A stretch of 63,927 bases of DNA, counting the filler, from Licmophora abbreviata (Eukaryota), in assembly GCA_900291995.1 (NCBI GenBank). It is 8 parts of 8 records of this genome, joined end to end, with 100 filler letters (N's around TTAATTAATTAA, not from the genome) between each part and the next. Parts side by side here need not be neighbours in the genome. Positions count along the whole stretch, not along the records: positions 27,691 to 39,242 come from OLMU01003296.1; 7 more parts are not named here. One strand, given 5' to 3'. The position numbers and the translations under genes were made by a program. The notes beneath the pieces are model-generated. The model saw only the letters and a program-made list of their open reading frames with translations, was not told the origin of the DNA and did not search any database. Shown one piece after another: positions 1 through 63,927 of the stretch; positions within the stretch are counted from its first letter, which is position 1; each line of letters starts with the position of its first letter.

Positions 1-3000
1 AAAGTTGCTCAATATCGCGAATTCTCAGGAAGCCAGCAGAGTTATTGTAAACGATTGGTCCCATCAGACGTTTCGCGAGCAACGTCTTCCGACTGGGCAC
101 AACTCCTCCAATGCCAACAAGATTCTGTCTCAGATTCCCGGCTTTCCTCGGTCCAAGGCCGGGGACAAACGACAGAAGCCCGTGCAAGTGATCGTGTGTG
201 CAAGCGGCATTGATATCTACACCAACCTCGGCGACCGCACTGCAAAGCAATCTCTCATAATGACGGAGAAGCACAGTCTTTGGAAGAAGCTGCTGCATAG
301 GATGAATGTTCAAGAACAGCATCTCGGTTCCGAATACACCGGCATCGCTGGCAACATTCCATGCATACGCCAATTCAGCCAAAGGATCTTTTGCATACCT
401 TGCGGTAGCGATGGCGCATTTGAGATTTACGTCCATATCGGGAAACTCTTTCTTTCCCCGTACACTTCGACCAAAGAGCTGGGCGACGCTATCATCTACT
501 AGATCCACGTTGCATTTCCAGACGTCTTCTTCCTCGAAATCATCACGATACATCGCTTTAAATTCCATCTGGCGCTGTTCAAACTCTTCGTCATCTTCAT
601 CCTCGCCTTGATGGAATCGGTTGTTCCACTTGTCAATGGCCTGGGGCAGTATATCACTGAGCTTCCTGGCGAGCAGACGACTTCCCAGACCACCCCCGGT
701 GCCAACAACGATCGCCGCCGGTCGAGAATTCACCAGAAAGGTAATCAGCTTTTCGCGCATTTGATCGCTATCCACGCGTTGACCGGACGGAATGGCAACA
801 TAATCGTTTGATTCGCCTTGGCTATCGACAGAAGCAAAATATGTTGTGTCTCTCCCATCCGACGAGCAGCAAACACCAACTATAGGAAGATCCCCAGTCG
901 GCACAAGATAACGGTTCTCTCCAAGGAGCGCAGCCGGGCGATAAGGGCCTTCCATGGCCATTCCGCGGAGATTTTCGGAGGCGGCCATGAGACCGACCTT
1001 CGTCGCAGCCTCGCGCAACTCTTTTCGAGCTTCGGCCTCGAGTTGCGGGAGCAAGAAAGTGGTAAGGGCCAAGCGCAGAATCTTGCGTCTCTCCTCGTTC
1101 CACTCGTCGGTGTCTCCGTCCAGCGGCATGTACACTTTCTCAAGCTCAGTCATCAAAGGTGACAGATCCTGCCTTTCGCGATCCTTAAGCACAGCCACGT
1201 CTTGCTTGTACCAAGTCTCACCCTGAGGATGCAGGAATGGCATGTGCACCAGCGCGACGACATCGCCAGTCTGCTCTGCTTTGAGAATGTTTAGATACTG
1301 AAGACAGCTATCCCGCTCACGCTTCTTCATCTCGACGTCTAGATCTCGACGCTCGTCAACGCCAAGGCCCGTTTTCCGTTGCTCGATCTCCCTGTCGCTC
1401 ATCTTGAAATGCTCTTTGACAGGTTTGTCTTTAATCAGATGGAGGCCATAGTAATCATGGAAGGCATCGATTGCATCCAGACCTTTCTTGGTTGGTAGGG
1501 TCATGAGAACAGCCCTCTCGCGAAAGATCGCCCTCAAGCATTTCCGGATTCTTGGTTCATGAGCAAGCTCCATGGCGGCGACATAGCGGCATCCACGCAA
1601 GGGGTCCTGCGTTTCGATGTCGTTCGCGTCAATCTGAGCAGAAGACAAGAGCACCAGCTCACCGCTTCCAATCAGCTCGCTCGCAAACTGATCAGGCGAA
1701 GTCTCGGGAATAACGGGAGAGACCCAGTTCAGCGGGTTGCCTACCGTTTCTCCTCCTTCCTCGCCGGGGAGGGTTTTTTGATAGTTGAAATTTCCAGTTG
1801 TTTGCATATCCTCGAGCTTGATTCCAGCTCGAAAAGGCGAAAGCATGAAACGGTAGCAAATGGCTCGAAGCCCTTCGGCAACACATGTGCGATAGAAGTC
1901 ACGATTGAAACGCCGACTTCTCTTCCTGCGATCATTTGATGCAGCTGCATCGGCAGCACTGGAAGGAACTTCCTTCAGTTGAATTGCGACATTTCCTTCT
2001 TTCAGTAAAGACAAATAGCTGTTCAGGTCAAGAATGTGACGGGTGTCAGTCAACATTCCCACGTACTGCTGATAGTCCTCGAAATTCCACAGAGAAGACC
2101 GACACGTCTTCTTCGTAATTTGTATCGCTGGTCCTTGGTCCTCCAAAGAGTCGCGGCTCTGAGACTCGGCCACCTTGAGAGATGACGCAAGCTGCGCCAC
2201 GCGCTCGGCGCGTTCCTCAAGAAGCGACTGGACCGTGCCCAAGTGAGAATCGAGTCTCTCTTTCTGCTTCTTCTTTTCTTCGTCCATCTGGTGCAAGCAA
2301 AAAGCGGTGGTGGTGTGTCAGCAGGGCAAAAATAATCAAAGAATTGGACAGCATCATTTCTCACTCACCTCTTCATCGTCGTCCTTTCCAAACAAGTCGT
2401 CGTCGTCGTCGTCGTCGTCATCCGTGGTCCCTGCGTCTCCACCGATTTGTTCAAGCTCCACCTTGATATCGCTCTCTTGCTTGAGCGTCTCATCGAGCCG
2501 TTCCCGCGCTATCTGGACTTCCTCTCTGAGCTTGGAGATATTGGCTTCTTCTACACCCTTGACTTCTGCGCCTTGCATAGCTTCCGTAATGTCTCCCAGG
2601 AGCGATTCGACCCTATTGCGAGCATAAATCAATCGATCCCATTCTCCATCTTCGTCCATGATATTGTACAAGTTTTCACGAACGACCTTTGAGGTCACAA
2701 TGTCGGCCCGGTAACGCTTGATGAATTCCGGTTCGAGCTTGTCGCGATGCATGAAACGGAGCGCGTGTACGATAGAGTCTGTGACGGACCGCTGTCGCTT
2801 CTCGAGGGCCTCTGTGAGATCATCTGTAGCTTCGAATATGGGAGAAAAGAACTCTGCCGAAATGTCAGGGATGCGCCCCATGATCCAAATGGCTTCTTCT
2901 TCCTCTTCTTCGCTGATTTCAGGAGCAGAGGTAGTCGTGGTACCAACCACATCTGATGGACCGTGAAACGGAGTCGTCCAGTCAAAATAACGCTCCGGAG

Positions 3001-4312
3001 CATCCTTGGCCCTAATTTCATCGTCCCGATCCGTACAAAAGTTCTCGACCAACTGTACGGGTTCAAAGGCCCGACGGAGCTGGGCCTTGCGCTTTTCCGA
3101 TTTCTTGAGGCGCGCCTGTTTGCGCCGTTCCGCCTTGAGCAACTCCCGCTGCTCTCGTTTGAGACGCAAGGCTTCGGCACGCTGTTGCGCAGTCTGCCTA
3201 CCGGATCCATCACCATCCTCGTCCTCGTCATCGCCTCCAAACAAGTCATTATCGTCGTCGTCGTCACTCAGCACCTCTTCCTCCGAATCGATACCATAAT
3301 CAACACCGACACCCCGTTCTCGATACTTGTTATTTTGGAGCAAGTCATCCTCTTCATCATCATCATCATCTTGTCCTCCCTTGCCAGCTTGTTCTCCCAT
3401 GAAATCCAAGTAATCCGTTCCAAAGATTTCACTCGCTTCCGTGAGTTGGGCTTCACTGACCACTGCACCTCGATTGTCCCCACCAGCATTGTCTGGATGG
3501 AAACGTCCCATTTCCGAAGCCATGATATCACCCTGATCGCCAATATCATCATCAATAAAATCATCCATTCCGTCTTCATCGTAGCGTTCCACAACTTGCT
3601 GTTGTTGCTGTTGTTGTTGTGGATCAGGACGACGGTTCTTGGGCACTCGTTGTTGTTGTTCGTCTTCCTCGTCACTTTCATAAAAGAGTCCCTTGCGCAA
3701 TTCCGCTTCATTATGTGCCACTACTGCTTGTGCCTTGCGTCGATCCCGTTCTTCTTGCTCTTCTTCTTCCTGTTGAATACGACGTTGCTCCTTGGCGGCA
3801 GTAGTATCCTTGTTAGAGTTTTGAGCCATTCCTGCCTCTTGAATGAGTGCCAAATCTTCGTCGTCCAACTGTTGATCGCCGTGACGAATTTTGCGCACAC
3901 GATGTTTCTTCAAGCGACGAGGAGAATCATCCTCTTCTTCTTCCTCCTCCTCATCATCCTCCTCATCCTCACTGTCTTCCAATACATCTCGTTTCTTCCT
4001 TGCCACTCGTTCTTCTACTTCATCGACAACAAAGTCATCTCGGACATAGTCATTGTTATCGTCATCGCTATCCTCGTCCTCACTATCCTCTTCACTATCG
4101 TCCTCTTCGTCTCCCGAGTGTTCGGCTGCATCATCAATCATGGACATTGTACGTTTTGTCTTTTTAGTGTGTTTGGAGGAAACAACACCTTGAGTAGTAG
4201 CTTTGCGCTTTTTGGAAGTCTGCGTGGGTGTATCTTTGTCGTCGTCACTTTCCTCCTCCTCCTCATTGCTGTCTGGAAAAAGCGCATCGTCGTCTTGGTG
4301 TGTCTCGCTCAT
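1..4312 (-). CDS. SPT6: Transcription elongation factor / histone chaperone SPT6; 3' end lies outside the window; intron 2288-2368
   Basis: Very acidic N-terminus, then ASEIFG and FEPVQLVENFCTDRDDEIRAKDAPER (Spt6 FEPxxL...DxxIRxxDxPER). A GTGAGT...CACCAG intron (81 bp, phase 0) joins a frame that appears open to base 1 and contains LNIHPMQQL and VGVDIN. Confidence 0.93.
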
Positions 4313-4630
4313 TCTGTGTATAGTACGATCGAAACAAGAAAAACTGAAGGAAACACCACCACCAACAACAACAACGCCAACACCAACAACACCAAAAGGT
4401 GTAATTTACTGTATAATTTAGGATGTACTCGTAGTTTAGTTGTCCGTGTTGCTGTCGCCACCACACGAATCGAATCCTACGACGTACAGATAGATCGATC
4501 ACGAAGATCCCAACTCCTGATTCCATTGATGTTAAAAGTCCGTCCGTCCGTGCGTGTGGGGGAAGGGAGGTGGAAGATGGCGCAAGCTGCCCGCGGTCTC
4601 TCCTGTGACTGTTCTTGTTGTCCTGTGTAT

Positions 4631-4658
<28 letters not shown>
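4631..4658. repeat. (CA)14 microsatellite in the divergent SPT6/CDF intergenic region
   Basis: Read directly from the sequence. Confidence 0.95.
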
Positions 4659-4661
<3 letters not shown>

Positions 4662-4715
4662 TCTTTGTGACTACAAAACGACGACACTACGTGAGTAGAA
4701 CGCAGCAGCAGCGCA

Positions 4716-6863
4716 ATGAGCCACCTACCAACAAGCTTCTTTGTGAAAGTGTTGTTGTTTTGGCTGCTTTCGAGCAGTACTATTAGTAGTGGTGGAGGTA
4801 CTAGCAGTGGTGGAAGAGTCGCAGCTGCCTTTTCTCATCAAATACCGGTACTACGAGGTCCTCTCCATCACCAGTTTCACCATACGGATGGTACGAGGAG
4901 AGGAGGGTCGGCGCCAGGCAACAAACTGTCTCTGCTCTTGCGCCAATCTGCCACTACTTTGACGTTCACTGCTTCGACTACTACTTCTGCTTCTCTTACG
5001 AGTATTCATCACCACCCCTCCCTGCATCATCACGATCATGGTCCCACTACTACTAGTAGTACTACTACTTCAAGTACTACTTCGTCATCACCATCTCTAC
5101 TGCCCCCTCCTCCCTCTTCCTTGATTCGTCGCAATGCCATTATCCGCGTTTCCATTGCCACCATTTGCATGTTTTTCATTGCCACCTTTTACAATCATCG
5201 TGCCACAACGTCTCCTACACTCAACGTGGGTGTCAGTTTGCTCTTTGCAGCATTCTTGGCGGCCGTCGAAAAGAGTCGAGGCTGGATTGCAAAAACAAGA
5301 GTCCGAGCGACGGAAGTATGGAACACTGTAGAAGCGCATACGACCATGGCGGCGGCAGCGGCGGCAGCATCCTCTACTACTACTAGTACTAGTACTACCT
5401 CCAGCAAAACTACAATTGACTGGGACAAGGCACGCGCCGGCGAACGCGTCACTCTCATCGGAACAGCCGTCAACATTGGCTTGACGATATTCAAATTCAT
5501 CGCAGGCATTGTCGGCAAGTCCAGTGCCATGGTGGCCGATGCAGGACACAGCCTTTCGGATTTGGCCAGTGATATTGTCACCCTCTATACAGTCCGGATT
5601 GCCAGTCTCCCGGCGGATGAAGATCACCCCTACGGACATGATCGATTTGAGGCTCTGGGGAGCTTGTTGGTGGCAGGAATGTTGACCATGGCGGCTGTGG
5701 GCTTTGGAACCTATGCCTACGAATCCTTTCTTTCCTTAATCACTACGACGACGACTACCACTACCACTGCTACAGGACCCGCAGGCCGCATTGCGCTCCT
5801 TGCAGCCTTTGTCAGTATCGTCTCCAAGGAACTCTTGTACCGAGCGACTGCGATTGTCGCTCAACGCACCGAATCGCAAGTCCTCTTGGCCAATGCCTGG
5901 CATCATCGGAGCGATGCATTTTCCTCCATTGTGGCCCTCGTGAGTATCTGGGGCGCCACGGCACCGGGGGGCATTCCTGCCCTAGACCCCCTCGGGGGAC
6001 TCTTTGTGGCGGGCATGGTGGGCATTACGGGACTCCGCGTGGGGTGGTCGGCCGTCTTGCAATTGACGGATACGCAGGATTTGGAGTTGAAGAGGTCGAT
6101 TGAAAAGACGGTTGAACGGGCGATTGTGGAATATCAGTTGCAGGATGACTTGGTGGGGACGCCGTCGGTGCGGACGAGGTTCTTGGGGAGTCGGTCGTGG
6201 GTGGATTTGACGGTGGAAACGAATCCGCTTCGGTCGGCGTCGGCGACGACGCAGGTTGTGAGGGTATTGAGGAATGCGATATTGTCCAGACAGCCGTCGG
6301 TGAATGATGTTGCAGTTGTACTCAAGACGCACAATGATGATGAGAATGACGATGCTGAGGAAGAGGAGGAGGAGGTAGAAGGCAGCGAAGACGAACAGGA
6401 GCATGACACAACAAGAACGACATTATCTACTACATTGACGACAAGCACTCGTGAAGGAGGACTGTCCAAGGGCGTGTCGCAGCATTTTGATACGGATGCT
6501 GGTTACAATGGTGGTATTGATGCAACGCCCCGACCGCTTGACACTGTTGCCTTGACTCCTTGTCAAGTGGAAGAGAATGTGAGACGTACACTGAAATATT
6601 CACGTGCATTCCATCACCCCTCGGAAACAACAACAGTGACAAGCAAACGACTAAAGGACGTGAGCAACGTCTTGGTCCATTTCTCATCGTTGGACGACGA
6701 CGAACAGCAATACTGTGATGTGGACATTGTTGTCTCTGCTGACAAGGATGCAAATCTGTCCGTAGTGGAAGCCAGAGAGCTGGCCGAGACGGTCAAGCAA
6801 GATGTGATTCAACATGCGGACGGTGTGGCGGATGCCAAAGTGTCGCTGGAACTGGTGGCATGA
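4716..6863 (+). CDS. Cation diffusion facilitator (CDF) metal transporter, FieF/MMT/MTP6-like, probably plastid-targeted
   Basis: SSAMVADAGHSLSD, DEDHPYGHDRFE and LANAWHHRSDA motifs (HxxxD sites), with hydrophobic helices. N-terminal signal peptide, AAAF, then an S/T-rich transit-like region. Confidence 0.9.
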   Translation: MSHLPTSFFVKVLLFWLLSSSTISSGGGTSSGGRVAAAFSHQIPVLRGPLHHQFHHTDGTRRGGSAPGNKLSLLLRQSATTLTFTASTTTSASLTSIHHHPSLHHHDHGPTTTSSTTTSSTTSSSPSLLPPPPSSLIRRNAIIRVSIATICMFFIATFYNHRATTSPTLNVGVSLLFAAFLAAVEKSRGWIAKTRVRATEVWNTVEAHTTMAAAAAAASSTTTSTSTTSSKTTIDWDKARAGERVTLIGTAVNIGLTIFKFIAGIVGKSSAMVADAGHSLSDLASDIVTLYTVRIASLPADEDHPYGHDRFEALGSLLVAGMLTMAAVGFGTYAYESFLSLITTTTTTTTTATGPAGRIALLAAFVSIVSKELLYRATAIVAQRTESQVLLANAWHHRSDAFSSIVALVSIWGATAPGGIPALDPLGGLFVAGMVGITGLRVGWSAVLQLTDTQDLELKRSIEKTVERAIVEYQLQDDLVGTPSVRTRFLGSRSWVDLTVETNPLRSASATTQVVRVLRNAILSRQPSVNDVAVVLKTHNDDENDDAEEEEEEVEGSEDEQEHDTTRTTLSTTLTTSTREGGLSKGVSQHFDTDAGYNGGIDATPRPLDTVALTPCQVEENVRRTLKYSRAFHHPSETTTVTSKRLKDVSNVLVHFSSLDDDEQQYCDVDIVVSADKDANLSVVEARELAETVKQDVIQHADGVADAKVSLELVA

Positions 6864-6894
6864 TGATGAGGATACAATGCATCATGTACGCATC

Positions 6895-6902
<8 letters not shown>

Positions 6903-6924
<22 letters not shown>
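6903..6924. repeat. (TC)11 microsatellite
   Basis: Read directly from the sequence. Confidence 0.9.
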
Positions 6925-6925
<1 letters not shown>

Positions 6926-7246
6926 AACATTCTTAGATAAGTATGTCGACGAGGATACCTGCGGTTCGACAGTGCGGTCGCCCCAGTCTAGGATGAGCAC
7001 TGCTACTTCTATAGCTACTACAAAAAGTACTACTTTGTACTTGACAAGACGATCGTTGGCGATTGAATTCAATATAATGCAAACAGATGTACTGCCTTGC
7101 TAACTCTCTAGATCACCTGTCAAGTACTAGGTACTACTCGTAAAGTAGTACAAAGTACCATGTAGTTCTAACGACGCTCAGACATGTAGCACGGACTGTT
7201 CTTGCACCAAAGCTAGTAAAAGTGCTGTCTTGCAAACAAATCCTGT

Positions 7247-7609
7247 TTAGTATCCCCCACCGAAGGCACTGTCCAGTACACCCGACGAGAAGGCCACTGC
7301 CAACAAGACTACTAGCAACCCAACGAATCCACCGGTCGCCTTCAAGACAAAGCCCTTGTCAGTTTCGACGCGATTCTCTTCCAGTTCCGCCAGTTTGTCG
7401 AGCCTCTCGCGTTTGGTTCCACTCCGAGAGGCATCCCGTCGCTCTGGCTCGGAGAATAACAAGACTGTATGATGTGGGACGGCGATGCCAGGAGGAGGAC
7501 GCGCGGTGATGGATGATGCTGAAGAAACAGCACGAGGAGCCTTTTGTAGAACAAAGGCATTTCCGCAGAGGGTCATCATGCTGAAAAGAAGAATGAGCTG
7601 GCGCACCAT
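7247..7609 (-). CDS. Small plastid-targeted protein with one C-terminal TM helix, function unknown
   Basis: MVRQLILLFSMMTLCGNA-FVLQ signal plus F motif, a transit-like region, and the C-terminal hydrophobic segment GGFVGLLVVLLAVAF. Confidence 0.7.
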   Translation of the reverse strand: MVRQLILLFSMMTLCGNAFVLQKAPRAVSSASSITARPPPGIAVPHHTVLLFSEPERRDASRSGTKRERLDKLAELEENRVETDKGFVLKATGGFVGLLVVLLAVAFSSGVLDSAFGGGY

Positions 7610-8053
7610 GTTGGGAAAGCAATCTTTGACTCTACTGAGATGACTTATCGACGACGACAGCAACCAAACCACCCTCTTTTTCACGCTGTGGGACGGGTCG
7701 AACTGCATCATCCATTCGAAACGTCATTTCGGTGTCAGTGACAAAATCGACTCACTCGACTTCGCACGTCGCGCAGATTCTCGCGGGTACTGAAATTACG
7801 TTGCGCGTAGAAACGCACACGAGACTGTGGTACTCTTAGACTACGGAAAGATATCTTCAACAGCAAAACTGTTCCAAATTCCAGATTCCATTATGTGGCG
7901 GGAAACCTCGAATCGAGAAACACTTGACTTGCCAAAAACACACAATGGGATGATACCATATATATATTCCATGAACGCGACGCATGGCAACTCTAGACAA
8001 GTCATTTGCGTGTATCCGTGTGAAGAGGGAACAAGAGACATAGAGAGGCAGAA

Positions 8054-9595
8054 ATGAAAAGGAGCAGCAACAATCACGAACATGCCGAAGACTGCCACGA
8101 ACGTGCGGATGGTGATGGCGAACCTCGGTCTACGACGACGACACCCGCATCATGCCATCACCATCCACAAGATCACAAGAAAACACGTTATTCTCTTCAA
8201 GAATCCCACTCGAGCGAAGGCTTAAGGCATCAGTTAAACTATGCTCGAAAGCTTCGAACGGAAGCAACGTCTGGAAAAGAGCTCGAACACGTTCAATCCA
8301 TCCTACGGGACATTCTAAACAGGGCCAATACTACGCGGAATTGCAATACTGACAACAACGACGACGACAACAACGAGGATGATGACGTATGGATGAGTAC
8401 AGGGTCCATCTTGGCGACACTCTTGTTGCAACAAAGAGACGACTGCGATACGACCACTCCTACTTCTACTACCAACTCATCGCTTTCAGAAGCATCGCAT
8501 CTCTTGAAGGAACGTGGATTTCTCTACCGACTCTCGCGTGCAGCCCTGCAGCAACAACAACACATCATTTCATTGCCGATTCATAGCGCTGTCAACGTCG
8601 CACCACCATCTCCTCATTTGGCCCATGCATTCGATTGCATGCTTCCATCGTCCATGTATACTGCACTGTGTCAAGTCTTCCATCCATCATCTCTCTACTG
8701 GTCCTCGCACAACTACAGCGACGGTAGCAGCAGCAGCAACACTCCACCCTCTCCCTATTTCAGCTACGTTGTACCACTCAATCAGAACAAGAACGACACA
8801 GTATTGCAATCCACCTTGCGCTTCATTCAAAGCCATGTCGCTAAATCCATTCCTGCTGTCGCGGAGTGTTCGACCGTCGAGTTCTGGGCGCACTGTCGAC
8901 CTCATTCCTCGGGACATCAGCTGCACTTTGACAGTGACGATGAAGGTAGGGGCCGACTGCGACATCCTGTTGCAAGTACCGTGATGTATTTGGGAGAATG
9001 CAGCGAAATCAGTACGAGTAGTAGTGATGATCACCGCGCCGTCGTTGGAGGAGCGACACTTGTCACGACACAAACGTCCAAGAGTAAGAGTTTGGCGGCG
9101 CGGGGATGGTTGTGTCCTGCAAAGCCGAATCGGTTGTTGGCTTTTGCCGGGAATCGACTGCATGGAGTGCTGCCGGGAGTGGGTGTGGCTCCTACTATCC
9201 CAAAGAAGGAGGAATCTTCTTCTACGACTAGGCGCGTGACGTTTATGGTGGCATTCTGGAAACACATTCGGATCCAGAATGACGAGGGGCAGGGGGCGGC
9301 GCGGCCATTTTCGCGTGTCCAGAGCAAGGCGTGGGCAACGCCGCTTATGAGAGACGTACGGATATGTGACGGCAACTGCTGTAGTAGTAGTACTACTACT
9401 ACAGGCGAAAGAAAGGTAGCGGAGAAAGAAGTACCCGTGCATACACCAATTGCGACAACCGACTGCTTTATCCCAGTGCCAGTGTGGGAAGATGTCGATC
9501 GAGAGGTCAATGAAGAGCGAGGGGAATCGCTAGAGCAACTTCGCCAGCAGAGGCTTCTTCCGTCCTATGACCTATTTTTTCAGTTTCAAACCTGA
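8054..9595 (+). CDS. 2OG-Fe(II) oxygenase superfamily protein
   Basis: EFWAH...HQLHFDSD (HxD), STVMYL...GGAT, NRLLAFAGNRLHGVLP (distal His) and RRVTFMVAFW (2OG-binding Arg). Confidence 0.8.
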   Translation: MKRSSNNHEHAEDCHERADGDGEPRSTTTTPASCHHHPQDHKKTRYSLQESHSSEGLRHQLNYARKLRTEATSGKELEHVQSILRDILNRANTTRNCNTDNNDDDNNEDDDVWMSTGSILATLLLQQRDDCDTTTPTSTTNSSLSEASHLLKERGFLYRLSRAALQQQQHIISLPIHSAVNVAPPSPHLAHAFDCMLPSSMYTALCQVFHPSSLYWSSHNYSDGSSSSNTPPSPYFSYVVPLNQNKNDTVLQSTLRFIQSHVAKSIPAVAECSTVEFWAHCRPHSSGHQLHFDSDDEGRGRLRHPVASTVMYLGECSEISTSSSDDHRAVVGGATLVTTQTSKSKSLAARGWLCPAKPNRLLAFAGNRLHGVLPGVGVAPTIPKKEESSSTTRRVTFMVAFWKHIRIQNDEGQGAARPFSRVQSKAWATPLMRDVRICDGNCCSSSTTTTGERKVAEKEVPVHTPIATTDCFIPVPVWEDVDREVNEERGESLEQLRQQRLLPSYDLFFQFQT

Positions 9596-9666
9596 CGATT
9601 CATTCTAGCTTCTCTACTCTAGCCGTTGCTATTGTTTGTTCACACCATGTTGTCCTGGAATCTTGT

Positions 9667-11064
9667 TTAAAGCTCGCCATCACGACCATTCTCTTGCATG
9701 GCGGTAATAAAGCCATCTCCATCAAGTTTTCCATCATAGTTCGGACTCTTACCAGGACCGTGCCAGTCGACAGGACGAAAGTGGGAAAACACATTCGCAA
9801 ACGAGGTACCATTGAATCTCATGGGACGCCCATGTTGAAATCTCGCCCCCTCGTAGAGTACAAGCTCCCCAGGCTGAAGATATACTTCCCCAACACTACC
9901 ATCTGGCATGATTACTTCAAGAGGCCACCCTTCATCGACACCTTCTTGCGCTACTTGGATCACGGCACTCGCTATATGCGTATCGGCTCGGTCGACATGA
10001 TTGATCAGCATAGAGCCGCGATGATAGTTGCGAATACCAAACGTCGACGTCGGAACAAGACTTTGGTTGGTCCACCATTCCAAGATACGATGAATCTCAT
10101 TTGATATTGCTTTATGGACTTCCGGGAAACGATCGAGTGAAATAATGGACATAAGCACCACGTGAGAATTTGTAAAGCCTCCAGGAATGGTTCGGTGAAT
10201 TTCCTCAGAATCTTGGATGCCACCAGTTTTGTGCTGTTCATAGAACGGCAACAGGACTTGTCGCATTTTCTCCGTAAAGGACATTTTCATGTACCCCGGG
10301 CCGCTCCTCGTGACGCGTGGAATGCTCGGAATCGCTCCCTGATGAACAAGGTCTACCGTATCCCCCACCATGCGCTCTCCCGCTTCTTCGGTACTGTTAA
10401 AGCCATACCTACTAGTACCTCTGTACTTGCGGAGACGTTCTTGGTAGTCGTCTTTACGAATGTGTCGAATACAGGACCATGCACTGGAATCGTCGGCTGG
10501 TAGACAGGGAGCCTGCTGATCATGGACCAGTGCCCTCATTTCCACGTCGGTGGCCTCTCGATGGGCCTGCACCAGTGCATCCACTCCATTGCAGTCACCC
10601 AGCACCTGCAATCGTTCGTGATCAGAAGATGTGACTGTATGTTGCAGTAGTAAGAGTTGATTGTGCTCACTAGCATCCTCTGTATCCTTTCCATTGCTGC
10701 TAGTTCTACTAACACTAGTAGTAGTCGTGATGGCTGTTTTTGTTGTTGCATAAATTCGAAAGCGATGCCGCGTATGGGTCGAAATATGAGTAGATTGTCC
10801 TACCGCAACAGGTCCCCAATGCATCTCCGAGTTTTCACCGTTCGAATCTACCCAATACGCGACAATCGGCAAAGGAGATTGATTGACAATTTCAAGCGTC
10901 GAAGGCAACGATGGAGAAGTGATGTCATCATCCGGAAGGATGACCCACGTATCGTCGTGATGGTCCGTCTCGTTGGGACACTGTGCGGCGTCCGAGACAG
11001 CAAAGCTCAGAGCCAGTAGCAGATTGAACCAGAAAACAACAGAAAGTAGTAGGTAACAATGCAT
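9667..11064 (-). CDS. ER-luminal 2OG-Fe(II) oxygenase-like protein with a VHL-beta-like N-terminal domain
   Basis: Signal peptide MHCYLLLSVVFWFNLLLALSFA; LEIVNQSPLPIVAYWVD...STHTRHRF (VHL-beta-like); GIRNY, HVDR (HxD), WPLEV, LYEGARFQHGRP, ANVFSHF; C-terminal DGEL retention-like signal. Confidence 0.8.
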   Translation of the reverse strand: MHCYLLLSVVFWFNLLLALSFAVSDAAQCPNETDHHDDTWVILPDDDITSPSLPSTLEIVNQSPLPIVAYWVDSNGENSEMHWGPVAVGQSTHISTHTRHRFRIYATTKTAITTTTSVSRTSSNGKDTEDASEHNQLLLLQHTVTSSDHERLQVLGDCNGVDALVQAHREATDVEMRALVHDQQAPCLPADDSSAWSCIRHIRKDDYQERLRKYRGTSRYGFNSTEEAGERMVGDTVDLVHQGAIPSIPRVTRSGPGYMKMSFTEKMRQVLLPFYEQHKTGGIQDSEEIHRTIPGGFTNSHVVLMSIISLDRFPEVHKAISNEIHRILEWWTNQSLVPTSTFGIRNYHRGSMLINHVDRADTHIASAVIQVAQEGVDEGWPLEVIMPDGSVGEVYLQPGELVLYEGARFQHGRPMRFNGTSFANVFSHFRPVDWHGPGKSPNYDGKLDGDGFITAMQENGRDGEL

Positions 11065-11430
11065 GGCTGATGTGGTGAAATTTACTGTTCGATGATAGCG
11101 CCTCCGACGGTGTACGTGAACTTGGAAACTGCGATGGCCACCGGCGTCGTTTTGGCGGCGCACCATTTTCAATTTTGTGAGAATGTCCTCGAGAGACATT
11201 TTCGATTTTCGATTGATTCGGATGATGCGAACCGCAGCACGACTGGACGTCAGCCGTCCTCTCGGATCTTTGGTACCACGCACTTCGCGCACCTTGTCAA
11301 TCAGTTTGTCAGCAGCGTCACTGACCTCATCCTCACTCATCTACCGGTACGTATCGTACTCTCATCGCGTCTCTCAACGCCATATCAAAACATCACTCTT
11401 CAAACACTATACACAAACATATATACTCTC

Positions 11431-12333
11431 ATGTCTCCCCCTTCTTCTGTCGTCTCTCCTTTTCACCCCGACTGCTTGAAGGGAAAAGTCGCCATTGTCA
11501 CTGGCGGTGGCTCCGGAATTGGCTTTGAAATTTGCAAGCAGCTTTTGCTGCACGGCTGTGACGGCGCGGTGATTGTGGGACGCCGCCAACCCTTCCTCCA
11601 GCGATCGAGTAAGCTGCTGTCTCAAGCAACTCAAAAGAAATGTCTCTACCATACCTGTGATGTACGAGACGCCCAAGCCTGTCAGGCGGTGGTGGACTAT
11701 ACACTCCACCACTTTGGCCGCCTCGATATATTGGTCAACGGAGCGGCGGGGAACTTCCTAGCTCCAGCTGAGTCGCTCTCTCCCAAGGGATTCAAGACAG
11801 TATTGGAAATTGACACAGTTGGGACCTTTCAAATGATTCATGCTGCCTACGCTGGACTGAAAAAGTCCCAAGATGCTCTCATCCTCAACATCACTGCTAC
11901 ACTTCAACTTTTCGCGACTCACTATCAGTGCCATGCCTCCGCCGCCAAGGCGGCTGTCGACAGTTTGACTCGCAGCCTGGCACTCGAATGGGGTCAGGAT
12001 CGCATCCGAGTATGTGGAATTGCACCAGGACCGATTGAAAATACACCGGGTACCACCAAACTAGCTCCAGGAATCGATAGCAGCGACGTGAATGAGCTGG
12101 TGCGAGAGAGTATTCCCTTGCAACGGATGGGTACGACTCTTGATATTGGTCTGGCGGCAGTCTTTTTGGCGAGCGCGGCGGGATCCTACATTACGGGTGA
12201 TACGTTGATTGTGGATGGAGGACAGTATCTCTATAAGCCGCCGTTGGTTCCCAGGGAGCTCGTGTCAGAACTAAGTCGCAAGGTGGAAGCGAAGAGTCGG
12301 GCGCAAGCGCCAGGGATCATTTCGAAATTGTAA
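11431..12333 (+). CDS. DECR2: Peroxisomal 2,4-dienoyl-CoA reductase (SDR family)
   Basis: TGGGSGIG, LVNGAAGNFLAPAESLS, HASAAKAAVD, IAPGPI; ends in the PTS1 signal SKL. Confidence 0.92.
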   Translation: MSPPSSVVSPFHPDCLKGKVAIVTGGGSGIGFEICKQLLLHGCDGAVIVGRRQPFLQRSSKLLSQATQKKCLYHTCDVRDAQACQAVVDYTLHHFGRLDILVNGAAGNFLAPAESLSPKGFKTVLEIDTVGTFQMIHAAYAGLKKSQDALILNITATLQLFATHYQCHASAAKAAVDSLTRSLALEWGQDRIRVCGIAPGPIENTPGTTKLAPGIDSSDVNELVRESIPLQRMGTTLDIGLAAVFLASAAGSYITGDTLIVDGGQYLYKPPLVPRELVSELSRKVEAKSRAQAPGIISKL

Positions 12334-12896
12334 AAACCACGCTGATGAATCATAAGAGTTTTCAATGTATACAGTAGCGATTTAAATCAAGGACGCTCTC
12401 TTCCCTAAAGAAGATGTACGATGAGACGATGTTCGTGCCAATTATGAGAGAAACATTCCTTGCACTACCATGGAGTTGAACTCTAGCTAGCAGTACTCCG
12501 TACGTACTAACTTAGATTTAGATCCAAGCATGGTTCGACCAATCTGTGGTCGACGAAAAGGACAAGACGAACGCCGATTACAAGAAGAAGCTAATGAGGC
12601 CTTGAGTCAGTCGTTTCGAAATGCAACATACCTACCGGTACCGGTAGAGTGGGAGGATATGCGGAGGCTGGACGACGGACAGATAAGATAGAAGGTATTA
12701 GATCACCCGGAGTTCCGTCTTTACGCGCGACATCAAACCGCGCGACAAGATCTTTGATGGATTTCGTCAATTCGACGCTGTAATGTGACGAGATGACGAG
12801 AGGGGTCATGACGATAGTGTTATCAATGTTGCGTTGATGGGTGATGCCGTGGCCGTTCTTCTTAAGTAACATCAGTCAAACCCTACTCCTACGACC

Positions 12897-14082
12897 ATGC
12901 GCTTGAGTCTCGTCTTGCTCGTGCTGGGAGCTCTACCGGAGACGACTCTTGCGTTTCAAAATTTTCTACCTAGACCGTCGCGGTTGATAAACAGAGAGCG
13001 CAGTACACAGCGTTGTCCTCCGTTTTTTGCCACGCTGCACCCACAAGAGACTACCGACACGCCAACGACTACTACTATGTCGTCTTCAGTGCTGCTGCAT
13101 CAATCCTCTAGTACTCCCCTCCTACTTTTGAGAGACTACTTCAGTCTTGCTCTGTACACTACCGCTTGCGTTGTAACAGCCTGCTTGTTTTGTGTATACC
13201 AAGACTACGAATGTTCGCACTTGCAGAAAACTCAACAGCACCCACATGCTGTACGTGGCATGGGATTTGGAACGAGCGAACGAAGCAGTAGCGATCTTTA
13301 TGTGATTTCCACCTCAATTCCATCCTACAATGAAGTCCTATTGCAGCATCGGACAGACCGAGTGCCCATGTGGAAAGCGGCAGCAGCAGAATCAGAACAA
13401 CACCAACGGTATCAACAAAAGAACAATGAGGCAGTGCAACACGTCCGAGCTGCATTCGACGCAACGTTGGAATTGCAAAGATTGGCTTCCGACTATGCAT
13501 GGGATGACATGCGCATACTCCTGCGACAACCCGTCTTGACGACGCAATTGGACGAAGCGTGTGCGTGGTTACGTGCAAATCCTACTCCTCCAACACGAGC
13601 GTCCTCTCGAATCCTATCGGCGTCTGATATTTCTGCTGAAATTGGTTTTGAATGGGGAAGTTGTGCATGGCGACACTGTGGTGCCCATGCCGATGCACAA
13701 GAGGCCTTGGCGGAAGTCTATAATTACCTGGGAGTATTCGAACCCTACGAGTGTCTGTTTTGTTTGGACATTGTCGAACGATCTTTGCGTGACATTCTGG
13801 CCGTGTGCAGCAATGACGGCAGCAATCCAGATAGCAGTCGTAAGACCAAATTGCCCGAGTATCGACCCTATCAGCCAGTGGTAAGTTCAGTGATGAAAAA
13901 GACCAACAAAACATGATATGTGTGCGATGTTTTTTGCATTGTTCACCTCACACATATTGTGTCAATACCCGTTCTTTTTGTTCTTTTGCGGACATCAGGG
14001 GGAGGCTCTAGGCGGAGATGCGTCGTCGATCGACCTGGACTTTCTCGACGTGCTCAAGGGACTGCGAAACAATTTGGACTGA
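12897..14082 (+). CDS. Plastid-targeted protein of unknown function; intron 13881-13998
   Basis: Signal peptide ending TTLA-FQNF, one hydrophobic segment and a Cys-containing core (WGSCAWRHCG, ECLFC). A GTAAGT...CATCAG intron gives the last exon GEALGGD...NNLD*. Confidence 0.7.
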
Positions 14083-14407
14083 AGAGAAGATTTGCAAAGC
14101 TTAGTTCATCAATGCAGATATCCTCTCCATTATGTGAGAGAGGACAATAGACTGCCGAAACGGAACCTTCTGTTCGACCTCCCACTAGCTAGTGATAGTG
14201 GTTGCAGTTATGCTTGTAAGACCGACCGACCGATTTTGTTTGGGCGAGCCTCCGTATAGATTACTGGATTGAGCATGGAGAGTTCGGATTGACATTTTCT
14301 TGCGAACCACGATATTTCGAAACGAGGCGCGCGAAACCTTTTCGTGTTGTAGAAAAAGATTGGATCTCATCGCCATCACATCACAGTTCGTTCCAAACGT
14401 TGTCACA

Positions 14408-15170
14408 ATGAGTACATCGTCGTCGTCGACTTCCTCGCCTCCCCTGTGGACCTGGCTACGTTCACGGTCACTGGAAGATCCCCCAATTCTACTTTTGGAC
14501 GGCGGAGTCAGCACGCATCTCGAGCAAAAACTACAACGTCAACAGAATTTGAAGAAAACTAGTACTGCTTCGACCACCTGCGGCACAAACAAAAACAACA
14601 ACAACAACAACAACAGCGCAGAAGTAGAAGCATTGTCGTCGTTCGATGTCTTTACCCCACGCGCGCTCTGGAGCTCGTCCCTGCTGTTGACGAGCACTGG
14701 TAAGGAGGAGATTTATGAGTGTCATAAGGACTTTCTACAAGCGGGGTGTGATATGGTTTCGACCGTCACTTATCAATGCCACTATGGACTGCAGATTCAA
14801 CGACGACAACGACAAAACCAACAAGGCAAAGATCCCTTAAGGGAAAGACCATTCACAATCCTACCACAGGTGGTTTCAGATGAAGAAATGACACACATGC
14901 TACAGGACGGAGTGAAGTTGGCGCGACAGGCTGTACATGAATCTTGTCATGGTTCGAGACCAAGGTATGTCGTGGCATCCATTGGTTGCTTTGGAGGTGC
15001 CCTGGCCGATGGATCCGAGTATACAGGTGACTATGCGTCGCGAGGTGTAACAGACGAACGTGTGCTGATGGACTTTCATAAACGCAAGCTGCAGGTACTT
15101 TTGGAAATATGTAGGCCAGATGTTGTGGCATTTGAAACGATCCCATCCTTGCTCGAGTGTCGCGCGATAG
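14408..15170 (+). CDS. HMT: Homocysteine S-methyltransferase (HMT/MmuM-like), 3' end truncated by the gap
   Basis: LLLDGG, LWSS, HKDFLQAG, TYQ, LADGSEYTGDY and AFETIP motifs. Confidence 0.9.
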
Positions 15171-15270
15171 NNNNNNNNNNNNNNNNNNNNNNNNNNNNNN
15201 NNNNNNNNNNNNNNTTAATTAATTAANNNNNNNNNNNNNNNNNNNNNNNNNNNNNNNNNNNNNNNNNNNN
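15171..15270. other. Assembly gap spacer N44-TTAATTAATTAA-N44
   Basis: Identical 100-bp construct occurs seven times, with stops in all six frames. Confidence 0.98.
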
Positions 15271-16346
15271 GAATCCATTACACTGGGTCGTGCACGCCGT
15301 GAGACACCATCAACTCCGTGTTCATTCAAGGCCGCAGTACTTGTTGCCAGATCGTTCAGAGCATCGCTCGCCTGCTCCGTGGCGCGCTCCCCGGCCATGA
15401 GCTGTCGCTGCCGTTCCCGTTCCAGCGCTCGTCGCTGCAATCGTGGAATGACCACGGTTCGATGGTAAATATCCGCTACCAACACAATGGCAACAAAAAG
15501 TATGTACATGGTACAAAACATGGATATGGCGCGTGGCCCAATACTCCCTGAGCGGAGTTCGAAGAAGACAATCACTACCGTAAGCAGCAACGCCGTCACA
15601 TCTCTCACCAGGGCCCCTCGACACGGCACACCCTCTGCCACGACGATGACGACACCCGCCACAACGGCACCGACAAACATGGCAGCGCCCGTCAATGCTC
15701 CCAAGCTCAACTGATAACCACTCTGGACATCCGATGTAATGGCATTGACGGTAGCCGACACGTCGGCCGCGCCATTGCCCAGTGCCAGTAGAGACACTCC
15801 CGCAAATCGAGGCGGAAGTCCCAGTTTGACACTGAACATTTCCAGGGAAGGACTGAAAAAGTCTTCGGCGGTGCTCCCCAACATGCGAAATAGAATTACC
15901 AGCCACAGTGTAAGGAATGGCGAGAGGATCCAACACCAAGTGGTAAAACTCAGCGTAGCGTGGCAAAAGACAAAGGGCGCAAAGACCCCTTCGCCGTCAT
16001 TGCAGGTCCTGGCGAAAGAGCACTGGGCGTCGGACCCAGACAGCGTCGTTTCGAAGATCTTATTGCAGGAATAAGAACTGTAGTCGCTGGAATCCTCATC
16101 CAACAAACGATGAGAAAACGAGGAGTCGCTGTTCGCGTGGTAAATCAAGTCGTGGTGCTCTCCAAAGAGCAGCGAAAACAGGCCGATCGCCCCAAGGAAA
16201 AAGGCTGTAGCGATCCATGACACTTTATTGTGGAGCTTTTGACGACTCCACTTGGATCTTCGGTGAATTTGGGCCGTGTTCATCTTATTGAGAACCCCCT
16301 CGGGCGCTCCGGGAAGGAGAACAGCGGCCGTCGTCGTCATGGTCAT
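15271..16346 (-). CDS. Cation/Ca2+ exchanger (CCX/NCLX-like), 3' end truncated by the gap
   Basis: STAEDFFSPSL and the alpha-1 repeat AGVSLLALGNGAADV, then LGALTGAAMFV and LVRDV. Confidence 0.9.
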
Positions 16347-16884
16347 CCATCAGCTCTCGCTGAAAGAATCTGAATTTCGAAGTTCGATTTTGGACCTACC
16401 AGATCTTAGTAACCCGGAAATGGATGTGCGTTGGATGTGAGCTCTCCTGGCGAGATTGCGAGTTCTTTTGCGACGTTCCGAGTTCCGACAGAGAAAATGG
16501 AACAGCGCCACAGCACCGCCGACCATGAACCGTGTTCAGACCATGGCGAATCTGAAGGCCCTGCTGGAGAGTGGATTTACATGGAGGAGATGTTGAGATA
16601 GCGCTAGGATCAAAGAATTTTCGAGAATGATGAAAAATCGGCGTCAAACGATCTTGGAGTTTCGGCGGTTCAGATTTTGGCGCGAAAAGCGGCCGTTTAA
16701 GTTTGAACCGCGAATCGCGAAAAAAACTTTTACTCTCGTCGTTCCGTTTCGATGTTCACAGCACACACAATTCATCAGTCGATGCACTCTCAAGCAGCTC
16801 ATTGTTTCCCCGATATAGTTGATTGATTGATTCACTATTGACGACTCGCATCCGATTCCTTCCTTGGTCATGGGACGATTCACC

Positions 16885-18309
16885 ATGAGCTCCTCGTCGT
16901 CTCCACCTCCGTCGCCGTTTTTGCCTTCTCGCGAGCAACAGCCGTCCAGTCTCGCGGGCTTTTGCATGAGCGCGTTGTCGTTGTCGACGTCTCCCACGCC
17001 CCGACCAGCGCGTCGCAGCAACCTCAAGAGCGATGCTCACCGTCGTCGTCGCTCTTCGTCGACTCCACGTCCTCGTGTCTCCTTTCAGGACGACGATTCT
17101 GTGAAACCGTTCGCCAGTGTAGCCGATAACAACACCATCGCGATGACTGTTCCTTCGCTCAAGACTGTGGACAACGAGAATGACGGTTCGGCTGCGAACT
17201 TGTTGTCGCGCAAGCTCAGCAACGAGATCGCACTGGCATGTCAGCTGGTGGCCGCCGGTGGACAGGATGGCAGCGTTCCCGTGGCTTCGTCAAAGAGCGA
17301 CACTTTTGACGTTCACACCCGAAAGAGCACTCCGTTTCGTCTTCATCGTTCTTCGTGGGAGCCGCAGTCTCCTTCGAATGACAACACCGCGAATACAATG
17401 CCCCCTCCACCGACGTTCTTCAAGAAGACGCGAGACACTGACTTGACTCCCTTTTCACCCAGTGTGAAGCGTTCACCGATGCCCTCGAACCAGAGCCTCA
17501 CCATGCGGGGTCGCATCTCTTACGATGGTGAGCGTTTCGCGCGGGTCCCAACGTCTGGCGCTCGTCAATCGTTGCTTCGTGTAGCCAAGAAAAAGGTGCA
17601 GCCGACTTTCAGCTTTGGAGACTTGGCGCGTCCGACCCTACAGCGGCAGCAGGCTATCACCTCTGGAGCTCGTCAGTCGATTCCATCGTTTACTGACGGT
17701 ACGCCACCGGCGAGTCTGTTTCCGCAATCTGGACTTTCGTTTGTTCCTGCGGTGATCGGTCAGCGCAGTGCGGGTACCGATGTAGTGACGGCAACGGGAT
17801 TCACGTTCGGAAGTTCTCTTCCAGACGAGCGCACGGAGACGGCAAGCGGATTCTCATTTGTCGGAAATCACATGGACGAAACGCCGCAGTCGCGCTTCCG
17901 TGACGAAGCCAAGTTTCCCAGTCTGTCGTTTGCCGACTTTGAGTCCAGCTTGTTTGAGCTTGCCATCTCGTCTCCACTTCCTGCGGACGACGACGACGGG
18001 AACCACTATGAGGAAGTGAAGGCTGGCGAGCTGGAGGAAGACCCTGTCGAACCCAAGAGCACCAAGGACGTGGGAACCATCACGGATGCATCCTTGTCGC
18101 TGTCAAGCTCTTCGTCGGAGGACGGTACGCCTGTCCGTTCCAAGGCGACTCGCAAGGTCAAGTCGACTCCCCGTGTCACATTGCGCTCCAAGCCCGCGAC
18201 GCGACGCGCTCCCAAGTCTCCCAGAATGTCTGGCGCCATGACGCGTTCCATGACCAAGAAAACCCAAGGCGTCATGACGCGCTCGGCGACCAAGCGCGAC
18301 AATCCGTAG
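16885..18309 (+). CDS. Low-complexity Ser/Pro-rich protein with a basic tail, function unknown
   Basis: Uninterrupted ORF of about 474 aa; TSGARQS occurs twice and MTRS twice; no recognisable domain. Confidence 0.6.
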   Translation: MSSSSSPPPSPFLPSREQQPSSLAGFCMSALSLSTSPTPRPARRSNLKSDAHRRRRSSSTPRPRVSFQDDDSVKPFASVADNNTIAMTVPSLKTVDNENDGSAANLLSRKLSNEIALACQLVAAGGQDGSVPVASSKSDTFDVHTRKSTPFRLHRSSWEPQSPSNDNTANTMPPPPTFFKKTRDTDLTPFSPSVKRSPMPSNQSLTMRGRISYDGERFARVPTSGARQSLLRVAKKKVQPTFSFGDLARPTLQRQQAITSGARQSIPSFTDGTPPASLFPQSGLSFVPAVIGQRSAGTDVVTATGFTFGSSLPDERTETASGFSFVGNHMDETPQSRFRDEAKFPSLSFADFESSLFELAISSPLPADDDDGNHYEEVKAGELEEDPVEPKSTKDVGTITDASLSLSSSSSEDGTPVRSKATRKVKSTPRVTLRSKPATRRAPKSPRMSGAMTRSMTKKTQGVMTRSATKRDNP

Positions 18310-18907
18310 GGCAAGCGGCTTCAGGCAGGTCAAGGGATTCGATTTGATAGGAGGCAGAGGATGAAAGGGTGCCATTTCCTTTTAGTTTAGTTAGCATAGT
18401 AGTGACGGTAGCTCTTACAGAATACATTATACAACATTAGCGATCGGGTCTTGTAGCAGACGGTGCGAAGCGCAAGTCGCTTCCGTCGTCTGCGCCAGCG
18501 TTCCGTTTTTCAGCTTGTACACTAGAAGATTTCACGATGTAGAGGCGCTTCTCACTGTCTTCCAAGACCAACCGCGTAATGGGCGCGCGATTGGGAGCCT
18601 GTGGCCGATTAGATGGGATCCCTAACCATTGCCGGTCCGAGCTCAAAGGATGACGCCGTCATGGCCGAGACGGAGAACACCGAAGACTTTCTAAAGCGCC
18701 CCAAGAAACGTGCTCGGCGCTCTGAACGTCCTGATCGTGAAATCATGACGCGATCGAAATCGAAGCGTGCCTCTCGGCGCAGCCGACGCCTCCAGCGCCA
18801 CTCGTCGTTGAAGTAGAACAAGCACAACAAGCTCCAGAGGTGATCTCGAGACACACGATGGCACGAACGAAGCCCGAAGGCACACGCAAGCAATCGTAGC
18901 AATAGCT

Positions 18908-21208
18908 CTAAGGATGATAGGCGATTCCTTTCGTGACGCGCTGCACCTCTCGGTCTTCCATAGCCTGTTCGACTTGATCGAGCCTGCGCTTCCAATATTC
19001 CTTTTCTTGACGTTCTGACACCAACGCTTCGTTCGCTTTGGCTAGCTGGTGTTTGAGAGACATAGCTTCTGCCTCTAAATCCCCTTGACGCTTCTCAATG
19101 GCTTCAAGGATCTTTGACACTTCGGCCAACAAATTATCTTTTTCAACGAGCTGGTTCTCCAGAAAGGACGAATCCGCCATTTTCAAAGATGTCGATACTT
19201 CCTTTTCGTGTAATTGTGCTCGCAGTTGCTCCATTTCTTTGTCGCGACGTGGTGGCGAAGCAAAGATCTTACGCCGTGTAAGTGCCGATCCCAGAAGGCC
19301 CTGAATGCGGTGCAGCTCACTCACAAGTTCGAGACCATTTTCGGGACGAGTGCGAGCCGGGGTCGAAGGGGCGTGGTTCTCCACTTCGGTATCGTCCGAC
19401 AGAATGTTGAGAAGCTCATCTTCTTCGTTGTCTAGATCCGACCTCCCTACCTGAGGCGTTGCGGCTGGAGACTTTGTTTTCAAAATTAGTTTTTCCATCT
19501 TAGCAATGGCCTCCTCGATCTCACGCGTATCATCATCGGTATCAACGACTCGCTGCGAAGTCTGTTCCTCCAATCGACGTTGCGCTTCTCGCGCTTGTTC
19601 CAATTGACTCTTTAACTCTGAGATCTCCTCACGATAACTTTGAAGCAAAGTCTTATCGTCCGTCACTTCCGTCACACGGGCATGCTGCTCAATTTTCTTC
19701 GCTCGCAAAGCAAATTTTAACGTATTGTGCGATTCTTCCATGTGCGTGAGCTGCGGAGAAATGTTGCAAATCATGACAATCTGGGCATTGCCGCTCAGCG
19801 AGGGTTGCAAGAGACGGGTCAGCTTGGAGTCGCGGTAGGGAATATGGAGTGGGGGCCTCCCGTTGACCGCTCCGTCTTGTTGTCGCTTCCATTCTGATAA
19901 CTTGAATACGACCTGCCCTAGTGTCATGAGGGACTTGTTAATATACTGTCCCTCCTTGCGTCGGTCTCCCGTCGCTCCTGACAATCGAACCGACTCGCTT
20001 CCCGCCAAGTCAACCAAACTGAGCGACGATACACGCACCGAGCCCCGTTGCCGTGAGGCAGCACCACACCGACTACTTTCCACTGTCAATCGAAAGATCG
20101 CATGCGATCTGGAACTGTGCTTGTTCATATTGGTCGACCCCACTTGTCGTCGAGTTTCGCCGGCCCGTAGCAGCGCAAACACTTGTTCGGGAGTCGACAC
20201 GACTTCTTCTCGCAACCCACGTACCACAACACCTTCCGTAGGGTGTTCCAGGATCCGAATGACGGTTGAGGAATTGGGCGACAACAGATCAATGACTTGC
20301 TCGTTGTAGATTTCTACGTAGCTCACGCGAAGAAGATACTCTCTATCCATATGCCCGTCTTGATGTTGACGACACAGATGAAAGACGTCTTGCACGGCTA
20401 GCGGCAACAGTCCCGGAGATTGTTTGGTGCCCGTCATAGTGAATGTCTTCCCAGTGGATGTCTGTCCGTAGCAAAACACCGACGAGTGATAGCCTTCTAA
20501 CACGGTACTCTCCACAAGAGGTCGAACCGACTGTTGGTACATTTCTTGCGTCGTCGAGATGGGCCCAAACACCCGATCCAGCGTATAGGAGTGAGTCCGA
20601 CCGGGAATGCGGGTATCGGGATGCTGCTGAACGGTCGTCGCTGCTGGATCCTCCGGGACGACTTCCCACGCTACAGTCGAGTCATCATTCGCCACCATCA
20701 TGGCCATGTCGGGTTCGGGACTGGCGTCGTCTCCACGGAAGTTTGGCAGAGGAGCTTTTCGTTTCGCGATACCGATTGCGGGAGACCGAGGAGGTAGCTT
20801 GCTACTACTAGGCCGTACCAGTCGCGATGTCCTACGCGGAGGAGTATTGCTCTGCTGCTGTTTGGAGGTATCAAAATATCGCTGTGGCGTCGTGGATACC
20901 ACGAGAGGCCTGACGCGGATGCAGACTTCGACATTGGTACGACGAATTTCATGCTGGGTCGCATTCAGTGAGTCACTGCCGTTTCTTCCAGACACGTTAC
21001 TTGATACAGAAGGAGCAGTCATGGTGCTGCTGGTCTCGGCTTTGGAGGTGTCGTCGTCGTCCGAGGCATCGTTGTTGTTGTTCTTCTCGGGCTTGTGACT
21101 CATGGTTCTCAAGGATTTTCTGGGAAGACGGAGAGGCGACCACGGATCGAGAGGTGCGGCAGTGTACGAATAAGTGTTTGAAAGACGCAGAAGCTTCCGG
21201 AGAAACAC
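18908..21208 (-). CDS. Kinesin, probably kinesin-7 (CENP-E-like); alternative start at 21103
   Basis: VCIRVRP, YGQTSTGKT, VSYVEIYNE, NKHSSRSH, LVDLAGSE and HIPYRDSKLTRLLQPSLSGN, followed by coiled coil. Confidence 0.92.
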   Translation of the reverse strand: MFLRKLLRLSNTYSYTAAPLDPWSPLRLPRKSLRTMSHKPEKNNNNDASDDDDTSKAETSSTMTAPSVSSNVSGRNGSDSLNATQHEIRRTNVEVCIRVRPLVVSTTPQRYFDTSKQQQSNTPPRRTSRLVRPSSSKLPPRSPAIGIAKRKAPLPNFRGDDASPEPDMAMMVANDDSTVAWEVVPEDPAATTVQQHPDTRIPGRTHSYTLDRVFGPISTTQEMYQQSVRPLVESTVLEGYHSSVFCYGQTSTGKTFTMTGTKQSPGLLPLAVQDVFHLCRQHQDGHMDREYLLRVSYVEIYNEQVIDLLSPNSSTVIRILEHPTEGVVVRGLREEVVSTPEQVFALLRAGETRRQVGSTNMNKHSSRSHAIFRLTVESSRCGAASRQRGSVRVSSLSLVDLAGSESVRLSGATGDRRKEGQYINKSLMTLGQVVFKLSEWKRQQDGAVNGRPPLHIPYRDSKLTRLLQPSLSGNAQIVMICNISPQLTHMEESHNTLKFALRAKKIEQHARVTEVTDDKTLLQSYREEISELKSQLEQAREAQRRLEEQTSQRVVDTDDDTREIEEAIAKMEKLILKTKSPAATPQVGRSDLDNEEDELLNILSDDTEVENHAPSTPARTRPENGLELVSELHRIQGLLGSALTRRKIFASPPRRDKEMEQLRAQLHEKEVSTSLKMADSSFLENQLVEKDNLLAEVSKILEAIEKRQGDLEAEAMSLKHQLAKANEALVSERQEKEYWKRRLDQVEQAMEDREVQRVTKGIAYHP

Positions 21209-21473
21209 CAGTCCTGCGATTACGGTACAGGCTGCCGCTGCTCATTTCATTGTGGTTGTCTTCGGTTGGTTGCCTCTCTCAATTCTAAATTTGGAAATTT
21301 GGAGCTAAGGTTACTTTCTAGCGCTATTGTACCAATGACACGTTTATAACTACGTATAAAAATAATGTGTACACCGCTAGAAAATCCCAGACTTCGAATT
21401 GGTACATAATAGGCTTCATACTCATAGTCTCTTCTGAACTGCTCTTGTTCCCTCTAATCGATTCATTCATTCA

Positions 21474-22415
21474 TCATTGCAACTTTTGAAATCCATTATA
21501 GGGCGCACACCAAATGCCCTGACACGTCGGTTGCGTAACATCCGGCTGAAACTGCACACTCCACGCCCCCACATCGGAGGTCGTCCACAAGACCTCCCCG
21601 TCCCGATCGTACAACATGTAGGCTTGTTTCAACCAATAGTCTTGCTGCGTATTGACAGGTGCCAGCAGTAGTCCATCCGGTGTCAATAGTTCCTGAGCAA
21701 ACATGACTGCCTTGTCACGGTTGATTGCAAAATTAAAGACAATCACATTGTATTTTTGGAAACGCTCAGCAGTACTATCATTCTGTTCTTTCTTCCACCT
21801 GGAAAGGAATCGTTCATCGTCGAGGTGGTAGAATTGCACAGAGGGTGGGCAGTGTCCTCGTTCGATCACATTGAGATTCCAGGCTTCGTCACTCCAATCG
21901 CAAGCATCAATAGTCGTGTAGCCCAGTTCGTATAGAACTTGCGTCGACACGCCTGCCCCAGACCCCACATCGAGGGCTCGGAGTGGAGCAGTGTCCTGAT
22001 TTATGTTCTTTTTGTTATTATCGTCCACTCGCAATCTCAAGGATTGTAACGTATCATAGACTTCCTTGGGTGAAATGTTGGTGTCTCGACTGGCGACTAT
22101 CGAATTCGTATACTCGGATCGATCAAAGCCAGCGGATCGAAAGGGCAAAGATGATGATGATGATGATGATGATGTAGCTTGAGCGGCTGATGGCGGTAGG
22201 AGGACACTGCTTGCTGTCAGAACTAAAGCGCTGTCTATCATCTTTATTGTCTGCTGCTGCTGTTGTTGAAGCCATTGTCGTCGGTTCATAGTAGTGGTGA
22301 TGGGTGATTTTGGGGTGCAAGGTGATGTCTTCTTTGCTGCGGAAGACGAAGGATTCCATCCGAAACTAGTGCCAACACACAAACAGCAGAGAACACATTG
22401 TAGTAGTGAGAGCAT
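21474..22415 (-). CDS. Class I SAM-dependent methyltransferase-fold protein with a putative thylakoid-lumen presequence
   Basis: RALDVGSGAG (motif I), IDACD, YNVIVFNF, LTPDGLLL. N-terminus has a signal ending SFG-W, then MNRRQWL, a hydrophobic stretch and AQA. Confidence 0.8.
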   Translation of the reverse strand: MLSLLQCVLCCLCVGTSFGWNPSSSAAKKTSPCTPKSPITTTMNRRQWLQQQQQQTIKMIDSALVLTASSVLLPPSAAQATSSSSSSSSLPFRSAGFDRSEYTNSIVASRDTNISPKEVYDTLQSLRLRVDDNNKKNINQDTAPLRALDVGSGAGVSTQVLYELGYTTIDACDWSDEAWNLNVIERGHCPPSVQFYHLDDERFLSRWKKEQNDSTAERFQKYNVIVFNFAINRDKAVMFAQELLTPDGLLLAPVNTQQDYWLKQAYMLYDRDGEVLWTTSDVGAWSVQFQPDVTQPTCQGIWCAPYNGFQKLQ

Positions 22416-22709
22416 CCGCGTAGTAGAATACGAGGGAACGAACGTCAGGCTCATCAAATACTAATTTCCATCACCCTCGTCTCATCGTCGTCGCGATTTT
22501 GGATCGGCGTCGCTCTCATCCTCGCCTCCGCGGTGATGTGACGGATGGACGAACAGCCCACGTGTAGAAAATGTCACTGTGACGTCCTTTCCATCACACA
22601 CCGCGCGGGCCCCAAAATTCAAAAGAGACTTGTGAGGTTTGCAAAAAAGTTTGCTGTGTTTGCTCCACCATGATGTCGTCGATCGCTGTCGCCTTTTTCC
22701 CAGTCAATA

Positions 22710-25700
22710 ATGAATGATGCTTCACGGAGTACTGCCGAGCAAGTGCCGGCGTCCTTTTCATCATCATCCTCGTGGGAGAATAATCCAGAGAATTCATCAT
22801 TCCGGCGAAAAGAACAATTAGAGGAACAAGATGATGTTTGGCATGAACAGCTCCGTCTTTTGATTCCGGATTGGAGAGAAGAAGACGATGAGGAGGAGAA
22901 GAAAGAGTTTGAACCAGAACGTGATTCTCATTCTTCTCCCCCCAATGGCAGTAGCATCAGAGAAGACCCATCGTCCTCGCCGTCCTTATCATTTTGGAAT
23001 CGCATCGGCCCCGATCTGACGGCAGCCCTACTTTCGCACCTGACACTCCCAGAACTCTCCAATTTATCCTTGGTATGCAAGAGGACACGTGACTTGTGTC
23101 ATGACACGGACGAAGTGTGGCGTGAAAAATTCATCGCGCGATGGAACTACGAATTGCGACCACAAGTCAACACGCAGTATTGCCGGCGGTACAGGCAAGC
23201 CTATCAACAAGCCTACGCCAATGTGCATGACTTGTGGGTGACGCACTGGAATATAGTATATCCGGCCGATGGGGACTCTCCAGGGCGATGTTGTGTACCC
23301 TCAGAAGATCACGTTATTGTAGGGGTGGATCATTCGTCGTTGTCGGAGCAGTGTGACCAAGAAGACGATGCTATTTTTTGGATGAGGTACTGTCCAACGT
23401 GCCGGTACCGTAAGGGTGACGACTCTGATGGCAGTCGACTCCCTCGCGTAGTACAACTAGCTCTGGAACGAGAAGGAATGTTTCAGGAGGAAAAATCCTC
23501 TCTACCAGACCCAGTCCAAGAGACGGAAGTGCGGGCAGCGGCGCATGGAATCCTCCTACAACAAGCATTGACGACACACTCCCAGGCCATCTTTGCTACT
23601 ACTCAATACTCCATTGCCAAGTGGTGTCGTAATGTATATCCACTCATGACGATGCTACGGAAACCATCAATCCAGCACGATAGGAAGGAACACAGGGGTG
23701 ACGATGAAGCCTCACATGGGATTTTGGGAAGCGATGGTGCTGGTGGTCCAAGAAGAGTTATTGCTTCGAGCTCACGTGTTGCATTCGAGGCGGCAGCGAC
23801 CTTTCATCGAACCATTGAGACTGGTCAGTACGAAACAGACTCCTTGCACTTCTTGAAGGATGCATTATTCTTCAACGTGGGGGAAAGTGGCTTGAATCTT
23901 TCTTCGAAAGCTCAACGAGAAGCAAGTCATCTGCGGGGAGACGTATTCGGCAAAAACGACGCGCTTGCAACCAACATATCACCGGAAGGGTCCGTGGCGG
24001 CGCTCGGACCGCATGTGGAAACGTGTCACCATTCGTGGCATGTGATTCGATTGACAAATCCAGACTATCTGAGGCCCATAACGTTTCGTATGTTTGTACA
24101 ACGACCCGACTGCTTCACAGTCTTTCCGGGACAGGGGTATCTGGCACCGGGAGAGACGTGTCATGTCACCTTGGGAGTGCGCAACCTGGGCAGTTTGCTA
24201 AGTGAAGCATTTGAGGCTTTGAATGTTCAACGCGAAGAAGTCGATCCCTTCTTGGCGGATGTCTATGCCAGTGAGGCGCACTTACCGGTTGCACCCTTTG
24301 CGATTCGCTACATGTTTGCACCCGTGACGCCCTGCATTCCTCCGTCATTCACGTCGCGAGGTCACACCAAACCGTCTCCATCGTTGGCTCGGCCTGTTGC
24401 GACGCATGCGGCAACGAGTAAATACAAACATGTGGTCTCTTATTTATGGGACACTGTTGCCACAGAAGCAAATACGCGAACCGTTCATGTATCGGCGCAT
24501 GTACATGCGAATTATCGACTAGTGGACTTCCAGCGAAAGACGTTACAGCCTTTTGATATTCGAGTGAATCCAGCGGACGAGTGGGGACCGAGTGCTTTGA
24601 AACACCTCGATCCGCTTGTAACCGTTGCTCCCAACTTGCTTGAGCGGGATCCTCTGCGATTCGAAACAGTCATGAATCTGCGATATGAAATGGAGTTATC
24701 TGATGCAGGTGAAGCGACGCGAACTGAAAAGCGATGCCGTGGTTGCCGGCGCGATTGGGGCTCCCGAGCAGAAGAGCTGGGTCGATCCTTCGTGCTTCAT
24801 ACTATGATATGTGATGCTCGAGCGAGACAGCTAAATTTGCGAATGCACAATTTCTGTACCCTTGTCCGAAGAATTTACTCTTGCATACACCCCCCGCGCA
24901 CACCTGTCGTTAAGTTGAATCTCGCGAAAGCGAACGAGCTCCTTTACGTTGTGCATTCTGTTCTCATACGAATCCGGGCGACGCCAACCATACATTCTTT
25001 CCAAAGGAAGCATCTGCTACAAATTGAGTGTGTCGTCGACGAGTTGTGTGATACGATTCAGGCTCGTATGCGCGACAAGACAAAGTCCCTTCCCGTTGCG
25101 GAACGAGATTACATACACAATCTCTGGCGTAACGTTGGATGCTACCCAAATATGAGGTGTTCCGACTCCATCTTCGGATCGAAAGTCAGTCTTGAACTAC
25201 CATCCAGACTTGAGTCTCCTCTGACGCCAATCCTGAAGAATGAGCTTGACTACCTCGAAGGCTTTCGCTATTTATGCCATAGTCCCGGAATCTACTGTCT
25301 GGGGCAGCAACAAGACCCCAACCACGACGACATTGAAGTTCCTCCCCTTGACAATGAAACGTCGCCTCTCAACAGTGCCTTTTATCATGAAAAACGGAAC
25401 AGGAGCACGGATGTTTTCATGGATTCTACAACCATGGCTTTTGCAAGCGCCTTGAGTCTCATCCACGATCCTCGTTCACTTATCTTGCACGGTGTCTATG
25501 ATCGCGTTCTGCCACCTGGCTCGATTGTGAGGCGACCCTCAGTTTCCAGCGCGATTTTCAGTCGTTCGTCGGCACGAGATCGGGATGCCATTGTGGATGT
25601 TGCATATAGGTGGACAAAGTTAAGGAAACAGTGCCATTTGGGTAGGGTCCCTCTGGACCAGCATTTCGGGTGGGGGCCATCTTTTGCAGTCGCCACGTTG

Positions 25701-27535
25701 CATCATCCTTCCTTGCTGCTGGAGGATCTCGACGATGATAGTCCATGCCTTCTACAGTTGGTTTCATATCATACCATGGGCGACCGCCAATTCAAACGAT
25801 TCTCCTCGTTGAGAAGCTATTTACATAATATTCCTCCGCCGGGAGTTGGGCTTTATTCGTTGTCGGAAATGTGCAACGAACATAGTGATCAGTTTCCGTC
25901 CAAGATTGTGGAATGGCGACACTTTCTCGACTCGGAAAGCAGCAAGAGCGAGGAAGCGGAAATAGGGGAACATTACTCTGGAAATGAAGAAGCTGCGAAT
26001 CCGCGACCGATACGTGCTCCCCATCATGGGAACAATCAGGCGGTGCTGCTGAATCCTCTTATCGGCGCTCCTGGACGTGGGCCACGGGTAATAAATCTCC
26101 TCTGGCTGTTGTCCGAACAACTAGGTTGGAGTGTAGATGAATCACATGGGGCGGGATCTGTGTTGCTCGATCGCCGTATTCTGATCGCCACCCAGTGGGC
26201 GAGCAACTCTCTGATGGCGATTCCCCTCCTGTACACACTGATCGCACGCGCTGCTCAACTTATCACTCTGCAGCCCATGGAGTATCATTTGGATGAACTC
26301 CCACGCGAGATGGCTGACAACATGAGATACCTTACCACGCGCGAATCGGTTGGAGCTGCCGTCCTTATTGCATTGTTGTGGCTTAAGATGGGTCGATACG
26401 CGGAGAGGAGAATCGGTCGTACGTATGAACGCGCGATGAGAGAGCACATTTCGTCGCCGACATGGTCGACCGCGGGGACCGTTCGTCGACAGCCGGCGAG
26501 CTCCCTATCCAGAATCGCCTCCAGGGTTTCCCTCTGGTTGCAGAGATTATGGGACCGGTTCTGTCCCCTCTTCTTGCAGCACCTTTGCTTCACTCCACCA
26601 TGGAATCGCCGCAGCGACGCAGACATTTCAAGGCACATCGCTCGTTGGAGGGTCAAAGACATGCGAGAACATCGGTACGTACAAACACTTCGAGAAGTTA
26701 GAGTTTTGTTTCTTCTCTGGTCTAACGTTGCCTGTTCCGTGACGTGATTCTTAGTTCATGCTTCAGGGCTACAGATGCGCAAGGATTGCTGTCATTCGGA
26801 GAGAGCGTCACTGATGGCGGACCCCCTCGTGACACAAAAGAGGACTCAACTGCCAGGAAACTATTGATTGGGCTGGTGGTTGCGGTAGGAAGCTTTTCCG
26901 CGAGCTCCCCTCATTTCTGGCTCAATGTCTTGACCATCTTCTCGTGTAGTCTGGGACTGGTAAGACTCTTCCGGCATAAGAAGAACCTTATGTTTCATAT
27001 CCATCTCAACTCACCGAAATCGCTGCTTTCTACTTAGGGAATGAGCGTGTCGCTCCAATCTATGGAACTCGGGCGCCCGCCGCGCATTATGTCGTTTGCA
27101 AGGTCACTTGTCCAGCCTCAGAGTTTCAATACGGTAATAATCGCTTTCGTGCTAATCGGCCATTTGGTAGGGAGTTCTGGTGGGGTCCTCTTTCTCGCTG
27201 AGTTTGTCGTGACAACGATGAGTCTACTGCTTGGAGGTGCCGGAACAGTCTCCGCAAACGCCATGGGAAGTTGGGCTGTTTTCTTTTGCTTAAGCTCTAC
27301 CGCTTTCTGGGGATATCTTTTCAGTCGTGTGGGCCTTGCCGATGCAATTCGTCATCGACGGCGAGGGCCGTCAACCGTTGTGCTGTGCGCTTGTCTCGTG
27401 ACCTTGACCGTGTTGTGGCTGTTTCTTTTGGGACTGTGGAAATGGGATCTACCTCCTGCGCTTATGATTGTGACCGGGGACTTGTCTGATAAGCGTGCGA
27501 CAATTCGAACCGTCCGTGCTCGACGATTACAGTAG
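22710..27535 (+). CDS. 1551-aa protein with an F-box, an MSP/PapD-like domain and C-terminal TM helices; introns 26675-26766 and 26960-27037
   Basis: F-box-like IGPDLTAALLSHLTLPELSNLSLVCKR...VW; MSP-like IRLTNP..PITFRMF..RPDCFTVFPGQGYLAPGETCHVTL. Two GT-AG introns join three ORFs in frame (4656 nt). Confidence 0.8.
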
Positions 27536-27590
27536 TCAGTTCAGCTAATAGCCCCTCTCTTTTGAGCCCAATGGACTTCCAAATGCTGAT

Positions 27591-27690
27591 NNNNNNNNNN
27601 NNNNNNNNNNNNNNNNNNNNNNNNNNNNNNNNNNTTAATTAATTAANNNNNNNNNNNNNNNNNNNNNNNNNNNNNNNNNNNNNNNNNNNN
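27591..27690. other. Assembly gap spacer
   Basis: N44-TTAATTAATTAA-N44. Confidence 0.98.
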
Positions 27691-28751
27691 GGGACAACAG
27701 TGGCGAACCATTTCCGACCAATGACACTGCGGGCGCTGGTACTGTTTTGCTCACCACGTCGAGCCCATCGCTGCGTCCGAGTGAAAGCCCATCGTCGCTA
27801 CAGCCCAGTGCGGCGCCATCGACCAACGCACCGACCCACATTCCTTCCAGTGCACCAACGTTTCTCCCATCCTCACAACCATCCATGTATACGGCCCCCA
27901 ACACGACCTTTTATGCCATTGCCGACGTACCATACAATGACGAACACATGCTACTCTTTCCTTCTCTTGTCAAGTCGGTACCAGACGACGCCGAGTTCCT
28001 CATTCATCTGGGCGATTTGAAACCGGGAAACGACAAGTGCTCAGTCGAACAGCTTGAGCTTGTAGACAGCGTCTTGAAAACATCTACTGTTCCTACATTC
28101 GTGATTGTTGGAGACAACGAGTTCAACGACTGTCGGGATCCGGGTCAAGCGTTGAATGACTGGCGTGCCATGTTTTCGCGATACGATCGGAAATACTGGA
28201 ATCACCAATTACCAGTCAAACTCATGCCGAGTCGCAACGAGACGTTTACCTTTACACACAAGGCTATACAGTACTTTGGAATCAATATTGTGTCTGGCAA
28301 TGTCCACGATCGAGGTGAATGGCGAGACCGGCTGACTGTGCAGCTCGCATGGATGAAATTGCATATACTAGCCAACCAAAAGAGCCGGGAGCCGGCTAGC
28401 ACAATTGTCATATTTGGACACGCCATTCCTGGACAGCCCAATACAGACTTGTTCTTTAAGCCGCTTCGAGACTATGTAAGGGATAGTCTGGAAGATGCGG
28501 TTCCGATCGTTTACATCTCAGCCGATGCGCACCGATTCGTGTACGAAGAGAATTTCTTTCTACAAAGCAGCATGTTGCGAGTGACCATTGCAGGCGGCGT
28601 GAAGGAGCCCCCTACACGGTTTACGGTTGACCCGAAAGTCCTGACTGGAGTCAACGATACCGTTACGGTGGAGCGTTTCTGGAATGACGAGTACATGAGT
28701 GTCGTCAACGGTAGCATGAGTACTGCAGAGTACATGAATGGAAAAAGCTAG
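27691..28751 (+). CDS. Calcineurin-like metallophosphoesterase with a Pro/Ser/Thr stalk, 5' end truncated by the gap
   Basis: AIADVPY, IHLGD, VGDNEFNDC, FGHA and ADAH metal-site motifs, preceded by PSxxPS repeats. Confidence 0.8.
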
Positions 28752-29054
28752 TTGGAGCTACGCATTTATAACCAAGTCCTAAGTACAAGGATCAGATGAT
28801 ATGGTTGTAGAGGCCGTGTATCATCTGATTACTAGGGAAGGGCTGTCTATCTATGAGTTTGATGCAGTTTGTAGAATATTGGCAAAGACCTAGTCTACTC
28901 TTTCAGTACATGGTGCAAGATCTGCGTTGCATTTACAACCTACGATATGTAACAATCGACAAACGTGCTAGGTGACCCACTCGACTCGACCGACTGACTC
29001 TGTCAAATTTGCAAATTTGTCGTCTTCGATTTTTTCAGTCACATCGGCACGACC

Positions 29055-30353
29055 ATGACGACGACAACGCCGCGGTGGGCCTCTTCCTCGATGCCTTCTG
29101 ACGCTTCTGATCCTCAATCGCACACCCCTCCTCCTGCTACTGCTCGCGCTAAACCTTGGTATGGACAAATTGTCGTCGGCTGTCCAGGTGTTGGGAAAAC
29201 GACGTATTGCCATGGCATGCAAGAATATCTGCGATTGTTGGGTCGAAATGCGTGGGTGATCAATCTGGACCCGGCCAATGAGGGGTATCGAGACGACATC
29301 GATGACGGGAATGGGGAGGTTCGTAGTAGTGACAGTGATGGGGCTTCTGATAGAAGAATGTTGCCTTATGAGACGCTAGTGGATGTTCGGCGTGACATGA
29401 TCGATTTGTCCGTTGTCATGGAGCAGCTCGACTTGGGACCGAACGGGGGACTGCTGTATTGCATGGAATATCTGGAAGCACACGTCGATGAATTCGTTCA
29501 ATTGATTGAAGAACGGGCCTTTCAGCAGTCAGAATCGGATTCATCTCCATTGTACTTGCTCTTGGACTGTCCTGGACAAGTCGAACTGTACACGCACAAT
29601 CATGCCATTCCAAGTTTCATTCGAACAATTGTTAAGAGGCTCAACTTACGACTCTGTGGTGTCCAGCTGATTGACAGTCAGTACTGTTCGGATGCTATGA
29701 AATTCTTATCTGCTGCTCTAGTATCCACCATGACCATGGTGCGACTGGAATTGCCCATGGTGAGCGTACTTTCCAAGGTGGACCTGTTGATGAGCGGCAA
29801 TAGCAGCCTACATGGTGACGAGGCGCTGCCACTGTCACTCGAGTTCTTCACAGACTGTCCTGACCTGACGAGACTCATTCCTTTCTTGGAGGATAATGGT
29901 GGAGTCATTGGAGATGAAACTGACAACTCGGAATCAACCTACGCGGACGATCCGGACTATCAAAAGGCTCGTCAGCGGGTTCGACATTCGGCCTTTTTCC
30001 GCAAGTACACCAAGCTGCATACGCTACTGGCCGAAGTTGTGGATGACTACTCGTTGTTGAATTTTGTGCCGTGTGACATTCAAAGTGCCGAAAGCGTCGG
30101 GCGGGTGGTGGCCAAGATAGATCAGTGTACGGGATTTCTATTTGAGACGAGTCGTCGAGACCCACGTGGTCGTCATCCTGGCGTTGGCAGTGACGCGACT
30201 CCGACAAGTACCCCGCAAGATTTGTTTCAGTGTGCGGTACAGTCTGAAAGCAGTATTTCGCGATACGAAGCAATAGCCGATATCCAAGAGCGCATGTCGA
30301 TGCAGCGCATAGGCGAAGAGAGCGCCACAGCAGCATTGACAAAATCGACGTAA
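29055..30353 (+). CDS. GPN2: GPN-loop GTPase 2
   Basis: GCPGVGKTTYC, INLDPAN, LGPNGGL, DCPGQVELYTH and ELPMVSVLSKVDL. Confidence 0.88.
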   Translation: MTTTTPRWASSSMPSDASDPQSHTPPPATARAKPWYGQIVVGCPGVGKTTYCHGMQEYLRLLGRNAWVINLDPANEGYRDDIDDGNGEVRSSDSDGASDRRMLPYETLVDVRRDMIDLSVVMEQLDLGPNGGLLYCMEYLEAHVDEFVQLIEERAFQQSESDSSPLYLLLDCPGQVELYTHNHAIPSFIRTIVKRLNLRLCGVQLIDSQYCSDAMKFLSAALVSTMTMVRLELPMVSVLSKVDLLMSGNSSLHGDEALPLSLEFFTDCPDLTRLIPFLEDNGGVIGDETDNSESTYADDPDYQKARQRVRHSAFFRKYTKLHTLLAEVVDDYSLLNFVPCDIQSAESVGRVVAKIDQCTGFLFETSRRDPRGRHPGVGSDATPTSTPQDLFQCAVQSESSISRYEAIADIQERMSMQRIGEESATAALTKST

Positions 30354-30434
30354 GCAGGCTGGTAGAGTTGTAAGTGTCGTAGCGTATAGGCAGGGGGATC
30401 GACTATCGACTATACGACTTTATACTATAAATTT

Positions 30435-31205
30435 CTATCTTGAGTCATCTATTTCGTCTTCTTGTAGCAGGCGTTGCCGTTCCTCTCGCAGCCGCAAGGC
30501 AGCCTGCTCGTGCTCGTAGTCTTCTTCTAGCTCGAGGCGGCGTTGGTTGTTCCAGTGCAAGACGTCGTTGAGGAGTGACACAAAGACCCCGGGTGTTGTT
30601 GATGTCTTTGACTCTCTACAGCAGCAGTCGTACCATTCCACATTACCATCTTCCTCCTCTGCATCACCATTGATTGTATCCAAAAGACGAAGTTGCAACC
30701 GCAGTTCATCTTGCGTCCTCTCATCACTGTCGTTCGCATTAGTACCGTCATGGTGTCCATCATCCCTCCGCGTGGTCCAGATCTGGATTTCGGGAGCACT
30801 TGCGTTCTTTCGTTCGACAAGCTCGACGCGAGCAATGGTGCTGAGCGGTATAGTAGTCGTTACCATAGAGTCCTCCTTCACATCCTTCGTCCTGGTGGTG
30901 GTGATGGTAGCATCATGTTCGTCGTGAGTGATAATTTCGAGAGCCGGTTCGTCGTGTTCCAAGGAGTCCACGAGCCCTATTGAGACATGTACCTGCATCT
31001 CCCCGTCTCTAGGAACTGGATCTGTCGCTAATGAAGCTCTGGCGCACGCCATTGTCCACTGAACGATGGCCATCTCTCGCTGTGACAGGACGGCCACTGC
31101 GAGGCGAGCTTGGTATTCATCGTCGCTCTCGTGACAGGGACACAGACAGCCAAACCAACGTAATCTACCGAGCGATCCACAGCACAACGAAGAGGACACT
31201 ACCAT
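30435..31205 (-). CDS. Hypothetical protein with Cys clusters and a C-terminal coiled coil; start uncertain (frame open to 31439)
   Basis: Long ORF with LCC..CLCPC and YDCCCR clusters. Confidence 0.55.
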   Translation of the reverse strand: MVVSSSLCCGSLGRLRWFGCLCPCHESDDEYQARLAVAVLSQREMAIVQWTMACARASLATDPVPRDGEMQVHVSIGLVDSLEHDEPALEIITHDEHDATITTTRTKDVKEDSMVTTTIPLSTIARVELVERKNASAPEIQIWTTRRDDGHHDGTNANDSDERTQDELRLQLRLLDTINGDAEEEDGNVEWYDCCCRESKTSTTPGVFVSLLNDVLHWNNQRRLELEEDYEHEQAALRLREERQRLLQEDEIDDSR

Positions 31206-31471
31206 CGGTCGGACTGCATGTGGTGAGACTAATAGGCGATGGTACGACGCTGAGATTGTAGTGGCTGTCGACTTTATCCGCCAAGCATCATGGTGATGCC
31301 CTTCGGGTTCCTGCGCCGGCGCGCTGCGAGAATGTCTTTCGAAACTTTGAGTCGAAGAAGTCAAAACGTCAAAGGGCGCGCCATACTTCAATGACACACA
31401 AACCGCATCATGATTGCCATGATTGTTTAACTTTCTCAATCTGCTTGGACACTGAGCGACTCTCTACAGGA

Positions 31472-33119
31472 ATGAATCCCAAAACAGACCGCCACGCCAT
31501 AGATCGGAAGAGTCTCTGGGACATGTACGATGTGAAGGAGCCTCTGGGTGACGGTGCCTTCGGCGACGTCTATCGCGCGTGCAGAAAAGACGGATCCGAC
31601 GACGGTCAGGAGGAGGTACGTGACTGATATTTATATTGATACGGGCTGAGACTTCATGATCGCTCTGTGTCCAACCGTAGAAGTAGAAGTGTCGCATCGA
31701 GATCCACGCTCCTGGTACTGCTCGGAGGCTCTGTGACAACCATTGCAGCAGTCGGCATCACATCATGGAGCGATCTTTCAGGTCCGGGTTACTATAGTTC
31801 TGGCGGGCAGTGTTTTGCTACCACGCAGAAGTCAGTACTATTCGAATCTATGAAAAGTGTCAAACGACTATTCGTCCAACGCCCCTACCTAACGCTTCTA
31901 ACGAACTACTACATTTCTTTGCTCCCCTTCCAAACGTTACTACAGGTCGCCATCAAGATCTTGCGGGATGGAGTATCGAGCTGGAACGAGTGTATGGTCG
32001 TTCGGGAGCTTCAGAGCCTCCGTCACTTTTCCAACACTCACAATCACATCGTGCAGCTCTACGAGGTCCACATGGAGGCCGGCAAGCTCATGTTTGTCTT
32101 TGAACACATGCCAGATGGGAACCTCTGGACTATGATCTGTTCCCATGCGGTTCAAAAGTCCTCTCTCCCTCAGACCCTCGTCCGATCCATCACCAAACAG
32201 ATCCTTCAAGCCCTTGCCTTCATCCACGCCAAGGGGATACATTCACCGCGATTTGAAGCCCGAGAATATTTTGTTTCGAGGCACCACGTGCAAGGTGGCC
32301 GACTTTGGAATGGCTCGACTCGTCCACGACCACGGTCCCTGTACGGACTATGTCGCCACGCGTTGGTATCGCGCACCCGAAATCTTGCTGCACAGTCAAC
32401 GATACGGCACGCCCATTGACATGTTCGCCCTCGGATGTCTTGTCGCAGATCTCCATCGACACTGGCCGCTCATGCCAGGTGAATCGGAAGCCGAACAGAT
32501 TGATCTGTGCTTTGCCTTGACAGGCGTCCCGTCTCAAGAGAATTGGCCTCATGGTGTAGTGCTAGCCGAGCGTATGAAGCTGGAACTTCCGGTTGTGGTG
32601 GAAGGAGATCCGTACGAGTTCGCTCGACCGCGACAGATCCAGCGCATGATTCTGAGCGAGCACGTTTCAGCAGCATCGCCGCAGGCCGTTGCGTTCATGC
32701 AAGCGCTCTTTCAGCTCGATCCGAGACCCCGTCTCTCCGCCAACCAAGCGCTGGCGCATCCGTTCTTGTGCGCCTACTCTACAAATAGTAGTAGCATGCC
32801 AAACACGGGTCTGTCTGCTCAAACGCCAAGCGCCACACCGAGTACCGACGAGTTGGAGAAAGGGAAGCAAGGGTTGTCTGTCAGTCTAGAAACCGTATCG
32901 TCAGGCGTCGTTAGTATCGCGACCGCAGAGCAGCAGAGCGTCATGCGTCGTCGCGAAATAGGTGCATCAGCTTCCGCGCCATTCGCGTTTCGGCAGCGCC
33001 CCGTTTCTGTTACACCGCACGACGACCCAAGCGCAGCCTTTCGCTCTCCAACAGCGGTGGTTCGACCGACGCTGGTGAACCCGCACGACGCAAAGAAAAG
33101 ACGAATGGCAGTCTCCTGA
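31472..33119 (+). CDS. MAK/ICK (RCK family) Ser/Thr kinase; intron 31616-31945; +1 frameshift at 32233-32236
   Basis: LGDGAFGDVY, then VAIK and FVFEHM; HRDLKPEN, DFG and TDYVATRWYRAPE lie in a shifted frame. Confidence 0.85.
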
Positions 33120-33248
33120 AAGAGACGTTCTTGGCGGAAGAGCCGAAGGGGTATACTAAGACGAGCTTATTGACTCAGCCTTGAGTAGCAGTTGACATGT
33201 GATGATCGATTGACGTTGGATCTAGTATTGGTAGGCGCTGACTTTGGA

Positions 33249-36200
33249 CTAGAAGTAGGCCATTCCAGTCTTTTCGCACGAGCTGATGTACGTGCTCAAA
33301 CTCTGGCATCTCAGAAAACTTTCTAGAATCAGATCGAAATTGTCCAGACTCATCGCTAGGTCCGTGTCAAGCGCAAGTAGTGCGTCGACCGTCTTCTTTT
33401 TATCCCTTGCCTCCAGCTTGAACAGTGGAGAGTAGTGACCCTGAGCACGCAAGTTCTTGACATGGAAAAACCTATCCTCGTCAAATAGAACGGTGCACTC
33501 GGCCTCCGTGCCACTCCCGTCGGCTTGTGTTTCCTCGATCCAGAAACAGCAGGACGAAATACCTTCGTGAAACGGTGAAACGGAAAACGTCGTGTTAGAA
33601 GCATGCACCCCAGCCATGTAAGCGAGCCAATAGACAAAAAGTAAAACGCACCAGCGAGCAGCTCACATACGAAGCCGCGGCACACCTCGGATATCTTTTT
33701 AATGTCCGAAGGAGGGCTAGGGTGATGTGCGCGATTGAAGCTCTGTGTCGCAAGAGGACTGTCACAATGCCAAGTGTCTGGGTACAGGGCAGAGCCAAAG
33801 CGCACTCCCAAGGCTTGTGCTAGATAGAGCGTTTGCGAGCGGATTGCAGCAGCGGTTGCCACGCGATTCGAGCTTCCTCGCAGAAGCTCGTCGTTGCTTG
33901 CGAACTCAGGAGCCAAGATCACTCTGCCAACATCAAGGTCAACCAACGTAACATCCATTGGCAACGAGTTTAGAAGCTCAATGTTGCCAGGATCTTCAGT
34001 GGAGATTCCGAGAATGTAAGGCGCCGGATACTGCAACAAGTCTCTTCCCAGCGCGGATGGGACAAGCGGAACGAGTAGGTGAGACCAACGGAGAGGCGCC
34101 AGTAGGCTCGTAATCGTCGAGACAGCCGAAAATAGAATACTTCTGCGACTCGAGGAGAAGACAACCTTTTGTTCCATGAGGATCGTGACGAAAAGAAGAG
34201 CTAACGGTATCGGTGGAAGACAGCTGACGAGTTGTTGTCCTGCTTGTTGCGCGAACTCATGCTTCTGGCTCCGAAGCGGAGTGTTAAGCCAGGGTGAGCT
34301 AGCATGGCGAAGATATGGTTCGAGAATACATTTCAGGGGGAACTTTTCTACATCGTCGTGAGCAAAGTTGCCGAGTAGTTCCACGAGGGGGGCACAGAAC
34401 AGGGAGCCATCGGCTTCCGATCGACAGATATCGAGGAAAAACAGAGAAAGAGTGTCTCGCATGGCAAGGACAGTATTCTGGTTGCTAACGAGGGCCAATC
34501 CCACTGTGAGCGGCCCTTCAACTAGACCAGCACTCTGTCGATTCCGAAGGCGTTCGTTCCATGTCCTCTCCTGTAGCTTCTGGTTGAACTTTGGCGCGTC
34601 CTCATTGACAGTGATCGTATAAAGCCTTTTCTCTGCAGTTGATTGGGGGGCAGACCCGTTCATGCATCGAGACTCGAACTTCACAGGAGACGCGAACTCG
34701 ACTCTTTCGTTGATTGTGCCACGTCCGACGGACGTATCCTTCCTGAGCGATAGTTCAATCTCTGGATGAACTGTGGCACCTTCAATGTCGCCCTGCTGCA
34801 ACACGAGAGAGACGCCATATAGGGCGCTGTCGTGCTCCCCATGCGCCGATGAAGATTCCACGTTTGGAACCATGAAACTGATAAGAGACACCTCCCATCC
34901 ATCAGAGCTGTCAGGTCACAGGAAAAGAGTGAGTCTCCGGCGTAAGGAGTGACGGAAAATTGTTCAGACAACTTACCTCAGACGACACATTGACGAATCT
35001 TTGGAGAATGGCGATCTGCGCAACGAAGGCACTGTCGCATAGCTCTCAAGTGTTGGGGGCATTCGACTCGAATCAATCATCTCGGCGCGCTCATCGTTGT
35101 CAACAATAACTTCCGAACAAACATAGCGTCTGATGTCGAACCGATCCATTGCTGGATTCACTACTCGATCTTCAACTTCTGATCCGTCATCGCTTCCGAA
35201 GACGAACGCAAAGTCCGCATTCGCATACTCCACCCTTTCGCTAGGTCTGTCGAGATTTTCTGCGTCCTGCGCCAGCGACTTGAGCTCGCCATCCGATTTC
35301 GTAGGACTTCGAATTGGCTTGTGGGCAGAAACACCTGTCGGAAGCTCAACCCGTCGAAGCAGTCTTCTAATGCAGCCTGACGGAAGCATAGATAGCACAT
35401 CCATTTCATGTAACACCGGCATTCCATCCTCTGGCAGCTTGCACACCTCACTGCACATCCATTCATGGAACTTATGCTCCTTAAATTTCTGGTGTGGGCC
35501 CGTAGCGTAGCCATAGAGAAGTTCGGTGGACAAGCGGTCAAGGGCTTCATTGAGCTGAGATGACGTGAGGAGCTCAGTCATTTTCTCTTCGTTCCCCTGC
35601 GACTTAGTCGCCTCACGGAGACAACTTCTCACTTTGGCCAGCGCGTCGTCGATCTCGTTGGAGCTAGACATGCCTTCCAACATCCCACCTCCCGGGGCAA
35701 CGAATACCTCCCACAGATGCTCAAACGATGAAACCAAAGAAGCGAAGGAACCTGATTCCGCATCTTTCATTTTGTTGATAGCCTCCTCGAGATCCCTCTT
35801 GATGAACACAGCACATGCAATGCCGGCAGCTGAGTTCGCCACGCGGTCGCCAGAATCATCAACAACGTCGTCGTTCTCCCCTCCAATGCTCCGTTCCCTT
35901 TGACAAATGAGATGCAACAACAAATAAAGAAAGTAGTTGTTGGCTGATGCGCTGCGGCGATCCCCCGTGATGCCATCGAAAACAGTTTTTGGACAAACTG
36001 TCATGAGAGGAGCGGTGTTGCGTAGATAAGCCCTCATCCTCGCGCACTCGTCGGAAATAAGAAATGATATGAAAGGGGTTCCGCAAAGTGAGTCCATGAC
36101 TGCTTTCTGGAATGGCACGAAAAGGTTCCGCGGAAGAGGGCAGTCGACGTCAGTTAGGGCTTTCTCCAGCGCTCGAAGGTCGGAGTCCGGGACAATGTGA

Positions 36201-38552
36201 TGAAAGTCGAACATTGGAGGTTCAACTCGACTTCCATGCGTCGAAGGTAAGAAGAATTTGTACGCTATCTTCCTTGCCAAGTCCCAGCGCCTTGGAGCGG
36301 GTGTTAGGGCATGCAGTTCAAGGAAAGACATCAACTCTAGAAACAGCATCAGTTGCGTACCCACGGTGGACTTGGGCAGTGCAGCAATCTCATCTTGGTC
36401 CGTTTCAAAGGACTCTTCAGACGAAAAATGGGCTGACAAAAACGGAAGACGACGGCCATCAACAGCGCACGTCACGAAAGCATTCTGCAACGCAGCACGA
36501 AAGTTAGCGTCGGAACTGGCCACCTGATCGAGCGCTGACAACGAAAAGTTCTCGTTACAGCTGCATGATCCATGCGAAAGCATAGCGACGTTTAGAACGG
36601 CGATACTATGTTGTAGACATTCTCGGGGAACACAAACCCACGTACCGTTTTGCGACTTGGCCTGATATCGCTCGGCGCACTGAAATCGGCGGCGAAATGA
36701 CATTCGTGGGATTGGCACCCTCGAATGTATGAGCTGATATGATCCAGTTTACCGGTGTTTCGTCACTCGACTCCGCCTCGTGCGGAGAATTTCCGGTGTC
36801 TTCTACACGTTTGTCGGCTTCGTCCACGTGAAGACCCTCGTTGGCCTCGTCGATCTTCTTATCAACCTCGGACGACTCCTTTGAGAGTTTTATGTCTCCT
36901 TCCTCGAAAATTGTGGGTGACCTCACGTCAGGCTCAGTATCCTTGTCGATAGCGTCTGCCTCATCGTTCCCCTTGCCCGCGGTTTCTGCGGACGAATCAA
37001 CAGGCGACTTACGTGCCTGGTCTACGTCTAATGTTTCATCCCGAGCGATGCTGCCATCCTTTTCATTTCCTTGCTTTGTGGAATTGATGCCGTTATCGTT
37101 CACATCTTCTTTGCCAGTAAGTTTCCCATTAATACCCTTTGGGTCCTCGCCATCGCTGTCTGCCTGCGAGTTTCCACCCTCATGGCGCGACAGACCATTC
37201 TCGTTTCCTTCATCTTCTTCCGTCTCCTCCGCACCACTACCATCACCCTTCGGAAGCGTGACGTGTTCCGCACCACTCTCTCCCTCCTCTCTCCATTTGT
37301 GCATCATGCCTACCGCTACATCGACATAGTTCATCCGTTCCAACGCCAGGCGTTCTTGTCCCGTCCCAAACACCAGAACCGCCGGTCGCTTCGCGTCCGC
37401 AATTGTCCTAGGCACATTCGATATGGTGCCCTTGCGCACATCCGTCTCGCCCACCTTGACAATGGTATCTCCCACCCGCACCACATCCGACTGGTACGCT
37501 GCTCCGCCTCGCACGAGAAAATCAACATACACTCCGTGATTACGAAGATATGTCTGTTTGAGATTGACTCCCAACATTCCATTTCCCAACAACATGACGT
37601 ACTGAAAGGGTTCCAATGCATCCATAATGGACTGCATGTACTTGGCAGCGCGACTCTGCAAAATTAGTGACGTCTGGGACGGTGATGGACTCGTAATGGA
37701 GTCTCTCTTCTTTTTGGATGTTGGTGTCGTTGTAATAGTTGGCGACGATCGTCCACTACTATTGCCAGTACTGTAACGACCTCGAAATCCGCTCGCCACC
37801 GTATCTGCCACGACGGATGCAGCCACCTTAGCTGCCATGGTCATGCGGGGAGGAGGAGGAGTGTCGGTGGTAGCAGTAGAAGTGGAAGAGCGAACTTCCG
37901 AGGAAGACTTTTCGTAGTCTTCGTCCGTGGCACTGCCTTCCTCTTCCAAACTACTTTCACCCTCATCGTCGTCATTGCTACTGCTGCTGTTGCTGTTTTC
38001 GTTACTTTCATCATTTTCACTTTTCTTACTGTGGACATCCTTGCTGTCTGCCGACGGCGATGTCACAAGAGCTGCATCAGCAGAAGCAGACGACGACGCA
38101 GGTCGAAACAAGCTAGAAGCAGAGGATAATGACATGGTATTGCGCGTGACACTGTCATTGGCCATTTGTCGCCAGTTGCTGAAGCGATTCATGAGAATGC
38201 GAGCACCACGGGAATTTTGGAGTGTTTCATCGTCGTCTCCATCAGTAGTAGTACTGTTGTCTTTGGGGTCGGTAGCAGTACCAGCACCACCGGAAGATAG
38301 GGAGGGGGCTGGTAGAGAATTCTGATTTGCTGTTTGCGCCGACTCGGAAGTAGCCGATGGACCGACCAGTGTAGCATCTTGCTTTTGGGGCAGTAACGAA
38401 TCTTCATCTGCTGCTGATGATGGTAATTGTTGCGTTGATAGAGTTGAAGGCCGTGCGTCATCATCGTCATCATTGCTGATAGAGGAGTCTGGAAGTTGAG
38501 AAGCAGCGATTTTGCTCATTTCACCAGCCTCATCACCTTCCACACCACTCAT
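33249..38552 (-). CDS. 1686-aa PDZ + RGS-like + DENN (Rab GEF) protein; introns 36561-36645, 34908-34976 and 33563-33651
   Basis: PDZ: LGVNL..GVYVDFLVRGGAA..VRVGDTIVKV. RGS-like: LFLELMSF..LARKIAYKFF..FISFLISD. cDENN: ILMEQKVVF..LLAPLRWSHLLVPLVP..LLQYPAPYILG..VDLD. dDENN-like: LESFLRCQSLSTYI. All splices keep frame (5061 nt). Confidence 0.85.
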
Positions 38553-38970
38553 GGGTTCTTTTTGTTAAATTTTATGTAGTAGAGTCAACGCCGGTGTCGT
38601 CGTTTGCTATGGTCAGTCTATAAACTCTCGTCCTCGCTTCGCCAACAACAAGTCAACAAAGGCCCGCTCGGCTAAAACCTAAAACTCCAAATTCGAACTT
38701 GGCGAATTCACAATTCACAGACAAGTTATCAGACCCTCTCTGTTGAGACAAGATCGGTCACTAAAAAGAATTACACCGACAACATGTCATCACATACGAA
38801 TCTCTATGGAATCTTCGATCATTAAACATCATACGCATTTGCATAACTAATTTTATTGCGTCATCATCACTTATGGAATCGAAAAGTTCGCAACTTCCAA
38901 AGATTTCGTTCCAAACTGAATTCTTGACACTAGAAGAGCATCACCATGACGATGAACCACCTCCACTATC

Positions 38971-40345
38971 ATGTCCGATACTAGCAATTCTACCGACAAC
39001 AGCAACAGTCTCTCCTTGTTTGTCTTGTTCTTGACTCTCTTTTGCATTCTCTTCTTGATTTCCGCCTATGTCATTGCACATGGACTTTGGAAGTTTTGCA
39101 GTCGATACTGTGTTCGGACTAGGAGTCGACTGGGATGCTGCTGTTGTGCCATTAATGTCGACGCGTATCGACGAGAACGTGACAGTTTACAAAGATTACG
39201 TGAATGAGAAGGATCCATCGATTTCAAACGTGGCAGCAGCAANNNNNNNNNNNNNNNNNNNNNNNNNNNNNNNNNNNNNNNNNNNNTTAATTAATTAANN
39301 NNNNNNNNNNNNNNNNNNNNNNNNNNNNNNNNNNNNNNNNNNGGTGCTGGTTTGCCGTTGGGAGCCCAAATATCATCCTCGGCAACAGGATCGTCGTCGA
39401 CGACCCATCAGTATCCTACAGTCACAGGCCTAGCCACCTTTTCTCAAATTCCAGGACCCATCCCCAGTCATACTACTCCTACAACAACACTACGAGGAGA
39501 AATACCGGAACTTGCCACCTTTTCTCAAATTCCAGGGCCGATACCCAACGTCTTGTATACTCCGCCTCATCATCATACCACAATTATGGGCTTTGTACTC
39601 GTCGATGCGACACGACACGCATCCTCCTTATCACAGCACAATGCGGCGGCGATGACTCGATCGTTTGCACTGCGAGACCAACTGTCACCAGAGAAACGGC
39701 GAGCCATATTGGATCAATTGTTAGTGTGCAAGATCTATCATTGCCGCGATGGTGGTGATGATGATGATGCTAGTGAAGCCGTGACAGCTGAAACAGTGGA
39801 AGAGGGACGAAGGCAGGTAAAAGAAAAAGATAGGGACGAGCCGACACTACAACCACAAGAAGACACCACAGAGTCTGACGATGACGGTATGCGACCACAG
39901 AGCTACGCGTTTCCCTTACACGAGGAACCTGCCACACCAGAGCTGACCTGCGCCATTTGTCTCGATGGTTTTGGTAAGTTGTTACGTGTGAACCCTATCG
40001 GATCGTCATACAATAAAATGGACTCGCTCACCCACTCTCTCACTCACACAATGTGATTCCAAAGTCAACGGCGAATACATCAATGATACGAGCAAGTGTC
40101 CGCATGTCTTCCATCGTACCTGTTTGTTGGAATGGTTGGACAAGCATGATGTTTGCCCCTGCTGTCGACGACCCATGATTACCAATGAGGAATGGCGGCG
40201 CGTTGCAGAAGAGCAAATACTGTCTGCTGCAGCTGCTGCTACTACGACTACTACTGTTGATGGGATGACTACCGGTGCAACACGAAATGGTTTGGTACTG
40301 GCGACTGTGGCATCACACGAAACTCCCGCGGAAAGCGATGAATGA
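38971..40345 (+). CDS. TM-anchored RING-H2 (ATL-like) E3 ligase spanning a gap; intron 39974-40064; 5' part has a premature stop or indel near 39205
   Basis: N-terminal TM (LFVLFLTLFCILFLISAYVIA); after the gap, CAICLDGF|V..CPHVFHRTC..W..CPCCR. Joining the two parts across the gap is an inference. Confidence 0.7.
39243..39342. other. Assembly gap spacer
   Basis: N44-TTAATTAATTAA-N44. Confidence 0.98.
39433..39536 (+). repeat. Intragenic direct repeat: 23 nt identical, 81-nt period (LATFSQIPGPIP twice)
   Basis: gccaccttttctcaaattccagg at 39433-39455 and 39514-39536. Confidence 0.9.
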
Positions 40346-40664
40346 AGAACAAGAGTGTGGGTTAGGATGCGTTGCTTGTGCGTCGTGTTGCTTCCGAGGA
40401 GGCGAATGAGATCGTTCTCGTTGACGGCAGGCCAGTATTGCCAGGCATTACTGGGAAGCACTGGAAGAACGACTCGTCCCACGTGGCAACTGTTTACCAA
40501 TCTTTCCAACTCGCGTGTGTCACTACTACTATATATACAACATGAATGGAAAACAGACTCGTATGACATCAGTGTTGACACAGGGCTCGACGAACGACCT
40601 GTCGTCATCGGCGCAGTGGAGGACACTATTGTAGATACATACTTTACAAGATAGACGACACCGT

Positions 40665-41255
40665 TCATTCTTCATCATTAGTCGCGTTGTTGTTGTTGTA
40701 CTCTTCCATGATGCGTTGTCGCTCTTGTCGTTCGACTTCTTCCACATCGTTCCGAACCGACTGTGCCGCGAGTACACACCACGAAAGCCGACCGAGGCCT
40801 CCATCAAAGACCCACTGTTCCAGTGTTGGGGCGGACGCACTATTGCTAGTATTGGTGGTAGTAGTAGTATTGTAGGATGCCGCTTCTTCGTACGCAGTGG
40901 TCTCCCTGTAGGACGCATCCATGACACTCTTGGGAACTAGGACACCTCGCTCCGTTCGCAACGCATGTACCAGTATACTCGGATACCGCTTGGCATAGGA
41001 TCGCGTGAGTTGACGACACGTGTCCCAGTACCTCCACAAGCCTACGGAATATCCCGTCCAGGAGCCTAGTAAGAAGGGGAGGAGCGGACCGACGGTGGTG
41101 ACGGTAGCCCCGACCTGGCCGCACACCAGTCCCACCGTGAGGGCACTCAGAGTGCCGCTGAGAATGGCCTCGCCGACGAAGCGAGCGCGGGAGGGGACAT
41201 TGGCGCCGCTCAAACGGACCAAAGACGAGATGCCTTCAAACTGAGAGTCGTCCAT
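40665..41255 (-). CDS. Hypothetical small membrane protein with Gly-rich hydrophobic helices
   Basis: 196-aa ATG ORF containing ALTVGLVCGQVG and LLPFLLGSWTGYSVG. Confidence 0.7.
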   Translation of the reverse strand: MDDSQFEGISSLVRLSGANVPSRARFVGEAILSGTLSALTVGLVCGQVGATVTTVGPLLPFLLGSWTGYSVGLWRYWDTCRQLTRSYAKRYPSILVHALRTERGVLVPKSVMDASYRETTAYEEAASYNTTTTTNTSNSASAPTLEQWVFDGGLGRLSWCVLAAQSVRNDVEEVERQERQRIMEEYNNNNATNDEE

Positions 41256-41673
41256 GGCTTGTGTTTAGTAGGTTAAGGTGGAATGAACTGTGCTGCTTGG
41301 GTCTCTGATAGGCAGAGGAGATACTGACGGTGATACGTATGTAACTCAGTGTAGATCAATGAATTTAGAATTTACATGGTCCAAAAGTGCGTACGATATA
41401 GGGTCGCGTCTTTTTCTCGTTTTCTGCAGCGCGGTATGTGCATCGCCCGGTACATCTCTGTTCCGCAAAACGCGCACCCCTTCATCCTCTTTTCTGCTCA
41501 CATGTTTGGCGGCGGCATCACATCTACGCGAGCCACCCTAGGCTATTATTAGGGCGACTCAGTCCAAGCATCATCGTCATCGCGCTGTGTTCTTCCTCCT
41601 AGAGTAATGTTTCTAGTGCGGCCTGTCAACACAGCGTTTCTATTTTAATTTTCTTTTTTAGTCTTTCAAAAGA

Positions 41674-42575
41674 ATGTCGACAAGCTCGACATCCTCCGCC
41701 GGCGAACATTCCGATAGAAAGACAGCAGCCGAACTGGGCACACGCACCGTCTTCGAACGCACTGTGATCGTCGACGGCCACAGGAGTAGCACGATTCAAG
41801 ACACTACCAACGACGGTGCTGTACCCTCTTCTAATTCCAGTCTCCGCCTCATGATGCTGGGGTGCGAAGACAATCCTCCCTACGGACCCAACGAACACAC
41901 CGCGACCATGTTTCTCGATCTCATTTGTCGCGCCTTGGAGCTCAACCATGAAAAGGACAACGGCAATGTACATCACCATGTCTCCATTGCCATCTATCAC
42001 GTCCAACGATTCGATTATCCCACCTCTTCACAAGAATGGGATGCCTACGACGGTATCTTGTTGCCAGGAAGTTTCTCATCGGCCTACGACGAGGAGCAGG
42101 AGTGGATCGTTACATTGAAATCGGTCTTGAGGGAACATGTACACACCCGTCATAGGCCCACTACCTTGGGCGTTTGCTTTGGACATCAACTGTACGCGCA
42201 TGCACTGCAGGGTGGCTTGGCAGTCCCGTGTCCGGCCGGTCCGCAGGCGGGACGACGCGCCTGTGTCCTCAGCGAGGCAGGCACACGTATGCTCGGTTAT
42301 AGTACTGCTTCCGATACACACGACGAGAATCCTACCATCCAGCTATACTATACACACGGGGATATGGTACAACAGTTGCCCGCGTGTGCTGTGTCTCTGG
42401 GGGGCAATCAGAACGTTCCTATTGTAGCTGCTGCGTACTTTTGTGAGTCCAAAGATGATGATGCGGGTGCTGCAGTACAGCAGCAAAACGACAGCAATAT
42501 CAATCGACGACCCACGGCTATTACGTTTCAAGCGCACCCAGAGTACGCTTCTAGCCAAAAGTTGGGAGTTCAGCA
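41674..42575 (+). CDS. Class I glutamine amidotransferase-like protein, 3' end truncated by the gap
   Basis: DGILLPGS, LGVCFGHQ (nucleophile Cys), HGD and FQAHPE (His-x-Glu). Confidence 0.88.
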
Positions 42576-42675
42576 NNNNNNNNNNNNNNNNNNNNNNNNN
42601 NNNNNNNNNNNNNNNNNNNTTAATTAATTAANNNNNNNNNNNNNNNNNNNNNNNNNNNNNNNNNNNNNNNNNNNN
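42576..42675. other. Assembly gap spacer
   Basis: N44-TTAATTAATTAA-N44. Confidence 0.98.
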
Positions 42676-42953
42676 GGGGTTGCGCCGGGCGTTGGATTCT
42701 TGGTGGGAACCGGGGTGGGCGCCGGGGTGGGGTTCTTGGTAGGAATTGGGGTTGCGCCGGGCGTTGGATTCTTGGTGGGAGCTGGAGTGGGGCTCATGGT
42801 AGGAATCGGGGTTGCGCCGGGCGTGGGGTTCTTGGTGGGAGCCGGGGTGGGGCTCATGGTAGGATTTGGGGTTAAGTTAGGGGTGGGGTTCTTGGTTGGC
42901 GTCGGGGTAGGAGCCGGGGTTGGGTTTGGAGTGGGAGCTTGGGTGGGAGCCGG
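42676..42953 (-). repeat. Coding tandem repeat: 12-nt PTxx units with a higher-order unit of about 60 nt ([20 protein letters not shown])
   Basis: ggggttgcgccgggcgt starts at 42676, 42748 and 42808. Confidence 0.9.
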
Positions 42954-43298
42954 AGGATCCGGGCCTCCTCCTCCTCCGAAAAGGTCAATGAGAGTTCCGA
43001 TGATCTCCAGTTTTCGCACGCTCGACTCTGCTCCACGAAGGTTCTGTGGTTGCTGCTCGATTAGACTTGATTCGGGTTCGGCTACAAGCTCTTCACGAAT
43101 TTCCTTGTTGGCTCCGGTCTCAGTACCGGAAAGATTACGTTTCGAAAGCTTGCTCAGTGGTGCCATGTCGGAATGAGTACCATGACTCTGAGGTCCGTCG
43201 ACATCGGCTGCCAACGATCCATAGAGGCGGGGACTCGCCAGGCATGCCAAGCATACCAGTGCCGTTCCGAGATGACGCACCGCGTAGGAGAGTTGCAT
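42676..43298 (-). CDS. Secreted Pro/Thr-rich protein with an NLRG...RKL pro-peptide, 3' end truncated by the gap
   Basis: Hydrophobic N-terminus, NLRG and RKL, then (PTxx)n repeats running into the gap. Confidence 0.75.
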
Positions 43299-44699
43299 GC
43301 TGGATGTTGAAGCTAGGACTGCTAGAAAAAGAGAGCCGGACGCACGTTTTGTGAGATACAGACTGTACACAAACCTGCAGCCCTGGAGCACAGGTGATAC
43401 GGCGACTTCGACAAGCATCGTTCACGCAGCAACCCACCAGATAGAGACGTCCGATACTCACGAATCCTACCCTGATCCGGTTTATCTGCCACACAATACA
43501 GAGAGAGAGAGCGAAGGACGACGAGATGCACTCGAGCGAGAGAAGAAAAGAGTGTGATATGGCAACTCGTAGTATCATACTGCTCGTACTTAAAAATATA
43601 TTTTCAATTTGCAGCTGCGAGCGGTTTTGGATGGGGCATTTCGGTAGTTTTGTCCGTTGAAAGCTGAGCAATAATTGAATACTTACATACAAGTTGGATT
43701 ATCTACTTAGGAAATTTTGGCGCATTTATGTATGAAATTTTGTCTGAGTATCTGTTTGTCTAACATGGGCCGTGTGCCCGGCTCTGCAACCGTTCAATCT
43801 TCACTACTTCTATGTCATAAACGAATACGAAGTAAATGCGGTCGTGCCATTTTCGTCAGAGTCAACACACGGCCAAAAATTCGACCGTCGGATAGTGAGT
43901 TCCGCATTCCGTGCGTGCGTCCGATCGCCGAAAAGCCGAAAGCAAAAGCCATGACATACCGTAGTACGCTATTACGGCTTAGGCGTTGGGTTCTCCATAT
44001 AGAGTTGAAGCGCAGTGGCGCTCTTCCGAGTTGCGTTGACTGATCTAGCCTCTAGTAGGTCAAGTACAAGCTGACTTTTAGACGGCCGTGCTTAGAGTAG
44101 TAGACGCTGGGAAAATCGCCATGAAGCACTTGTTGGTTTGAGTCATGATGCTAGTTGTCGTCTCGGCGAAGTTCCATTCCAGCATTGTCTTCACTTTCGG
44201 GACGCAGGTTGCTCATCTGGCCGGTAAGGGACTCGTGATCCTCGGAGGCAGAGGTGGGTGGTTCCAACGATACTAGCTAGGTACCGTATTCGTACCAAAG
44301 AAACTCGTCCCCAATGTTTGGAATCATTGCTGAATTGACCGTGGGCCTCATGCAGCAGTTATCTGGGGAAGGTAGTTCGGCCTACTGTAGTTGATTGAAG
44401 ACAAAAACTAAGGATCCAAATCAGCCCCAAATCGCGAGTCCTGCTGCGATCCATCATATCACGCGGCTTGATAGCCACAGCCGTGCGGTTGAGTTGATTT
44501 GGAAAACGTTAACACGGACTTGTCGCGCCTACTCTAGTAATTACAGTTGCTGAACTCGTTCCTTTTAGAAAAGGTAAGCTACAGTAATAAGTAATTATGA
44601 TTTTTTGAGAGGCCCTCTATTGTAAGCAATGAGTGGTGCCACGCATGGCGCGTCACTCTTCACTTGGATCATATGACGTGCAGAAAGAGCCTACCATAG

Positions 44700-45332
44700 C
44701 TAGCCAAAAGCAGACACGACCGTAACGGTGGCAGAGGCCATGCAATCTTCCGTTCCTTCGGCAAGGAGCTCGAAATCGTTGACATCTCCAGCTGTTCCAT
44801 CAACTTTGTCCGTATGGCTGCATGTGTACGAACTACCAGGAGCAATCGTGATTGGGGTCTCACAATCGCCTAAGCCATCGATGTTAAGTGGGCCCTTCGG
44901 AACGTTGTTCAAAATGAGGGTATCTTCCATGTTGGTGACTTCGATGGGAGAGTCGGTATCATTGGAAAGTTCCACCGTGAAGGTAACGTCGGTTCCTTGC
45001 TCGAAGACAGTTGTGGTAGACACAGAGTACATGCAGGAATAGGCAGATCCAGTCGGCTTCTTGTCCTTCTTCTCTTTGCACCACCCCTTCTTGCATTGGG
45101 GACGACAGTCACCGCACCAAGCATCATTGAAGCACGGCCAGCCAGTGCTACAAAAGGCAAGCTCTCGGTGGCCCTCATCGTTGGAGATCACTTCGAGAGT
45201 GTCGTAACGTAGGTGAGGGGTCGTCATCATGGCCTCATCATCAGCGTCCTCATCGTTCTTGTCCATGACGGCGCCATGCACCGTGTGCGAAAGTGCCGAC
45301 AGCACGGCCAGCAAGGCAAGAAGGGAATGCAT
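44700..45332 (-). CDS. Secreted protein: signal peptide, acidic pro-region ending REL, 6-Cys mini-domain and DUF11-like Ig-type domain
   Basis: MHSLLALLAVLSALSHTVHG; HREL; CSTGWPCFNDAWCGDCRPQCKKGWC; VTFTVELSN..CETPITIAPGSSYTCS. Confidence 0.75.
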   Translation of the reverse strand: MHSLLALLAVLSALSHTVHGAVMDKNDEDADDEAMMTTPHLRYDTLEVISNDEGHRELAFCSTGWPCFNDAWCGDCRPQCKKGWCKEKKDKKPTGSAYSCMYSVSTTTVFEQGTDVTFTVELSNDTDSPIEVTNMEDTLILNNVPKGPLNIDGLGDCETPITIAPGSSYTCSHTDKVDGTAGDVNDFELLAEGTEDCMASATVTVVSAFG

Positions 45333-46226
45333 GTTACATGGCATGATGACTTGTTCTGACGACGAAGTAGGCAGTTGAGAAATTAGGTGTCAGTGAGGAC
45401 AGGGTGTCAGTGAGGATATGCTGCTCCATCTCACCCATCATATGACACCATGCAGACCATGCTTCTTTTCTGGCGCGATGAGTACGAAGCCAAGAGGTTA
45501 CAGAAACAGAGTAGCCATCGTCGCACTGGTTGCGCTCACCTTGTATTTCTTATTTTGACTGTTGAACTGGATATTGTGAAAGGAACGGAACCGGCGTCGC
45601 CCGTACTGACACTAAACATCCAACGAGCATCGCGCCTATCTTGGTCCAAAAATTTTAGCCTTCTGACAGGACTGAGAGAAATTTTCATCCTCGCTTGACA
45701 CTTTGCCATCGAGACTGTGATCGACGACAGCTCCCATCCGAGCTTTGGCTTGCAAGACTGATATGAGACGCCGTCATTTAGAACTCTGCTCCGCTGACAA
45801 GCAAGAAGACTCCTTCTTTCATGTGTTTCAGTCACCCCGATCGCACTTTTTTCGAAGAAAGAAAACGTAATATGTACAAAACGTCATAAGAATATCAGTA
45901 TGGATCCAGTGTACTCTCCAGTTCAGAGTTAACTATACCAGGTACAGCAATTTAAAATATGTATTGTGGCGGGCGTGTGTACTTAAAACAAATACGTCCT
46001 CTTGTACTTCCTGTCGAAAGCAGCTTAGACATTGACACTTTCGAAAGAGTGTCTCGGAAGCGTCCGCTTGAAGCTTCGAAAGGCTTCACAAAGACGCGAT
46101 GGGATCGTGATGCCGTCGCTCCCTCTGCCCCCTCCTCACTATTACTAGTAGAGATCACGCTCTTACCTGTCCGTCCGGTTTCATCCTAGAGACGCAAGAA
46201 GACTATCACGAAACCTCTTCATCGCC

Positions 46227-47736
46227 ATGCGACGCCCTTCTATGCTGCAAACAAGGAGTACCTCGTCCGACTCATCGCGTCGCTTACTTCAGAACAACAA
46301 AAACAACAACAAGGCATCGTCCAACACCGTCGTCGCCAACAACCACAGCAAGAAGCAGTCTCGGAGGGCATCGTTGACACCCCAAGCAGTACAGCAAGAA
46401 ATTCACGCCCAATTAGGACTGCCACGACGTCGGTGGTTGCCGGGACTGTCTAACCTCCTCTGGATTGCGTGAGTACAATAAGTCTCAATTTTGCCATTGG
46501 CATGAATTCAGCGCACTCAGTCACCGCTTTGTTATTCCTCTCAGAACGCTCTTGGTGCTCTGGACACGTCTGAGTATTCAGCAGGTCGTTCACGACAAAC
46601 GATTGCTTGTATTGCTTGAACAAGTAGTGCAGAGTGTCGACGATCATGATACTACAAAAAGTAGGAGAGGGACTACCGCCGGTTCCATCAACCTCCTCAC
46701 TTATCCTTCATTTTTACTCGCATTCTCCAAGTTGTTCGTCGCATCGGTCGGGTATGTGATGGTTTGGACATTACGACTGAGGACCCCGCCTCGAAGTCTC
46801 ATTACAGTCACTACTAACACTCTGTTACTATCGATGATCGCGCTCTTCAATGTTCTCGGACTATGGTGTTTGGGAACGTCGCTACAACTTGGCACGGCAA
46901 CACTCACTCACATGGCAAAGTCGTCACAACCGGCCGTGTCAATATGCATCGGGGGATTGGTGGGGTTAGGTATGGGGAGGTCCAAGAGGAGGAGCAAGAA
47001 TAGATTCAAGACGACTTGGATACGTCAGTTCTTGTTGGTATTCACAATGGTAGCTGGTACCGCGTATGCTTGCCTCGAACAGACAGCTCCGACGACATTG
47101 CACACTCCTACTATGTGTATTCTTGCCGCTTTACTGTCCACCCTTTGTTTTTCCTTGCGAAGCGTCCTTTCGAGGCAACACGCTTTACGGCAGCAGTATC
47201 ACAGGCATGGTGCCGGCAACGTCTTTGGAGTTATCACAATATGGAGTTTGGTGTGGATGTGTGTGCTTGGAGTGTGTCGTATAAGCGGGTTGTTAATTAG
47301 CACAATGATGCACGAAGGAGACGATGCTATGTTCAGCACAAGAAGTGTATTGGTATCGAGCAGAATGGCCGCCGATGCCTTGAGGGAGGATTATAATCTT
47401 GTACACAAGGGTCGACACGATCTACTCTACTCGGGCATGTACTACTATGCGAGCATTGAAGTAGCGTTCTGGTTGGTGCGGGCCGTCGACTCTGCAACAT
47501 GGCATACAATCTCTGATAGTATTCGGCGTGCTGTCGTCTTGGTGGTGGCAAGCGACATGTTGAACGAACAGTGTTGCACTCCAAAAGCGTTTGCAGGATA
47601 TGTCGTTGCCGAAGTGGGGAACCTGGTATATGCCTACTTTACGAGGAATGTATTGTCGCAATCACCGCGCAAGGCTGTCATTGGTCGACCCGAAAGCATA
47701 TTCAGGCACACTTATGCATCTCCACCCAAGGGATGA
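46227..47736 (+). CDS. Divergent triose-phosphate/phosphate translocator (TPT/DMT) family transporter; intron 46469-46544
   Basis: A GTGAGT...CTCAG intron joins the two ORFs. LTHMAKSSQP resembles FTHIVKAAEP, FSLRSVLSR resembles FALRNVFSK, and DSIRRAVVLV resembles NTIKRVVII. Confidence 0.72.
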
Positions 47737-47831
47737 TACTCGACCAGAGACGTAAGCTTTGTTTGTACTGCGTTTCGTCACTACACATCAATTAAGCTAT
47801 GTTGGCTGGCACTGCATACGGTCGCTTTCTC

Positions 47832-50554
47832 TCAAATTGCATCAATGATGCTGTTGAGAGTCTTGGAGGGACGCATAGCCTTGGTTGCCTTCTCCGTATC
47901 GAACAAGTAGTATCCTCCGAGATCGACAGGCTCGCCTTGACATTCCTTGAACTCGGCGACAATATCGGTACGGGCATCGGACAACTGGTCAAATAGCGGC
48001 TTGTAGGCAGGATCCTGTTGCTGAAGGAAGTCAGCCCAATAAAGTGCGGTGTAGTATCCCGTTGCGCGGTTGTCAATCTGGTTCACGGCACGGGACGGAC
48101 TCTTTCGGTTGTTTAGGATTCGACCGACAGCATCATTGAGACAGTCTCCAAGCATCTTGGCCTTCGCATTGCCCGACTCCCCAAGACGCTGGAATGCGAC
48201 AGCAAGGGCGAGGTATTCTCCGAGACTATCCCATCGCAGGTGACCTTCTTCAGTAAACTGCTGGACATGCTTGGGCGCACTGCCTCCGGCTCCGGTCTCG
48301 TAGAGACCCCCGCCGGCCAACAGAGGTACGATGGAAAGCATCTTGGCAGAAGTGCCGAGTTCGAGGATCGGAAAGAGGTCCGTGAGATAGTCGCGGAGGA
48401 CGTTTCCGGTGACCGAAATCGTGTCCTTTCCATCCGCCGCTCGCTCCATGGAAATACGACAGGCATCGACGGGTCGCATGATGGAGATGTCAAGGCCATC
48501 GAGGTTGTGGTCCTTCAAATAGAGATTCACCTTGTCAATGAGAGACGCATCGTGGGCACGGTTCTTGTCGAGCCAAAAGATGGTACGAGCACCCGTGGCA
48601 CTAGCCCGAGCGACGGCCAACTTGACCCAGTCCTTGATGGCGTCGTCTTTCGTCTGGCACATGCGCCAAATGTCGCCCTTGTCCACGTCATGTTCAAAGA
48701 TGGTCTGCGAAAGAAGACGATACGAGCGACGGTAGCAACGTGATTGTAAGAGATAAACAAACAGTTCGATTGCGCGTACAAAGTCGCATCCACCGTCTCG
48801 TCCAATACTTACATCATTCGTCTTATTGTCCTTGACGATAATCTTGCCGTCACATGGCGCTTCGAACGTCTTATCGTGCGACCCATATTCCTCCGCCTTG
48901 CGCGCCATCAAACCGACATTGGCCACGTTGCCCATTGTCGCAACATCAAACTGTCCTCGCGTCTTGACAAACGAAATAACTTCTTGATACATGGTTGCAT
49001 AGCATCGATCCGGAATAAGGCACTTGGTATCTTCCATTTCCCCAAGTTTGTTCCACATTTTTCCAGAATCGCGCACCACCACCGGCATGGAGGCGTCAAT
49101 GATGATGTCGCTCGGTACATGCAGGTTAGTAATACCCTTATCGGAATTCACCATGGCCAACCACGGTCGTTCCTCATAACACGCTTCGAAGTCATCCAAA
49201 ATTTGCTTGGCCTGATCTTTTGGAAGTTTCGTCTGAATGGAATCAAAGACTGCCCCAAGGCCATTGTTGGGATTTGCACCAATCTCGTCTAGCACCGTCC
49301 CATGTTTGTCAAAGGCTTCCTTGTAAAAGACCTTGACGCAATGTCCAAACATGATGGGATCGGAAATCTTCATCATCGTCGCTTTCAAGTGCTGGATGAT
49401 GATGGGCAGTGGTATGTGGGTGTGAGTTGTCGATATACACAATAAAACAAGCTCATATCAGTCACGACTCACCAGACTCAACAAGATATCTGTTTCTTTC
49501 GCCTCGTCAATTTCCCGTTCATAAAACTTGTTCAACTCCTTGATACTCATCTTGCTGGCATCCATGACCTCGTTGGCTTCCAAAACCACACTACTTTTCA
49601 AGACCGTCTCGGCTCCCTTATCACTCATCAATGTAATACTGACATCCATACCCGCAGTATCTACAATACGCGACTGTTCCGTTTCATAAAAGTCTCCCTC
49701 CGTCATGTGCGCCACATGACTCCGACTCGCCTTACTCCAAAGCCCCATCCGATGGGGATTCTTCTGCGCATACTGCTTGACCGGCAAGGCCACCCTGCGA
49801 TCGCTGTTGCCCTCGCGCAAGACGGGATTGACGGCCGACCCCAAGACCGTGGCATACTTGCGCTGCACCTTGGCATCCGCGTCCGTCTTGACTTCCTGCG
49901 GATACAAGGGCACGTTGTAACCCTTGCTGCGGAGTTCCTGGATGCAGGCTTCCAATTGAGGGATGCTGGCAGAGACATTGGGCAGTTTGACAATGTTGCA
50001 GTCGGGCTGTTTGCAGAGTGTGCCGAGGTACTGCAAATTGTCTGGAACGATCTGATGGTCCTGGAGTGTTTCCGGAAAGGTGGCCAAGACACGTCCTGCG
50101 ACGGAAATGTCACAGGGGATAATGTCAATGTCGGCGAGGGAAGCGAACTGATGTTTGTTGTGAGCGTAAGAGAGAGCGTGAATCAAAGGTGAGATTTTGC
50201 AATCTTACTAGTAGCTAGAAGAAGTAGTAGAAGAAGAAGTAGTCTACTCGTTCTGTAGTTTTGGCGTACCTTTTGAATCAAGGGGAGTAGATTGTAGGTC
50301 GCCAGCGCGGGTGCCTCGTCCGTTTCGGTATAAATGATGGATCCCTTGGCGTGGGGCAGCGGCGTGTAGGGGTGGGACGACGTTGGCGGAGCGGTGGAGA
50401 AGAGACGCGGCGTTGTTGCGTACAAGCAGGACGCAGGAGGAACAGAGTAGTTACTACTGCGGACAGTCTTCCTTGCCGTAGTGACCGTCGTCCGCAAGGC
50501 CGATGACAAGGATCCAGACGGACGCAGGAAGCGAGCTGCGGAGAGCATAGTCAT
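47832..50554 (-). CDS. IDH: Monomeric-type NADP-dependent isocitrate dehydrogenase with a mitochondrial presequence, 803 aa; introns 50148-50269, 49392-49472 and 48705-48812
   Basis: [90 protein letters not shown] and [11 protein letters not shown]. Confidence 0.95.
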
Positions 50555-50650
50555 GCTCTTTAAAAACGTTGTTACGATGAGAGCAGCGCACCGGTAATGC
50601 AACACTGCACACACAGCGAGTGAGTAAAGTATGAACGTGTGCCGATGATG

Positions 50651-50682
50651 GATCTTTCGATCTTTCGATCTTTCGTCTTTCG
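50651..50682. repeat. (GATCTTTC)3 plus one degenerate copy upstream of IDH
   Basis: gatctttcgatctttcgatctttcgtctttcg. Confidence 0.8.
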
Positions 50683-51201
50683 CCATGTCTTTTTCTTGGT
50701 TGGCCAGCTGATCTAGTTGCAGTTTGGAGCTCGAGAGAATGTCGCATCAGACAAAGAGAATGTCCGAAGTCGATGTTCGAAGTCGAATGAGTCGATCCAT
50801 TCTCACAGAACACGCACGACTTCCCCGTCACACACTCATCATCATCTCACACAAAAAGAAAAGTGCCAGAAGCAACTTCGTCACCCCATTCTCATCGAAT
50901 CCTGCTCAGCGAGTGTGCGACACGCTGAGTCCTCTCTTGTGGAGTCTCTGCATTGTACGTTGCTGCCCTGTGGAGTGCAAGAGAGTGGCTCGTTGTCTTG
51001 TAGGACAGAAAACCGAAGTTTGCTATTTTTGACCGCATCGTTCGAAACGGAGGTGCTACATCATACTCATCCTCAACATCGGAGTGTTTAATTTTTTGTC
51101 CATTGGCACATCATTCTCACTCTTTTGCACCTTCCCTTTTGGTCTCCTTGTCTCCTTGCTTCGTCAAAACTCAAAAGAGCACTTACACCCAATCATCCAT
51201 C

Positions 51202-52186
51202 ATGCTGGACTCCAATTCTTTTTCTGATGTTTCTTCCAATACGAATGCACGAACTCTGCTCGTTCGCCTACTGCAAACTACTGACGATGAGAATACTTCC
51301 AATTCACGCAGTTCGTCAGAAGTTGCCAAGGACGTGGTTATTATCTTTCTAGCCGGCGTCGCAGTTGTCATTGGACTGGTGCTCTTGGTATACTTGATTG
51401 CCATTGTCTTTGATCGCTTCTGTTGTTGCTTTCCCTGGTTTACTCCGATTCCTACCACCGGTCGACACGGAGAAGGTAACCTGATTGATCAAGGTGTGGT
51501 GGCGCGGCGTGCTGGACTGTGGGGGTTGAAAAGAGACGAGCGTACCCGGATACTGGAAGAAATCATTGTGGCGGAAAAGTATCAAAAGAGACATCACTCT
51601 GAGCTTGGGAACGACACTACGAAAGACAACGACACGGATGAGGGGGATCCTGTTTCGAAATCTACACGGAACGATGGCGACTCAGAGGAGGTCATGGGAA
51701 TGGATGCTGCAGCGGTTGTGGGTGATGTGCATCACGAGACGACCTGCGCAATCTGTTTGACCGAGTATGGTACGTTCAAAGTGGTTTCAGTCGACTTTCT
51801 TTCTTCAAAACTCAACTTTACGCTGCTGCTGCCACCACCACTACTCAGAGGACGGCGACTTGGTGGTACACGGGACGTCATGTCAGCATTTGTTTCACAA
51901 GGACTGTGTCTACGAGTGGCTCTTCAAGCACGACCAATGTCCCTACTGTCGCAAGGAGATGATTACGCCCGCCGAAATGAGAGAAACTGCCATTGAAGTG
52001 TTGGGCCAATCCAGGGTGCAACACATGAGCATGTGGGGTGTCACGGAAGAACTCATGAATACTAGTAATAATATCGAAGCGGGGACGAGTCATGAGGATG
52101 AGGAGGAAGCAAGCGTCGAACAGGAAGCTACAGCGTCGTCACCGGATGCTGCTGTTGCAACCGAGACTCTGACGGTGGAATGTTAA
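51202..52186 (+). CDS. TM-anchored RING-H2 (ATL-like) E3 ligase; intron 51770-51848
   Basis: TM VVIIFLAGVAVVIGLVLLVYLIAIVF, GL motif, then CAICLTEY|E..CQHLFHKDC..W..CPYCR. Confidence 0.88.
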
Positions 52187-52285
52187 GCTTGACAGCATCT
52201 TTCTATATGAAAAATGTGCGGGACGAGAAGTGTCTCTTTATAAATACAATTTTGGAATTGCATCACTTGCTTTGCTCTTGTATGC

Positions 52286-54262
52286 TTAGGATACGTTGCG
52301 CTTGACGGTAAAGAACGAGTCGATGCGGGCCTTTTTGGCAGGCTGTGCTCGCCGTTCCGCTGCCGTCACGAGGGCGTTTTCGCGATCGTAGGAAGCCTGG
52401 AGCTTGCGCGCCATTTCTAGGTCCTTGTCAACTACTGCTGCGTTAGAAGGCGGAGGTTGACGTGAAACATCCGAAGTTTCATGTGCCTGTGCGTCGATGG
52501 GAGTAGAACGACTGTCATTGTGGGTTGATCTTGCAACGCCATCAAGTGCTTCTGTTGCGGGTTCGTCAGCGTTGTTTAAGCGCAGAATCGACTTGACTAT
52601 CGAGTCGTCGCCTTCTTTTCCTCGTTCGGAAAAGTACGACGAGATTCCACCATTGCGCACTCGAGGTTGAAAGTCATTGGCGCAGAACCCGACACCTACT
52701 AGCCACACCTGACCCCCGCCTTCTTTGGCAATAATCAGGTCCTTGCTCTTGTCGATGAGCTTCGTCGCTGTGTTCTCCTCACTCTTATTGTTGTCGGATG
52801 GAAAGGGTATCCGTAAACTCTTTACTTGGTTCGACCGCCTCGATGCACCACGGTTCTCATTCGGCATGGTATACTGCACCGTGCAGCTCCTCGGATATCT
52901 TTCGTTTCGATGCGAATCAATGCGGACACGCGAAACAATCTCCGTCGCTAGCAATACCAGCCAGTCGCTCATTTCAACTGAAGTGACGCTTGTCTTTTGA
53001 AACGACTTGAATGCAGTAATGCTCTTGACGAGCGCTCCCACCGTATGTCGGACAACCTCTCTGTCCAAGCCACGGCATGCTTCGAAAACCATTCGACCAG
53101 TATCCTCGCCTAATTTGTCCGTCAGCATGGGCAGGGACAAGAACCGTGCGATGCTTGACATTGTATGCGGCTCGTTGGGTGGCAGGAGCGCTTGTACTAG
53201 TTTGCCAATCTTGCCTCCCAGATGTCGGACTTTGGAAATGGGGGTCGCCGACATGACGTGCTGCACATGGGAGGGTCGAATGAGGGCCTGTCCGTTTGGT
53301 TTGCCGTAGGAGGCTCCTAGTTTGGCCAAGAGCTTGGAAGTGCTAATGCCAGCCGATAATGTGAACCCGAGTTTGTCAAAGACTGACTGGCGAATGGTGT
53401 GAGCGATCCGACAGCCGTGGGCCAGTGCCAGGAGAATGGTCGGGTCATTCTCGTTGTTTTCGTCCTCATCCTCAGAGAGCTGATGACGGTTCTCCTTTCG
53501 TTCCCCGCCATCGCCGCCTACCAGGACGGTCTGTGCCATGGCACTCTCCACATCAGAGTCCTGTATACGACTGTCCCCGTTCGTTGCAGACGATTTCTCC
53601 CAGCAACATTGAGTCACATCTAAAAACAATTCATCGATCGAGGCTCGTTCCAGTATAAAATTTCCATCCCCCAACTCCTCTCGCAGTGTCTGCAGTACAA
53701 CCCCGAAAATCCGACTGCTGGCGATCCGATACCGCTCCAAGCACGCCTTGCCTTCGTGGTTGTGGCGACGAACATTCAGCTCGTGTGTGTAAATATGCTG
53801 CCGTTGTGCGTCGTTGAGATGAAACTCTCGCTCGTAGGCTTGTTCCATCGACTCATCCGCCATTAACGCCAGTAGCGGCGGAGCGTGAGGATGGTTCTCA
53901 CTACTCGTACTTGTACCAGCAGTTCTGATGGGAGCAGTGGTATCTGTAGTATTCGTACTTTGCTGCTGTTTCACTTGTAGCAACGGCAAGTGCAAGGCCA
54001 TACACTGCTTGGAAGATTTCTGAAATACTTGATCCCACGTGTCTCCTCTCTTGATACCATACTGTGTTCTGGCAGGATATGTGACGGCCAGAACGGAGTT
54101 CCACTGAAGGAGTGCGAGCGAAGTGGTCTCGTGGGGTAATTTCAGGCGTACTCTCTCACAGGCCGCGTAAAAGCAATCCAAATCCAGTAATAAAATCACG
54201 CGAGGCAATGAAGAAGAAGAGTACGATGCAGCAGCGCTGTTGGTGGACAGCGCTGACATCAT
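52286..54262 (-). CDS. POLH: Y-family DNA polymerase eta
   Basis: LDLDCFYA, LAVTYPAR, ASIDELFLD, SAGISTSKLLAKLG..KPNGQ, LGGKIG; C-terminal PIP-like IDSFF. Confidence 0.88.
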   Translation of the reverse strand: MMSALSTNSAAASYSSSSLPRVILLLDLDCFYAACERVRLKLPHETTSLALLQWNSVLAVTYPARTQYGIKRGDTWDQVFQKSSKQCMALHLPLLQVKQQQSTNTTDTTAPIRTAGTSTSSENHPHAPPLLALMADESMEQAYEREFHLNDAQRQHIYTHELNVRRHNHEGKACLERYRIASSRIFGVVLQTLREELGDGNFILERASIDELFLDVTQCCWEKSSATNGDSRIQDSDVESAMAQTVLVGGDGGERKENRHQLSEDEDENNENDPTILLALAHGCRIAHTIRQSVFDKLGFTLSAGISTSKLLAKLGASYGKPNGQALIRPSHVQHVMSATPISKVRHLGGKIGKLVQALLPPNEPHTMSSIARFLSLPMLTDKLGEDTGRMVFEACRGLDREVVRHTVGALVKSITAFKSFQKTSVTSVEMSDWLVLLATEIVSRVRIDSHRNERYPRSCTVQYTMPNENRGASRRSNQVKSLRIPFPSDNNKSEENTATKLIDKSKDLIIAKEGGGQVWLVGVGFCANDFQPRVRNGGISSYFSERGKEGDDSIVKSILRLNNADEPATEALDGVARSTHNDSRSTPIDAQAHETSDVSRQPPPSNAAVVDKDLEMARKLQASYDRENALVTAAERRAQPAKKARIDSFFTVKRNVS

Positions 54263-54728
54263 GATGATGATGATTGGGATAAAGCGAGAGGGACATGAAC
54301 GTATGCAACCAAGAGCAATGTTGATGCCCAGCGCTGTTTTCCATTTTGGGCAGATTCTATTTCGAACTCTCTTTGGATTTTTGGCGCGCCCGCGATGCTA
54401 GATCAAAATAAACGAGCTCGCGACCTCGTGTTTTTTGAAGTTTGAGAGCTTTCTTCGCGTCTTGTTCAGTGCACAGCTCAATAGCTGGTGAGCATGATGG
54501 GTACGTATCGCCATACTGGATCCTGGGAGATAAGTGGCCCCTCCTTCTAGAAGAATCAACGTCGTTTTTGAAGTGTCTTTTTGTCGCTCTCTAGTTCACT
54601 ACTAGTTTGCTAGAGCAAACTCGAACTACTCTACTACTACTAGTACTAGTAGCTAGAGAGAGAAGCTTACACTCAGTCGGATCAAGATCGTGAAACGCCA
54701 CGATAAACAAGGCCTTTTTAAATCCTGA

Positions 54729-55307
54729 CTATTCATCTACACCAAGCTGGGAGTCAAGCTGGCGAATCAACCCAGGCGTCTTGCTTTCCTCTCTTACTTT
54801 GGCTAGGATCGTCTTGATATCACTCACTGCGTTGGTTTGTTCAATGTGAAAGGGCTGCAAGAACGTCGTCACAGCATGATCTTGACAGTTGTGAGCCGCA
54901 TCGGCAAGAGTATACAGGGCCTGACTGTTGGTCTTTTCCGCTTCCAACAAGTCAACCCAAAGATTTTCGGTAGACTCCCATTTTTGATGTGGAGCTGCCA
55001 GTCGTTCAAGTTCCAAGGGAAAGTCTCGTTTGAGAGCAAAATCTACCAGTTCTAGCGCATGGACTCGTTCATCGGTACTCTCCTTCAACATCCAGCTTGC
55101 CATTCCCGTCAGTTCTTGTTCACTGCACCAAACACTCGCTGCAAGGTAGAGCTGCGAAGCATTCAGTTCGTTGGTAATTTGCGAGTTGAAGAGAGTATGG
55201 AGTGTCTCAATCTTCTTCTTGGCACTTGATAGTAGCATGCGACGACTTCTACTACTCGGTTTGGTGGCTTGCGATAAGAGACGATGGGAAAACATCACGT
55301 TCGTCAT
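54729..55307 (-). CDS. FTN: Ferritin (diatom/bacterial non-heme type) with a mitochondrial-like presequence
   Basis: FNSQITNELNASQLY, KESTDERVH, LEAEK, FLQPFHIEQ and TPGLIRQLD. The first in-frame ATG is at 55307. Confidence 0.92.
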   Translation of the reverse strand: MTNVMFSHRLLSQATKPSSRSRRMLLSSAKKKIETLHTLFNSQITNELNASQLYLAASVWCSEQELTGMASWMLKESTDERVHALELVDFALKRDFPLELERLAAPHQKWESTENLWVDLLEAEKTNSQALYTLADAAHNCQDHAVTTFLQPFHIEQTNAVSDIKTILAKVREESKTPGLIRQLDSQLGVDE

Positions 55308-55601
55308 GATGGAGGGGGGAGAGCGATCCGATGCTTGCGATGAACAGAAGTGTCGGGAGAAAGAACAAAACAACAAAATGCTTCCAACTTCCGACTTCAA
55401 AGGCGAAGTCTGAAGTCTTACCTCCAGTCACGAGTTCCTCAGACCCGGGTCTCAACTGGTTCTAAGTTTTGAAGTTGGCGAGTACGAAATGACTGCGGGC
55501 AGGTCAATGGACAATGAGAGCCGCTCGTTTGTCTGTGTGCCGGTCCTCGTCATCACAGCCCTTGCTGGCTTACACCCTAACTCTATTCCTTCTTATTCGC
55601 C

Positions 55602-57049
55602 ATGCCACCCCCTCGCTACCCCAGTAGTGTCGACGTCGTGACGTTTCCCGTCTTTGGCTTGTGCTGGTTCGCCGACACTTCCGGGAGCACCTCCGTTCAG
55701 GCCTACTGCGGTGGAGGCGGCAGTGCCAAGACGGGAGTCTTCAACAAAATCGTCGTTCGGGTGTATGCGCCTTCAGACACTCATACGAAACAGGAGTATG
55801 TAGTGTCGACGGAAGAGGAGGTCTGTGTCGCGGTGCACGTCTATCAAAATCCCCTCACGCAGTCTCTCTGGCTGGTCGGCGCGGTCGGACACTCGGCAGT
55901 ACGCTATCGACTGCATGCGGACAGCGAACCCACCAAGGCTGGAACAGTCCGATTGGAAGACCCTGAGTCCTACGGCACCTCTAATGCTGTCAACACAAGT
56001 GCCATGGCCGAGACACTGGCAGTCGGATGCGAGAATGGGCCCATCGTTGTCTATGCGATTGGCGATTCTGACGACAACTTTGTGTCTCAGCGTCTCGCGG
56101 TCTTGGAAGGACACAAAAAGGCCGTTTGCGCCTTGCAGTTTTGTCTGAGGGATCCGCTGAAACTCGTATCGAGTAGCAAAGACGGCACGGCGCGTGTCTG
56201 GGACCTCAAGGCTGCCAGCGATGGCGAGAGCAGCTGCCTGTCGACATTGACTTGTGATGTGACGGACCCCAATCCCAAGCGCAATACTCCCAGTTCGTCA
56301 GCATCGAAACGACCCATGCAAGTTCTGGTTCGAGGATGTGCCTTTGGTGACTTGGAGGGTAGGACCATCTACACGGTCGCGTCGGGACGACGCGGTAAGG
56401 CGTTCTTGAGCAAGTGGGTGCAGACGAGTCCTCAGAACTACGAATGCGNNNNNNNNNNNNNNNNNNNNNNNNNNNNNNNNNNNNNNNNNNNNTTAATTAA
56501 TTAANNNNNNNNNNNNNNNNNNNNNNNNNNNNNNNNNNNNNNNNNNNNAGCCCGGTGCCCGTATCGGCCATGTCGCTAGCCATGGATGGTTTGCTGTTGG
56601 CACTCGGGGGTGTCGATGGCACGATTCATCTGTGGAATGTGGGGACATGGAAAATCCTGAAACAGTTCAAGGAAGTCCACGATTTGCCGGTGACGTGCAT
56701 AGCGGCGAGACCGTTTGACATGCCGCTGATCAGCGATGCGGAGGGTGGCGGTATCATGGTTCACGCACTCTCAGCTTCTGCGGACAGTCAGATGGGTAGA
56801 CTTACATTGCAACGAAAGGGACCGAAGAAGAGTAGCGGCGATGGCGGTGGAATGCTTTCACGTTCCCTGTCTCTGTGCGTCTGGTTCGCAGTTTTGGCAT
56901 GGATCGTATATTACATTGTTTTGGAGACCAAAGAAAAGTGCAAAGACGAATGGGAGCATCGACGATGGAACGATCTATCAAAGTGTGTACTGCACACGGT
57001 ACTGATTGCCGATTCGTCGCATCCTGGAATCGCAGTGCCGCCCTACTAG
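55602..57049 (+). CDS. SEC12: SEC12/PREB-like Sar1 GEF (WD40 repeats plus C-terminal TM), interrupted by an assembly gap
   Basis: K-loop GGGGSAKTGVFN, WD repeats (GHKKAV..SSKDGTARVWD; VHDLPVT after the gap) and TM LCVWFAVLAWIVYYIVL. Confidence 0.85.
56449..56548. other. Assembly gap spacer inside SEC12
   Basis: N44-TTAATTAATTAA-N44. Confidence 0.98.
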
Positions 57050-57333
57050 CGCATTGTTTCTTATCTGTCTCGGGGTCTACTGTACTTCTCGAACTAGTAC
57101 ATAGATCTCGTTTGAAAGCAGTAATCGAACGATACTACCGATTCTAGGGTGTCGAATATCGAAATGAAACGCTGGACCTGCCATAGAAAGACATACACAA
57201 AACAGACCATGTCGACAAAATTCGCTATAAACATGAGAATCCCTAATTTTGAAGACTCGACTCGCGTTGGTCGTCGGGAACTGCGGTTCCCTCTCCAATG
57301 CCCATTCTATTGCGTCGTGTACATCGACACTCT

Positions 57334-58651
57334 CTACAAAATATCCGATTCCAAGTATATCTCTTCTTCCCCTCCTCCCTTCGTCCGTTGCCTCCCTCCA
57401 CTCTCCACTTCTGCCTGCATTCCCAGATATGGTTTCCACGTAGGATGGACCCGCCGGGGCAACATTCGTCCTGCCACGGCCGCTAGTTCGTACTGCGAAG
57501 GCACAAAGGGCTCTCGTACCAGCTTCATGCCCACTCTCTTCAAGTCGCTGACAGGCAAACACCCCTTTCTTCCATTGCACTTGTGGCAACAAGTGACTGC
57601 ATTTTCCCTAAAATGGAAGTAATAGTATTGGATGCAAGTCGAGTGGCGCAGGTGGTTGTGAGAAGGGCGATCTTCTCCCTGCGTTATAGACGCCCACCGA
57701 CACCCTTTTTGTACTTACCAACTTAGATTTCCTCCTTGACTCCGTGGGACAACGTGATCCAACGATAGATCCCGCGTCCGAAACATATCGCTGCAATACT
57801 GACATCGATACTCATCTCGCAAAAAGACATTGCGTTTCGTAAAGGCCGGGCGATGATGATGCACTGATTTGGGAACATATACGTTCAAGGCAATGACGGA
57901 CGGCAATGGAATTTCCAGATTGGCGGCACGGACAAAGACATCGGGGTAGACGTCGACCACGGTGACTTTGCCACTAAAGACGCTCTTGATGGCATCTTGC
58001 CAGTGCCAGAGAGAGAGGGGGAGATGAGAAAGAGGTTGATAGTCGGCGTTGAGTACAAGCGATGGGCGGCGATTGAGTGCTTGGAGGTAGTTGTGGGGAC
58101 TCCGTTGAAGGATCTTGTTGGTTTTCAAGGTTCGGTCGCGTAGAAGTCCTCCAGAGCCGTGCAGGTATTGATGAGCCACGTGATGAGCAAGTTCTTGTTG
58201 CGACAAACCGTTATCAGAAGGATGTGACTTGGAAGGAGAAGTAGCAGCAGCAGGGGTGGTGATGGTAGATTGCTTGTTTCGCTTTTTTTTGTTCTTTCGG
58301 CGGTGCTTGGCATTGCGAGGTGGCACGCTAGTACTAGTAGAAGCATCGGCAAGTTGTTCTGTGTCGCTACTACTACTGCTACTGCGAGCGGATATGAACG
58401 GCATGGGTGGTCGGGAGCGAGTCGATAGCGGCATGTCTGAGGAGTAGAATCGACAACAAGGGCGATGAGATCGGCGTCGCTATACTACCGGCTGCTTCAG
58501 TCACAGCGAGGAAGCGCCAGCTTCAATAATCCAATTGATTGATTTGAAACGCACCATATCGCTGTCTCTGACTCGTCCTGGCTTGAAAGGAGTCAACAGG
58601 AGTCCAGAACATGGAAGTGACTGCGACCAGCAGATAGACCGAAAGGAGCAT
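57334..58651 (-). CDS. HNH endonuclease (McrA-like), putatively plastid-targeted, 362 aa; introns 58437-58554 and 57608-57718
   Basis: Exon 1 is a signal peptide ending VDS-FQAR. Core: LVLNADYQPLS, FTKRNVFLRD..CQYC, LDHVVPRSQGG..W|ENAVTCCHKCNGRKG, HPTWKPYL. Confidence 0.88.
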
Positions 58652-59338
58652 GGCGCTGTTACTTCGACGAACAAGTTCAGAAATTGTCAGTTTTGCCCAC
58701 GCCAAATTCGACTTTCCGGACCTAAGGAACCAACAGAGTCCCTCTCTGTGACGAAACCTAACAATCCAGAATACACTACTACGTCTAGAAGAGGCACACG
58801 AATGAGACCAAGCTAGAGTAAAGCGAAGACTGAGGTTGAACTCCCAACAATGCCCGATCCTAACAAGAAGAACGCAGCGCGCGCGCCCAAATCGACACGT
58901 AGAAATCTGGTACACTTCCACGCAGAATCTCCAGCGAGAATCTCCTTTCGAGAATTTCAGAACAAAAAAGCATCAAGGTTCGATGACATCATAGATCCGG
59001 GTTTCTGCAACTTTTCTGTCTGTCCGTCCGTCCTTCGCGCCAAGTTAGTTTAGGGAGGACGGGCTTGCTTCCAAATAGATCTTTTGGACAAATGAATATA
59101 TTCAGGTGTTACTTGTAGAAAAGGGAGCATATTTAACGCCACAGATTTCTGAACGCATGCAACGCCAATGAAATCTATGTAAAGTATAAAAGACTTAATG
59201 TAAGAATACAACGCCAGCATACGCTGCACATAATCGCAAAGCTCGCTCATGAAGTCTCGTCGCGGCAGCAAACACACAGCATTCGCCATCTCATCCAGAT
59301 GATATCATACAGTGGCTAAGCGTCGACAAGATCCGTCG

Positions 59339-61309
59339 ATGACCATGAAAATGCTCCGCACGTCGCTTTTGGGAAGCCTGTTACTGACCGGGAGTGTCGT
59401 GCTGGTCGCAGGAGAGGCTGGCCGCTCGGAACAACGCGAAATCCTCCCGAATGGCGCTTCTGTCTTGTCTTCCTTCTCGGACCTCTTTGCCACCGCGTTT
59501 CGCGCGACGTCCAATGCTCCTCCTTTCAATGCGACCGCTTTAAACGAAAAAAGAAAGAACAGAGGATTGTCTAAAGAAGAACTCAAAAAGGAAAAGCAAG
59601 AGCGTTACCAGCGTACGAAAGAACGCCGCGCCAATGCTCGTCGCAAACTACAGTCCCTGCCTCCTCCAGATCCAGAAGACATGCAGCGACTCACCCAGGA
59701 ACAGCTCGAAAATGCAAAGGAACAGCACCCCATGGTTCGACGCATGGGGTGGTTCAGTGGCAATGGTGATTATACGGCCTATGGAGACGGAGACTTCTTG
59801 GCTTCTTCTGGAGACGAATATGACAAGTGGGCGCAGGCCTATCGTATGCTCGGTGGATACATTGACTGTGATCATAGTAAGGATGAGGGAGGAGGTTCCC
59901 ATGATTCTAGTGATAACAATGGAGGAAACGAGAACGACTCTTGTTCTCGTTGGATGCTTTGGGCGGCGGTGAGTACGGACTGGAAAGATACCAGTGGAGG
60001 AGTCGTTTGCTCCAAACGATCGTTGTCCGCTGTCCATTCATTTCCGATTCACTCACTCCTATCTCTGCACACTTTGTAACTCACGCCTCTTCCGTAACTG
60101 TAGTACGTCAATGAGGACTACCAAGGAAACGAGTACGATGAATACTTTGGTGACGAACCCACCAGCTCCCTTGACTGTCACAGTCCTGCTCCCGCCACCA
60201 ACTGGAAACTACTGGGTGTCTACCGACAAGAGTTCTACCAGTACATTGAGCAAATCTCCAAGCATCTCTGGGCCATTGACGATTACGAGTACGTGGTCGC
60301 CCTCGCTGGCCTCTCCTTCATGACGGACAGCGACTGCTTTGCGACTGGAAGCTACGATAGCAGTGGTAATACTATTTATGCCGGTGTCGCTCCCCAGCCC
60401 TACGGAGGATTCCAAATGGCTCTCTACACGGACACGGCCTGCTTGTATCCGGCCGACAGCAGTCTCGGAATGACCTTTGACGATTTTGGAATGACGACTG
60501 ACATCGATCTTGGTTCCAAGGACTCCTCGCATGGAGACGACGATGGGGCTTACTCCAACGAAGAAGATACGTGGTACGCTACCCAAGAGTACACTCTTAC
60601 CGAATTGAACGAGGTGTACGATTCCTTCCGCTACTGTACTACGTGTATGGACTTCCCCACCTACCAGGATGGCTACTTTATTGGAGACGATGGTACTGAC
60701 GATGATGACCTCATCAATCAGTGTTGGAAGTTTTGGTCGCACGACTCGTTCTACTGCGGCGCCGACTGTTTGACCAAGGCACACGCGCAAGGAACCATTC
60801 TCGGTGTCGAGTACAATGGCGTTGTTTTCGGCTCCACGCCGGACGCCTTTTACACATACAAGAACACGGGCAATAAAGAAGCTGCTTCTTCGAAAGGAGA
60901 AAGCCGGTGGTCACGACTGGCAGCCAATGCCTTTTTGACCCTGAGCTTCTTGGTATTTGTGGCAACCTTCCTTGCCTTTGCAGTCGCCCGGCGTTCCCGT
61001 CAACGCGAACGTCGCAGCGGCAAGAGTCGTCGTTTGTTGGATGATACTCGCAGCAGTAGCAAGCGTCGTAGTAGATCTGTGAAGCACGGCGAAGGCGATG
61101 GGATCTTTCGGAGCAAGTCGTTGGAACGCAAAAAGGCCAGCGGTAGCGTACGCTCCAAGAGCAAGTCTCGCAGCGGCAGCGTTCGTCGCAGCAGTAGCAG
61201 CAGACGTGCGACGGAGGACGGATACGAGCCGCCGCGATCGAGTTCTCGGACCAAGGGCAGTTCGTCTCGCAAGGGGAGCAGCAGTCGTCGACGTGAGGAC
61301 GAAAAATAG
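59339..61309 (+). CDS. Type I membrane protein, 611 aa: signal peptide, basic pro-region, acidic Cys/Tyr-rich luminal domain, TM and R/S/K-rich tail; intron 59969-60103
   Basis: A GTGAGT...TGTAG intron joins WMLWAA|YVNEDY in frame. TM FLTLSFLVFVATFLAFAVA. Confidence 0.82.
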
Positions 61310-61646
61310 GATAGGAGTGGAGCGCATCGTGTTGTGGTGTTGCTTTCTTGGCTGAATGGAACGAGTCACTGGCAGAGCATATAGATAGGCGAGGGAGGAC
61401 GTGTCTTGTGAATATCTATGATATCAAATTCTACACTGTAGTCGGTCACGCTTCTCGTCTTGATGAGCAGGTGCGGCTCGGTGACAGACGGAAGCCGTAA
61501 AGGACGACCCGCTCCTCGTAGAGATTATGTATAACAAAAGAGAACCAGTAACGTGCCGGTATCATCCGATATTTCGTTACTACGACGCATCACCAGACCT
61601 TCCGCGTCCTCTTCCTCTACCCCCACCACGTCCACCCCCACGGCCT

Positions 61647-61746
61647 NNNNNNNNNNNNNNNNNNNNNNNNNNNNNNNNNNNNNNNNNNNNTTAATTAATT
61701 AANNNNNNNNNNNNNNNNNNNNNNNNNNNNNNNNNNNNNNNNNNNN
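61647..61746. other. Assembly gap spacer
   Basis: N44-TTAATTAATTAA-N44. Confidence 0.98.
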
Positions 61747-61748
61747 CT

Positions 61749-62579
61749 TCATCTTCCTTCGAACCTTACCAGTTGAATGGTGGGCTCGTCGCAGCCGTCG
61801 CAGGAAGCGACTTTTGTGTCGTGGCCTCAGACACTCGTCTCATGGATGGCGGGTACGAGATATATACACGGCGCCACCTGACCAGTCGTCTATGGGGTGT
61901 CAACGGTGATAACGACGAGTGGTTGGAACCAGATGGCTCTTTGAGATTGCCCAGCAGCGAGAAAAGTTCTGATCGAGAGGGTACAGAAACGTCGATCGTT
62001 CGGCCGCCGGTCTTTGTCGCGTCAGCCGGATGCTCGGCCGACTGTGAAGCGCTCAAGCGGTTGGTCCGACTGGAAGCACGAGCCTCGCGCTACTGGAATA
62101 CGGACTTGCAGGTTGCCAATATTGCTTCGTTAGTCAGTCAAGTGCTGTATCAGCGGCGAGGCTTTCCCTACTATGCCTTTTGTGTCGTGGCGGGGCTGAG
62201 TAACTCCGGCAATCGAGGTGGAGCGACGTTCGTCTATGATGCTATCGGATCTTTTGAACAAGTTGCCGTGGCCACGGCAGGAACTGGACGTGAATTGCTC
62301 CAGCCCACTCTTGATCGTCTCTTTTCGAGTAGACGTACAGAAAACGAAGATGCTTCGAGCACTTCTTCTACAGGTAGCACGTTGACGACTATGCCTCCGG
62401 TGGTCCAGACCCAGGTCGACTGTTCGGTGGATGAAACTGTGTCGCGTCTTGTTCGAGGGTATCGATCCGTCTCGGAACGAGATATTGGAGTGGGCGATAG
62501 CGTCGTTCTCTGTATAATTCAGCGAAAAGACGATGACTGCATGTGCCGAGTCTTGTCTGTTCCTCTCAAACAGCACTAG
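61749..62579 (+). CDS. PSMB1: 20S proteasome beta-6 subunit (PSMB1/PRE7-like); 5' end in or before the gap (possible ATG at 61527)
   Basis: FEPYQLNGGLVAAVAGSDFCVVASDTR, LYQRRGFPYY, YDAIGS, LLQPTLD and SERDIGVGD. Confidence 0.82.
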   Translation, partial: SSSFEPYQLNGGLVAAVAGSDFCVVASDTRLMDGGYEIYTRRHLTSRLWGVNGDNDEWLEPDGSLRLPSSEKSSDREGTETSIVRPPVFVASAGCSADCEALKRLVRLEARASRYWNTDLQVANIASLVSQVLYQRRGFPYYAFCVVAGLSNSGNRGGATFVYDAIGSFEQVAVATAGTGRELLQPTLDRLFSSRRTENEDASSTSSTGSTLTTMPPVVQTQVDCSVDETVSRLVRGYRSVSERDIGVGDSVVLCIIQRKDDDCMCRVLSVPLKQH

Positions 62580-62677
62580 CTAAAGTCTAAGTAGCAAACG
62601 GAAGACACTACATGTGCATTTCGGTACTGTACACTATCAAAGATTATCTATCAACCGCACATCGCTCGATTGCTAAG

Positions 62678-63927
62678 TCACGACTTGGGCTGCATGTTGG
62701 CAAGCTCGTTCTCGGCGAGTGCCAACAAGAAGGGACTCAGGCTTTTCACCTGTGCACCGTTTNNNNNNNNNNNNNNNNNNNNNNNNNNNNNNNNNNNNNN
62801 NNNNNNTTAATTAATTAANNNNNNNNNNNNNNNNNNNNNNNNNNNNNNNNNNNNNNNNNNNNCATTGTATGCTGACTAAGGCCAAGGGACACCCTCTCGC
62901 GTACAGGTTGAAGCTTCATAATCCTGCTGCATGATCATAATCACGTCGAGTCAATTTTCCCACTTAAAGTAATATCTTAAGCGAACAGTCTGTTCTTCGA
63001 TCCGCCAATTTATTTACGTCCGACTCCACCTGCTTGAAACTGATCTCAGCAGACTGAATACTTTAAGTCTGCAAAATACACTTTGCTCCCTTGGTCGCTC
63101 GTGCTCTTGCTCGCTGCTTTCCTCAGTAGTACCGGGTGTACAAGACATCAGCAGTGTCATTATTTCATGCAACATAGTTTCAAGCGCATCAGCAAACTTC
63201 ACTTGCGCAGACGTCAAAGGACCAGGCTCAACCAGCGATTCCGCCTCTTCGATACGACTTGCGTCCCCGCGGAGTGCGTCGGTCGCGTCTTGTCCGTAAT
63301 ATTCCTGCAGATGCTGCAAGTTCTCAACAAGACTGTTCAGATGGTGCGCCTGATCTTTCGAAGTACACGCTAGTATTGCATTTCGGTACGTCGCCAGGCT
63401 CTCCAATACTGTCGCCTCTTGGAGCTGCCTACAAGCTTCAATGACCAGAGTCGGAACATGGGCTGGCCCGGCTCTGCCGGCAAGAAGGTAAAACAGTCTC
63501 GTCGAAGCTTCTCGTTGAGAAGAGCTACCAGACCTCCACAAGATGAATCGCACCAGAAATGCAGCATCGCAGATGTCATTCAATTTGTCCATTCCATCGT
63601 CTCGACAACAGTCATCGAGTGAGGCAAAGAGTCGCCGAAAAATAGTGACAAAGACAGGTCGAGCTTCTTCTAGGACAACAATAGCGGGTGGACCGTCATC
63701 CAGCACCATTGTGGCCAACGATCGAAGTCGAAATGCCTTCTGCAAAGCAAGTATACAATCTGGGAGCACCTCTGCATCCAGGGCCAGGATTGGATTCAGA
63801 GTGAGGAGCTCTACGACTTTCCGCACCAAGCCGCGTTCTTGTTCAACGTTTCCGATTATGCAATGGCGATGCATGACCTTCAGTTCTCGATAAAAGTCCT
63901 TGTATTCTCGAAAGACATGCACCACTG
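62678..63927 (-). CDS. Hypothetical helical protein, partial; probably continues through an intron and the gap to a stop at 62678
   Basis: Open frame 63014-63925. A possible phase-2 splice leads to ..RIMKLQPVRE.., and a plausible C-terminus ..NELANMQPKS* follows the gap. Confidence 0.55.
62763..62862. other. Assembly gap spacer
   Basis: N44-TTAATTAATTAA-N44. Confidence 0.98.

Follow-up and report, generated by a model that had tools for sequence, protein, structure and literature searches.

A predicted diatom protein that joins PDZ, divergent RGS-fold and DENN domains, a candidate regulated Rab GEF

A locus of Licmophora abbreviata (GCA_900291995.1, record OLMU01003296.1) raises the question of whether an RGS-fold domain and a DENN module are joined in a single diatom protein and, if so, which G-domain protein the RGS-fold domain would read. 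All positions are those of the window, which is the whole stretch of 63,927 nt that was analyzed. Four long ORFs were found on the minus strand at 36606-38564, 34973-36748, 33356-34915, and 33249-33662, respectively. Joined via three GT..AG introns, they give a spliced coding sequence of 5061 nt that encodes a polypeptide of 1686 amino acid residues, the same length as the in-frame product originally predicted from four ORFs and three canonical introns. The exons and introns are as follows.

36646..38552, minus strand: exon 1, with the ATG codon at 38552; codes for a Ser-rich N-terminus, PDZ and an acidic linker
36561..36645, minus strand: intron 1, 85 nt, GTACGT..GCAG
34977..36560, minus strand: exon 2, coding for the RGS-fold domain, for the second helical domain and for the first part of the uDENN-like region; 74 homologues
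34908..34976, minus strand: intron 2, 69 nt, GTAAGT..ACAG
33652..34907, minus strand: exon 3, with the DENN module (Pfam PF02141, E 7.7e-20)
33563..33651, minus strand: intron 3, 89 nt, GTGCGT..GAAG
33249..33562, minus strand: exon 4, in which the DENN module ends, followed by a conserved C-terminal tail and, at 33249-33251, the stop codon

The three splice junctions rest on homology. In the homologue alignments, the spacing of the family consensus was kept without gaps at all three of them. An in-frame stop precedes the first Met of exon 1, and the end of this exon is supported by a homologue alignment that reaches 36645 and by the GTACGT donor. The junction over intron 1 (..QVAKR|CNENF..) is compatible with the consensus RxxxxxxxxxRxxDxF, and is the least secure of the three, as the surrounding stretch is weakly conserved. 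At intron 2, the joined sequence ..MCRL|SSDGWEVSL.. is spaced as in the consensus PFx7RxSxDGWEVSL, and blastp alignments of homologues to the spliced product cross this junction. The junction over intron 3, ELLAG|ISSCCFWIEE, corresponds to the consensus ELLxGxxSCCYWIEE. Another GT..AG intron at 36752-36680 was also in frame and would yield 1690 residues. It was rejected because P0002 and P0003 align straight through it in the exon-1 frame: their tblastn alignments (E 5e-6 and 6e-5, respectively) read this frame through 36752-36680 down to 36645.

Many of the relatives in the databases are partial models with PDZ only or DENN only, which would fit a fusion artefact in which neighboring PDZ-RGS and DENN genes had been wrongly joined. 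In blastp, however, homologues align with the spliced product without a break across the RGS region and DENN as far as the C-terminus. Moreover, two transcript-derived homologues, P0026 and P0029 (the latter labelled as a complete transcript), align colinearly with aa 111-434 and 641-1690 and span the PDZ, RGS and DENN regions, and between the parts there is neither a stop codon nor space for a promoter. We regard such an artefact as very improbable. One real gene encoding one polypeptide with PDZ, RGS fold and DENN is, at the level of sequence, confirmed by these homologues.

From N- to C-terminus, the predicted polypeptide consists of a Ser-rich N-terminus, a PDZ domain, an acidic linker, an RGS-homology domain, a second helical domain, a DENN module and a conserved aromatic tail. 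Its domains and regions are as follows.

37338..37640, minus strand: PDZ domain (PF00595; Pfam core 37431-37586, aa 323-374)
36011..36493, minus strand: RGS-fold (RGS-homology) domain 1 (aa 659-819), from the AlphaFold2 model and structural matches
35426..35962, minus strand: second helical domain with RGS-like topology (aa 836-1014), model pLDDT 87
34700..35218, approximate, minus strand: beta-rich, uDENN-like region with conserved motifs, interrupted by intron 2
33932..34243, minus strand: Pfam match of the core DENN (cDENN), PF02141 (aa 1386-1489)

A PDZ-like segment had been proposed at about 37365-37595, and the Pfam core found there is above the cut-off (E 3e-6, 28 bits vs. 23.2). The family profile also matched solved PDZ domains, with a best E of 1.4e-4. 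The sequence contains GMLGV, which is part of a loop conserved in the family as GxGMLGVNL; we take this loop to be the carboxylate-binding loop of PDZ. Among the relatives, many of which are fragments, PDZ was found in 24 of 36 in one Pfam scan and in 21 of 24 in another, and DENN in 31 of 36 and 15 of 24, respectively.

The core of the predicted DENN module was confirmed by the cDENN match, which at 72 bits is above the cut-off of 23.4. The family profile matched DENND1B (3tw8_A) with an E of 7.6e-8 and 6ekk_A with an E of 6.2e-6. Conserved blocks flank the core DENN. The motifs NAxxAVVFG, DIRRY, PxTxESYAxVP and DGWEVSL..LYGVSL are conserved at 34700..35218, where the predicted strands had low pLDDT because the model stopped at the exon end. 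This stretch is probably a uDENN-like region. Pfam uDENN and dDENN were found in none of the 36 members scanned (19 families listed), and one source names P0028 as a UDENN domain-containing protein.

The evidence for an RGS fold is mainly structural. In the AlphaFold2 model of the exon-2 piece (pTM 0.74), pLDDT exceeded 90 over piece aa 45-445. In VIA-align, the best structural match of domain 1 was the RGS domain of SNX13 (7wf6; Z 13.6, rmsd 2.5 A, 129 of 145 residues aligned), and RGS4 was aligned over 116 of 116 residues (Z 12.2, rmsd 2.2 A). In the same kind of structural alignment, RGS3, EhRGS-RhoGEF and SNX25 had Z of 12.2, 11.7 and 11.1, respectively, and the axin RGS-homology domain matched with Z of 11.6–12.6. 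A wide structural search placed 13 RGS/RH domains, covering piece aa 63-223, among its top 50 entries; in a second-look search, RGS/RH proteins made up 49 of the top 50. The nine-helix RGS fold extends over the whole of domain 1 in the model and its structural alignments. Thus, where the original prediction placed an RGS-like segment at about 36040-36490, to stand or fall by a fold match, an RGS fold was found at 36011-36493.

Foldseek returned no match for domain 1 at E <= 0.001, its best being 9.8e-3, and all matches listed were RGS or GRK. By sequence models, the domain was mostly missed. Pfam RGS (PF00615) was found in the locus protein neither at E <= 10 nor at the gathering score, and it was hit in none of the 36 members scanned and in none of the precomputed Pfam annotations of 74 relatives. 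PF00615 was passed, however, by P0103, P0107, P0145, and P0150 (26.8–28.1 bits vs. a cut-off of 23.9). Domain 1 was matched by P0103 with an E of 1.4e-33 and by the cluster of P0107, of which P0145 and P0150 are members, with an E of 1.4e-28. In P0145 and P0150, PDZ, RGS and DENN were all above the Pfam cut-offs, in that order. In a language-model search with the RGS segment, the top three clusters were all RGS (score 0.86). The only three PDB sequences that the family profile reached at E <= 10 were all RGS-homology proteins, including GRK5 (E 0.15) and RGS6 (E 0.46). Together with the model, these results support domain 1 as a divergent RGS fold that is mostly missed by sequence models.

The second helical domain had been proposed as a second, degenerate RGS. 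Its topology is indeed RGS-like, with RGS matches of Z 8.3–10.6, including SNX13 RGS at Z 10.6 and RGS4 at Z 9.1 (rmsd 2.1 A), and six of its top 50 entries were RGS domains spanning the whole model. Its top structural match, however, was a designed four-helix bundle with Z 10.7, so that the RGS matches are level with those to generic helical bundles. Foldseek (best E 0.44), Atlas (CTLH at 0.86, low recognition) and hhalign between domains 1 and 2 (E 0.15 over 12 columns) gave no support for an RGS identity.

The exon-2 piece alone found 74 relatives at E 4e-154 to 2e-36, and chance is therefore excluded. In a set of 1.84 billion proteins, the family is small, with 89 clusters formed at 50% identity. 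All members with a named organism are diatoms, both pennate and centric, and the arrangement of PDZ, RGS fold and DENN is conserved across diatoms. The literature searches, with the survey of Anantharaman et al. (2011) outside their scope, found no report of a fusion between RGS fold and DENN, and to that extent agree with the earlier statement that no characterized protein has this domain order.

Similar to the diatom protein, PDZ-RhoGEF (ARHGEF11) and LARG (ARHGEF12) have the order PDZ, RGS-homology domain and small-GTPase GEF module. The rgRGS of PDZ-RhoGEF matched domain 1 with Z 8.7 and p115 with Z 8.5. Different from these two proteins, which carry DH-PH (Rho), the diatom protein carries DENN (Rabs) and an additional second helical domain. 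No DH or PH family was found in Pfam scans of the locus protein or its relatives, and DENN occupies that place. Because DH-PH is absent, PDZ-RhoGEF and LARG are analogues in layout and not family members; the description "built like PDZ-RhoGEF/LARG" was a fair analogy of domain order, but does not extend to membership. Outside animals, RGS is fused to a small-GTPase GEF in EhRGS-RhoGEF of Entamoeba (4gou), which matched domain 1 over 122 residues with an rmsd of 2.5 A, and reportedly in an RGS-RhoGEF of Naegleria (PMC9283941). These protist proteins target Rho and have no PDZ, whereas the diatom protein has a Rab-type GEF module and a PDZ domain.

Other proteins share single features with the diatom protein. 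The DENN core is like that of the Rab35 GEFs DENND1A and DENND1B (connecdenn), whereas DENND1 proteins have neither PDZ nor RGS. The RH domains of GRKs, which are RGS-homology domains without GAP activity, matched domain 1 with Z of 9.1–11.2, and the diatom protein has no kinase domain. The RGS-like domains of D-AKAP2 (AKAP10) are arranged in tandem, a layout that the diatom protein may share, whereas D-AKAP2 has neither DENN nor PDZ. The sorting nexins SNX13, SNX14, and SNX25 have a role in membrane traffic, as would a DENN protein; they also have PXA, PX and nexin-C, which are absent from the diatom protein, and identity is about 15%. According to a 2026 preprint (PMC13596360), SNX13 RGS binds GTP-Rab5 and SNX14 RGS binds Rab11, directly and in a GTP-dependent manner; the same text cites binding of D-AKAP2 RGS to Rab4 and Rab11 and questions a robust G-alpha GAP role of SNX13.

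What domain 1 would read depends in part on its contact residues. In a weak alignment with GRK5 (E 0.15), the conserved PPMFDF loop falls at the alpha5-alpha6 loop. GAP-active RGS domains contact G-alpha via an Asn of this loop and a Glu/Asn of the alpha3-alpha4 loop. At the aligned position, presumably that of the catalytic Asn of RGS4, domain 1 has Phe and domain 2 has Glu, as read from the non-significant alignments with GRK5 (E 0.15) and RGS6 (E 0.46). The family alignment also shows a variable insertion within the alpha3-alpha4 loop. These weak alignments suggest that the residues used on G-alpha by canonical RGS GAPs are not conserved, and GAP activity on G-alpha appears unlikely from the sequence.

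The reading that we favor, with slightly better than even confidence, is that of a regulated Rab GEF, in which DENN-catalyzed exchange is combined with a PDZ tether and a non-catalytic dock. As inferred from its family, the DENN module would swap GDP for GTP on a Rab, and PDZ may anchor the polypeptide by binding a membrane protein's C-terminal tail. The RGS-homology domain would be the non-catalytic dock for a GTP-loaded G-domain protein, and this docked partner would recruit or unlock the GEF. G-alpha and a Rab are about equally likely partners, each of them possible and well short of probable. The RGS domain might sense activated G-alpha, either as a GAP or as an effector RH like those of p115, LARG and PDZ-RhoGEF, and so lead from a GPCR to Rab activation. 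This tentative reading is consistent with the fold of domain 1 and with its matches to the effector-type RGS-GEFs EhRGS-RhoGEF (Z 11.7), PDZ-RhoGEF (8.7) and p115 (8.5); moreover, most known RGS-fold families bind G-alpha. In a 2013 survey, G-alpha and G-beta are reported in all four diatoms studied and a complete PF00615 in only one of them, T. pseudonana (PMC3727952), a gap that a hidden RGS would close. G-alpha sensing as first proposed is nevertheless weakened by the invisibility of the RGS to Pfam, by the Phe/Glu at the Asn position and the alpha3-alpha4 insertion, as far as the weak alignments go, and by SNX13 being the best match, whose robust G-alpha GAP role is questioned in the preprint (PMC13596360).

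The same best match would suit a Rab GEF that itself senses a Rab, with the RGS-homology domain or domains binding GTP-Rab in a Rab cascade or positive feedback. SNX13 RGS is the top match of domain 1 and the best RGS match of domain 2, the protein is a predicted Rab regulator by its DENN domain, and the tandem RGS-like layout, which resembles that of D-AKAP2, points the same way. GTP-Rab binding by SNX13 RGS and SNX14 RGS, and as cited for D-AKAP2, is reported in PMC13596360, which is, however, a preprint. SNX13 is ahead of R4-type RGS by only about 1.4 Z units, a difference that assigns no subfamily, and this reading, too, is no more than a tentative one. Improbable in our judgment is that the RGS-like domains bind no GTPase and act as an axin-like peptide scaffold or an internal lock on DENN, even though the match to the axin domain, whose ligand is an APC peptide, is almost as good as that to SNX13, both helical domains were modelled as one confident unit, and DENN GEFs are often autoinhibited. 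The loop motifs PPxFDFHH and ECARMRAYLRNTAP are conserved on the surface where other RGS domains bind G-domains, which suggests an external partner.

What appears to be new here is the combination of RGS fold and DENN; Rab GEFs of the DENN type and fusions of RGS with a GEF had each been described before. This combination hints at a link between G-protein-type signaling and vesicle traffic. If the docking domain of the favored Rab GEF reads G-alpha, heterotrimeric G proteins would be wired directly to Rab-driven traffic. With a Rab as the partner instead, the newly reported Rab-binding role of RGS domains would reach beyond sorting nexins, which PMC13596360 itself treats as an open question. 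A more specific proposal, which we consider rather doubtful, is that diatoms independently built a G-alpha-to-Rab device, in which a PDZ-anchored RGS-homology domain would read G-alpha and activate the DENN Rab GEF, in analogy to animals, where G-alpha12/13 gates Rho through RGS-RhoGEFs. If true, GPCR signals would directly gate vesicle traffic, such as secretion or frustule-related exocytosis. The family also reveals an RGS-fold domain in both pennate and centric diatoms, which is relevant to the missing RGS of diatoms. In public records, its members are named "DENN domain-containing" or "hypothetical" only.

Four long open frames were found on the minus strand within window positions 33249-38564, and the first frame has its initial Met at 38552, directly after an in-frame stop. 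GT..AG pairs compatible with an open reading frame were enumerated, and relatives were then used to choose among them. With the junctions chosen in this way, the spliced coding sequence is 5061 nt long and encodes 1686 amino acid residues, the same length that the original prediction had obtained from four ORFs and three introns. The features of the gene are as follows:

38552-33249, minus strand, whole gene of four exons and three introns
37586-37431, minus strand, PDZ domain
36645-36561, minus strand, intron 1 (85 nt, GTACGT..GCAG)
36493-36011, minus strand, predicted RGS-fold domain (domain 1)
35962-35426, minus strand, second helical domain, predicted (domain 2)
34976-34908, minus strand, intron 2 (69 nt)
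34243-33932, minus strand, DENN domain
33651-33563, minus strand, intron 3 (89 nt)

For intron 1, an alternative at 36752-36680 (GT..AG, in frame, 1690 residues) was rejected because two homologs, P0002 and P0003, align through it in the exon-1 frame, in which they continue down to 36645 (tblastn, E 5e-6 and 6e-5); the next stretch of alignment, now in the exon-2 frame, begins at about 36556. The product of the rejected pair lacks residues that are conserved in homologs, and the pair could be a gene-caller decoy or an alternative splice form. For intron 3, only 33651-33563 among the splice-site combinations considered fitted the family consensus. The peptides across junction 1 (..QVAKR/CNENF..), junction 2 (..MCRL/SSDGWEVSL..) and junction 3 (..ELLAG/ISSCCFWIEE..) all had the spacing of the family consensus. 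Moreover, two transcript-derived homologs, P0026 and P0029, the latter described as a complete transcript in its source record, aligned colinearly with the spliced product over residues 111-434 and 641-1690. The predicted splice junctions at this locus are supported by homology; junction 1, with its weakly conserved surroundings, is the least secure of them.

Two domains were recognized by Pfam: PDZ (PF00595) with an E value of 3e-6 and 28 bits (cut-off 23.2), and DENN (PF02141) with an E value of 7.7e-20 and 72 bits (cut-off 23.4). When the family profile was compared with the PDB, DENND1B (E 7.6e-8) and DENND1A, together with many PDZ domains, were among the best 60 of 161 matches, from which RGS domains were absent. 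Judged from their families, the DENN module would load GTP onto a Rab, and the PDZ domain would hold the C-terminal tail of a membrane protein.

No Pfam family was found in exon 2 even at E ≤ 1. The Pfam RGS family PF00615 was found in none of 74 relatives in precomputed Pfam annotations and in none of 36 at E ≤ 10 in a Pfam scan. A phmmer search of the exon-2 piece against the PDB returned APOBEC only (E 0.78), which was judged to be a chance match. The piece was then folded with an alignment of the 74 relatives. The mean pLDDT of the model was 78.9 and its pTM 0.74, and most residues from 45 to 445 of the piece exceeded a pLDDT of 90; about 40 N-terminal residues, partly intronic because the piece was built with the rejected alternative for intron 1, had pLDDT values of 31-42 and lie clear of the RGS domain. 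A Foldseek-independent search through 48,161 representative chains placed RGS domains on piece residues 63-223, where RGS/RH domains made up 13 of the 50 top entries. RGS7, GRK2, RGS9, PDZ-RhoGEF and p115 ranked below SNX25.

Structural matches to the models of domain 1 and domain 2
SNX13: domain 1, Z 13.6, rmsd 2.5 Å, 129/145 aligned; domain 2, Z 10.6, rmsd 2.7 Å, 129/145 aligned
RGS3: domain 1, Z 12.2, rmsd 2.2 Å, 119/127 aligned; domain 2, Z 9.2
RGS4: domain 1, Z 12.2, rmsd 2.2 Å, 116/116 aligned; domain 2, Z 9.1, rmsd 2.1 Å, 107/116 aligned
EhRGS-RhoGEF: domain 1, Z 11.7, rmsd 2.5 Å, 122 residues aligned; domain 2, Z 8.4
Axin: domain 1, Z 11.6, rmsd 4.5 Å, 134/147 aligned; domain 2, Z 9.2
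SNX25: domain 1, Z 11.1, rmsd 2.6 Å, 116/117 aligned; domain 2, Z 8.3

Foldseek itself was weak, with no match to the exon-2 model at E ≤ 0.001 and a best E value of 9.8e-3, and every match listed was an RGS or GRK protein. When its 1000 best chains were re-compared, 49 of the 50 top entries were RGS or RH-domain proteins. Chain 9fqr_Ou had a Z score of 12.6 over 254 residues across both helical domains, but its rmsd was 27 Å; its entry contains RGS22 (PMC11779644), and the chain, only possibly RGS22 itself, was left uncounted.

One branch of the family provided a bridge by sequence. Its member P0103 passed the Pfam RGS cut-off of 23.9 with 28.1 bits; P0107, P0145 and P0150 passed it too, and P0103 and the P0107 cluster matched the RGS domain of the window with E values of 1.4e-33 and 1.4e-28, respectively. 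Against the PDB, P0103 gave PDZ matches only. In P0145 and P0150, PDZ, RGS and DENN were all above Pfam cut-offs and in that order, which is the order originally predicted for the window. A language-model search of the RGS segment ranked RGS clusters first (score 0.86), as a lead only. Given the structural matches together with this bridge, we conclude that window 36011-36493 encodes a true but divergent RGS-homology domain; the RGS fold that had been predicted for about 36040-36490 was found. The branch of P0103, P0107, P0145 and P0150 retains a Pfam-visible RGS domain and has the canonical-looking helix LMFWLEVQSF, whereas that of the window is LMLFLELMSF; through this branch, the family can usefully be aligned with classical RGS proteins.

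Domain 2 folded alone with a pLDDT of 87 and a pTM of 0.83. RGS domains spanning the whole model accounted for 6 of the 50 top entries, led by SNX13, but the top entry was a designed four-helix bundle (Z 10.7), and many more bundles, which cover residues 45-160 only, scored alike. The best Foldseek E value was 0.44. In the family-profile alignment with RGS6, the LWEVF.APGG stretch fell on helix 5, but weakly (E 0.46); a language-model search suggested CTLH with low recognition, and no repeat between domains 1 and 2 was detected by hhalign (E 0.15 over 12 columns). On this evidence, the possible second degenerate RGS of the original prediction is plausible, with its chances about even, though not established.

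Most RGS-fold families are generally known to bind G-alpha, and effector-type RGS-GEF fusions arose in both animals and protists, so that domain 1 might read G-alpha, a tentative assignment. The conserved loop PPMFDF, however, aligned with PVFI of GRK5, whose position presumably corresponds to the catalytic Asn of RGS4, which would place Phe there in domain 1 and, in a similar alignment, Glu in domain 2. The alpha3-alpha4 loop, which in RGS4 we take to hold two further G-alpha contacts, also carries an insertion variable in length and sequence. Both features are at odds with a canonical GAP, a case that we infer because the alignments behind it are non-significant. In favor of G-alpha, both G-alpha and G-beta are reported from diatoms, of which only one species in four had a complete Pfam RGS domain (PMC3727952).

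About equally likely, and as tentative, is that domain 1 reads a Rab. Its best structural match is SNX13, and direct, GTP-dependent binding of the SNX13 RGS domain to Rab5 and of the SNX14 RGS domain to Rab11 is reported in a 2026 preprint (PMC13596360). It also cites binding of the D-AKAP2 RGS domain to Rab4 and Rab11, and it raises the question of whether Rab binding extends to further proteins with an RGS fold. If true, a Rab-binding domain beside a Rab GEF would imply a cascade or feedback loop. An axin-like or internal regulatory role of the RGS-homology domain is improbable. No G-alpha, Rab or other RGS gene was found within the window.

The likeness to PDZ-RhoGEF/LARG that had been proposed holds for domain order, to which the diatom protein is analogous. 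Membership does not hold, as the protein falls outside this family because it has no DH-PH module (Pfam). No report of an RGS-DENN or PDZ-RGS-DENN fusion was found in the literature covered, a 2011 survey of G-protein signalling architectures lying outside it, which agrees with the earlier statement that no characterized protein has this domain order. Titles and abstracts of three of the four papers naming both domains mentioned no fusion, and a term search of a 2012 DENN survey (PMC3521125) gave neither RGS nor PDZ.

An exhaustive phmmer search with the 401-aa RGS region against 1.84 billion representatives identified 89 clusters at E ≤ 0.001, of which 82 were at ≤ 1e-10 and none was a canonical RGS protein. 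A profile search of long proteins gave 38 matches, all at E ≤ 3e-108 and nothing weaker. The members with organism names were all diatoms, and the most distant clusters carried no names. Among them, Pseudo-nitzschia, Nitzschia, Cylindrotheca, Seminavis, Mayamaea and a Bacillariaceae MAG are pennate, and Skeletonema and two Thalassiosira are centric. Members are named "DENN domain-containing", "UDENN domain-containing" or "hypothetical" by their sources.

The extreme C-terminus was also conserved (window 33252-33320), as seen in 50 homologs that retain the FLRCQ motif near their end. A Met (in 49) or an Ile (in 1) precedes the last 3-6 residues before the stop, most of which are aromatic or hydrophobic; the window has M-A-Y-F. 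The most frequent final residue was Y (21 of the 50), ahead of L (7), F (6) and S (5). The tail may serve as a PDZ ligand or belong to the last helix of the DENN module.

Close to the gene, on its upstream side, the opposite strand carries a RING-H2 finger ORF (39992-40345, plus strand), and the Cylindrotheca homolog P0015 (1906 aa) contains RING (PF13639) and DENN in one gene model, which may reflect a conserved neighborhood or a merged gene model. The run of N at about 39250-39340 (X in translations), about 700 nt upstream of the start codon, was read as an assembly gap; it falls where filler joins OLMU01003296.1 to OLMU01003297.1, parts that need not be neighbors in the genome. A protein kinase gene of two ORFs (31640-33116, plus strand) converges on the 3' end of the gene; about 130 nt separate the end of its last ORF from the stop codon of the DENN gene. 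Elsewhere in the window are a monomeric isocitrate dehydrogenase over three ORFs (47835-50746, minus strand; PF03971, E 2.7e-232 for the largest ORF) and a ferritin-like ORF (54732-55427, minus strand; PF00210, E 1e-23). Finally, an ORF at 57718-58479 (minus strand), the remainder of which has no family, has a partial HNH endonuclease motif at its end, with PF01844 at 23.4 bits against a cut-off of 21.4 and PF14279 just under its cut-off (27.3 against 27.5).
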